Assembly (NCBI GenBank): GCA_038087875.1
Contig: CM075989.1
Coordinates: 9,488,001-9,548,000, forward strand
DNA: 60,000 nt
Reading direction: 5' to 3'
From: Malacoraja senta
Lineage: Eukaryota
This document shows positions 1 to 60,000 of this stretch, in pieces. Numbering within the stretch: position 1 is the stretch's first letter; every line of letters starts with the position of its first letter. Made by a program: the position numbers and the translations under genes. The notes beneath the pieces were generated by a model. The model searched no databases, was not told where the DNA came from, and saw only the letters and a program-made list of their open reading frames with translations.

Positions 1-297
1 ACCTCTCACACTATCATCGACTTGTACTCTAATTGTGTTTTTGCACTGATGTCTTGTTTTTTCCAGTCTTTTTCTATTCATTGTCTTGTAGAATTTATAT
101 CTGATTTATGTTTTTGGGTATTGCCTGTGCCTTTGATGCTGCTGCAAGCAAGGTTTTCAATGCATCTGTAGCTCAACTGTACTTGCGCATGTTACAATAT
201 ACTGGATCGACTGTGAGTCCAGGCCCTGGGGAGGGGCACTGGTTGTGGGCTGAACAACCTTTTGATGATGGACCCTACTGTGGTGTCTTTCTTTACA

Positions 298-316
298 TGA
301 GCGCCACCTGGTGGGA
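298..316 (-). promoter_or_regulatory. CTCF motif candidate
   Basis: CCACCAGGTGGCGC on the minus strand. Confidence 0.65.
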
Positions 317-525
317 TGTCATCAGTTCCTCCGACTCTGCTCATTACCAGCACAAGTCTGCAGTTATTACAGATCTTGTTAAATCAAAATGTTGTTGGAT
401 TTTCCCCAGGCACCGCTCATTATTAGATTTGTTATTGGTTTCCCCCTGAGACCTACCCATATGTCTGCCTGTGTGTCTGTCTCTCTCCCTCTCTCTTTCT
501 CTCTCTCTCTCTCTTTCTCTCCTTA

Positions 526-1082
526 TCGCTTTACCTCCCCCCTTGACTCCATTCAAGGACCCAAGCTGTCTTTCCAGGTGCGGCAGAGGTTCCCCTGCAC
601 CTCCTCCAACCTCATCTATTGCATCCCCTGCTCTAGATGTCAGCTGCTCTACATCGGTGAGACCAAGCGCAGGCTTGGCGATCGCTTCGCCCAACACCTC
701 CGCTCAGTTCGCACTAACCAACCTGATCTCCCAGTGGCTCAGCACTTCAACTCCCCCTCCCATTCCGAATCCGACCTGGGCCTCCTCCATGGCCAGAGTG
801 AGGACCACTGTAAAGTGGAGGAGCAGCATCTCATATTTCGCTTGGGCAGTTTGCACCCCAGCGGTATGAACATTGACTTCTCCAATTTCAGGTAGTCTTT
901 ACTTTCTCCTCCCTTCTCAGCTCTCCCTGAGCCCACTGTCTCCACCTCTTCCTTTCTTCTTCCCGCCCGCCCCCACCCTCACATCAGTCTGAAGATGGGT
1001 CTCGACCCGAACTTTGCTATTTCCTTCGCTCCATAGACGCTGCCTCACCTGCTGATTTCTCCAGCATTTTGTCTACCTTTGT
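526..1082 (+). mobile_element. Penelope-like element 3' fragment (GIY-YIG endonuclease and tail)
   Basis: Peptide CTSSNLIYCIPCSRCQLLYIGETKRRLGDRFAQH..EQHLIFRLGSLHPSGMN. Tail shared with the other copies. Confidence 0.9.
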
Positions 1083-2357
1083 CTGTCTTGGTGAGGTTAG
1101 AGGCAGCATGTGCTGAGTCACGCAGATGCCAGCTCCAATTCCCAGTCTGTGCAGAGTGAGCTGGTCACTATAGACCAAAACTAAACTGCAATCCCCATCA
1201 ACTAGCGGCAGGGGAAAAGAAAATAATAGAATGCCAATAAAAACTGCTGATAATATTCAAGACTATTTGAAATCCAAAGGTCAACATTTTCTAAACAATA
1301 TCCTGGGCCTCTTCCCGCCCCTCCCCGCAATCTGTCTGTGGGGTCGCAACCCGAAACATCACCTTTCCATGTTCTCCAGGGATGCTGCCTGACCCGTTGA
1401 GTTACTCCAGCATTTTGAGTCTCCTTTTGAAAACCAGCATCTGCAGTTCCGCGTCTCTGCATTCTGTAAACGATACTTTCTGAAATCTGAAAGAAAATTT
1501 GGTTTGCAGTAAATTACTGGGTGAAATATGTAACAGGGGAAATTTCCAGTCCACATGCAGGTATCTCTGGGTACAGAATGATACATTACCATAGTCGTGG
1601 ATTAGCAAGCCATTAAAACTCGCGGTTCATGCAACAAAGTCTCATATTTGGAGGGTATTTTACAGCAAGCAGAACATCTGAAATTCTCATCAGTTTCCTG
1701 ACTTTCCAGGATACATTGCTGAAGCTGAGAATCCACAGAGGATCTGGGAAACACAGCAACATCTGGATCTCCATGTGTAATTGCACATCTGTGTACTCAG
1801 AGGTTTGCTGTCAGTTCCATGGTGTGATGAGAGTTTCACCACCATTACAACCACAGATTCAAGGCCATTAAACTACCAATAAGCCCACAAAAATGTTGAT
1901 GAAAGAATCGGGCCTTATCCCCAGAGAGTGAGTATTGAAAAACAACGTTCCTTGTAAAGAATTTTGGGTTAGACCACACTTTAGGTACTACGAATAGTTT
2001 GAGAAAAAAGAGCAGAGGACAATAGAGCCTATGAACAGGCTCTTCATCCACAACGTCTGAACATACAACATAGAACATAGAACATAGGCAGAGGAACGGG
2101 CCCTTCGGCCCATAATGTTTGTGCCGAACATGATGCCTAGTGAAACTGATCTCATATGCATGTGCGTGATCCATTTCTTCTATTCCCTACACTGCCATGT
2201 ACCTTTCTAAAAAGCCTCTTAAACACCACTATCGTATCTGCCTCCACCACCAACCTTGGCTGTGTGTTCCTGGTCCACGCTACTCTCTGTGTAGAAACAC
2301 CGCACTTCCCCATTCAACTTTCCCCTTCTCAACTTATAGCTATGCCCTCTAGTGTTA

Positions 2358-2780
2358 AGCCCCTGTCCCACTTCACGACCTAATTGGCGACCTCTGCAGA
2401 GTTTGCCCCTTGACTCATACTCGCAGCGTGAGTGGTCTCCGCGTACTCGTGGCCTCAAGTAGGTCGCAGCGTTTTTTCCAGCCTGATAAAAAAATGTTCA
2501 CGAGTAAAGAAATGGTCGGTATGGAAAAAATGTATACTTTTTACTTGTAGGTAGGTCGTAGGTAGGTAATAGTGGGTCGTGATGATAGTCGTAGGTAGTC
2601 GTAGTTGGTCTTAGGTGTGGAAGACTGAGGTCAAGGGGTCGTAGGAGGTCGTAGACATAGTCGTAGGAGGTCGTAGGAGGTCTTTTACTTCAGCGAGTCA
2701 ACACAATCTTTACATTTTTTTCAACTCGTCTAGGGTCGTCTAAACTCGTGGATTAGGTCGTCCAAGTGGGACAGGGCCCT
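2358..2780. mobile_element. PIF/Harbinger-type MITE inserted in a CR1-like remnant
   Basis: TIRs agcccctgtcccact.../...agtgggacagggccct, TSD TTA on both sides, internal gtcgtagg subrepeats. Confidence 0.85.
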
Positions 2781-3115
2781 TTAGACATTTCCACCTTGGG
2801 TGGGGGAGGGGGGGAAGGTTCTGACTATTTATCCTATCTATGTCTCTGCTGTTAACTTGGTGGTTAAAGGTTGTTGAGTGAATGCTAAAGGGGGAGAAAT
2901 AAATAACGGAGATTGTAACAGGATGTAGAATTTGGAAGTATCAGGAAAAACTGCACAACTTTGCAGGCTTTCCTCTATCTAGAAAAGAGACATGATTAAT
3001 TGGAGGTCTTAAAAGGGTTTTGATACGGTAAATAACCAAAATCATAATGAATGATAGTCACTAGCAAATCAAAGGGAACTCAATTGCATCTTCTGTACTT
3101 TGGTTAAGATGATAA

Positions 3116-3422
3116 TTTAGTTTAGTCTAGAGATACAGGGCGCAAACAGGCCCTTCGGCCCACCAAGTCTACGCCGACCAGTGATCCCCGCACGCTAACA
3201 CTATCCTATACACACTAGGGACAATATACAATTTTACCAAGGCAATTAACCTACAAACCTATGCATCTGGAATTTGGGATGAAATCGGAGCACTGGAGAA
3301 AACACACGCAGGTCACGGGGAGAACGCACAAATTCCGCACCGTCAGCACCCATAGTCAGGATCGAACCTGGGTCTCTGGCGCTGTAAGGCAGTAGGTCTA
3401 CCTCTACGCCACCGTACCGCCC
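3116..3422 (-). mobile_element. tRNA-derived SINE (V-SINE/HE1-like), full length
   Basis: A-box TGGCGTAGAGG, B-box GGTTCGATCC, central GTTCTCCCCGTGACCTGCGTG domain, (CTAAA)n tail. Confidence 0.85.
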
Positions 3423-5224
3423 TGGCACTCACCACCAGGTCATTGAAGTTGCTGCAATTTCAGGTTCCAGCATTGATGTCAGCAACTGCAGGAAGGTTGT
3501 TTTTCATTGGCAAGGCCACCATTCATTGCCAGATAACTACGTGACGTGCTGGGTCAGCTTCAAGAGTAATTAGGGGATGACTGCGTCACTCTGGACCTGC
3601 CAGGGTGGATGATGACGGTAGATTTCTTCCCCCGAGGACGACAGTGAAACAGATGAGTATTTAATCAACAATCAAGCAGCTTCATGGTCACCATTAGTTG
3701 AAATGGCTTTTTAAGTTCCTGATTCGAACAACTGAATTTAAATTCACCAGCAGTCGCAAGCAATTTCCAACCCATTACACCACAACCTCGGTCCAGGCCA
3801 GTGCATTGAGGTCCAATGACAGAACTGTGAAATGAGACAAACAGAACATGCTGTTTGAGTACACAGCATGTCCGGCTGCATCTGCGGGAAGAGAGTCAGA
3901 GTCAATGTTTCAGATCGAAGACCCTTCCTCGAGACCTGTTGTGTATTCCAGCATTTCAGAGCATAGAACATGGAAGAGTAGAGCACAGGAACAGGTCCTT
4001 TATCCCACAAGGTCCGTGCCAATATGATGCCAAGTTAAATTAATCTCCTTTACCTGCAGGTGATCTATATCCCTCCATATCCATGTGCCTAAAAGCCTCT
4101 TAAACACCACTCAGCCTCCACACCACCCCTGGCAACGTGTTCCAGGCACCCACCAGTCTCTGTGTAAAAAGATTTTCCCGCGCACTTCTGTCCCTCTGCC
4201 CTCTAGTCTATGACATTTCCAGCTTGGGGAAAAAGGACTCTGACTGTCTATTCTATCTATTGATTTATTCACTTCTATCAGGTCTCTCCTCAACCACCAA
4301 CATACCAGAAAAAACAATCAAAGTTTGTTCAACCTCTCCTTATAGCTAATTTCAGATTTTATGTTAGATTTTCATCATCAGCAGTTTTTTTTAAATCTTC
4401 ACACTACATAACCATTATGCTACCATCATTAACAATGCTTAAGTCTGGCAGTTGGGTCAACAGAATGGTGCAGATAGTATTGCTGCTTCACAGCTCCAGA
4501 GATCCAGGTTCAATGCTGATCTCCAGTGCTGTCTACGTGGAGTTTGCATGTTCACCCAGTCACCACGTGGATTTCCCTGGGCCCTTCGGTTTCCTCCCAT
4601 GTCCCAATGGAGCGCAGGTTAGTAGCTTAATTGGCTGACGTTAATTGGTCCAAGTACGTAGGTGATTGGGAAAATCAGAGAGGCATTGATGGGAATGTAG
4701 GGAGAAATAAAATGGGAATTATGTAGGAATGGGTGCCTGATATTTAATGTGGACTCTGTTGGCCAAAGCATCCGTTTCCAGCACCAATAATTAGTTTGTT
4801 TACCGTGTACACAATAAGCTGCATCCAAGATGCTCCACAGGGTTTAAATCAAACAAAGTTTGGCAAGGGTACAGGAGGAAACATTGGCACCGCTGTTGGC
4901 AGGGAATGAAACTTATGGGATGCCAATGTAACTGTCCTTGGGTTCAAACAATGGGTAATACTGATCAAGTAAGGTGAAGTGGCAGGGAGAGGCTGCTGGT
5001 GGGAGGTGTAAACAAAAGCTCAGGCCATTCCGGCTGAAAGCTGTTTCTGAGCTGTACAGTCCGTATAATTCAACAGGTAAACTTGTAAACAAATCACATT
5101 TCATTACTCTTCTTATGAAAGATGAGAAGATAAGAATGAGGAAGACGAGCATGCCTTCTGGCCCTTTCAACCTGCTCCGCCATCCATCTTTGACCTCTGC
5201 ACCATTTTCCTACACTACCTTCAT

Positions 5225-5350
5225 CTGCAGTCTGAAGAAGGGTCTCGACCCGAAACGTCATCCATTCCTTCTCTCCAGAGATGCTGCCTGTCCCGCTGAG
5301 TTGCTCCAGCTTTTTGTGTTTGTCTTCGGTACAAGCAGTTCCTTCCTACA
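5225..5350 (+). repeat. Penelope-derived short tail repeat with a hammerhead-like core
   Basis: CTGAAGA-A-GGGTCTCGACCC-GAAACGTC at 5232-5259, followed by ...gatgctgcctgtcccgctgagttgctccagc. Confidence 0.8.
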
Positions 5351-5496
5351 CATTTCGAAAGCTACCAGTCTCAGCTCTGAAATAATTCAATGAAAGAGCC
5401 TTTGACGTTCTCCAGGAGGGAAGATTCCAATAATTAACTTTGTTCAAGTGAAAACATTCCCCTCATTTCAGACCTATATGGCTTCTCCTTAGTTTG

Positions 5497-5807
5497 AAGG
5501 GGACACAGTTTAAGGATAAGGGGGAAGTCTTTTAGGACCGAGATGAGAAAATCATTTTTCACACAGAGAGTGGTGAATCTGTGGAATTCTCTGCCACAGA
5601 AGGTAGTTGAGGCCAGTTCATTGGCTATATTTAAGAGGGAGTTAGATGTGGTCCTTGTGGCTAAAGGGATCAGGGGGTATGGAGAGAAGGCAGGTACAGG
5701 ATACTGAGTTGGATGATCAGCCATGATCATATTGAATGGCGGTGCAGGCTCGAAGGGCCGAATGGCCTACTCCTGCACCTATTTTCTATGTTTCTATGTT
5801 TCTATGT
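5497..5807 (+). mobile_element. CR1 3' end, same young family as 31683-32756
   Basis: Near-identical 3' sequence and (TTTCTATG)n tail. Confidence 0.9.
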
Positions 5808-5879
5808 TGCCAGTGAGCCCTGGTTCTAAACTGTTGAGCCAGTGAAAGACCCTCGCGGTCAGTTGAGATTGCAAGAATA

Positions 5880-6580
5880 TTTAATTGCCTGAACTCACCA
5901 CCAAGCACCAAGACCTGGCTTGCCTGGCAGTGAGAAGGGTCTTCCTAGTCAGATTCTTCATGTACTGTCAGAATCTTATTACCAATGCACACTACCCTCA
6001 AGATGGCTGTCACAGAGAGGAGTCTTTGCAGTGTGTATTTGTGAAGAGGGTTTGGAGAATGATGCAAGTGACCTTGTCACAATCCATCCTGAACAGCTCC
6101 TCAACAGAGGACTATCTGATCCGTAGGGCAATCCTAGACAGACATCGGTTCTTCGGGAAGATCATCAACTCGGTGAAAGATGCTCTCTTTGGTCTGCACG
6201 AAATCTGTTGGCCTCCCAGCACAGTGAATGTCTGTCAGGGAATGTTGCCGACTGGCCCATTCCAGACTGCAGGAGTACGTGCTGAGGGGCTCACTGAAGC
6301 TTGGTGTAGCCATTGCCAAGGCTCTGTGTGGGAAGACCAGTGTCTAGGGTGCCCCTGCTGCTGACCATCAAGGGGACACCTCTCAAGGAAGGTATATCAC
6401 CCCAGGGAACCATGCGGGTGGCAAGGTGTTTAGTTTTGTTTAAAGATAAGTGCAAACAGAGTCTAACACTATTGAATGTATAGATGGTGAGAATGTCTGA
6501 GGAGTTTTTGCACAATTTTTGTTTTGTGTACATTTTTTATCCTGAAAAATGTTTACCTTTGGGGAAAAAATGTCTTCAAT
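5880..6580 (+). mobile_element. Tx1/L1-clade LINE 3' fragment (degenerate C-terminal zinc-binding region)
   Basis: Peptide ELTTKHQDLACLAVRRVF..YPQDGCHREESLQCVFVKRVW..INSVKDAL, followed by a T-rich 3' UTR. Confidence 0.6.
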
Positions 6581-7194
6581 GAGGCCACCTCTCATTCTTC
6601 TACACTGGAGAATACTCAAATCGCTGTTCAAAAAGCAAGCCATTCCAAGAAATGGTCGTGGGGAATACCTCACATGAATTAGGCAAGACAAGATTCCAAA
6701 CACACAGTTTCTGTCCCAGGCAAACCTGCTCATCATCAAAACATCGCTGAAAGAATCGCAGGCTAGGTTTAGTTCAGTTTAGAGATGCAGCATGGAAACT
6801 GGCCCTTGGACCCACCGAATCCACACCAACCAGCGGTCATCCTTACACTAGTTCTAGCCTCCACACTAGGGATAATGTACAGAAGTCAAACACATTGTGT
6901 CACCAGAAACTAGATATCGTAGTCCTACTCAAGAATAGGTGACAAACAACAACAGAGGCCAAAACTGTACACACAATAGTCTCACCAAAGCCCTATAGAA
7001 ATCCAGTGAGATGTCTTTACTCCTATGCTCAAAGCCTCTCATATTCAAGACCAAAATACCACTTGCCGTGCCGATTATCTGCCGCATCTGTATTTTAGTT
7101 TGTGAGCAAGGACACCCGGGGCCTTTGCACATCAACATCATTATTCTGACATCCAGTAAAAACACTCATGTTTCGTACATTCTCTTCTTCTTTA

Positions 7195-7475
7195 GACTTT
7201 AGAAATACAGTGCGGAAACAGGCCCTTCGGCCCACCGAGTCCGTGATCATCCACTAGCACTATCCTACGCAACTATGGATAATTTACAAATTTACCAAAG
7301 CCAATTAACCTACAAACCCGCACGTCTTTGGAGTGTGTGAGGAAACCGGAGCACCCGGAGAAAACCCACGTGGTCATAGGGAGAACGTACTAACTCTGTG
7401 CAGACGGTCAGGATGGAACCGGGGTCTCTGGAGCTGTAAGGCTGCAACTCTACCGCCGCGTTACTGTGCCGTCCC
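7195..7475 (-). mobile_element. tRNA-derived SINE, same family
   Basis: Aligns with 3116-3422. Confidence 0.8.
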
Positions 7476-8024
7476 AAAAGGTGTTTCATAAGTTCTTCTG
7501 GTGATCAGTGTTAATACATTTCTTTGTGATTCAGCAGCAATAGTCACTTCACCTACTCCCACATTATACACAATAAACCACAATTAATCCTTCTTAGCAA
7601 TAAAGAAATCTTACTCTGTTGATCAATCCAAATAAAGTTGAAGTTTGGCAAACCACTGTTTTAAATTAACAAAATTGGTTTGTTACAGGTGTCCCCAACA
7701 TCACCTATTTAAAATAGCCAGATCCCTACTGATGGTGCTCGACATGCTGAGTTCCTTCAGGAGATTGCTTGTTGCTCCAGATTCCAGCATCTACAGTCTA
7801 TTGTCTCTCACCTACTAAAATATCTGTGAAAACAAGGAATTGCAGATGCTGGTTTACAAAAAGAGGCACAAAGTGCTGGAGTAACTCAGCGGCTCTGGCA
7901 GCATCCCTGGGGAATGAATGAATGAATCCAGGGATGCTGCATAACCTGCTGAGTAACTCCAGCAGTTTGTGTCCTAATGAAAATATCTGCTCAACTTTGA
8001 GCCTGAGTTTGGCACTTTCTTCCC

Positions 8025-8043
8025 TGTCCACTAGGTGGTGGTA
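8025..8043 (+). promoter_or_regulatory. CTCF motif candidate
   Basis: TGTCCACTAGGTGGTGGTA. Confidence 0.45.
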
Positions 8044-8320
8044 TTGCACAGGGAGAGCGCCCTTCCAATTTGATCATATCTGGGCACCAGACCAAAACTT
8101 CTCCTCTTAATCACTTCCCCTAACTTAATCACTTAGCCATTAACAAAGGTTCTTACTGTCAATTTTCATCAATGTGCATTCTGTTCAAAGGAATGTAACA
8201 ATCACTTTCTTTGCATTGGAGATAAACAGGAGTAATTTTCATTTACATAGCACATTTAATGGAGTTTCACAGGAGCATTATCAAGCAACTATTGATGCCG
8301 AACCACAAAGGAATGAATTA

Positions 8321-8916
8321 AGGGCCTGTCCCACTTAGCCGTCATTTACGCGACAGGCCGGTAGTGACTGACGCGCGACGGTCACGCGACGGTCACGCGA
8401 AGGTCGCGTGCGTCATCATGCGTCCGCACAGCCGTCTGTAGCGCGTGACGTCATTTGAAGATAGACACAAAATGCAGGAGTAACTCAGCGGGACCGGCAC
8501 CATCTCTGGAGAGAAGCAATGGATGATGTTTCGGGTCGAGACACTTCTTCAGTCTGAAGAAGGGTCTCGACCCGAAACGTCACCCATTGCCAATCGTCTT
8601 GGCCCCGCTCTGGGTGTAGGAGTGGGGGCGGATCCGGATCCGCAATGGCCGTGAGCCCCTGGCCGAGCTCGGCGATCGTTTGCCTGCTTCTGCTGCTGTT
8701 GGAGGTGAGACGTTGCGCCGCGCCAGGGTCTTGGGCCTGTCCCACCTTGGCCGTCTGTTACGCGACAGGCCGGTGGCGTGCGAAGATTTTGTGCAGGACG
8801 AAGTCCACACTCCTCCACGCCACTCCATGCGCCCGTCCCGCGCTACCCACACGCTACCCACACGCTACCAGGTCGCATAAATGGCGCGCAAATGACGCCC
8901 AAGTGGGACAGGCCCT
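8321..8916. mobile_element. Composite PIF/Harbinger-type MITE carrying Penelope-tail cargo
   Basis: TIRs agggcctgtcccactt / aagtgggacaggccct, TSD TTA, internal TIR copy at ~8733, PLE tail at 8462-8590. Confidence 0.85.
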
Positions 8917-9519
8917 TTAGTGTTGATGACCAGAAGAACTTCAATTTGGCACTCGGTAGCTGAAGGCACTGCAGACAATGGTGGGATTGATCTAAATCAG
9001 ACATAGAGCTATACAGCATGGAAACAGGCCCTTTGGCCCACCAAGTCCATGCCGGCCATCGAGCATACACTATTCCCATGTTAATCCCGTTTTATTCTCC
9101 CCACATTTCCATCAAACGGCCCCATCTCCCAACTTACACACTTGGGGCAATTTACAGTGGACCGTTTACACATCGATCTGCACTGCTGTGGGATAAGTGA
9201 GAAGCTGCTGGAGGTTCTCAGGATTGATAATCTTGACTTTCACTGGAACAGAAGAATTGGCAGCAGGGTAGGCCATTCGACCCCCCTCCATCCTGCTGTA
9301 CTATTCAACAAGATCATGGCTGATCTCATAGCCATTTTATCAGCCCTATCCCAACATCCCTTGATTCTTCTGATAAGCAAAGATCAACTGCTGCCTGCAT
9401 TATAAGAAATTAATGACTGATGCTCCATAACCTTCTGGCGTGGAGAATTCCAAGATTCACCTGCAAGCTGCTCACCACCATTTTCTCAATGGGAATTCTC
9501 CAGGACCACCCATATTGAA

Positions 9520-10520
9520 GCAACGACCAAGAAAGCACACCGACGCCTCTGTTTAGAAAGTTCCGGATGTCCCCAACAACTCTCACCAACTTCTACAGAT
9601 GCGCCGTGGAAAGCATTTTATCAAGACGCATCATAGTTTGGTTTGGGAACAGCTCCGTCCAAGACCGCAAGAAATTGCAGCGAATTGCGGATGCTGCCCA
9701 GACCATCACACAAACCAACATTGACTTAATTTACACCTCATGCTGCTTGGCAAGGCCAGCAGCATAACCAAGGAAGAGTCACACCCTGGCCGCTCCCTCT
9801 TCTCCCCTCTCTCTATGGGTAAAAGGTATAGAAGTGTGAAAACACACACACCTCCAGATTCAGGGACAGTTTCTTTCCAGCTGTTATCAGCAACTGAACC
9901 ATACCTACCGCAACCAGAGAGCAGCCCCCAACTACTATCTACTTCATTGGTGACCCTCGGATTATCTATGATCGGACTTTACTGGCTTTAAGGGACTGTC
10001 CCACTGCGGCGACCTAATTGGCGAGTTTAGAAGAGTTTAGGAGAGTTTGTCATGTTGAAGACCTCCTTCGACCTCCTTCGACTATGTTGAAGACTATCTA
10101 CGACTACCTTCGATTACCTTCGACTACCCTCAATTACCTACGAATAACATGCCGACCTACTACGACCTACTTCGACTAAACCTATGAGTAAACCAACGAG
10201 TAAAAAAGTATCGATTTTTTCCATGGCGACCTTTTTTTACTCGCGGGCATTTTTCAACATGTTGAAAAATACGCCCGACCTAGCTGAGGCCTCGGGTACG
10301 CGGGGGACTACTCTCGAGCATGAAGGAGAGTTACAAAGACCTCCTAGGACCTCGTGTCGACCATGCTGCGAGTATGAGTCGAGGGCAAACTCGCCAGAAC
10401 TCGCGGATTAGGTCGCCACAGTGGGACAGCCCCTTTACCTTGCACTAAACGTTATTCCCTTATCATGTATCCGTACACTGTGAATGGCTCGATTGTAATC
10501 ATGTATTGTCGTTCCGCTGA
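9520..10520 (+). mobile_element. Rex/Babar-type LINE 3' fragment interrupted by a MITE
   Basis: Peptide TLTNFYRCAVESILSRRIIVWFGNSSVQDRKKLQRI and SHPGRSLFSPL..KRYRSVKT. Confidence 0.8.
9991..10434. mobile_element. PIF/Harbinger-type MITE inserted in a Rex/Babar 3' UTR
   Basis: TIRs agggactgtcccactg / cagtgggacagcccct, TSD TTA. Confidence 0.88.
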
Positions 10521-10959
10521 TTGCGATTCACAGATTCCCAGAAGCAATACATTTAAAAATACACATCTAAAGTTTAGATTCCCTCAGAGACCCTGAAATG
10601 CTGGTGGGTCACACGGAAGCTTTGCCCAGTCGGATAGCATCCACTGGCAACATGGCAAGTTGTACCCAAGAAAAGATCCACAGTCCATGACCAGGAATCA
10701 ATTAATGGCTGGTGACAGTAGTCAGTCCTCCTGCCACAGTACCTCCTCTGTCTTATCCTAGCATTGCAGCTTCAGCCATGACAGGGTGATGGTGGCTTGA
10801 GAAGATCACCAAAGGAAAGCAGGCTTGGGGTTGGAACGAACATTTGTGTCCGACCTGCCTACTGCACTCTTCCTCTGACTGCGAGGCGCTGGGACATGGT
10901 TCAACACAGGGATTCATGGCAGGCACTAGTTGCATGGCAAGGTTAATGGGTAGGGACTG

Positions 10960-11750
10960 GTCGGATGGAATAGTACGGAAAAATACAAGGTCGTCCCACT
11001 TGTAGAAAAAAATAAAAAGGCGGAGTATTTTCTAAATGGTGAGAATTGAAAGGTGTTGGTGTGCAGATGAGCCTGGGTGTCCTTGTACACAAATCACTGA
11101 CAGTCATATGGTGTAGAATACACCCATTAGTCTAACATGCCAATTAAGAAAGCAATTGGTATGTTATTGCAAGAGGACTTGGGTGCTAAAGTAGAGATAT
11201 CATGTTCCAAATGCAGAGATCCATGATGAGCCCACACTTGGAATATTGTTTCCCGGTCTGACCTCCCTACAGAAGGAAGGATATACTTGTGATGGAGAGT
11301 TGGCAGCAAAGATTCACCACGTAAATTTGTGCAATGGGGGGTGGAGAGGGGCGGGGGGTGGGTGGTTGTCATAGGAGGACAAATTTAGCTAATTGGCCCT
11401 GTACTCCCTGGAGTTAAGAATGAGGGGCAGTCTCATTGAAAATTCTCACAGGAGTTGACAGTCATGGCTGCCCCTGCCTTGGGTGTTTAGAACCGGGCAT
11501 CACTGTCTCAGTTAATGTCAGCCATTCAGGACAGGTGAGAAGAATCCTCTTCACCCAGAATGTACCCAAGACCACAGTGGAGCCAGAGTCACTTAATATA
11601 CTGAAGACAGAGATGTCAATGTTAAGGGAATCAAGGGAGTGGAGTTAATGCAGAAACGTGTTGCCCAAGGTGAACACAACTTTACTGAATAGCAGAGCAG
11701 GCATGCTGGATCTAATGGCCAACTCCTACTTCTCTGTCCCATGTTCTTAC
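10960..11750 (+). mobile_element. Old, degraded CR1-like LINE 3' portion
   Basis: Degenerate match to the 32000-32750 copy (gagcctgggtgtccttgtac, aagaaagcaattggtatgtt, ccaactcctact). Confidence 0.6.
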
Positions 11751-12517
11751 AAAGATGATCTGCACTGTTGTATTAAACACTTGCGATTATTTAATCACAG
11801 CGCACTGATGTTTCTGCTGAAGCTGCAAAGTTGAAGGCACTGTCTAGTCTCCAACAGGAAGCACCTTGTGTTTGATGCAAGATTTCAGTGTCTGCAGTTT
11901 CTTGAGCCTCCAGGAACCACCATTCTGTTCTGTGCCTTGACCTTCGCTCTATTTTGTTCAGGTGACGCTGGCTTTTGGTCATGAACAAGATAAACCAGTG
12001 GGCATTCCGCTTTAGTCTCTGTCCAACCATTATGATATTTGGTCAATTCCCAGCATGGAGTTTGAGTTTAGTTTATTGTCACATGTACCAAGGTACAGTG
12101 GAAAGCTTTTGTGTGCTAACCAGTGGCCAGGGCAAGTGGCCAGGGTGAGATTTGTCCTTAATTATGCTCGTGGCCTTGTCAAAGCAGCTTGAGGTGTAAA
12201 TGGAGTCAATTGAAGGGAGGTTGGTTTGTGCGATGGTCTGGGCTGCAATGCTCATGCTGGTGGCAAGAATGCTAATCGTAGATAGGAAACTCCATCAACT
12301 TGAAATAGTCACCCAGCTCTGGAGCATTGTCATAGAGGGTGCACACCAGCCCAGGGAAAGTCACAGCCTTGTAGGGGGAATGGAAGAAGAGATGTTGTTG
12401 GCAACTTTCACATCAAAAGCCAGCAAGAGTTATTGGATCCAGGAAATGAGGAGAGAAATTGGGGCACGATAAGGGGACACAAAGTTTGTAAAAAGTTTTT
12501 AAAAAGTAATACTGTCA

Positions 12518-12849
12518 AGGGCCTGTCCCACGGTACAAGGTAATTCAAGAGTTCTCCCGAGTCTCCCCTGATTCGAGCTTGTGTAATGTACGTAGCGGGT
12601 ACGTAGGGGCTCGTATGAGTAAAAAGTAACCATTTTTTTCATCACGAGTATTTTTTTACTCGTGGACATTTTTCAGTGTTGAAAAAAAGTCACGAGTTTA
12701 CCGGATTTCCCGAGTACCCACCATTACTCGTACGAGCCGCTACGTGACATCCACGAGCTCCTACGTACCCGCTACGTACATTACACAAGCTCGAATCAGG
12801 GAGAACTCGGGAGAACTCTTGAATTACCTCGTACAGTGGGACAGGCCCT
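12518..12849. mobile_element. PIF/Harbinger-type MITE with ~95-bp near-perfect TIRs
   Basis: Same terminal motif agggcctgtcccac, TSD TCA on both sides. Confidence 0.88.
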
Positions 12850-13261
12850 TCAAGATATTACGGTAATCTTAACAGTAATGTTAAGTGATTCTTCAACATC
12901 ATGGTGTGTGTGTTGAAATCTCATAGAAATGGACAGCCCACGGCTGAAGCATCCCCCAGTGTGAGATCCGATAAAGGTTAATTTTCTTCTTCTTGTTTTA
13001 TTGTTTTTATTTATTTCTAATTCTCTGCCCTCATCTCCTGAAGACTTGGAGGGCTCTGGCAGCCCAGACATTGCTCCCACGAACCACTTTAAATATATCA
13101 CTCAATTAGCCATTCTTCATCACAAGGTAAAGACAAGCAATCACAAGTGAAGCCCTTCTTCTGCAAGAGCTACCACAGTTAGTGCCATTAATGAATGACC
13201 GGGGCAAAAGGCAGGCTCCATAAGTGAACATGTACCCAAGGAGGAGGGGGGGGGGGGGGGG

Positions 13262-13611
13262 GAGGGAGATAAGGTGTGTGAGATGATTGGAGGATTCGAT
13301 GAGGAAGTTAGAGACCACAATGGTCCATTGTTGGCTGTGGGCTAGGTGTTAATAAGTTATACAGACAGAGAAACTCAACAGGATGACCGTGAAACTAGGA
13401 CGATGATTAGGTGCTGTTCCTCCAATTTGCGTGTGGCCTCACTCTGACAATGGGGGAGGCCCAGGACAGAAAGGTCAGTGTGGGAATGGGAAGGGGAGTT
13501 AAAGTGTTTGGCATCCAGCTGATCACATACGTCAAGGTGGACTGAGCGAAGGTGTGCATCGAAACATTCACCCAGTCTGCGCTTGGTCTCGCCGATATAC
13601 AAGAGTCCACG
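13262..13611 (-). mobile_element. Penelope-like element fragment
   Basis: Peptide LLYIGETKRRLGECFDAHLRSV..HFNSPSHSHTDLSVLGL..KLEEQHL. Confidence 0.85.
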
Positions 13612-14204
13612 TTTCACGACGGGACCAGCTGAGTCACACCAGCCACAACAGACACCAGAATCATAACTTCAAAATGCAGTCAATGAGCACTCTGCCAATG
13701 CACTGCCATGGTCAAATGCCAAACACTAGGGCCAGTCATTTGCTCTGGTGTCTGGTTTTGCAACCCAAGTGTCTCTCTAACTTTGAGAGCAGAATTTCAG
13801 GATCAACATTGGGGTTACCTCCCATGCACCTTGTTTGAAATAGTCTCATAGGATACTTAAAAGCAGAAAATGTCTTCAATTTGAAATGTGTTTATTTTCT
13901 GCTTGCACAGATGCTGCCTGACCTGCTGAGTGTTTCCAGCATTTTCTGTTATTATTTCGGAATTCCAGCATCTATAGTATTTTTTTATTTCCGAGTTTAC
14001 TTTAGGCACTTGAGAGAATAATTATGACATCGGTTCAACCTCTCAACTAAAACTCAACTCAACTAAGACACCGCCACATCGCCTTGATACCTCATTGGTA
14101 CTAAAGTCTCTGGAGTAGGACTTGCATCCAGTGCAAATATTATTGCATCAAACTGCCCACGTCACTAGTGCCATTCATTCTGTTTCGGGTGAGGGCAAAC
14201 ACAA

Positions 14205-14530
14205 GGCGGCACAGTGACACAGCAGATAAAGCTACTGTCTCCCAGCACCAGAGACCCGGGTTCAATCCCGACCTCAGTGTGAAGTTTGCATGTTCTCCCC
14301 ATGACCGCATGGGTTTCCTCGGGGTTCTCTGGCTTTCTCCCACATCCCAAAGACGTGCTGCTTTGTGGATTAATTGGCCTCTGGAAAAAAAATTCAGAAT
14401 ATGTCGGAGTTCGAAAGAAAGTGGGATAACATAGAACTTGTGTGAATGGGTGATTCACTAGTGTGATGGTCGGCATGGATTCAGTGGGCCGAAGGGCCAG
14501 TTTCCATGCTGAATCTGAAAACCACACTAA
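14205..14530 (+). mobile_element. tRNA-derived SINE, same family
   Basis: ggcggcacagtgacacagc..gggttcaatccc..gggccgaagggcc. Confidence 0.75.
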
Positions 14531-16339
14531 ACATGCATCAATCACCCTTGAAATGCTAAATACGTTCCAAATGATCTTCCCAAGCGACCTCTTTCAGTGT
14601 AAACAAGAAAAAAACAATGGATACAATGCTGTGCATTATAAGGAGCTACATGTACAATCATTAAATAGTAATTGGGCTTATAGCTTATATTTATTTATTG
14701 ATCTGCTTATTTCATCTAATGGGTGAGGAGCCCAGCAAAGACAGGATGTCTGCACAGACTAACTCATCTAACATACTGTGAGGCTAAAGGCACATTCACC
14801 GAGTTGTTCGCGCAAATAAATAATTATTACTTTTTATATTTTTGATTTGTGATCACAGAGTTTGCTGTAAATCAGGTGTTTTTTTTGCTCATCCATTAAT
14901 TAAAAATGTTTGAAATTAATGATGGGATGAATGATGCTGAAAATGGAGGCAGCGGCTCAGGGATTGTTTCCTTAGCCAGCCTCTACCACTCTATGAGGGC
15001 TCAGGCAGGGGAAACTTCAGAGCAAGGGTTGATTTTGGATGCAGCGCCATTAATGTCAGAACTGGAAGGTCTAAAGCCCAAGGCAGAGTGAGCCCTTTTA
15101 TCTCATTTCCATGGCTGAAATTGCAGCTAGATACAGTCATCTGTTTTAACATTCCAAGTGACATGGCTGATGGGTCCAATGCGACTTCCCACCAGGTGCA
15201 GTGAGAGCAGAAGGACTTGGGCTGGGCAAGATGGGCAAAGATGTCCCAGTTGGGAGGGGACTGTAGGATCAGGAGTAGGACTTTAGAGACACAGGCCCCC
15301 TGGCCCAACAGGTCCATGCTGACCAGTGCATCACCCTGTACACTAGCACTATCCTCCATACTGGGGACACATACAGTAGATATCCTACAGACTGTTTGCA
15401 CGGAGCATGTACGTTGTCCCTGTGACTGCATGGGTTTTTTTCGGGTGCTCCGGTTTCCCCCCCACACTCCAAAGATATACAGGTTTGTAGGTTAATTGGC
15501 TTCTGTAAAAAAATATTAAAAAATTGTAAATTGTCCCTAGTGTGTAGGTTAGTGCTAGTGAAGGGGGTGATCGCTGGTCGGCACAGACTGGGTGGGCCGT
15601 AAGGCCTGTTTCCACACTGTATCTCTAAAGTCCAATCTCATCCGAGATCTGAGCATGCAGCGCTGCCTCAAAACCACATTGAGTACTCGCCTGGAATTTT
15701 CGAGAGTCAAGAGTGTTTATTTGTCATAGGTATTGCCGACTTGTGGCAGCTCTGCCGGCCCATCAGAGCTGCAATAACATGCAAATAAATATACAATAAT
15801 TAATAATACAACACATTCATAATCAGTAATACTATGCAACCAGACTGTAATATTGCAAAACTGAGGTCTGTAGTGCAACTAAAACCATATCCACACTAGA
15901 TCATAGTTGCTGAGGTTGTCAGTGCAGAGGCCACAAGCCAGCTATCGTCATAAAATTAAACACTGGTTTTCAGTAACTTCAGTTTTCACAAGTCTGAGAG
16001 TAACTGCGATTCTCCACCAGAAAATTAAGGGTAGGGGTTAATAAAAACCTTCAGGGCAAGTACTGGTAAGTGAGATTCACAATTTACAGAGGCCAATTAA
16101 CCTACAAACCTGCATGTTTTGGGGGATGTGGGAGGAAACCGGAGCACCCAGAGAAAATCCATGTGTTTGCAGGGTCACAGGTAGAACAGGCAAACTCCCC
16201 ACAGACAGCACCGGAGGTCAGGATCGAACCTGGATTGCTTTGGGTGGGTATGAATGTGGTTGGCCGAGGGGCCTGTTTCTGTGCTGTAACTCTACGATCC
16301 TGTGGCTACATAGCTCTATGACACACCAACTCTAGAATA

Positions 16340-16660
16340 AGGGTGGCACAGCTGGTAGAGCTGATGTCTCATAGCACAAGAGTCCCAGGTTCGATCCTGA
16401 TATCAGGTGCTGTCTGTGTGGAAATAAAAACATTCTACCTGCGACCCGGTGACCACATGGGTTTTCTCCGGGTGTTCCAGTTTCCTCCCACATCCCCAAA
16501 AAGGTGTGAGTTTGTAGGTTAATTGCCTCTGCATATTGCCCTAGTGTGCAGGGACTGGGTGAGAGAGTGGGGATAACATAGAACTAGTGTGAACAGGTGA
16601 TTGATGACCGGCAGGGATGCAATGGGTTGAAGGGCCTGTTTCTATGCTGTACCTTTAGGA
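16340..16660 (+). mobile_element. tRNA-derived SINE, same family
   Basis: gggtggcacagctggtagagc..ggttcgatcc..gaagggcctgtttc. Confidence 0.75.
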
Positions 16661-16921
16661 CTCGAGATGACTCAGCCACTATGTCCCTATGTTTCATATT
16701 TTATAATCAACCTGATAAAATGCTCCAAATGAACTTGGGGCTTTTATAATATAAGCTGGCCATCATCTAACCATGCCCTTGACTTACCTGGTTCTCTATT
16801 CCTTTCATCAATTTTAATTGATAGCCAAAAAATTGCTACTCCCTGCAGAAAGCTTTTCACTGTACACGTGACAATGAACTAAACTAAAAATGAAGTGTAA
16901 AGTCCTAGTCAGTTCTGTGAC

Positions 16922-16940
16922 TAGCCACTAGAGGGAGCGT
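16922..16940 (+). promoter_or_regulatory. CTCF motif candidate
   Basis: TAGCCACTAGAGGGAGCGT. Confidence 0.6.
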
Positions 16941-17686
16941 TTAGTAGGGTTCCTTGCATTGAAGTCCATTCTGTTACACTTTCTTCCCACTCCTTGTCAG
17001 GCAATAACAGTCTTGTCAAAGGCAAAAACTTGTCGAATGCTGCACAATCTTTATCAGGTAGTATTTGCACTGTGCATAGTCCTGTCAAAGCTCAATTCCA
17101 TTCAGCCAAAAGAGAAGCTGTTTTTCCGATCGGTTTCCGAAAGAACTTTCTCACCCTGACACTGCGTTGCCTTTCAGAAAATCAATAAGCTGTAGATGCT
17201 GAAAATCTGAAATATAAACAGAAAATGCTGTAGATATGTGGCAGGTCAGGCAGCAACTGTGGAAGGGGGAAAAATTAACAGCGTGATTCAGTCCACAATA
17301 TGCAAACTGTGTTTCTCTATCTCCAGATGCTGCCTGACCTACATTTAGCATTTTCTGTGTTTGCTTCTGTGCTGCTATTTTGCTGATTTTGATTTTGCAA
17401 TTTGATACTTCGAAGTAGCAGTCTGCTCCAGCTATTAAACTTTCACTTCAATAATGTTCAGTTTTGTAAATGTCGTTGATTACTTTTTGAGAAAGACAGA
17501 CAAAAGGATAGAAACAGCAAGAGAGAATTGTGGACCAGTGTATGAGAGATCCATGTAAACAAGGCAGACAGAGGAAGACTAAAAAAATCTGGCGCGGAAA
17601 TACAGAAGAGAAAAAGGAGGGAAAAGTGCAGACGAAAGAGCACGGCAGACAATAAAATATGAGGAAACGTGGAAAGCATCACAATT

Positions 17687-17687
<1 letters not shown>

Positions 17688-17723
<36 letters not shown>

Positions 17724-17940
17724 AGAGAGAGAGAGAGAGAGAGAAAGTGAGAGAGAGAGAAACACACATTGGAAAAAGAGTGCGACAGTGAGAGATACCG
17801 ACAGGTAAATGAAGAGACATGTGGAAACATAATCACAATTAAAGTTAGAGAGACACACAGATAGGTGGAAAAAGTGTAATACAACAGAATCACACAGGCA
17901 GGTAGATAGACTAAAAAAAGAGAGGTAGAACCAGACAACC

Positions 17941-18032
<92 letters not shown>

Positions 18033-18127
18033 TGTACAGATAAAGAGGACAAGACAGAGACAGAAAAACAGACAGGCAGGCAGCTCAGATAACTGCAGTT
18101 AAATAAAGTGAGAGAGAGAGAGAGAGA
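17688..18127 (+). repeat. (GA)n microsatellite cluster within a purine-rich low-complexity tract
   Basis: GA runs at 17688-17760, 17946-18032 and 18110-18127. Confidence 0.95.
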
Positions 18128-18836
18128 ATGAAACAGACAAATTGAACAAGATGATCAGACAGACAAAGACAAAGTAACCAGCGTGTCTGGCACAAGGAGA
18201 GAGAGAGATCAGCAGGAAAAGCACATGGACTGGTGATGAGCAGCTGAGGTAGAGGCCCTTCTTCACCAGTATCCAGTTTCTCTGTGGCCTGTTCTTGCTC
18301 AGCATCGATCTGCTTGCTGAACAGGCAGTGGCAGGTTGTCCTTTCACCTTGGGGAGCCAGCATTCAATGCACACAAGATGAAATTCTCACTTGCTGATTG
18401 CTTTGAGGGTCTTGGGTGAAATGAGTTTGGGGAAATCTCAATCAAAGTGCAGGAGGCCCCAGGAAAGCAAGACAAAGAGAACTTGCCCTTCCTATTCACG
18501 ACGTGACCGATGCAAAGAAAAATTGCGAAAGCATTATTATTTAAAATAAAGAAATGGCACCACATTGAACTGCTCCAGTTCCCTATTTCTTGGGGTCAGG
18601 ACAGTTTCAAAAGCAGCGGGAATGGTTTGTCAGCACTGTGAAATGTCACAATTTGTGCAAATCCAATATTAATATTAAATTTCCTGTCACTATGTGATAA
18701 AGGAATGAATATCTGGATCTCTGTACTCCTCCTTGTAACCTTGAATATTCAATGTTATTCATGGCAGAAGGAACATTAAACAAATAATTATCCACTACTT
18801 ATACATCTTACATCAAGTATTACAATACTTGATTGT

Positions 18837-18951
18837 GGCAGATTGCAACCCCTGTTTCAACTAATGCAATCAACCTGACGTGCACAAACAAGATCAAATA
18901 GAACAATTTGACCTACAACTGTAAGCTGTGCTCACCACATGCGAGAAGAAG
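18837..18951 (+). mobile_element. Second, internally deleted copy of the ribozyme-headed short retroposon
   Basis: Perfect 12-bp TSD atacttgattgt (18825-18836 and 18952-18963). GATTGCAACC..CCTGTTTCAACTAATGCAATC body and GAGAAGAAG tail. Confidence 0.75.
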
Positions 18952-20321
18952 ATACTTGATTGTAAAGTCTCTTTGACTGGGTAGCACGCAAACAAAAGCT
19001 TTTCACTGTACCTCAGTACACCTGACACTAATAATCAACTAAACTGCTTGCCATGCCAGGCAATACAGGGACCAAATGACACCAATCCCCCCACAATCAC
19101 CACTATGTTGAAGGATGTGTGAAGCAATGGATTTGCTGAAATTGACCTCAGTTCCTCTCGGCAGCGAGGGGAAATTAGAAATCATTAAATAATCATTGGC
19201 CACTGATAAATCCATCGGGAAATTCAGGAGCAACTTCTTTTGCTGGGGAATGGTGAGAATGTGAAGCTTGTTAACCCAGGGAGAGAGCAGTGTATCCACA
19301 CCATAGCGTGGTGCAGTAAAACACAGTAAGGAGCGTTATTAAACAAAATCTAACTGAAATCAAGATTGGAGAACTGGAATTCAGTTAATGCTGCGTCTTT
19401 ATTCAAGGGCAGCAGGAGAAAGCCAGGTATCCGCGCGGGCTGGCGAGTCTTAGATCGGAGGCGGGAAAGTTATTGGAAGGGATTGTGAAAAATAGGATGA
19501 ATTTGCAAGGACTAATTAGGGAATAGTCAGTATGGCTTTGTGCATGAGAAATCATTTCATGCATTTTTTTGACTGAGTTTTTTGAGGAGGTGATTAAGAG
19601 GACTGGCAAGAGCAGGGTGGTTGTCTACATGGACTTTTACAAGGCATTTAATAATGTTATGAAGTTAAGAAATGCCAGCAGCCTCATATTTACATGGATG
19701 AGAGAGATCGGAAAACTAATTTTTCGTAACAATTTATGTTTTGAGATAAATGCAGCTGAATTCATTGTGTGGGAACAGTGTGCAAGCTAATGTATCTCCC
19801 GTTTACTGTTCTGAAACTAGTATTAATGATATTATTCAGTTTTCTTAACACTTTTGTCAATTGTAGTGGCTTACAACATTAAACAGACCATTCAGCCCAA
19901 CCAGTGCTACTGTAATCTAATGGCCCTTCCATTGCAGAGACTGGACCCTTGATGCTGTGTTGTTTTACTCAAATGGTAAGATTTAGCCTCTCAGTAAATC
20001 CTGGCTGCCATGACTGGCTTCATTGCATTGCTTTTTATCATTTCCCTTGGGCAATGTTGACGTTGTGAATCCAAGGTTTATATATTGGATGCTATTTATT
20101 TAGTAGCTGTCTCTTATCTCTTAAGGCTACAAATGTCACAGTCCTTGGGGGTCTTTCCGAATGCTGATTCTGCCACCACCATTCAGCAGTTACCATTACC
20201 AGCCCATTGAAGGATCTGAGAGCTGTGGCTAGACCAGAGAAGATCTGCTCCTGGCTCAGAAAGTTGCAGGTTCCAAGACCTACAATTTGACTAATAATGA
20301 GGCTGACATGCCCATAAACTA

Positions 20322-20608
20322 TTTAGTTTAGAGATACAGCGTGGAGACAGGCCCTTCAGCCCATTGAGTCCACATATTAACATTATCCTATACACACTAG
20401 GGACAATTTACATTTATATCAAGCCAGTTAACCTACAAACCTGTACGTCTTTGGAGTGTGGGTGGACTCTGAAGATCTCGGCGGAAACCCTCGCGGTCAT
20501 GGGGTGAAAGCACAAACTCCGTACAGACAGCATCCGTGGTCGGGAACGAACCCGGGTCTCTGGCGCTGCAAGCAGTGTAAGGCAGCAACTTTACCGCTGT
20601 GCCACCCT
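20322..20608 (-). mobile_element. tRNA-derived SINE, same family
   Basis: Aligns with 3116-3422. Confidence 0.8.
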
Positions 20609-21627
20609 TGAGGGAGGGCTGCCCTGACAGAGATGGTACCTTTTGGATGAAGCATTAAACAAAGTCCCTATCTCTGCTCTCCTGCTATGCACTTACAAAT
20701 CTTTTTTCCCCCCAAAATAGGTTCCTAAATCAGAATCAAACTGATGGCACAAAAGCACACAATTCCCCTATGTGGTTTGATATTTATGTCAGAATCACAC
20801 AACACAGAAAGAGACCATCCAGCTATCATTTCTGTGTCGATCAAAGAAAAGCTTCCCAGCCGATCCCCACTTCTAGCCTCGGCTCTCAGATTTCCAGGTT
20901 CACATCCAAGCGGAAGTGTAGCGAGTGTAGAAAGGAACTGCAGATGCTGGTTTATACAGAAATTAGGCACAAAGTGCTGGAGTAACTCAGCGGGTCAGGC
21001 AGCACCTCTGGAGAAGGATGGGTGACGTTTCAGGTCGGGACCCTTATTTCAGTCTGAAGAAGGTCATAGTTACATAATTTCATAGAATCAAATAAATCTC
21101 TCCTCAGTCTTCATTGTTTCATAAGAAACAACCTCAGCCACTCTTTTCCCCATAACTGACATTTCCCAGTCCAAGCAAACATTGTGCATCTACTCTGTAC
21201 AGCTCATTTACATCCTTCCAGTTGTGTATCGTTGATGATACGTTAATGATACGAGGACTGTACATTCCATTAAATCTGTAGTCCAGCTAATGGTGTAGAC
21301 AGCTCTGTTGTCCATTGGTGTCCTACATTGAGACCATGATCCTGGTTTCTAGACACCCCAGCCAAGGTAAACACACCTACTGCATCGAACAGGTCAAACC
21401 TTGCAAGAATGTGTAGATTCAAGCGAGATCACCCTCATTCTCCTCAACTCAACTGTATAGGAACAGTCTCTGCAGATGACAAACCCACCATCCCTGGAGT
21501 CAGTCTCAGGAACCTCACTGCATTCTCTTTACTGGAGCTATATCCTTCCTGATGTAACGGGACCAAATTTGTACACAATATTTTCCAGGTGTGGTCTCAC
21601 CAGGACTATGCTGCAAATGAACATTAA

Positions 21628-22130
21628 AGGGGCTGTCCCACTTGGGCGACCTAATCCGCGAGTTCGCCCTCAACTCATACTCGCAGCATGGTCGACACGA
21701 GGTCATAGGAGGTCTTTGTAACTCTCCTTCATGCTCGAGAGTAGTCCCCGTGTACTCGAGGCCTCAGCTAGGTCGCGGCGTATTTTTCAACATGTTGAAA
21801 AATGCCCGCGAGTAAAAGTTCGCCATGGAAAAAAAAAACTATACTTTTTTTACTCTTAGGTTTAGTCGACATGTTAGTCGTAGGTAATCGAGAGTAGTCG
21901 AAGGTAGTCGTAGATAGTCTTCATCATAGTCGAAGGGAGGTCGAAGGGAGGTCGAAGGAGATCGAAGGAGGTCGTCTTCACTCTCCACTATTTGGAGTCC
22001 AATTTTCCCGAAGTTACTCGTAGCTAGTCAAAGCTGGTCTTCTACATAGTCGAAGGAGGTCTTCAACCTGACATTTTTTGCTAAACTCTTCTAAACTCAC
22101 CAATTAGGTCGCCCAAGTGGGACAGCCCCT
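21628..22130. mobile_element. PIF/Harbinger-type MITE (reverse-oriented relative of 9991-10434)
   Basis: TIRs aggggctgtcccacttgggcgacctaat / attaggtcgcccaagtgggacagcccct, TSD TAA. Confidence 0.88.
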
Positions 22131-23970
22131 TAACTTTCAATGATCTGTGTGGAACAATAGCCAGGTCCCACTGAACACCAACATTTTACAAACGCTTACT
22201 ATTTAAAAATGAATCTGCATTTTCATTTCTTCTGTATCTCACATTTTCTACCTTCTATCCCACCCATCACATCCTTATACATTGACTTGTCTTGACTTGT
22301 CTATATATGCACCCAAGGCACTTTGCATCCTTCATGCAGTCCACACTGTAGCCCATAATCAGCAAACTTGCACATATTGCCCCTGATCCCTCAAAATCAT
22401 TGATAAAGATTGGACATCAGGGGACCCATCGATAACCACTGATACACAGCCTCGCAAACAGATGATGACTTTTATTTGTAACCCTTTGTTTTTTTTGTTC
22501 ATTAACAGATCCTCAATCCGCATTAGCACCTTGTATCCAGTGTCATGTACTCTTATTGTTTAATAATCTCTTGTGTGGCACTTTATTGAAGTTTTCTGCA
22601 ATTTTAAATACACCACAGCAAGTAGAATCCCTTCGAGGTCGATGATTACAACTAACTCATAATCAAATTATTCTATTTGTTTTTATTTCACCACCTCACC
22701 GACATTTGGCTTTTACGGATCTTGCTCCATGAACCCTCGGTTCCTCCACAGTTCGCAGTATCCTTATTGTACATGGCCTTGCTGCACATTGCCAAATGCA
22801 TTCCTATACACTTCTCTAGACTGCGTACCATTTGCCACTATTCTACCCAGCGACGAGTTCATCGATATCCTCCTTACACAGTCGAGAATGGGTTTGTTTT
22901 TCGCATCATCTGCTGTAGGCTCACGTTTAATGAAGGGTTCTCAGGTCACAGCCAGGAAAAGACCCCATGTAGAAAACATGCGCACCCCTGCTGAAGTTGT
23001 AGACAGTTTGGAGAAAGAGAACACCTTCCACCCGTCATCACCCCTCACCACCATTACAAAGTGACGACAGGTCATTGAGCCAAAACATTAGCTCTCTCCG
23101 CAGATATTGCACAGCCTGCTGAGAGCTTCCTGTGTTTTCTCAGTCAATGCATGGATGATTTCATTGCTACCAGCTTTATGTTTCCATATTATTTTTAAAA
23201 TAAGATAAGTTTTCATACTGCCAGTGAAGGATTGCCTCCTACTCTGTGGTTTGCCAATCCACTCGCATAATCAACAGCACCTCCGCTCCCACTCATAAAC
23301 CCTGAGCTCAATATATTGCATAAAGCAACTTCCATCTGGGTCCAACTCACTGGTCTGGTCATCTGGTATCCTCACTGTCACATTGCAATTACCAGTTTAA
23401 AACCAGAATCTTTGCTATATACAGACCAAGTTCCAGCTGGTACATCTTATTTGATTAATTCATTCACTGGATTTTACCAACATCTACTGTGGATGTTACC
23501 AACAGTTATTGGAGATATTGACGCCATTTATTGTCCATCCCCATTTATCCCTCAGTTATGAATCAGCCACATTGGTGGGTCTGAAGTGACTTGGGGGACT
23601 TCCTTCCTTCAGGGGCACAAAGGGAATTTTAAGACAACACGATGGTTTCATGAACACCACCAGTGAAACAATAATTTTCCTCGAACTTTACGAATAATTT
23701 AACTACTTGAATTTAAACTTCCTCACTACCGGAGTGAGATTCAGACTCCTGTATCTACAGCAGTGGATCAGATCTCTGGTAATTCAGTAATTTGGCCACC
23801 AATTTACTGGACCCATGGGTGTAATCACCCCCGAGCTCTGGCCCTTCTAATGAAGTTACTAGAAATTCATATCACAAATGTATTTATTCCCATTTATTAA
23901 GCAAACCAGCCATTGTGATGCTCCACTAAGGTCAGCCATCGTCCTCTGCATGTTCCACAGTTGAGGTCAC

Positions 23971-24219
23971 CAACAGGACACCACCTGCCTTATACTACCT
24001 GGAAAGCCCTAAACCGCCTCCGCACTCCTCAACCTGAAGAAGTGGGGCCTCTCGAACTCTGACAAGTCCAACTGTGGAGAGGTACAGACAATCGTCCACC
24101 TACTGACTTGCGGCAGAGAGGCATGCACTGCGGATGATCTCCACAGAGGCACAGATGTGGCACTGGCTGTGGCAAAGCGATGGTAGAACGTCGTCTGACA
24201 TACGTGCGAACGAACGAAC
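23971..24219 (+). mobile_element. Ingi/Vingi-like LINE 3' end
   Basis: GHHLPYTTWKALNRLRT / NLKKWGLSNSDKSNCGEVQTIVHLLTC..CTADDL..TDVALAVAKRW (degenerate CCHC region). Ends CATACGTG(CGAA)n. Confidence 0.65.
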
Positions 24220-24390
24220 CGTTGAGGTCTTGGTTGGATTGCTCTTTGTCAGAGACCTCCCCCTCAACCTTACCGCCATGGGTGGCCCTACCAGGAGCAT
24301 AGCTCCAGATGGCATCTCTCTCAGGATCTCAGGTCCACACAAGCTTCCCCACCACGACAAGGTGACAATCCACGGAGGTGACAATCCACA
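24220..24390 (-). mobile_element. RTE-clade LINE 5' UTR-like segment
   Basis: GGATTGTCACCTTGTCGTGGTGGGGAAGCTTG...GTAGGGCCACCCATGGCGG...CTGACAAA resembles RTE/BovB-type 5' UTRs as recalled. Confidence 0.6.
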
Positions 24391-26734
24391 GACCACATAT
24401 ACACCCTTTATTAAATAGCTCATTAAAATTTGGTTACTCAATTGTCCAACTATCCACTTCTTCATAAAGTGACCAATTTAATTTAAAACCCACTTTATTC
24501 TTCTCAGATATCTTATGCTCTCCTCCAGTTTATTAGTGTTGCCTTCTAAGGCATTTTACATTCAGCAACGACTATTTCCAAACTACCTCCAGTCTAAGGA
24601 ACTGGGACCCAAAACATCATCTGTCCATTCCCTCCACTGATGCTGCCTGACCCAGAGTTAATCCAGCATTGTTTTGTCCAATATTCTAGCATTTGCAGTT
24701 CCTTGCAACTCCTGCATACTTCACTGCTTTGGCATTATAAGCGGGTTTTCACAGCTGTGTAGAGTTCTCTGACTGAACTACAAGGTCATATCATATACAA
24801 ATGTAACATCTAATTGAATTTAATGTGGTCAGGGATATGAGTCACGGCTTGGATACTCCACCATACTCTCACATGCACAGAGACCATTTCTTGCTCCCAT
24901 AACAGAATGACTCCAAGCTAGTCCACAGCCATGGTTTTATATATCTCAGCCACCCAATTAATCATTTTCAAATGGTTCCATTCTCTCATCCTTCATTACA
25001 ATTCAACACAAAACCAAAATAAAACATTAAGAGGAAAGTATTGTCAAAAAAATGGATGCCTTAGGAGGCACAATAAAAGAGGCAGGAGAGAAGCAGAACA
25101 AAGTCATGAGTAGAGTAGACCCAAGCACAGAGAGAGCGCACGAGTCAGGAATAAAGTCCAAAGGGCTTGACTGGAGTTGTGGTCATGTTAACAGGTAACA
25201 TAGTCAAAAGAAATAAAAAGCCACAGGCAGGGGAGAATCCAGGTCAAGATCAGGTCAAAACCGCAATTAAAGATAAACAAAGTACAACATGAACAAATTC
25301 AAGACTAGGTAAAGACAAGTACAAACATCAGAGCTTAAACAGGGAACTCAATAGGTAACCCAAATGATAATGACTCACAGGTGAACATATTTGAACATTA
25401 TTGAACACTAAAACCACAATCTATGCTGCCCTCAGTGGTCAACATGGGATCAGCAGGCTCTGTGACAGAGAATTGGGGAGGAGGCATAGGTGTGGGTAGT
25501 GGGAAATGGGCAACTCTCTCCCAGGTGTTTGGAAGGTCCCCACCTACCAGATCCATCAACTTGATTCATCTCACTCCCCAAATGCACACCACATTATTCA
25601 ATCAATGCTTCTCTCTCTTTAATCCCACAGTAAACCTCTGAACCCTTACATTTCCCCATGTCTTTGCAAGCCGTACTTGAGAGAGGCCATTCAATCAATC
25701 TACCTCATTCCCACAGAGACAATGACTATCTGCCTCGCCTAAACTAAACTGTTTATCTAAACTAAACTGAACTGAGCCCAGCGACCTTCTTTCCAGGTAT
25801 TAATCACACTTTTTTAAAAATCTTTTCAGATACCGTTGATAGCTAAATGTATTTTTATCGCCATTTATTTATCAAAATAATTTGACCACCTATGGTTCTT
25901 GTTGTTATTACACAGCACCCAATCAAATGAATGACATTCCCCATTGGAACAACAATTATTTTGTCTTGAATAACTCGTTTGATGCAAATTGCTTAAAAGT
26001 ATTACCATGTTTTCACATCAGATATGAACATTGTTATATTCAGATGGTTATTCCTGTTCTAGAACGGTGAACTTCACCAATCTGTGCTGAGTCAGTTGAT
26101 CTTATTCGCAGCAGTTCAGAACATCACAGCTGTTTTTCAATGCTCTGAGCTTATTGAGTGTAATCATTAATCAGGAATTCAGTCCAATCACTCATGGTGA
26201 AAAATGTGCCTGTGTGTGTGGAGTGAACGAGTGTCCATGTGATCATTCCCGTTGCCAATAGCCTGACGCTGAAGAGGTGGTGTCGGAGATTACAGCCATT
26301 CATGAAACTATTCGGCAGGAGTTTAGTTCTTTCAGGAGCGGAGGAAAGAAGTTGGAATAAAAATAAAACGGGAATTTGCTAGTTTGAATTCCCAGCAAGC
26401 AACAATTGAACTGATGCACAGGGTGAGAATCTCTGGCAACCACTGTTAACAACTAACTCCAGCCCAGAAACAGCAATTGCATGCAAGTGCTTAGAATTCT
26501 TTCATGAACAGCACTGAAATTCATCTGCTTGTTGGCAGCGAAAGGATTCAGATCCTTGGCTAGTGCAACAGTTGAACCCAATGTATCAGACTGCCTGGCC
26601 ACAACATCACTATGCAGGTGATTATAAATGGGGTGATATTGAAGACAGTTCATTTCATACCAAATTTTTAAAAGTTCATGAGCTAATCTTTCATAAGATG
26701 ATTTCATAGACCAAGAGTTTTTTAATGTAATTGA

Positions 26735-27040
26735 ATGATGCAGCAGAGAAACAAGCCCCGTGGCCCATTGGATCCACACCGACCATCAATCACCCCATTC
26801 ACACTATATTCTCCCACTTTCGCATTCACTCCCAACACATTAGGGGCAATTTATGGAGGCAAATCACCCTACAAATCCGCACATCTTTGGTTTGTGGGAG
26901 GAAACCGGAACACCCCGGGGAAACCAACACGGTAACAGGGAGAGCATGCAAACTCCACACAGACATAACCCGAGATCAGGATAATCGAACCCAGGTCTCT
27001 GGAACTGCGTGCTAGCAGCTGTACCAGCTGTGCCACCCTT
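26735..27040 (-). mobile_element. tRNA-derived SINE, same family
   Basis: Aligns with 3116-3422. Confidence 0.7.
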
Positions 27041-27659
27041 AAAACTTTCCTGTGGTTTGATTTTCCAGAAACAGATTGAGTGGCATGTAATTTTGAAATT
27101 ACAATTTCATTGTACTCTCAAAAATGCTTGCCGACCAATGCATAACCAATTTATGGACAGTGGAGGAGCACGCACCCCAATGGAATGCGAGCCAGGACAC
27201 ATTTATGTTGGAGATGGAAGGGGTTTGCAGAAATAACTTCTTCCTATTGCGATTTTGAATGCCACTTGAAGAGTGGGAAAAGGCTCTCGCTAATTTTGGA
27301 AACTCGACGTTCAAGAGATGAACAGACTCACAATTCTCCAAGTACCACAGGTAAACTCAACGCATACTGTGTGAAGGAATTCCAGTCTCACAAGGATTAG
27401 TCTCTCCGAAATATTACAAAGAATCACTGTGCTCTGTGCGAAATTGTGTGAAAGGGCACTTTTTTTTTCTACTTTCATATTTCCAAATCGATACAAAAGA
27501 GGAAAATTGCCAAAACCAAACATATGGATTATAAATGAACCGCTGCTACGGCAGTGCGTGCAATCCGAGTGATTTATTTCAGGGGGCGGGGTGGCTGTGA
27601 AGGATTTCACAGTGGGTTGGGATACTGCAATTGGTTTTCTTTCAACATCTGACATGCCT

Positions 27660-27890
27660 GCCAACTATCGCCAGTCCGCCCATACCAAACACACACATTC
27701 ACTCACACACGCACATATTCACTCATACACATACATTTCGCTCATATAAACACCGATTCACTAACACACACGCACATTCATTAATATACACAACACACAC
27801 ATTCACTCATTCCCATAAATGTACAGATTAACACACTAATATAGTCACACAATCACTCACGCACCCACACCAGCACCTGCACTTCCCAGC

Positions 27891-27941
<51 letters not shown>

Positions 27942-27962
27942 GTCTCACACTCACACGCACAC
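27660..27962 (+). repeat. Degenerate (CA)-rich tract and (CT)n microsatellite
   Basis: Direct reading. Confidence 0.85.
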
Positions 27963-29338
27963 GTCTGAAATAGTTCCCGACTCCACATCTATTTTGAACT
28001 ACTGATGAGTTCCCCATTCCACCGCGGCGGAGACTATTGTTTGAAGCTACTTTGGGGGCCTTTGTACTTTCCCTTATTTTCTTTCATTGAAGTTGATTTC
28101 AAGTTAGTTTCCCTGTTGCCCGCAGCAGGGAACACAGTGGTCCTACAGGGGGACAAGATACACAGAGCATGATTACTGGAAAGTATTTAATTACCCTGTC
28201 CTTTATCATAAAATATCTCAATTTCAATCTTAAATTATCCCTGGATATTTAGTCGTGTAAGAATGTCTGTTTGACAAGTATGTCTGCCAACGTTCACTAC
28301 GTTTTCAGAAGCAATTGACACAAGATGATATTCCAAATACCCTCCTGAACACGGCTTCATTATTTTACACAGAAATAAATCGTTGGGTAGATTTTCTGGA
28401 GGGTTTTATGTGTCGGTAATCTCTTGGAGTTTAGGACTTTACTTCAATCAAAAATATGGAATAAGGATCGGATGGGCTTTGAGGAATTTATGGCGGCGCA
28501 AGGAACTGTAGATGTGATGTTTGGAACTATTTTCAAACTGAACTTTGCCCCTCAAAGAATGGGGTCAGCCCTTTGACTCCTCAACTTTGAACGAATATAA
28601 ATCCAATAGCAGATGTGTATTCTCACCGTGATGTCTATACTAATTTATGTGTGTTTTATGCTGTTGGTACGTTTTCAGTACTTCGAAATTAACTTCAGGG
28701 GAACAGATTTTGTCGCTACAAATCGAAACGCTACAGCAGGGATTGACTAATGTGGTGATTGCTAACGAAACTACCTCCCTCTTTCCTGTACATTTTATAA
28801 AAGGGAAAGGGACCGAGGAAACTTTTAGAGGCAATTTACCATGTCATTACACATGGCACAGTGAAATATAATCGTTACCAGAGTCAGTCAACGGCGTCGT
28901 TATTCCGTATAAAAGTGTGGGCAGGGGATAGGTCCGTTTTAAACCAGTGTTGATCTTGTAATGCTTAATACGTTAAATCCTATCCTCGGGTGAGAGCGTA
29001 GAAAGAACAGGAAATATAGGCACCAGGGACAATGTGGCAAACGCATATTGTAAACTGTTACTGTGATTGATGACCGGTATCAGAAACCTCGAAACTAATC
29101 ACCTTGGAACCATATCAAAACTCCGCTCACAATCGAAACTCTTCCAAACTCTTTGACACCTCTCGGACGAGAACGAAACCTTAACCACGTTCACTCATCC
29201 TCCTGGACGCCCCTCCCGAGGCTCGGAACTCTGTCTAAACTTTTCTATTCCCAAGGCAACGATTTCTCGCCCTCGCCCTGCCACAGAAACCAATATTAAA
29301 AATAATACCCGAAGCCAAGGAAACGGTTTAAGGCCGGC

Positions 29339-29890
29339 TTTATTTTAAGAACAAAATCACTTAACATTTTCCAAACGGAATCTTTGTACACTGAATTACC
29401 TCTTAAAGTGCTGTTGTAATAACATCGATAATATACAAAGATAGTTTTGTTTACTCCTCGATCTCGGGATGAGAAACGCAAATAAATAATAAATAAATCA
29501 ATAAATTACAACCATTAAATACTTTACGAATGAAATCACATTACATAAAGATAAATTGCACATAACCACTTATTTTTTTTATGAACAATATTTTTTAAAA
29601 TAAGTGGACATTAAGAGCCAAACAGGTAGGGTGTGTGATATGACCCTGAGGTCATCGATTCATTCTTTATATAGAAAATTTCGTGCCCGGACACCTTGGA
29701 TTGATATTCACATCGGCCATCGACAAGTACAGATATCCCCCGCACCTCTCCCGGGTGCCGGCGCTGTGCACCCCTTAAGCTTCTATGTGTCCTGGTTTGC
29801 ACCTTTATATTAAAAACTTCTTTATTATATACAGTACTAAGGATATTATTTTATAACACCGCTTGTGTCGTGGTGTAAAAGGCTGCTTTG
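29339..29890 (-). other. SKOR1: SKOR1 3' UTR with candidate poly(A) signals
   Basis: Minus-strand AATAAA at 29826-29821 and 29344-29339. AU-rich tract at 29480-29507. Confidence 0.55.
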
Positions 29891-29988
29891 TCACTGCGGA
29901 AGCAGGGGCGATTTGAAGGAGCAGTTTCCTGTGCAATGTCTTGGGGTCAGCATTTTACAAGAGAAATGGTGAAGAGCGTCGTGCGCTT
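29891..29988 (-). CDS. SKOR1: SKOR1 last coding exon (EAHDALHHFSCKMLTPRHCTGNCSFKSPLLPQ*)
   Basis: ctctgcaccag| acceptor and TGA stop at 29893-29891. Matches the SKOR1 C-terminus. Confidence 0.96.
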
Positions 29989-30044
29989 CTGGTGCAGAGA
30001 GGTGGAGAGGGAACAGAAAAACAATAGTTAGAAACTGACACGGT

Positions 30045-30150
30045 TTGCAGTCTGAAGAAGGGTCTCGACCCGAAACGTCACCCGTTCCATCTATCCAGAG
30101 TTGCTGCCTGTCCCGCTGAGTTACTCCAGCATTTTGTGTCTATCTACGTT
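30045..30150 (+). repeat. Penelope-derived short tail repeat with a hammerhead-like core (last SKOR1 intron, antisense)
   Basis: CTGAAGAAGGGTCTCGACCCGAAACGTC at 30052-30079. Confidence 0.8.
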
Positions 30151-30730
30151 TTGTAACATCTGTCTTGTGAGCCTTGATCTGAATCACATCCTAAATATGT
30201 GCTAAATATTGCATTTAATACACGCCTGATTCGACCCAGGAGATGGTTCTGTCCATTCTACCTGTACATGTTACCTCTGGGCGAAGCCTCACTTTCCTAC
30301 CTCTTCCCCTCTAACTCTGCCTAAAAGAGTGAGTGTTTGGCCAATCGCGTTTCCAGAGTTCTGGTTCAATTGCGTCCAGCGCCAACATCGCTACAAGTTG
30401 CTGCAGAGAAAAAATATCATCTCGTTTCCTTTTATTAAATATATAAAATTACGCTGTTGTCGCGTATACCTTTTGCTCCAAAACTTATCATTGTTCCCGA
30501 GCCAACATTTTAATTCACTCCCTACTACATTCGTGTCCCTCTCACTTTCCAGTCCCGCCTGCCTTGTGTTGTCTATTCTTCGTCTTTAATATATTTTCGT
30601 CCTCCACTAGACCCTCATTCTCTCTTCCACCTGGGCCCCTTTCGTTTGGAATAAGCTTTGTCTGTGCGCCCATTGTTACCTCGCCCCTCCGTCTCTAACC
30701 GCAGATGATTAGGAATGGGGACACCCTCAC

Positions 30731-30796
30731 CTTTCAGTTTCTGTTGAATGGCGTACCGCGCCTTCCTTTCTTGGTCCAGTTCATTGCAGAGTGTGT
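30731..30796 (-). CDS. SKOR1: SKOR1 coding exon 7 (66 nt, DTLCNELDQERKARYAIQQKLK)
   Basis: ttttgacag| acceptor and G|GTGAGG donor. SKOR1-type peptide. Confidence 0.96.
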
Positions 30797-31369
30797 CTGT
30801 CAAAACCAAATGATTCCGTCACTGAGAAAAGCAGCAGAACAAAAACTAAAGGGAACTCCAGCCAGTCTCAATAACAATTAAAGAAAAAACACCCACAGCT
30901 TGTGTTTCTTTTTAATCTCTCCTTGCAAACTCAAATGAGTTCTGGCTGAGCAGTCAAAACTCACGCGCTATTTAGATTTATCCGTGAAGCAGCCAAATGA
31001 TACCTGTCCATTGAGGTGAATTGCGCTGCAAGGCACACCAGTTGAAAATTAAACCAAAGTTAGGCACTACTTCACAGGTAATTTTACGCCTCGGTTTTTA
31101 ATTTAGACAGCTTCAAAATTGCAGTGGAAGAAAAAATTCAATCATTTATTTGTAATGATGCCTTGGAGCCGTTTGAACATGTAGAAGCTACACAGATTAC
31201 CGAGAAGGGAAGGACGCTGCAGCGGTAACATATCAAAAGGTCAGTGCTACTGCAATTGAAATTATTGAAAAATAATTCCACCACAAATGTTCTTAATGCA
31301 CTGGGTGAGATGCTTACTACAGACTGCGCAATTCACTGCTATAAACACCGGCACGTGGTACCACTTTAC

Positions 31370-31444
31370 CTCGAACGATCTGGAGTTGTTGAACCATTTC
31401 TTCTCGGTAAGCCAATTCCCTCTTCATTTGATCCTGAAAACTGT
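31370..31444 (-). CDS. SKOR1: SKOR1 coding exon 6 (75 nt, DSFQDQMKRELAYREEMVQQLQIVR)
   Basis: ttttctacag| acceptor and G|GTAAAG donor, phase 1-1. Confidence 0.96.
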
Positions 31445-31682
31445 CTGTAGAAAAGTAGGGCAGAATTCAAGTTAATATTTGTTGACATACTTTTAGTGCC
31501 ATCCAGAATAGACCGACTTCCAAAAAAGAACTCTTCGTTTTTGTTCCACTGGGTTCAATCCCAATTAACTATTTTGTTTTCCCCTGCAACTGACACCAAC
31601 GCACTTCCTTTACCCAATGACTGTCCTATTTTAGGACTTTACATAAACGCAGTTGAATTTCTGACTGATGAAGAAAATAGTA

Positions 31683-32756
31683 AAGAGTAGGAGTAAACGG
31701 GTCCTTTTCAGAATGGCAGGCAGTGACTAGTGGGGTACCGCAAGGCTCAGTGCTGGGACCCCAGCTATTTACAATATATATTAATGATCTGGATGAGGGA
31801 ATTGAATGCAACATCTCCAAGTTTGCGGATGACACGAAGCTGAGGGGCAGTGTTAGCTGTGAGGAGGCTGCTAGGAGGCTGCAAGGTGATTTGGATAGGT
31901 TGGGTGAGTGGGCAAAGGCATGGCAGTTGCAGTATAATGTGGATAAATGTGAGGTTATCAACTTTGGTGGCAAAAACAGGAAAGTAGACTATTATCTGAA
32001 TGGTGGCCGATTAGGAAAAGATGCAACGAGACCTGGGTGTCATGGTACACCAGTCATTGAAAGTAGGAATGCAGGTGCAGGAGGCAGTGAAGAAAGCAAA
32101 TGGTATGTTAGCATTCATAGCAAAAGGATTTGAGGATAAGAGCAGGGAGGTTCTACTGCAGTTGTACAGGGTCTTGGTGAGACCACACCTGGAGTATTGC
32201 GTACAGTTTTGGTCTCCTAATCTGAGGAAATACATTCTTGCCATAGAGGGAGTACAGCGAAGGTTCACCAGACTGATTCCTGGGATGGCAGGACTTTCAT
32301 ATGAGGAAAGACTGGATAGACTCGGCTTGTACACGTGGGAATTCAGAATACTGAGGGGGGATCATATAGAAACTTACAAAATTCTTAAGGGGTTGGACAG
32401 GCTAGATGCAGGAAGATTATTCCCGATGTTGGGGAAGTCCAGAACTAGGGGGTCACAGTTTAAGGATAAGAGGGAAGACTTTTAGGACCGAGATGAGGAA
32501 ATCATTTTTTACACAGAGAGTGGTGAATCTGTGGAATTCTCTGCCACAGAAGGTAGTTGAGGCCAGTTAATTGGCTATATTTAAGAGGGAGATGGATGTG
32601 GCCCTTGTGGCTAAAGGGATCAGGGGGTATGGAGAGAAGGCAGGGATGGGATACTGAGTTGGATGATCAGCCATGATCATATCAAATGGCGGTGCAGGCT
32701 CGAAGGGCCGAATGGCCTACTCCTGCACCTATTTTCTATGTTTCTATGTTTCTATA
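31683..32756 (+). mobile_element. CR1-clade LINE, 5'-truncated (RT C-terminus and 3' UTR), in a SKOR1 intron, antisense
   Basis: TSGVPQGSVLGPQLFTIYINDLD..KFADDTKL and LYRVLVRPHLEYCVQFWSP. (TTTCTATG)n tail. Frame break at ~32020. Confidence 0.95.
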
Positions 32757-32952
32757 TGTTTGTATCATAACTGCGTTCAGGGATTTTCCCATGTATGGAA
32801 ATGTTTTAAATGAATAATACAGTTGTTTTTAAAAGTTGGAATCATTGCTGGTTTATCCGCAAGGACATGTGAGATAGCTTGAACAAATAGTTTCAAATGA
32901 TATGATCCCCAGTGATAACTTTCTCCACCAGAAGAGCTTCACACTGACTTAC

Positions 32953-33027
32953 CTTTCAGACTCTGAAATTCGCGCTCTAATTTCTTCCTAAGATCCATTT
33001 GCTCCAAGAGTAGTTTTTGAAGTTCCT
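32953..33027 (-). CDS. SKOR1: SKOR1 coding exon 5 (75 nt, EELQKLLLEQMDLRKKLEREFQSLK), coiled coil
   Basis: cttgtttcag| acceptor and G|GTAAGT donor. Near-identical to the SKOR1 coiled-coil sequence. Confidence 0.96.
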
Positions 33028-33082
33028 CTGAAACAAGAACACGAGGGGTGATAACTCTTAACAGACTTCCAAATGTGCGAGG

Positions 33083-33185
33083 GTTAGATAGGCAAAAAGT
33101 GCTGGAGTAACTCAGCGGGTCAGGCAGCATCTCTGGAGAGAAGGTGTGAGCGACGTTTCGGGTCGGGACCCTTCCTCAGACTGAA
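33083..33185 (-). repeat. Penelope-derived short tail repeat with a hammerhead-like core (SKOR1 intron, sense)
   Basis: Minus strand CTGAGGAAGGGTCCCGACCCGAAACGTC at 33179-33152. Confidence 0.8.
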
Positions 33186-33976
33186 AGCGCGAGAGTTAGG
33201 GTCACTGAACAGCCCAAACTATATGTCATTAAGATGCACAGGAATGGATGTTTTTGGCCGTTTGGCTCGGAAGTCATTCGGGAGGGTATTGCCGTTGATT
33301 AAAGCTCCGTCACCAACTTTACAACAGGTCCTGCCTTGGCTTATTGAGGGTTAAATGCGCTTTGGTTCGCATTGACGCCATGGTCAGCGATTAGCCGAAT
33401 AGGTGGGAGTTGCCACATACTGGTCAACTATTCACCAAGACACTGCGCACTTTTCCATCCTCCCAGTAACGCGCTTCAAAAAAAATTCTAAATCAATTAG
33501 TATTATGATTTATTAATGAAAATAATTTAAACAAAACTGCAGCCGCTGCACATCTGAAATAAAAACAGGACAAGCTGTAATTCTGATGAGACGATTCAAC
33601 CTGAAACGTTAACTGTTTCTTTAACCACAGATGCTGTCAGACTTGATGGGTTTTACCGGCATTTTCTGTTTGGTTTATTAATATACAACGTATTTTAATT
33701 CACGGGTCAGTACTCCTTGTGATACTTGAGAAATTTAAACCAAATGGCACTGCTCAAAATTCTCAGCATCAAGCGTACGCTTCGAGTATCGATGTACAGG
33801 CGGCCGACTCGGGACTCGGGACTCGGGACAGCTAATCTGTTCCAATCTAGCTGGTCTGCGGAAATGTATAACTTTGTAAACATCTCATGTACAGAAAATG
33901 ACAACCAATTTCTGGTTCAGTTTGCATTGCAAATAAAAAGTCCGAGGATAGCTGGACAAAATGTGACCCCCCCCCC

Positions 33977-33979
<3 letters not shown>

Positions 33980-34011
<32 letters not shown>
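33980..34011 (+). repeat. (CA)n microsatellite after a poly-C run
   Basis: Direct reading. Confidence 0.95.
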
Positions 34012-34017
<6 letters not shown>

Positions 34018-34419
34018 AGGCTGTGTGAAACTGGGACAGTACCACAATTAACTACATTTGAATTTTATAAATCCAGTCTACGAATAAATAAAACCAGCGC
34101 TTGGACCTTTCAGTGCAGGCGCGATAAAGCGTCAGGGGATTTGATTGTTATTTTAAAGCGTGATTAAAACTCCTGGCTCAACTTTAAATGATGGGAATTT
34201 TTGAATCGTTCAAAATAATATAAAATATGACCAATGATTTCAGGAGAATGAAAGTGATGAAGATCATGGCTGGCTTCCCTGCGCATGTGATTGCAAGGAA
34301 AGTATGATTGTAATATGATGAAAGAATCCTGACCCAGAGTGACCTGGACAACATCTACTCGAAGTTTCTGCCCCCAAGCAGTAGATGTATTAAAAACAAA
34401 GAACGTCAAAAACGCACAC

Positions 34420-34491
34420 CTTTGCCCATATTTTCGATGTCTTTTTCCACCAGTTGTGTTGGCGGGCTCTCCAGTGTAATGCCATCTTCAC
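34420..34491 (-). CDS. SKOR1: SKOR1 coding exon 4 (72 nt, GEDGITLESPPTQLVEKDIENMGK)
   Basis: ctcatccag| acceptor and G|GTGTGC donor, phase 1-1. Resembles human GEDGLTLDVTGTHLVEKDIENLAR. Confidence 0.92.
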
Positions 34492-35128
34492 CTGGATGAG
34501 GAGGAGCAGACACACAGATGAACTCAATCACAATCTATCAGCGGCCTGTTTATATCTAACCATACTTTATTAGCTACCTGCTCAAATACAGCTTTGTTTC
34601 CCTGAGTCCATTAATTGAATGGAGTGCAAGCCATAACACCACACGCCATCTGAGCCCGTTTGTGTTTCCGAGTGAGAATGCTCTCAGTGAATGTCTCAAA
34701 TTAATTTGACCAAAGAAAATATAGAACACATTGGATTTCCCGCCAAAAGATACACCTGGGGAATAATCTACTGACAAACTCACGAGAATTGCACCGATAC
34801 TTGTCATGTGTAAGATAATTGGCATAAATATGGGTGCAACTAGCACGTAAGTTCATAATAAGTTCATAAAACATAGGGGGCCATTCGGCCCAGCGAGTCT
34901 GCTCCGCCATTCGATCATGACCGATCTATATTTCTCTCTCTATCCCATTCTCCAGCTTTCTCCCCGTAACCTTTGGCGCACTTACTAATCAAAGCTCTAA
35001 CTGGCATTGCTATCTTTACATTTTAATGTTTAATGCCAAATGCAAGCTTTAGTGAAGAGTTGTCGCAACTTGAACCGAGGGCTGTATTCCTGCGGGTGAT
35101 CCTGTTGGTCGCGGGCCGGCACACTCAC

Positions 35129-35236
35129 CCCGCTCAATACTGGCAGAGGTTTCCTGGGAGACGCTCCCTTGGTCCTGAAATGATTTCCTCGACTCCGAGT
35201 CCTCCGCCGAGCACTGATTGTCTTCCTTGACTTGCT
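35129..35236 (-). CDS. SKOR1: SKOR1 coding exon 3 (108 nt, EQVKEDNQCSAEDSESRKSFQDQGSVSQETSASIER)
   Basis: ttctattccaag| acceptor (an in-frame alternative AG lies 6 nt downstream) and G|GTGAGT donor. Resembles human EPDKEDNHSPADDLETRKSYPDQRSISQ. Confidence 0.88.
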
Positions 35237-35929
35237 CTTGGAATAGAACAAACCGATTTTCAGAGAGAGAGACAGCAACCCGGGACTCTGATTCTAAATA
35301 CAAATCTGGCAGCAGTGGACCGAATCAAGGCACCCCCATTATAGGCTGACATTATCAAAGGAGCTCGCTTTCACACTCAATGCGCTAAATCGAGCCTCAG
35401 CCATATAGGCAAACCTCGTCTTCTCAATCAACAGGGTTCCCGTTTACTTGCCATATTCCAGATTCTGCACAGTTTTAATTACAAATTTAAAATATGAATG
35501 CGTTTACGTGAATATTAACACTTGTTGAATGACATAGTATACGGTAGACCACTTCGCCCATCGCTCATGTGGCGACTCTTTGACAGAACACTAATCAGTT
35601 CCATCCCTGGGCCCTGAGTTTAAAACAAAACATGTTTAGCTGGCATATTTGGAATCCGCTTCCGCCACTGCCCCAGTGCATCCCAAATGAGCTGCTTCTG
35701 CAACCATTGTTAAACCTCCAGACAATAGTTGTCTTTTAAAAGTGCTGGAGTAATCATTAGCCCGCCCCGCGTAAACTTTCCGTTTTATAGCTGCTATCAC
35801 ATTCACAGACGAGGAGTTCAGTCTACAGTTCAGGTGGGTTTCGCACTTGGGCCTGGAGCTGAAACAGGCCACGAGTGATGGGAGCGAGTTGGAGGGTGGG
35901 TATGGATGGGACTTGGGGGAGTGGTTTAC

Positions 35930-36020
35930 CGGCGGCGTCTGCACTGCAGATGTAAACGGGCGCAAGAGCCACCGTGGCAGGAGTCTTCACACTGTGCACA
36001 TCCTGTTCGTGCGAAAATAC
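35930..36020 (-). CDS. SKOR1: SKOR1 coding exon 2 (91 nt, VFSHEQDVHSVKTPATVALAPVYICSADAA)
   Basis: tgtttcag| acceptor and G|GTAAAC donor, phase 0 to 1. Resembles human VFAPERDEHVKSAAVALGPAASYVC. Confidence 0.88.
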
Positions 36021-36626
36021 CTGAAACAGACAAACATTGAGAAGCAAGCTCCAATGGGTTACCGCGACGCGCGAATCACCCAAAGCTCTTGGTTCACATT
36101 CTCTCTCTCTCTCTCTGTCACCGGGGTGAAATGGGAGACCTGGGATCATTTCCACCAATTTGTCGCTCGGAGCCCACCCTCCCCACAAAATCCTTGGGAT
36201 TAAATAAAAACCGTCGAACCTGCAGTTGGCATTAAACTCCATTTGCGTGCATGCACGCAATTATTGAATACTTGAAATAAAATAACCCAAATTAAAATGC
36301 AACCCAACAAAACATCCCCCTATTGACGATTTCGCTCTCTCAGTTTCAGACGAATTAAACAGGCCTGATAATCTGGTTAATTACATTCTATTCAATGTGA
36401 CTGGATGCTAATTCTAAGGTGTCAGCGGGCAAACCCATGCGCCTTTCGCTCCCTGTTTAGGATACTACAAGACTGCTAATGCATTCTAAATATTTGGGTT
36501 ATGTTTATTATTTAACCACAGTGCTTAGTTTTATCTCTACAAACTGAATCTTATAACTCGACATGGCTTTTTTTTGTTTAAATAACGGAACTCGTAATTC
36601 AGGCAGAAGCAGGTAGAAAAAGCTAC

Positions 36627-38322
36627 CTCGTGGTCTTCCTCTTCTATACTTTGTTCGTCGTGCCTCGATTCTTCAGATCCTTGCTCGGTGTAAGGTGTAG
36701 CCAGGGCCTCTGGGTGGGACATTTCGTGAGCGGGTTCTGAGTTGCTGGGGTTTCTTGGAGTGGGATAGTTGGCGAGGCTTCGTCCTCGGACATCGGTTCG
36801 ATTCCACGTCCACCTCCGGCTCCTCTCCGTCGCTCTCCATGTCGGGAGAAGCCGACCTGTAGCTCGAGGTCTCGCTCATAAAATCCGGTGACATATAGCC
36901 GTGCCTGGCGCCGTTGTACACTTCCCTGTTGCCGTAGAGTTTGGCGATGCTCTCCGCGTCCTTCACCACCGGCCGGAAGGCTGAGATGTAGTTGAGTTTG
37001 CGTGGTGTCAGTGACACTGCTTCTATGGACCTGGCCTCGTCTCCCGACCTCTCCTCCTCGTTCCTGGAGTGGGTACTCGAACACCGCTCGCTGTCCGCCA
37101 GGCTGTCCTTGGGGGTGTTGCTGCTCCGGTCACTTTGCTCCGACGCGTCCATCTCATTCTGCCGACCGTTCGGGTTGTCGGCAACTTTGGCCTGAGCTTG
37201 TGGATAGGGCGGCACCGGGAGAGTGCCGGCCGCCGGCCAAAACATGGGGAAGGAAGGGTAGACGGCGTCCTTGTTGCCCGACCAGAACATGCCGGGGAGG
37301 CCGGCCTGCGTCTTGTCTCCAACCACGTTGGCTTCGTCTTTCTTCTGACACAGCCCAAAGGCCGGGAATCCGTAGGGATGCGGGAACATGGGAGGAGGGA
37401 TCTTCTGCAATATCCCGAACCCCTTGCTGGGCACCGGGATGACGGGGTAACTCCTAACGTTGTTCCCGAGGCTGAGACCTCGCCCTTCGTCCTCGCATCT
37501 CATGGCTTTGTGAGGGATTTCCGAGCTTCTGGGCGGCATGGCGCTGGGTCCATGCGCTTTCAGAGCTCCGGATCCGTGGTTGGGGAGGGTCCGTTTGCGA
37601 CTGCCTCCATTAAACATGGCCTTGACATCCTCCCATGCATGTGCCAAGTAATCACTCGGTATTTTGTCGGATAGTTTGAGGTGTCTCCGCCAGGAGTTGA
37701 AGTTAGCGGCGTCTGGCTGGGTATATTTAGCATCCGGGACTCTGTGAGAATGGAAGATGAATTTATTTGGAGAAAAGTACATATTGCAATAACTGCATTT
37801 AATGCACTTGGCCCGAGAGCTGTTATACCTCGCTGGGATGAAGTTACCGCGAGAACCCCAGGCGCACGCGTGGGATACATCGAATGCAAAGTTCTCGGGT
37901 AGTTTGGGAGGTGAGTGCTCGCCTAGAAAAGACTTGCAGAGCCTTTCCGCCTCCCGTTTGGTGATCATGCCACATCTTCTAGAGGAGATAGGCATGGCTC
38001 CGGCTCGGCGCAAGATCTCCAGCTGGACGGGTGTGCACTGGACACAAGTGATCCCCAGAGCCACCCTCCTGTTGTGGATCTCGTTGTAGCTGTAGTTCTT
38101 CAGCAGCGTGTTGGAGATCTGGGCCAGACACAGTCTCTCCTGACCGTCAATCACCAAAGACACAATGGGCAGCCCGTACAGGACAGCCTCGCCCACAGTG
38201 TTGGTCTTCAGGTTGCTTGAGCCCGGGTGGTCAGGCTGGGTGTAAGGCTGAAGTTCCTGCTTTGAGGTTGGAGAAGAGACGGTGTCGTTCACTGCTGACA
38301 GCTGGCTAGAAATCTTCTCCAT
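36627..38322 (-). CDS. SKOR1: SKOR1 first (large) coding exon: Ski/Sno (DHD) domain and SMAD-binding SAND-like domain; apparent frameshift near 36780-36790
   Basis: Translation MEKISSQL..SKQELQPY..LYGLPIVSLVIDGQERLCLAQISNTLLKNYSYNEIHNRRVALGITCVQCTPVQLEILRRAGAMPISSRRCGMITKREAERLCKSFLGEHSPPKLPENFAFDV..FNSWRRHLKL..PEVDVESNR. SKQELQPY, NYSYNE and GEHxPPKLPENF match SKOR1 rather than SKOR2. Acceptor ctccgcag| opens the exon at 38332, ATG at 38322, donor GAG|GTAGCT at 36627. Length from ATG is 1696 nt (3n+1). Confidence 0.95.
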
Positions 38323-39009
38323 TCCGGAGTATCTGCGGAGAGGAGGCAAATGAAATGCGCCTAAATTCTATACAAATATATATTTTTTCTTCAAAAAAGA
38401 ATTATTTCCCGAAAATTAACCATGCTACGAAAATGCACAAAATTTCCCGACGCGGAGCCTGTATCGAGTGTTAACAGTGCAGACAATTTGTGACCAATAA
38501 TTAAAATAATTCATCATGCAGCGAGATAATTGAGAGAAATATTTCCCATCTAAATAAACGGGCTTCTCGTTTATAAATATCTAGCACGCTGTCTCTGCTT
38601 AAATGGCCATTATGTAAAGATCCACCACAAGCGGATATATATAAATATATATTTAGAAAAATGCAATTTATTTCAAATAACTGCAATCATCCCTAAATTT
38701 ACAACGTTTTAAAAAATGGTGATTGCTCGTTTCTTTTTACTGGGACTCAAATCCTCCTAGGATCAAAATGACCCGTAAATGGAAAATATGATCCAATGTT
38801 AATCATTTATTTTATATATTAAAATATATATATAAGTAGCATCTCCACCGCTAAGACAGCGATATAACGTTTATATATCCCAGTAATTGCAAACATGATT
38901 GGTGCCAGACCCTGTACATACAAAACTAATATGCTTGCACAAAAAGGACCGCAATTATATTTTTGTTTTAATCCGAGTTGCTTTTATTTATTGTTGGTTC
39001 CATTCCTAC

Positions 39010-39303
39010 CTGCACGGGGGTAACTTCGGATTGAAGAAGAGCCGTGTTTTGGAGGACAGGGTTATTCTGTGATGCAGAGAAGAGAAACTGTATTTGCAGC
39101 TGAACTGACTATTTCAATATTTTAAAGCAAGATGTTGTTGTTGTTTTTTTAAAGATCACTTTAAATAAACTTAGTTCGCTTCCGATGCGGTGCAGTCCGT
39201 GAGAGCCATCATCTTGCCAAAAGGTATTTAATCCAGAAACGGCAAGCGAGAGGATGAACGACGCGGTTTAAGTACCCCAGCGATTTTACAATAACGATTG
39301 ATA
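39010..39303 (-). other. SKOR1: Candidate SKOR1 5' UTR exon (its 5' end runs into the gap)
   Basis: Strong donor CAG|GTAGGA at 39010/39009 upstream of the 38332 acceptor. Contains a short uORF at 39212-39171. Confidence 0.5.
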
Positions 39304-39503
39304 NNNNNNNNNNNNNNNNNNNNNNNNNNNNNNNNNNNNNNNNNNNNNNNNNNNNNNNNNNNNNNNNNNNNNNNNNNNNNNNNNNNNNNNNNNNNNNNNN
39401 NNNNNNNNNNNNNNNNNNNNNNNNNNNNNNNNNNNNNNNNNNNNNNNNNNNNNNNNNNNNNNNNNNNNNNNNNNNNNNNNNNNNNNNNNNNNNNNNNNNN
39501 NNN
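39304..39503. other. Assembly gap (200 N)
   Basis: Run of N. Confidence 1.
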
Positions 39504-39700
39504 ACAAAGCCTTTCATTTGACTGGCGCCGTCCACTATCGCAGGGCGTCCCAACGCCATTTACAGCCAATGGTGTGCTTTCCAAATGTAATCACTCATTA
39601 GGTTAAGGGAACTAAATCTAACACGGATTTAAATTGGAGCGGGCGCGGGGGAGATATTGCAAGATCTTGCCAGGACTGGGAATGGTCACAATTAGGAAAA
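39504..39700 (-). promoter_or_regulatory. Candidate SKOR1 proximal promoter
   Basis: CpG-rich, with GCCAAT at ~39565, ATTGG at ~39633 and a GC box (gggcgcgggg) at ~39641, just upstream of the gap and the candidate exon 1. Confidence 0.4.
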
Positions 39701-42700
39701 ATCCATAGCAATTGTTTTCTTTGGAATAGGGGGAGCTTGCGGAGAGCTTTAATTGAGATATATAAACTTGTGAGGCGCCGAGATAGAGCAAATAGGATGG
39801 ACTCGTTTCTTTTAGCAGAGATTTAATGAAAAAGGCAGCATAAATGTAAAGTAATTGCAGGAAGGATTCGAGAGACGAGAAAAATAGATTCACCCAGAGG
39901 GTGGCGGATGTTAGGATCAGATCTCCGGCCTGCGAGGGTGCCGAGAGAGAAACCCTCACACATTCTGAACATAATTGAATGTTCAGTTGACGGCGAATAT
40001 ATTTTTAAGTAGCGTAAAATGCCGAATGCGTCTTCAATTTCCTTGACCTCCCGTGATTTCTAAATTCGGTCCCGATGACATCAAGCCTGGTTTTTGTTTA
40101 AAAAAACCCATAAACTGTTCCTTTCAAACTATTTAAAAAAAATTAACAAACTCCAAATTTGAAGCGCAATGTGTATAAGTTTCCCAAACTACTATTGGAT
40201 GAGAAGCTACAATGGGGAAGTGTCAGGATGGTGACACCAACATCAGCAGAGAATACATAATTTCCATCCACCTTGAGGCACCCGTAGCGTTTGTGAGCTT
40301 TCTATCCGCCTTCGTGTGTTTGATGTATTTCTGCAGGGCGCTGCCGGGAGAGGTGAATGAGGAATCTTGTAGATAAAGGAAGAATGAAGTTGAGGTGACT
40401 CGAGGACTAGAAACACCAGGGTGGGTCAGGATGAGTCGAGTGCTCTGTAACTTACAAGTGCGAGTACTGTTAACTTCAAGGGGATTGGGAACGGAATTGT
40501 GACTGAAATCTTAATGGAGTTACTCCTCGCTGCGCTTGTGGAAGGGGTTCCCCATCCCGTTTAGTAAATGCCTAGTACGCAGTATTTGGCATCAAGATTT
40601 ATGCCGCAGCTTCCACGTGCCTCACAGTTAGTTATAAGGATTGACCCCAGGGTAATTATTAAGTATATATTATTAAGACCTATTATTACAAAACGGGGCG
40701 CTGATAATTTAACTGCGCGAATTGCAAAGTGATCTATTCACCTATTCCCGCATGATGGCGTTTCAGATCTCGGCGAAGGCCTAATGTCCAAAGAATCCAG
40801 CACAATATCCCCTCAGCCACTCTCCGTGCGAATAATTCGCCTGTAATTCTCCAGACACGAAACATAAGGAGCATTATCCTAAACATGCGTTGTCATATAA
40901 ATACATCTGCCTTCCAGTGAGAGTCTGTCCCAATAATAATTCATCTGAAAGGAGTGCGGTCTTTTGCCTCTACAGTTAGGCAACATAGAGTGAGTTGCAT
41001 TTTAATGACTGTCTCAGCAACTTATACCGTTGGCAAATAATTTGTGACATTAATTTAGAGGGATCGTGAAAAGTAAAGTGTCTGGGCCAGATTTGGACAG
41101 AAACAAATGACCCCTTTTTTTAACCTTTGAAGCATGTTTGTGGAGAGCGGGAGTCTCCACGTGGGCATTGGGTGGACGTCGGGAGGGGGGGGGGCGTATC
41201 CTTCTTGTAGGGAGGGTGTGTGAGAAACGAGGAGTGGGGGTGGGGGCGGGGGGGGGGGGCGAGAGGCGGTGTAATTACATCCCACTTTCCCCCCAACATT
41301 ATTTATAGTTCAAAGCGTTTTGTGGTCAATTAAAGACGCTTTTGAATTGTAATTAAAGCCAGAAGCGTGGCAACCAAATTGCGCACAGGAAGACCTCAGA
41401 AACATCAGAACGATGGTGATTAAGGAAGCTGTTTAAAAAAAATGATGTCGGTAAAATAGATGAATATTGAACTCAAAAGGAGCAATTGGATGATGCAACG
41501 CTCCCTCTGCAAGGCATTCCCATGTCCCTCCAAGCCCATTTCTTGGAGCCTGTCTGAATCACACCGGGCACCTGTCCCGGATTGATGGCATGTGTAAGAA
41601 AAGTCAGCCTCTGGCGAGGACCATTCCGAGTCTAATAGTTCTGTTTACTGCGCATTTAGTTATCCGTAATTATAAGAACCTCAAATCCTTTAATGCTTTT
41701 GGAGCGTAGTCTCACAGATAACTGTGTCTATAAATCGAGTCAATTTGTCGAGCGCCAATGTGAATGACTTCATCAAGATAATAACTATGTTTTAATAACG
41801 CATGCAATATTTGTTTCCATTCTAGAATGAAGCTGCAAACCTATTAAATGTACGTTACATTTAGGTAATTTTAGGAACAGTATCAAGACCCGGATTTTCT
41901 CCAATTAGACCCGACTCACTACCCTTTGGAGTTTGTGATATGTGCGTTTATCCATGTCTGACTGACTTTTTTTTTGCTCTGCGTGTGATGGTGATTTTTA
42001 AAATAAGATTGGAGTACTAATATTCCAAAGATCATTCTCAGGGAGAAGTTCCTGGTTGTTCTCAGAGAATGACATGAAGTCAGGTTGTAATTTTGTTCTG
42101 AAAGTTGTGTAAAGTGCGTCACTTTCTTCACGAAACGCGTTTTAAACCCCCTTCTATTGGACTAGGAACTCTCTTCTCCCTGACCCGCAAACTACTCAGC
42201 ATGGAAGAGCAATTAGGGAATTCAGCGCCGTCTTTACCTGCAGTAAGGGACCGTTCAATCTACAGTCAGGCCGTTTGTAACTAAAGTGACATTGGAAGTT
42301 TGTCTTGAAACAACCCATCGTGCTAATATTGTTCAGACTCTCTTCAACACCTCGTGAACACGTTAGATTCGGATTGATCAGAATGAAGCGATTCTCAGCG
42401 AGGCGTCTTTGCATGTTGTCGCGGTCGTATTGCATTTGTGGATATTCCACTCTCGGTCTCCCCATGAAGACGTGGCTTGCCAGCAACGAATCCTCTGGGA
42501 ACTCACAATCGCTCCTCTAACTCCCCAGATCATAATTTCACCGACCACTTTTTCAACCAAAATGATAGGTACACACGAATTGCAAAGTTATTTCCATCAA
42601 ACCTCGGACGTGAGAGGACCGCTCTAATCTGTTTGAATGGCCGGTCGGGGATCTTAGAGTTAAAGGGGATTAGAAAGGTTATTTTAAAAATGAGTATTTA

Positions 42701-43974
42701 AATATGTTCATGAACATCACCAAGGCAAACACTTAGAAAGCACCCCCTGATGCAGATATCGGGCGATGCTGGAACTTTCTGCTATTCATTTTAATTCCCC
42801 AGCATCACATTGGAGGTGATTGTGAAAATTATCCACGTATGTTCTCATTGTTATTAAAATGATGCACGCCAATTGTCACTTGTGAACTTAACTCGTAAAA
42901 TGGTAGAAGGAGCTGTCTAGTTCGCAGCGAAGATTTTATTAAAGTACATAATCCCTCGTGGTTTCATTTTATAATTTAACGTTGAAAAAAATACCAATAT
43001 AGTCGTTTTAGCTCGGGTTAAGGTATCAGTGGCTTGTGATATGGTGTGGAACAGGTGCATGTCCGAGGTTTGTTGTCTATGGATTTGGGAAGGTAGTTTT
43101 AGTTGGAGGTAATTTCAGATTGTACACTCAGTCCGATCAGTTGGCGAGTTGTAAAACTGTACTCGTGAGCTTTCTGTCTCACCTGCACACACGTGCGCTC
43201 ACACTCGCCGGCCGTGTGGTCGGACTCAAGTGTGCCAATAAACCTGGCCGCATCTGACACATCCACTTCCACTTTACACACTTGCACTCCCGCACCAGCA
43301 TTCACTGGAATGTATCTCTCCACAATATTTTCCATGCCATTTATGCACGTCTAACTTTCTGAACGCCCACTCTCTGCTCCGCCCGCGCACACTCAACCCA
43401 TTCCCACAAGCTGGAAAGTCACAAGCGGACACTAGCTCACGCTTCCTTGCACTCTCGGCGCCTCCGTCCAACTTTTCATTCACATGTTCCAGAAGTGAAT
43501 TAACAGTTGGACAATAAACTCATCAACACCCGAGCCCTGATATTACCATCAAAAAACATTTCTACTAACTTTTTATTTGAACATCATGAATGAGTTGTTA
43601 ATTGTGCAAGATTAGAAGAATTATAGGCATGGATTTACGGTGGGCAGGGGGGACGGAAACGCGCTCTCCATAACATATCTTTAAAATCAAGGACTTCCAA
43701 GTAATAAAAACAATATTTGGCAATCAATCACCCTAAGATATTAGCCCGGAAAATAAACGTGGCTGCGTTTAAGTATATGCATAAATATGTAGAGGTTGTA
43801 TTTAGAGGGTCGATATTTACGGTCAATATATATTATATATGGAGAGAGGGCAGTGATTATGTTGAAGAATTGTAGTGTGTTTAGGTCGATGTGTATACTT
43901 TATTTTCAGAGCAGTTTTTGTGTAGAGACTTAATGCGTACAGCGAGCGGGTTATGTATGTGGGTCTGACTTGGT

Positions 43975-44348
<374 letters not shown>

Positions 44349-44888
44349 CGCGGGGTCACAGGTTAAATAACACCACATCCCTGAAGGAGTCTGTGGTCTT
44401 TTGTTCCACTGTCCACCCCGCCAGCGGGCGCTGGGGCCTCTCCCTTTAAGGGTTGCTTGTTGGCCGGGGTAAGGAGAGGGCCGTGTGTGCGTGGGGCTGT
44501 AGACACTCAGCACTCTCTCCCCACCTCGCTTCTCCCTCCCCACTACCTGCCCGCCAGCCATAGGCGGCACGTTTACTTTTGAAGCAGACTGGCGAATTAT
44601 ATTTCGGTTAAAACTTACAAAGCCGTGTCATATAAAAAAACAACTCTCCTTTCCTGGAGGGCTCTTGGCGAAGATTGCAACATAAATCACGGCGCTCTAA
44701 TTCAGTGGAAGTTTAATAAACGCTGCTATTCAAAATGAATGTTCTCCATTTAACCGTTGTATCAGGCAGCAAATAAAACCATGACCCCAATAAATTTAAT
44801 TTTAGAGGCAAATCAATTCACTGTTGTATCGATTGCGCGGTCCCATACATTAGATCACCCCTCTCTCTCCCTCCCTCTCTCTCGACGC

Positions 44889-44919
<31 letters not shown>

Positions 44920-46035
44920 CAGTCTTATTAAGGGGAAAGATTACTCGAAGAGAACGGGAGTCTACTGAAAATTAAACGTTGACATTTTAATTACTGTCTA
45001 TTGATAAAAGAATCCCTTTAATGGCTGTTTACATGCCTGGTACAGTTTGGATGACCCCATCCGCTAATGAAGTTGGATAGGTTTCCAAAGGTCAGCCACT
45101 GGCAAATAGGCTGGATAGATTGTGAAAAGGCAACTAAATGAGGTGTAGGAGAGGTGGGGGTGGGAATAGAGGGGGGTGGGGGGGCGAGAGGGTGGGGGAT
45201 GTGGTGAAAACAGGTGCGATTCTCACCCCGGTCAATACTCGCGAGGACTTCCATGTGAGTGGGCCGGAGTGTATTAAATGGAATTTGATAAGAAGGAGTT
45301 ACATTTTGCATGGCAACTTTGCGATTACATTTTCTTCACAGACTTAAGAGAAGGTTGTGACAAAATTGCATTCGTTAGCAAGGACGGAGGTGCACACATA
45401 ACTATCTGAAGGCACTCAGCCATATTCAACTCGAAATACATAGAGACGTTAGTTAGACTGGATTCATGGCGGGTCCATAGTCAGCTGGTGTCGCGGGCTC
45501 TTCACTCGCCGCTCCTGTGACTAGATGCCTGGGTCTGATGGATAGCAGGGACGTGAAGCAAGAAGGGTCAAGGTTCCCCGCCGTCCTTGTTATACAGACA
45601 CGACAACCTTACCCAGAGAGACTTCCCAAACCATTGGTCATCACTGTTTGAAGAGAGTTGCCCTTAATAGACTTATTAATAATGTTCCATAAAGCTATTA
45701 TCTCCTTAGGGTGCGTTCCCCGGAATTTACTGCATGATCATGGGTCGAAGTTTCCATTACTTCTTGCGAAATGAGTTCATTCATGTTATTCCGTCTTTAA
45801 ATCTACCTACTATGATTTTCTTTTTTAATCAATTACGCCGCTGTTTAGGGCAACTGGGTTGGCAAAATGAAATTTAACTAATCGATAGACACAAGTTTTA
45901 TCGACCGCGTTAGACATCAGCTCTTTTCGGCGCTTTAACAATCTAGTCTGAGCAACACACACCGCTGCCAGCAGCATCAATGGACCTGCCGACTGTCGCC
46001 GAGCAGCGATGGGCGGACAGAGAGCCGGGCTTTAG

Positions 46036-46059
46036 ATAATAATAATAATAATAATAATA
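46036..46059 (+). repeat. (AAT)n microsatellite
   Basis: Direct reading. Confidence 0.9.
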
Positions 46060-49000
46060 CATTATATTTATGGGCGCCTTTCAAAAGTCTCAAGGACACC
46101 TTACAAAGTTTAACAAATAGTAGAAACATGTAAGCGGAATGAAATAAATAGTAAAGACATCACGAGTACACAAATTAAAGAGAGAATTCAATCAAGAATA
46201 TCAAGAGATAATAAATTCAATTCCCTCGAAATCTTTCTCCGCTCGAAATAGATTTCCCACCTTTTTCCCCCATAAACTAAACGCGCCCCTGGGATTTGGT
46301 TCCCGGCTTACAAAGAATAGAGGGGAACATCAGTAATTGCAAAACTTTTCTCAGTCTGGCCTCTATAGCAGTGGCGTTTTTTAGAGTGGGGTTTGTTGAG
46401 TGAGGGCGGCACCTTCCTGTAAGGGTATCTTTTTTTTCTTCCTTCAGGAGCTGTTAAAATAATGAGTTGCATCTTTCACTAGTGTATCATCAGCTCGGTT
46501 CACTTTGGCAAAGATGCCACATGCTCACCCTCCCTCCGCGCTAACATCCAACTGAAGCGTTCCCGGTCAATACTTAATGTTGCTCATTCTCATCTCATCT
46601 CATCCAACCCTCCGTTATTAACAAGTTCCTCTTCTTGTATCTTCAGAACACAAGAGGACAGACAGAGACACGCGCAAGTATTACAGTCAGGATAAACGGG
46701 AAACTCACCCGGACCGGTCACTATCTACTGTTTTGAGATGGGTTGATATAAATTCTGGGCTGGAGTTTGTCGCGCCGTGGACTCCAGGAGGTAGTCGTGT
46801 TGTTTCACGCTCTATCCCGAGCTTCGGTTAGAGATAGGAAGATCCCTTCCCTGTAACTGTGAAATAAATCATGAATTGTACAGCGACTGAGTGGGCGAGT
46901 GAGTGAGAATTGAAATGAATTACAGCATCTCCTGCTAAGGTTGTAAATTGATTTCCATTGATCAGGTTTGTAAACTTAAACCGGGCAGATCTAAAATTAT
47001 TAAGCATTATTTTCTTGCTCGAAATGGGTCTAATTTCCACTAAAAAAAAAGCATTTTACGTGCATTTATTCATAAATGAAATATCAGACTGTACTAAACA
47101 GATGGACAGTTGATATGGTCCTAATGTGTTAAATCTGAGAGGGAAAGTGGCAAAAACATAGTATGGAAATAAAAGCAGCTAAATTCTGGAATGGACAGAC
47201 TGACTTACAAAAACGCTGGCAAGATAAAGTTTGCAATTTAAGAAAGCATGTAAACTTTTAAGGGTAGCATCACCCTGTCAGAGCAGCTGAGTAGATAAGG
47301 AAGGATGAAGTGATCGAATAATGTTTCTGTCCAACTATCTTTTCCAGCTTTGGAGTTTAGAATTTGTCTTCATTTCATCTCTAATCCTTGTACATCAATC
47401 TGCCAATGAAAACCCCACTTAAACCCCCTATCACATGCCAGGCTTTGTCCTGACCCCACTGCTTTCCCAGCTTCAAACCTCCCCTCCGACCCCCTTTACA
47501 ATCAATCTGAAGAAGGGTCCTGACCTGCGACATCCTCTGTCCATTCCCTCCACAGGTGCTGCCTGACCCGCTGAGTTACACCGGCACCTGTGTGTTTTTA
47601 TTGTAAACCAGCACCTCAAGTTCCTTGTATCTCCATTTACAGTTATAATTGATGTATCCTGCAGAGATCATCATGGTTTTGCACAAAGTTCACATGTCTT
47701 CCTTAGGTTTATAGTATTTTACGCTGTGAATGCTCTTTAATGAGACAGACTCTACAATTGAACAGTGTGTAAGTGATGGCGTTGCCATTTGATTCTTTGG
47801 AAGTTTAACAGATGACAAAAAGAAAACACTGGGTATCCAAACGTTTTGTGGGTGAATTGGCCACGATGGCAACATAACACGCAAAACCATGGCGCTTTCT
47901 CCTCTAAATCAGGATGTTGGGGGTTCAAATCCGACAATGGAGATTTGATCACAAATGTCTAGGCAGTGCTGTGCTGTTTTTCAGTTCAAACCGTGTCTGG
48001 AGGAGTGTGGAAAACAATATTCCCCGAAGTTATATTTCAGAGAAGAGCAAGGGAGATGGCCCTGGGCCCTGGTCAATGCATGTTCCTCAGCCTAACGTTC
48101 CGACGATGGACCATCTGGCTTTGGCCATCAGACTCATTGTGAAAGCTTGCTGTGTACAAAGAGGCCGCTGCATTTCAACGATGACTGCACATCACAGAAT
48201 ATTTAATTGGTGCATGCTTTGTGGTGTCCTCAGGTCATTAAAGCTGTGCAGAAAAGCAACGCTTCTTTTGTCTATTAAAGCATGAATGAGTTGGGCCAAA
48301 GGGCCTATTTCCGTGCTGTACAACTGTATTCAGACAAAAAAGTCTTAGGTCCAATGTGCCATATTGTAGGGTGTTAGTAACAATTTTACTATAATCCTAC
48401 CTCCTCTCCCCATTCTCCCGAACAACCCCCTTTACCCTCCTCCCCCGCTCTTTCTCCCCCCCCCCATGCCCTAGTTGGACGCGCCTATTTCTCTCATTCC
48501 TTCCTCTGGCTTCTCATTTTGTATCTCTTCTTCCACCTGTCTCACACCTCTTGCTTTTATCTCTGGCCTTTGTTCCAGCTCTCTACCCATCAAAATAAAA
48601 TCCCTTGCCTGTGTCCACCTGCCACGTTTTGTTGTGCCTCTCCTCACTTACACTTTTCTTCCCTCCCCCTACCGTTAGTCTGAAGAAGGGTCCCGAGCCG
48701 AAAGGAGGGTCAAGGGGTGAAGAAGTGTCCCGGGTCCCGATCCATGTTCCCCAGAGATGCTGCCTGACTCACTGAATTACTCCAGTACTTTTGTGTCCTT
48801 TTGTGTAAACCCAGCATCTGCAGTTCCTTGTTTCTAAACAATGTTAGAGTTGTCCTCAGTGTCCTGGACTTGAAAGCACCAAGCTAAGCAACCACCCCGT
48901 CAGTGTCTTCTGCTGATAGGTAAAAAGGACAACTCGGGTTTGGTTCTGATGTTTATCACAATCAAATAGCCTGTTGATGCTCACTTTCTAGACTGCTGCA

Positions 49001-50291
49001 TGGAGACTGGGAGAGATTTGTCAGTGTCCATAAGTCTATGAGCACAACAAGAGTTCGGGGCCACAGAAGAGGAAGTGGAACAGTCGAAGGATAGTGGGGG
49101 TGAAGGTGAAGAATTAAGCGCAGACTCTTCAAACATATAATGGAAATTGCAGGCAGTGATATTTAACCACACTTAAGCATTAACCGAGTGACTAATTGCA
49201 TCCTACAATTAAAGCTCCCGTAAACCACATGCAGCAGTACCTTGAGAGTGAGGTTGCTTTCAATATTTACAGTTAAATTGTTTTCATGGGATGATTATCA
49301 ACATGCAGAGAAAGTTTGTGTTAATTGCAGTTGATATTTTCATAATGTAGTTCTCAGCAAACCCTAAGCTTTCACCTATTAGCTAAAGGTTGTAAATTTT
49401 TAATGGCAATAGATGCTGGCCCGCAGTATTCATCTATCGTTGCTGTTCATTAATAGCAAGTGTCACAGGCAAAAGAGACTAAAATGCTTGGAAGTGATTT
49501 TCCAATTAGTCCTTAATTATTAATAATCTTACATCACTGAAACTTACATTTCTAGCAATTTGGCAAAGGGAGTGCTGTTAATTTAAGATACATCCCACAA
49601 GATATCCCTGTAAGTAGATGGACAGTCAAAGTGCTTCTGTTAAATGTGAAAAGCTTTTATTTCTAATGGTCATTGCTTTACTATTTGGCCAGTTTATTTC
49701 CCCTGCTTTGATCTCTTCCCCCCCCCTCCCTCTTTGCTGGAGTTTTTCAATGTCACTTAACCTTCAGAGTACAATTTCTAAGTGGCCCGTCTTCAGCCAT
49801 GGAGAAGGACCAGTTTGTATAGGCAGGCTATTCCACAGCAGAGGCTTCACCATCCACTTCTTGGACAGAGAACATCTTCACATTCTTTAAATCGGGAAGA
49901 AGGCAAGAGAATGGGGTTGAGAGGGAAAAATAGATCACCTGGGATCAAATGGAGGAGCAGACTTGATGGGCCGAAAAGCCCAATTCTGCTCCTGTCTTAT
50001 GATAATAAGCACAGTGGAAAAAGATATTCATATGCAATAGTTAATTTGAAATGTATTGTAACATTGAATCTATATAGATGATTTTCACCTCATTGCAAAC
50101 CTTGCACATGATTTAGAAATTGGTACATGAGTCTGAAGAACGGTCTCAACCCGAAACGGCGCCTTCCCATTCTTCCGCAGATGCTGCCAGACCCATTGAG
50201 TTCCTCCAGCACTTTGTGTTATGCTCGTTTCCAGCCATCTGCAGTTCCATGTGTCTCTATCATCACCTTGGCTAAGGTATGGTATATAGAG

Positions 50292-51103
50292 ATAGATACA
50301 AAATGCTGGAGTAACTCAGCGGGACAGGCAGCATCTCTGGAGAGAAGGAATGGGTGATGTTTCGGGTTGAGATTCTTCTGCAGACTGAGAGTCAGGGGAG
50401 AGTGAGACCAGAGATATGGAAGGGTATGGTCTGAAAATGACAGATCAAAGCAGACGATGATCAAGGAAATGTAGAATGGTTCATTTTTTGGTTGAGGGGA
50501 AGGTGACAATGAGGCATACAATCAGTAAAATTAATCAGGAGGACAGTGAAACTGGCTGGAGAACTAGGGTGGAGAAGGGATAGAGAGAGAGAGGGAAAGC
50601 AAGGGTTACTTGAAGTTAGATAAATCAATATTCATACTGCTGGGTTGTAAGCTGCAGGAGGCCGAAGACAGAGAGGTCAGTGTGGGAATGGGAGGAGAAA
50701 GGTTTAGCAATCTGGAGATCACGTAGGCCGAAGTGGATTGCGCGGAGGTGTTCAGCAAAATGATTGCCGACCCTGCGCTTGGTCTCGCCGATATATTGGA
50801 GTTGACGCCTGGAACAGTGGATACAGTATATTAGGTTGGAGGAGGTACAAGTGAACCTCTGCCACACCTGAAAGGACTGTCGGGGTGCTTGGTCGGAGTC
50901 GGGGGAGGTGGTATAGGAACAGGTGTTGCATCTCCTACAGTAGCAGGGAAAGTACCTGGGGCGGGGATGGTTCGGGTGGGAAGGGATGAGTGAACCTGGG
51001 AGTTGCAGAGGGAATGGTCTCTGCGGAAAGGGGTGGAGATGGGATGATGTGGCTAGTGGTGGGATCCCGTTGGAGGTGGTGAAAATGTCGGAGGATTATG
51101 TGG
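50292..51103 (-). mobile_element. Penelope-like element fragment flanked by oppositely oriented tail copies (50130-50260, 51110-51255)
   Basis: Peptide QRFTCTSSNLIYCIHCSRRQLQYIGETKRR. Tail with a degenerate hammerhead-like motif. Confidence 0.85.
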
Positions 51104-53857
51104 GAATATCTCTAGCCTCCCTCTCTCCTAACTTTCTGTCAGAAGAAGGGTCTCGACCAGAAATGTCTCCCATTCCTTCTCTCCAGAGATGCTGTCTGAC
51201 CCGCAGTTTGTGTCTATCTTCGGTGTAAATCAGCATCTGCAGTTCCTACCTACACCATAGTAAATAGAAGTCAAGCAAGAGATTTCTGTGCTATAGTGGG
51301 AGAGGGGCAACAGCGACATTCTGGACTGGACAACAAAATTGATTTTAAAAAAGCGTATATTTTTATAAAATCCAGGGACCATTGTCCAAGGTCTTTGAAG
51401 CCAATAATTAAATGACTACATTGCAGGAACTTTGATGCTGATATTAATTTGGGAAATAAAAGTAGTGAACATGCTGTCTTTAAAAGTAGCCGGCCTTTAT
51501 TGTCACGTTGCTGCATCATTATACAGCTTTCAGCTCTCACATCATCTCTTGTGACAATAAGTACTGGACCTTAGCTGTCAATGATTTCCAATTGCATTTA
51601 ATGTTATATCATGGGATGCCCACTGCAGGTTAAGTTTCATTTTAGAACAAGCACGAGGTATCTGTGGCCTAAGGCTGGAGTGTGACAGTGAGTATCTTGA
51701 AATGGAAGCGGTCTAATGCTCTCTGGGCATTTCAGTGATGTAAGTAAAACACAGATGACTGCTTTTGAAGGCAGCTGAATATTGCCTAAAGGCTTGCAGA
51801 AGTGTCTGTGAGTGTGTTACAGGGCCCGAAGCTAGAGGTAGAGGGGGAACTAATTGTACACTCTTGGCAGCCCGCACCGTAACTCAGTATTCAGTCTGAA
51901 TAATTGGAATTGGAAATCAAGAGAGTCCACAATCACCATAAATACCATCCACAATAACAGGAGAGGAGGTTGCCTGGGATTTCCACTTAATGGAGCTGTG
52001 GAACTGGTCATGTACCATTCTAGAATGTGCATGATCACCCGAATCTTTTGAAATGGACATGCATCTTGATTCCCAACTGCATTGATCAGAATTGGATTTC
52101 AATTATTCAGTTGCAAATGTTCTTGCTGATCATATACTGTCTATCATTATTAGTTTGGACTGGTTATCCAATCTTCACTGTAGAGTCCCCCAACTGGAGA
52201 ATGATGCGGGATGTTAATGGTCATGTTGGGCTTGCGTATCTGACCTATGATCAGCCTGAACTATAGGAGGCAATGACAAGTCAAATTCAAGGCCCCACTG
52301 GCCCAGGATTTCACGACAAAAATGCTACAGCTATTGATTTAGATCACAGCGTGAATTATTATCAGCCTTGTTTATCATCTGCCTTCCCATTCGCCAAAAT
52401 ACTGGTTGTTGCCATAGGGACAGCATGCATCTATTCTTCACGTGAAGTGGTGGACTGATGATGGACCGTGTCACAGCGAAACCTAATCCACCTCTCCAAA
52501 TGAACTGCAGATGCTGGTTTATACCAAAAATAGACACAAAATGCAGGTCAGGCTGAATCTCTGGAGAAACTGGGTTGGTCATGTTTCGCATCGGGAACCT
52601 TCTTCCCTTCATGGGCCTACACTGATGAGTAGATGATGACCAGTAGAAAGTCTGGCTGATGTCCCCTTCCCCAGATGACCCTTCCCCATCTCACCCTTTC
52701 TCCATTTTGACTGACCCGTTTCCCAATCTGTCTACCTCAGAAAGAAATGGAATAGTGCAACAATGTAAATTGTAATGAATTACATGACTGCTCAACACAT
52801 AACGTTTCCAGAATGACCTTGTTGAAAATGTTAGCGAGTGTTTGAAATGTTTGGCGATTTTCATCTCATTACATAACTAATGGGAAATGAAGGGTTTTGT
52901 TTGAAATGAAGTAAATATGTAAAGATCACAGATTTCAAGTAACTGGCTAAATAACTAGAGGGGACTTTGCAGTGATTTGCTCTGGAGTACTTGAAAGAAA
53001 GATCTGCATGTCTGTGTGAGAGAGGATTTGTTATAAGAATAGACTGGACAAACTTGGATAGTTTTCCCTCGAGCATCTGATGGGAAGACCTGATAGGAAT
53101 TTATAAAAATTACTAGAGATATAGACAATCATATTTAAACATAAAGTGCTGGAGGAACTCAGTGGGTTGGGCACATTTTGTGGGAGGGACAGGACAGGTA
53201 AGATTTCGGGTTCGGACCCTTCTTCAAACTACAGTTCCTTGGATCCGTGAACAGTCTGATTGTTTTACCGAAGATGGAAATGTCAAATACTAGGAGACAT
53301 ATTCTTAATGTGAGAGGGGGAAAAGTTTAAAAGGGATGTGTGGGGCAATTTTTGTACATAGAGTGTGGTAGGAGCCTGGAATGAGTTGCCAGGGGTGGTG
53401 GTGGAGGCAGGGTAGCATTCAAGAGGCTTTTGGAGCAGCACATGGATTTGCAGGATCACGTGCAGGCAGAGGAGATTAGTTTGAATTGGCATCATGTTTA
53501 GCACAGACATTGTGGGCCGAAGGGCCTGTTTCTGTGCTGTACTGATCTATGTTCCAGCAAAGAATACAGAGTACAGCACCATGCCAAGCAGACATGAGGA
53601 AGAATGACACTGCTTCTGGCGAGAAGTGTGGTCCAACCACTGGTGAAATATGCATTTTTTTCCCTTGAGTCGTTCCTCGTGGAGCAATGAATCAGCAGAA
53701 CATGAGAGCATAAAGAACAGAAGCAGGCGGAGGTCACCCAGCCCCACCCTCCTCAACCATCCCCCAAGTACATGCTGTAAGGAAATCACCCCTGTGAGAA
53801 TTAAGGACGCAACAATGCTGATGTTTCAATAGAAGACACAAAGTGCTGGAGTAGCTC

Positions 53858-54175
53858 TGGGTGGCAGCGTGGCACAGCAGTAGAGTTGCTGCCTTACAGC
53901 AAAAATGCAGTGCCGGAGACCCGGGTTCGATCCCGACTACGGGATGTATACGACTACGTATTGCCTGACCCGTTAATTGTGCTGGGGGATAAGTGGAGGT
54001 TAATTGGCCAGGTACAATTTCTAACCATATCTGTATGGAGTTTGTACGTTCTCCCCGTGACCTGCATGGGTTTTCTCCGAGATCTTCGGTTTCCTCCCAC
54101 ATTCCAAAGATGTACAGGTTTATAGGTTAATTGGCTTGATAAATGTAAAAATTGCCCAGTATAAATTGTCCAACT
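53858..54175 (+). mobile_element. tRNA-derived SINE containing a 73-bp local templated insertion
   Basis: A/B boxes at 53870-53935. Foreign segment 53958-54030 is identical to 54767-54839. Confidence 0.8.
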
Positions 54176-56299
54176 TCCAGTATTGTCCCTGGTGGACTCT
54201 TCGGAGGTGATGACCACAAGGTACAAGGTACAAGACCCGGGTTTGATCCTGATTATGGGTGCTGCCTGTTCAGAGTTTGTACGTTCTTCCTGTGTACATT
54301 CCTTGCATGTAATCCATAGGAGGTCATTGCATTTCACATTCGGATCAGCTCTTGCATGTTCTACCACTCACTCACTTACACATGAGGAGCAGTTTACAGT
54401 GCAAGGCAAATTGACATCCTACCTGAAACTGTTTGGGATGTGGGACCAAAATACAGCACCTGGAGGAGACCCATGTGGTCACAGGGGGAGTGTGCAAACT
54501 CCAGGCAGAATTGAACACGAGTTATTGGAGCTATGAGGTGGCAGTATACTAATTGTGCCACCAATTTAAACAAAGTGTTCACCTGAGCGTTGTTGTTTAC
54601 TGCGGATGTTTACTGCAAGTCCAATCCACACCAATTGTACTGGGGCCACAAGGAACTGGAGATGTTGCAATCTTGAAGATAACACAAGGTGCTGGAGGAA
54701 CTCAGCGAGTCAGTCAGCATCTGTGGAGGGAATGATAACAATGTTTCATGTTTATTCCCTCTACAGGTATTGCCTGACCCGTTAATTGTGCTGGGGGATA
54801 AGTGGAGGTTAATTGGCCAGGTACAATTTCTAACCATATTTCAGCTCCTGCCAGGAACGAAACACCTAGGCTTCACTCTCTGCAGTCAATCTGCTTTCAC
54901 AAGGTGGTAGAAGGTGGCTAATATTCATGGCATTTCCAAATACGAAGTGAGAAACGGGGAAACAGGTGCAGCAGACCCTTAGGAATCAGATGTACAGAGG
55001 AGTCCTGCAGGAGGCACTGAGGGAGCGAGGCTTTACCTCTGGGACCACATCAAACATAGCAAGAAGCAGCAGAATGGTTGGAGGCAAGAGAGTACGGTAG
55101 GATGTCAGAAACAAAATTAAACAAGGTCAGGATGACAAAGTACCACATTCACAGACATGTGACGCAAGTCCTTCACACAGCCAGAGGATAAAGTGATAGA
55201 ACTTTCTTTCCCACGGACCCTTTCGAGACAAGTCAAGGCTTCAAAATTAATGAGTGCTTCTTTTTCTGGTGAATTATTTTTATGAGCGCTGAATATCAAT
55301 CCCAGGATGTGGCTGCTACGAAGCATTGCAAAGCACGGAAACGCGCAAAGCCCACCGGTCACTGTGTTTGCATTCCACGAACGTTTGTGAGTCGACTGAT
55401 CGCTCAGTGCCCTACTTAACCAGCTTTAAGTACATCGATGCGAATGATTAAAGATGAAAGTTCGTGCGTTCATAAATAACACTGCTATATTTAAGTAGGT
55501 GATTCAACAAGACTACCTAAAGTGGGACGTGATTGGCTTGACTTTCCAGGGCTGGGAATTAATTTGAAGAGCAAGCTTTTCTGATAACCCAGAAGGGAAT
55601 TACATTGCCCAGTGAGATGTTGACCCACATATATAGATACATACAAAGCTAATAGACACCAAGATATTAATTGATCTTTCATGACCACCCTGCACTCATG
55701 ACATTACCAAGACATGCAGCACAAAACCAGGTCGTTCTGCCCATCCTTTCTGTCCAGATCATCTGGTACCCATCTCTGCTAATTACATTCAACAGTATTT
55801 GGTCAGAGGTCTTCTATTCCTTGGCCATTCAAGGGCCTTGTCCAGATACTTCTCACATGTTGTGAGAATGTCTGTCTCCACCACCCTCTCAAGTTGGGTC
55901 TCCTCCCTTATCATTTTCGAAGAGTGGCAGATGTAAAAAAGAACAGAAAAGAAAATCCCAGGGAAAATTTGGGGAAAAAGGCTCACCTGAGAGTTCCTCT
56001 TCTCTGCTTCGGCCCAAATGAGAACCAGTTCAGTAGATTGCACTGAAAGACACCTCACGATGCCTCAGTCAAGAACCATTTTCAATTTTAGTTAAATGAT
56101 AGAAAATCTCAGGTTCAGCTTTTAGTGTGTGCTGAAGTGTGTGCGTTAACATCTCAGATGGCCCGGCACAATGATGTAATCCTATAGAAGGTACATCAGT
56201 ACCTCACTGCATACTCTAACAAACAATGTTAGATGTGCAGTTGTGCTCTATGCAGTATCTATGCAGAAAGTAGAAAGTATCCTGACTGGCTGCATCTTG

Positions 56300-56910
56300 A
56301 ACAAGGCACACTACTGCCTTTACTTTTTTTTTAAGGTTTAAAAAGATTAATCATGTCAGCGAATACTCTAACAAACATCTACAGATGTGCTGCGGGGAGT
56401 ATCCTGAGTGCATTGTTCAGCAATTCCAACACACAGGAACACGAGATGCTGCAGACTGTGATGGACTCAGCCCTCCCCACAAGCAAAACTATCTCGGTGA
56501 GGCGCTACCTCAAGAAAGCAGTATCCATCATCAAGGATCTTTACCATCTGGCCCATGTCAGCTTCTTGTCGCTACTGTTGGGCAGGAGGTATAAAAGCCT
56601 GAAATAACACACGACCAGATTCATGAACAGCTGCAATTTCTTGAACCCCTACCTGCTCAACCTTGACAATGGAACACTATCAACCACCACTTGTACTCCT
56701 ATGGACTTGTTTAAAATCTAATTGTGTTTTGCAGAAATGTCTTGTTATTTTTGCACAACCTTATTTCATTTTACTGATTTACAGAATTTGTGTGCAATTT
56801 ATGTATAATTTATGTGTTTATGTTTTGACTGAGCCCATGTGCCTGAGATGCTGCTGCAAGCAGGATTTTCATTGTACCTGAACCTTACCATACTTGGACA
56901 ATAAACTTGA
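56300..56910 (+). mobile_element. Rex/Babar-type LINE 3' fragment
   Basis: Peptide TLTNIYRCAAGSILS..KKAVSIIKDLYHLAH..GRRYKSLK. The 3' UTR resembles 1-205. Confidence 0.7.
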
Positions 56911-56976
56911 CGAATTAATGTATCTCAACTGTTGAAGTTCTCAGTTACCTTCAATGTTACAGAAGGATCAGTTGAG

Positions 56977-58093
56977 TAGGTAATAGACTACTGACCCACA
57001 TCTACTACAAACCCACTGACTCCCATGGCTATCTGGACTACACTTCTTCCCACCCTGCTTCCTGTAAGGACTCTATCCCCTACTCCCAATTCCTCCATCT
57101 ACGCCGCACCTGCACCCAGGATGAGGTGTTCCAAACCAGGGCATTGGAGATGTCCTCATTCTTTAGGAAACGGGGGCTTACCTCTTCAACTCTAGATGAG
57201 GCTCTCACCAGGGTCTCCTCTATATCCCGTAGCTCCACTCTCACTCCCCATCCCCCCACTCGTAACAAGGACAGAGTCCCCCTTGTCCTCACCTTCCACC
57301 CTACCAGCCGTCGCATACAACATACTATCCTCCGACAATTTTGCCACCTCCAGCGGGATCCCACCACTGGCCACATCTTCACATCTCCTCCCCTTTCTGC
57401 TTTCCGCAGAGATCGCTCCCTCCGTAACTCCCTGGTTAATTCGTCCCTTGCCACCCAAACCACCCCCTCCCCTGGTACTTTCCCTTGCAACCGCAGGAAA
57501 TGCTACACTTTTCGCTTTACCTCTCCCCTTGACTCCATCCAAGGACCCAAGCAGTCTTTCCAGGTGAGGCAGAGGTTCACCTGCACCTCCTCCAACCTCA
57601 TCTATTGCATCCGCTGTTCCAGGTGTCAACTGCTCTACATCGGTGAGACCAAGCGTAGGCTTTCCGATCGCTTCACCCAACATCTCCGCTCAGTTCGCAA
57701 TAACCAAACTGATCTCCCGGTGGCTCAGCACTTCAACTCCCCTTCCCGTTCCGAATCCGACCTTTCTGTTCTGGGCCTCCTCCATGGCCAGAGTGAGTCC
57801 CACTGCAAATTGGAGGAGCAGCGCTTCATATTTCGCTTGGGTAGTTTACATCGATAGTTTACATTGGATATGAACATTGACTTCTCCAATTTCAGGTAGT
57901 CCTTGCTTTCTCCCTCCTTCCCCCCCCCTTCCCAGCTCTCCCACAGCCCACTGTCTCCGCCTCTTCCTTTCTTCCCCCCCCCCCCCCGACATCAGTCTGA
58001 AGAAGGGTCTCGACCCAAAACGTCACCTATTCCTTCGCTCCATAGATGCTGCCTCACCCGCTGAGTTTCTCCAGCATTTTTGTCTACCTTCGA
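56977..58093 (+). mobile_element. Penelope-like element, 5'-truncated (RT C-terminus, linker, GIY-YIG and tail)
   Basis: IYYKPTDSHGYLDYTSSHPASCKDSIPYSQF, then a 243-aa ORF with FPCNRRKC..NLIYCIRCSRCQLLYIGETKRR. Tail CTGAAGAAGGGTCTCGACCCAAAACGTC. Confidence 0.92.
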
Positions 58094-58582
58094 AGGATCA
58101 TTTGAGATCACTACTCAATTCAAAACCAGTGCATATCACCACATAATTCAAATTTGTCAAGGAGAACATTTGATTTTGATAAGTTATTAAACTGCCTCAG
58201 GTGTGCTACATCTAAAGAGCTTTCAGCACCTGGAGTGGGGCAGGGAAAAAATAAAGTCTACCTGGATTGGATGGGACCATTTAAATCAGCAGATGCGACG
58301 GGCAGCCGATGATAACAGAAGATGTACAGCAAACATTATTTTTGACTTTGCACTACCATTGTCTATATATATATAATGGTGTGTGCATGTATGTATGTAT
58401 ATATACACACACAAACTTTTGTTGTTGTTTATTATGGGTTTTACAAAGTAATATGTTTACATATCTGTTGTGCTGCTGCAAGTAAGAATTTCATTGTTCC
58501 GTTTTGGGATATATGACAATAAAACACTTGACACTTGAGATAGAAACATGATCCTTCACACGACAACTTCATAAAAATAAGC

Positions 58583-58722
58583 TTCTTCTTCTTGCGTAGG
58601 GCGTGCACAGCCTAAAGTTGTTGGACAACTTGTTCTATATGATCTTATTTAATTGTGCACGCCGGGTTGATTGCATTCGTCGAAACAGGGCGGATCACGT
58701 GATGGTTGCAATCTCCCACCCC
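58583..58722 (-). mobile_element. Short non-autonomous retroposon with a 5' HDV-like ribozyme fold, (AAG)n tail and 12-bp TSD
   Basis: TSD ataaaaataagc / ataaaaagaagc. 5' end GGGGTGGGAGATTGCAACC..., 3' end ...TACGCAAGAAGAAGAAG. A homologous copy lies at 18837-18951. Confidence 0.8.
58669..58722 (-). ncRNA. Predicted minimal HDV/CPEB3-like ribozyme
   Basis: P1 GGGGUGG/CCGCCCU with G1-U wobble, P2 GAUUGCA/UGCAAUC, P3 ACC/GAU (one mismatch), L3 AUCACGU, GU after P1, J4/2 CGAA. Confidence 0.7.
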
Positions 58723-59270
58723 ATAAAAAGAAGCAACCATGTTCTTTAAAACTGGAAAACTGGAAGGAACATTCTATTGAGTTGTAGCCTCATTCCCCAC
58801 CATTTATATTCGGGTAATTGATTCTGTGTGTGGCCAGCTATCATTGATTTGTGTGCACTTCGTGCGACCAGCTTTGACTGGATGTTATACCTTTGCACAG
58901 TGTATTGAAGCTGGAAGTTGGATGGTACCTTCAGAACTAATCTCTCCACAATTCTACTCTCACGCATGCTATCCCAGGACCTGGGACAGCTTTGTAGCTC
59001 TATAGTTAATCAAACATTGCCTTCTTTTAATACAGCTACAAGTTTAATGACTTCTTACAAAAAATGTGCAGCAATGAGCCATTTTCACCAGATAATATAA
59101 ATATAGAATGTACATCTTTTTAATTAAAGGTTATTAATAGCAAACTATTTTGGTCACCTTTGTGGTTTGCCTTTAAGGGGTGGAAATGGGTTAGTGTAGG
59201 ATTTGTGATAATCGGTGCATGATGGACTCGATGGGTTGAAGCGCCTGTTACTATGTGGTGTGACTCTATA

Positions 59271-60000
59271 CAGTGCATTCAGAAAGTATTCAGTCCCCTT
59301 CACTTTTTCCACATTTTATTGCGTTACAGCCTCATTCTAAAATGGATTAAATTCATTTTTTTAAAATCATCAATCTACTCACAATACCCCAGAATAAAAA
59401 AGCGAAAACAGGTGTCTAGAAATTTTTGAAAAGTAATTAAAAATAAGTAACTGAAATATCACATTTACATAAGTATTCAGACCCTTTATTCAATACTTTG
59501 TTGATTACAGCCTCGTCTTCTTGGGAATGACACTACAAGCTTGGCACATCTGTATTTGGGTAATTTCTCCCATTCTTCTCTGCAGATCCTCTCAAGCTCT
59601 GTCAAGTTGGATGAGGAGCATCGATGCACAGCTATTTTCAGATCCCTCCAGTGATGTTCGATCGGGTTCAAGATCGGGCTCTGGCTGGGCCACTCAAGGA
59701 CATTCACAGACTTGTCACGAAGCCACTCCTGCGTTGTCTTGGCTGTGTGCTTAGGGACGTTGTCCTGTTGGAATGTGAACCTCCGCCCCAGTCTGAGGTC
59801 CAGAACGCTCTGGAACAGATCTCTCTGTACTTTACTGCGTTCATCTTTCCCTCCATCCTGACTAGTCTCCCAGTTCCTGCCGCTGAAAACATCCCCACAG
59901 CATGATGCTGCCACCACCATGCTTCACCTTAGGTATGGCATTGGCCAGGTGATGGTTTCCTCCAGACATGACTCTTGGCATTCAGGCCAAAGAGTTAAAT
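59271..60000 (-). mobile_element. Tc1-family DNA transposon (one IR/DR terminus and a degenerate transposase C-terminus), runs off the window
   Basis: TA followed by the CAGTG terminus at 59271. Direct repeats aagtattcag at ~59285 and ~59471. Peptide FTFQQDNVPKHTAKTTQEWL..LEWPSQSPILNPIEHHW. Confidence 0.93.

Follow-up and report, generated by a model that had tools for sequence, protein, structure and literature searches.

The window analysed here, a 60,000-nucleotide stretch of Malacoraja senta DNA, carries at 58583-58722 on the minus strand a whole 140-nt copy of a multicopy retroposon, which we describe as a non-autonomous Vingi-like derivative. All of its parts lie on the minus strand. 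It sits within a 12-bp target-site duplication, the 5' copy of which (58723-58734) has one mismatch to the 3' copy (58571-58582) and abuts the first nucleotide of the element, G1 (58722), placing the boundary where it had been proposed. The sequence from 58722 to 58669 reads as described in the original prediction, and these first 54 nt form a predicted minimal HDV-like ribozyme with its predicted cut on the 5' side of G1, an assignment based on a descriptor parse and on cross-family covariation. The 5' strand of P1 (58716-58722) pairs with 58687-58693, with a G1-U wobble, and the 5' strand of P2 (58707-58713) pairs with 58669-58675. P3, L3 and P3' occupy 58694-58706; the 2-nt J1/4, together with a 5-nt loop that the descriptor finds in place of P4, occupies 58680-58686; and J4/2 occupies 58676-58679, with the catalytic-position C at 58679.

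The rest of the element derives largely from a LINE family here called V4. Nucleotides 55-79 (58644-58668) are the remainder of the V4 5' end and contain the 5' arm of an end-to-end helix (58654-58663). They are followed by an element-specific linker (58629-58643; 6103 genome matches), which resembles a brief repeat of the sequence that closes the 5' part, and by the V4 3' end (58583-58628). The latter consists of the last codons, the stop codon (58612-58614), an 18-nt 3' UTR, in which 58600-58609 form the 3' arm of that helix, and an (AAG)n tail.

The family has one other copy in the window, at 18837-18951 on the plus strand, which is in a more advanced state of decay; it lies within a perfect 12-bp duplication (18825-18836 and 18952-18963) and has a 14-nt deletion in the ribozyme core. 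Across the two strands of the 60-kb window the structure descriptor finds only the site at 58722-58669, and needs one P3 mismatch to be allowed. This mismatch (58695) and an A as the first base of L3 (58703) are the two deviations of the window copy, and both proved to be private decay and not the family state. The P3-L3-P3' segment with the intact stem predicted for the consensus has 3628 exact matches in the genome, against 67 with the P3 mismatch, and among those 67 the A-start loop occurs in the window copy only. The P3 mismatch had at one stage been read as a subfamily marker, a view drawn from BLAST matches that had been sorted by their similarity to the window copy, and refuted by the same counts. 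From its sequence, the window copy is likely to be inactive.

Elsewhere in the window, some 20 kb away, a Ski-family (SKOR-like) exon at 36673-38367 (minus strand) carries Dachshund-homology and Smad4-binding domains. Penelope-like fragments are found at 56976-57857 (plus; with a weak GIY-YIG match), 383-895 (plus) and 50625-51095 (minus). A tRNA gene search of the window found none. Within the element no A box lies before nt 78 within two mismatches, and a B-box-like word with one mismatch is present at nt 51.

The family was counted across its own genome, a 1.94-Gb vertebrate assembly. Exact matches number 5972 for the 19-nt head and 6103 for the internal linker, with none for either reversed control; of the 96 linker matches that fall within the initial 27.9 Mb of contig C1, 50 carry the exact head as well. 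A rough estimate from the overlap of head and linker matches gives about 11,500 copies. Ninety of the 96 copies picked by their linker were examined for their start, which is at nt 1 in 71 and at nt 2 in 12; of the others, five start at nt 3-5, one starts at nt 20 and one is interrupted. With 83 of 90 beginning within 2 nt, the 5' ends cluster at G1 as anticipated. Among 40 of the 46 copies without the exact head, 21 start at nt 1 and 12 at nt 2. Target duplications of 8-19 bp (mode 13) were seen in 45 of 60 tailed copies by raw count, 39 of them abutting the start. The 5' flanks of the copies are mutually unrelated. Mean divergence from the family majority is 4.6% in a set of 66 copies, from which four duplicate loci had been dropped (70 originally) and which was not picked by likeness to the window copy. 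Common variants within the element fall in J1/2, at the second base of J4/2, and at one P1 position where the pair is kept (U-G/U-A). The element is covered by thousands of sequencing-run contigs from three organisms, and their depth falls at both boundaries (4 of 24 listed runs); these contigs carry no start or strand information. Another high-copy repeat adjoins the element at 58415-58538, where there is a second depth peak.

The element was originally considered to be an independent SINE, using the machinery of a LINE with the same termini. Such a LINE partner does exist, but the element is its derivative. The 3' part of the element was read as the last codons of a LINE frame and converted to a pattern, which has 221 genome matches (control 0), and all 30 of the 30 loci read share the 3' end of the element. 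The LINE concerned is Vingi-like V4. The 5' ends of four V4 insertions (five loci, two of which are probably duplicates) match nt 9-79 of the element at 86-94% identity and continue into an endonuclease frame, and one insertion has both ends inside a single target duplication. All V4 5' ends seen lack the first 8-10 nt (42 nt in one case) and all copies are broken; the P1 strand of V4 is accordingly one that we infer from the short element. V4 3' copies are 4.0% from their own majority (27 of 29 used), a divergence that matches the age of the element as judged from sequence.

Sequence comparison thus indicates that the element joins V4 nt 1-79 to the final ~44 nt of V4 through a linker of 15 nt. 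Because V4 supplies both ends, the element is to be classed as a LINE derivative with an internal deletion and not as a Pol III SINE, and its ribozyme is inherited from the parent LINE. It has the properties of a bipartite LINE derivative, namely both ends of one LINE, no coding frame and target duplications; a strict SINE would have a Pol III head derived from tRNA, 7SL or 5S RNA, with A and B boxes, whereas the head here derives from a LINE. Several other sources were considered. An origin of the linker in internal V4 sequence gave only one 11-nt match, in one V4 copy, which is not convincing. Nimb-like LINEs have (AAG)n ends but no sequence in common with the element, and no ribozyme was seen by eye at their 5' ends. 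Families V1, V2 and V3 have no match to the element body.

V1-V3 were found via a locus with a different single-frame LINE end; they have APE and RT domains and a 3' UTR of about 20 nt. The V1 and V2 frames are 986 and 1014 aa long with APE and RT but no RNase H, which is present in the Nimb control. The V4 RT, known from broken copies, is at 48% to that of V2. An RT tree of 20 pieces from this genome, with no named Vingi, Ingi or RTE reference in it, places V1-V4 in one clade (support 100/99), sister to the RNase H-bearing Nimb-like elements (94/93) and not to CR1/L2. Nimb elements belong to the I group, as does Ingi. A search of solved structures returned only L1, R2 and intron/retron RTs. 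The name 'Vingi' for the V families rests on their architecture (PMC13708176) together with RT motifs that we take to be of Ingi/Vingi type.

Several related LINEs were noted in passing. V2 is a young 3.1-kb Vingi-like LINE with copies 96-99% identical, an intact 1014-aa frame and a head that has the full P4 and reaches 64 bits on the CPEB3 model (L162, L164-L166, L169, L181; for example G000:C8:933500-938900, minus). On unplaced contigs such as C2217, C2348 and C5921, V1 copies recur every 10-25 kb (L132-L161), a spacing that suggests a place inside a large tandem unit. Young Nimb-like LINEs make up at least three families, which have RNase H, an intact frame of 1277 aa and an (AAG)n tail (L061-L130). 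A divergent Ingi/Vingi-like family has an HDV-like head with a weak Rfam match (E 0.08; L261:442-508, minus) and an identical 352-aa frame on many small contigs; some of these contigs have several copies, which may form tandem arrays.

The majority head of the 140-nt family has P1 (7 bp, with the G1 wobble), P2, a 3-bp P3, a 7-nt L3 led by UUC, and a P1.1 that is a single C-G pair. The descriptor places a 5-nt loop where P4 would be, in agreement with the reduction of P4 to about 5 nt described earlier. The central proposal is supported: the retroposon is multicopy, and its 5' boundary coincides with G1 of an HDV-like fold without P4. The catalytic-position C is the first base of J4/2 in 61 of 63 copies. 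A minimum-energy fold of the majority sequence, computed by a method blind to pseudoknots, keeps P2 and the end-to-end helix; nt 2-5 pair elsewhere and not in P1.

Covariation was assessed using one copy from each family. Of 16 head representatives 14 were parsed, one of them poorly, and ten families parse with P1, P2, P3, a 7-nt L3, a G-led J1/4 and a C-led J4/2. Pairing within a family's own head is 0.87 for P1, 0.95 for P2 and 0.93 for P3, compared to 0.68, 0.57 and 0.67 when strands are taken from different families. Several helix positions have three to four pair types across the ten families, up to four of them Watson-Crick types; the families are related, and these counts are not of independent events. 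At the level of sequence, the double-pseudoknot layout covaries across the ten families. The catalytic C and the purines following it are kept in 10 of 10 while the helices change, although the parser requires the C. A first reading of V1 as having a short P4 was wrong. Judged from the modelled fold, the first 54 nt are likely to self-cleave just before G1.

Selection on the catalytic C was also looked for, using the asymmetry of CpG decay. In 63 copies the counts of 1 versus 8 were suggestive. Genome-wide, the catalytic CpG is intact in 2525 cases, with 212 C-to-T changes and 412 G-to-A changes in the partner; a control CpG, with 181 versus 664, is more skewed, and the apparent signal is gone. 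The catalytic C decays at the rate of an ordinary CpG, as would be expected of dead copies, and this adds no support.

The sister LINEs provide a connection to the mammalian CPEB3 ribozyme. V2 heads score 63.8 and 61.3 bits (E 2e-15) on the Rfam CPEB3 model RF00622, for which the cut-off is 35. When the genome was searched with this model, 39 of the 60 matches listed were above the cut-off, and 14 control genomes had none above it. The best 30 of the 60 listed are V2 heads and families B, C, D and E. In one family C copy 52 of 61 columns, counted by hand, are identical to the printed Rfam consensus; the identity covers most of P4, and P2 has a compensatory pair. The head of the 140-nt element itself has no match to RF00622 above the gathering cut-off, and Rfam searches gave no HDV-like match for the window copy (E<=10) or for two copies with an intact head (E<=1). 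The suggested search with HDV and CPEB3 models thus failed for the element's own head and succeeded for the sister heads. As regards the idea of a mobile source of CPEB3-like ribozymes, the close relatives of CPEB3 are the sister Vingi-like LINEs with their full-P4 heads, and not the minimal head.

B, C and D look like lone heads of 100-130 nt without a tail. A V-type frame lies just upstream on the opposite strand in nine of 12 B, C and D heads, and in both of two short V2 heads. We therefore regard B, C and D as 5'-inverted LINE insertions, and their heads as belonging to Vingi-like LINEs. Four of five family C heads near position 1500 of their loci (L193, L195, L197, L203, L206) are inverted relative to a Vingi-like 3' fragment; the sequence of these heads is almost the same, base for base, as the Rfam CPEB3 consensus. 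Frequent 5' inversions flip only the head of about 110-200 nt (L186-L207, L263), perhaps because the LINE protein keeps hold of the 5' module while insertion proceeds.

Unrelated HDV-like ribozymes are known to converge in their core, R2 and HDV agreeing at 21 of 27 nt (PMC8256844), and an argument for descent therefore has to rest on the helix letters. On this basis the sister LINE heads are likely to show where the mammalian CPEB3 ribozyme came from. A trace of Vingi is present in the human genome (PMC5753468), and the CPEB3 ribozyme is reported as not found outside mammals (PMC8233481).

A further feature concerns both ends of these elements. In the element, V4, V2, V1 and family E, the 30-nt segment that follows the ribozyme can form a helix with the 30 nt preceding the tail (10 bp in the element), and the letters of this helix differ among them. 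The numbers of shuffles per 1000 that reach the observed duplex energy are 1 for the element, 13 for V4 and 0 for each of V2, V1 and E. A guessed pairing between V6 and V3 ends was not significant (101 of 1000 shuffles). The V4 5' arm pairs equally well with the 3' end of family E. Family E is a second short P4-less ribozyme-headed element, of about 175 nt (L202, L204, L208-L211, at 1512-1690), with duplications at five of six loci, a CpG-rich 23-mer having 16 exact matches, a 3' end like that of V1 and an end-to-end helix of 12 bp; no parent LINE was found for it. It has a 5-nt loop for P4, yet its score on the CPEB3 model exceeds the cut-off.

Deleted LINE derivatives with a ribozyme head are already known from trypanosomes and from Drosophila R2, and deleted Vingi derivatives from hedgehog. 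NARTc, RIME and SIDER of the trypanosome L1Tc-ingi system are likewise short and noncoding, with LINE 5' and 3' ends and an HDV-like ribozyme at nt 1, and are mobilised in trans (PMC4035085, PMC3185411); their hallmark is the 77-nt Pr77, whereas the family described here has a vertebrate host, a 54-nt P4-less head and an (AAG)n tail. The non-autonomous hedgehog derivatives of Vingi-1_EE and the bipartite RTE derivatives are also internal deletions, the former of a Vingi-type LINE (PMC5786205), and bipartite derivatives keep ribozyme-bearing 5' ends (PMC5786205, PMC4035085). The R2 SIDE elements of Drosophila, too, have lost internal sequence and start with a ribozyme, which frees them from a co-transcript (PMC3414825); R2, however, is site-specific in 28S rDNA and uses a restriction-like nuclease, while the present family is dispersed and has an APE partner. 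Minimal HDV-like or theta ribozymes such as drz-Mtgn-1 have the same compact double pseudoknot without P4 (PMC10879173). About 99% of them are from gut phages, often at tRNA 3' ends, in a survey that also screened human, mouse and protist genomes (PMC10879173); here, about 10^4 copies head a vertebrate retroposon. The adjacency to phage tRNA 3' ends is not seen here, there being no tRNA in the window and no relationship among the 5' flanks of copies. The CPEB3 ribozyme (RF00622) has the same type of L3 and J1/4 and the same one-pair P1.1 as the element, but is a single intronic locus with a full P4; the sister LINE heads share its helix letters, at up to 64 bits (cut-off 35).

A review states that some SINEs use HDV-like ribozymes (PMC6765202), and Kojima (2018) names non-autonomous Vingi derivatives, Vingi being absent from the clades given there as ribozyme-bearing (PMC5786205). 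The listings of full-text literature searches contained no report of a Vingi ribozyme, of a vertebrate P4-less ribozyme retroposon, or of a Vingi origin of CPEB3. The family may be catalogued already, since Repbase, Dfam, patents and supplements lie outside the scope of such searches.

On the basis of these observations, we consider it probable that the element is a 140-nt noncoding retroposon made from about 79 nt of the V4 5' end and 44 nt of the 3' end, whose first 54 nt self-cleave before G1 and so release it from longer transcripts. A copy would be transcribed inside a host or read-through RNA. The P4-less HDV-like fold would cut at G1, leaving a 5'-OH end shielded by the fold, and the segment after the ribozyme would pair with the 3' UTR, bringing both ends into one small recognition module; such pairing would explain why both ends are kept. 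The V4 protein, acting in trans, would then nick DNA and reverse-transcribe from the (AAG)n tail. This would yield near-full-length copies with duplications of about 13 bp, most of which then decay.

A different role for the head is possible, though we hold it to be clearly less probable. It might act as a ribozyme in RNA and as an internal promoter in DNA, which would make the element independent of host read-through. Pr77 of L1Tc and NARTc has precisely this dual function (PMC3383444, PMC4035085), and the dispersed insertions at high copy number would be in keeping with it. The V families also group with Nimb elements of the I group, to which Ingi belongs as well. However, a Pol III A box is absent from the head, and a ribozyme would be redundant if transcription began at G1 anyway. 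It is unlikely, in our view, that the P4-less head is a dead relic, its fold kept as a protein-binding or exonuclease-blocking module and the G1 ends arising from a promoter start or from the parent RNA. The lack of an Rfam match to the head, the lack of a selection signal at the catalytic C, the loss of P4 and the one-pair P1.1 would all be expected of such a relic. Against this, the catalytic C and following purines persist in ten families whose helices change, family E remains above the CPEB3 cut-off with the same 5-nt loop, and natural P4-less ribozymes are active (PMC10879173).

The remaining alternatives concern ancestry. RTE elements have a single ORF and no RNase H. They also give rise to bipartite derivatives (PMC5786205), and with an RT tree that contains no named reference the parent LINE could conceivably be of the RTE clade. 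This we judge very improbable, given the strongly supported V1-V4 clade next to the RNase H-bearing Nimb-like elements and away from CR1/L2, the ~1000-aa APE and RT frame, the very short 3' UTR, and RT motifs presumed to be of Ingi/Vingi type. Scarcely credible is a chance fold in an ordinary tRNA-derived SINE: short helices do arise by chance, and the descriptor matches inside the V4 frame at two loci, but there is no tRNA head, the head is by descent the same sequence as the 5' end of a LINE, covariation extends over ten families, and sister heads match an Rfam ribozyme at E 2e-15.

Returning to self-cleaving release of a V4 derivative, a wider proposal can be formulated, which could equally turn out right or wrong: that the mammalian CPEB3 ribozyme stems from Vingi-type LINEs as its mobile source. 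These LINEs would carry homologues of it at their 5' ends, would scatter their heads over vertebrate genomes, in many cases as a short head in inverted orientation, and would have spawned the first high-copy P4-less ribozyme retroposons of eukaryotes, in whose RNA a 5'-3' helix joins the ends and serves the LINE protein as a mark of recognition. The CPEB3 ribozyme has attracted study through its connection with memory, the question of its origin is open, and its ancestral reconstruction was made without an outgroup (PMC8233481). LINE heads with CPEB3 helix letters would supply outgroups and a concrete, testable origin. The P4-less family offers thousands of natural variants in a vertebrate, where those known previously are almost all from phages (PMC10879173). 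The 140-nt element would define the least RNA needed by a Vingi-like protein, and the covarying 5'-3' helix is a possible reason why few LINE clades make two-ended derivatives. Vingi-1 has been used, with its native UTRs, as a gene-insertion tool (PMC13708176), and both the minimal RNA and the 5'-3' helix bear on the design of templates for it.
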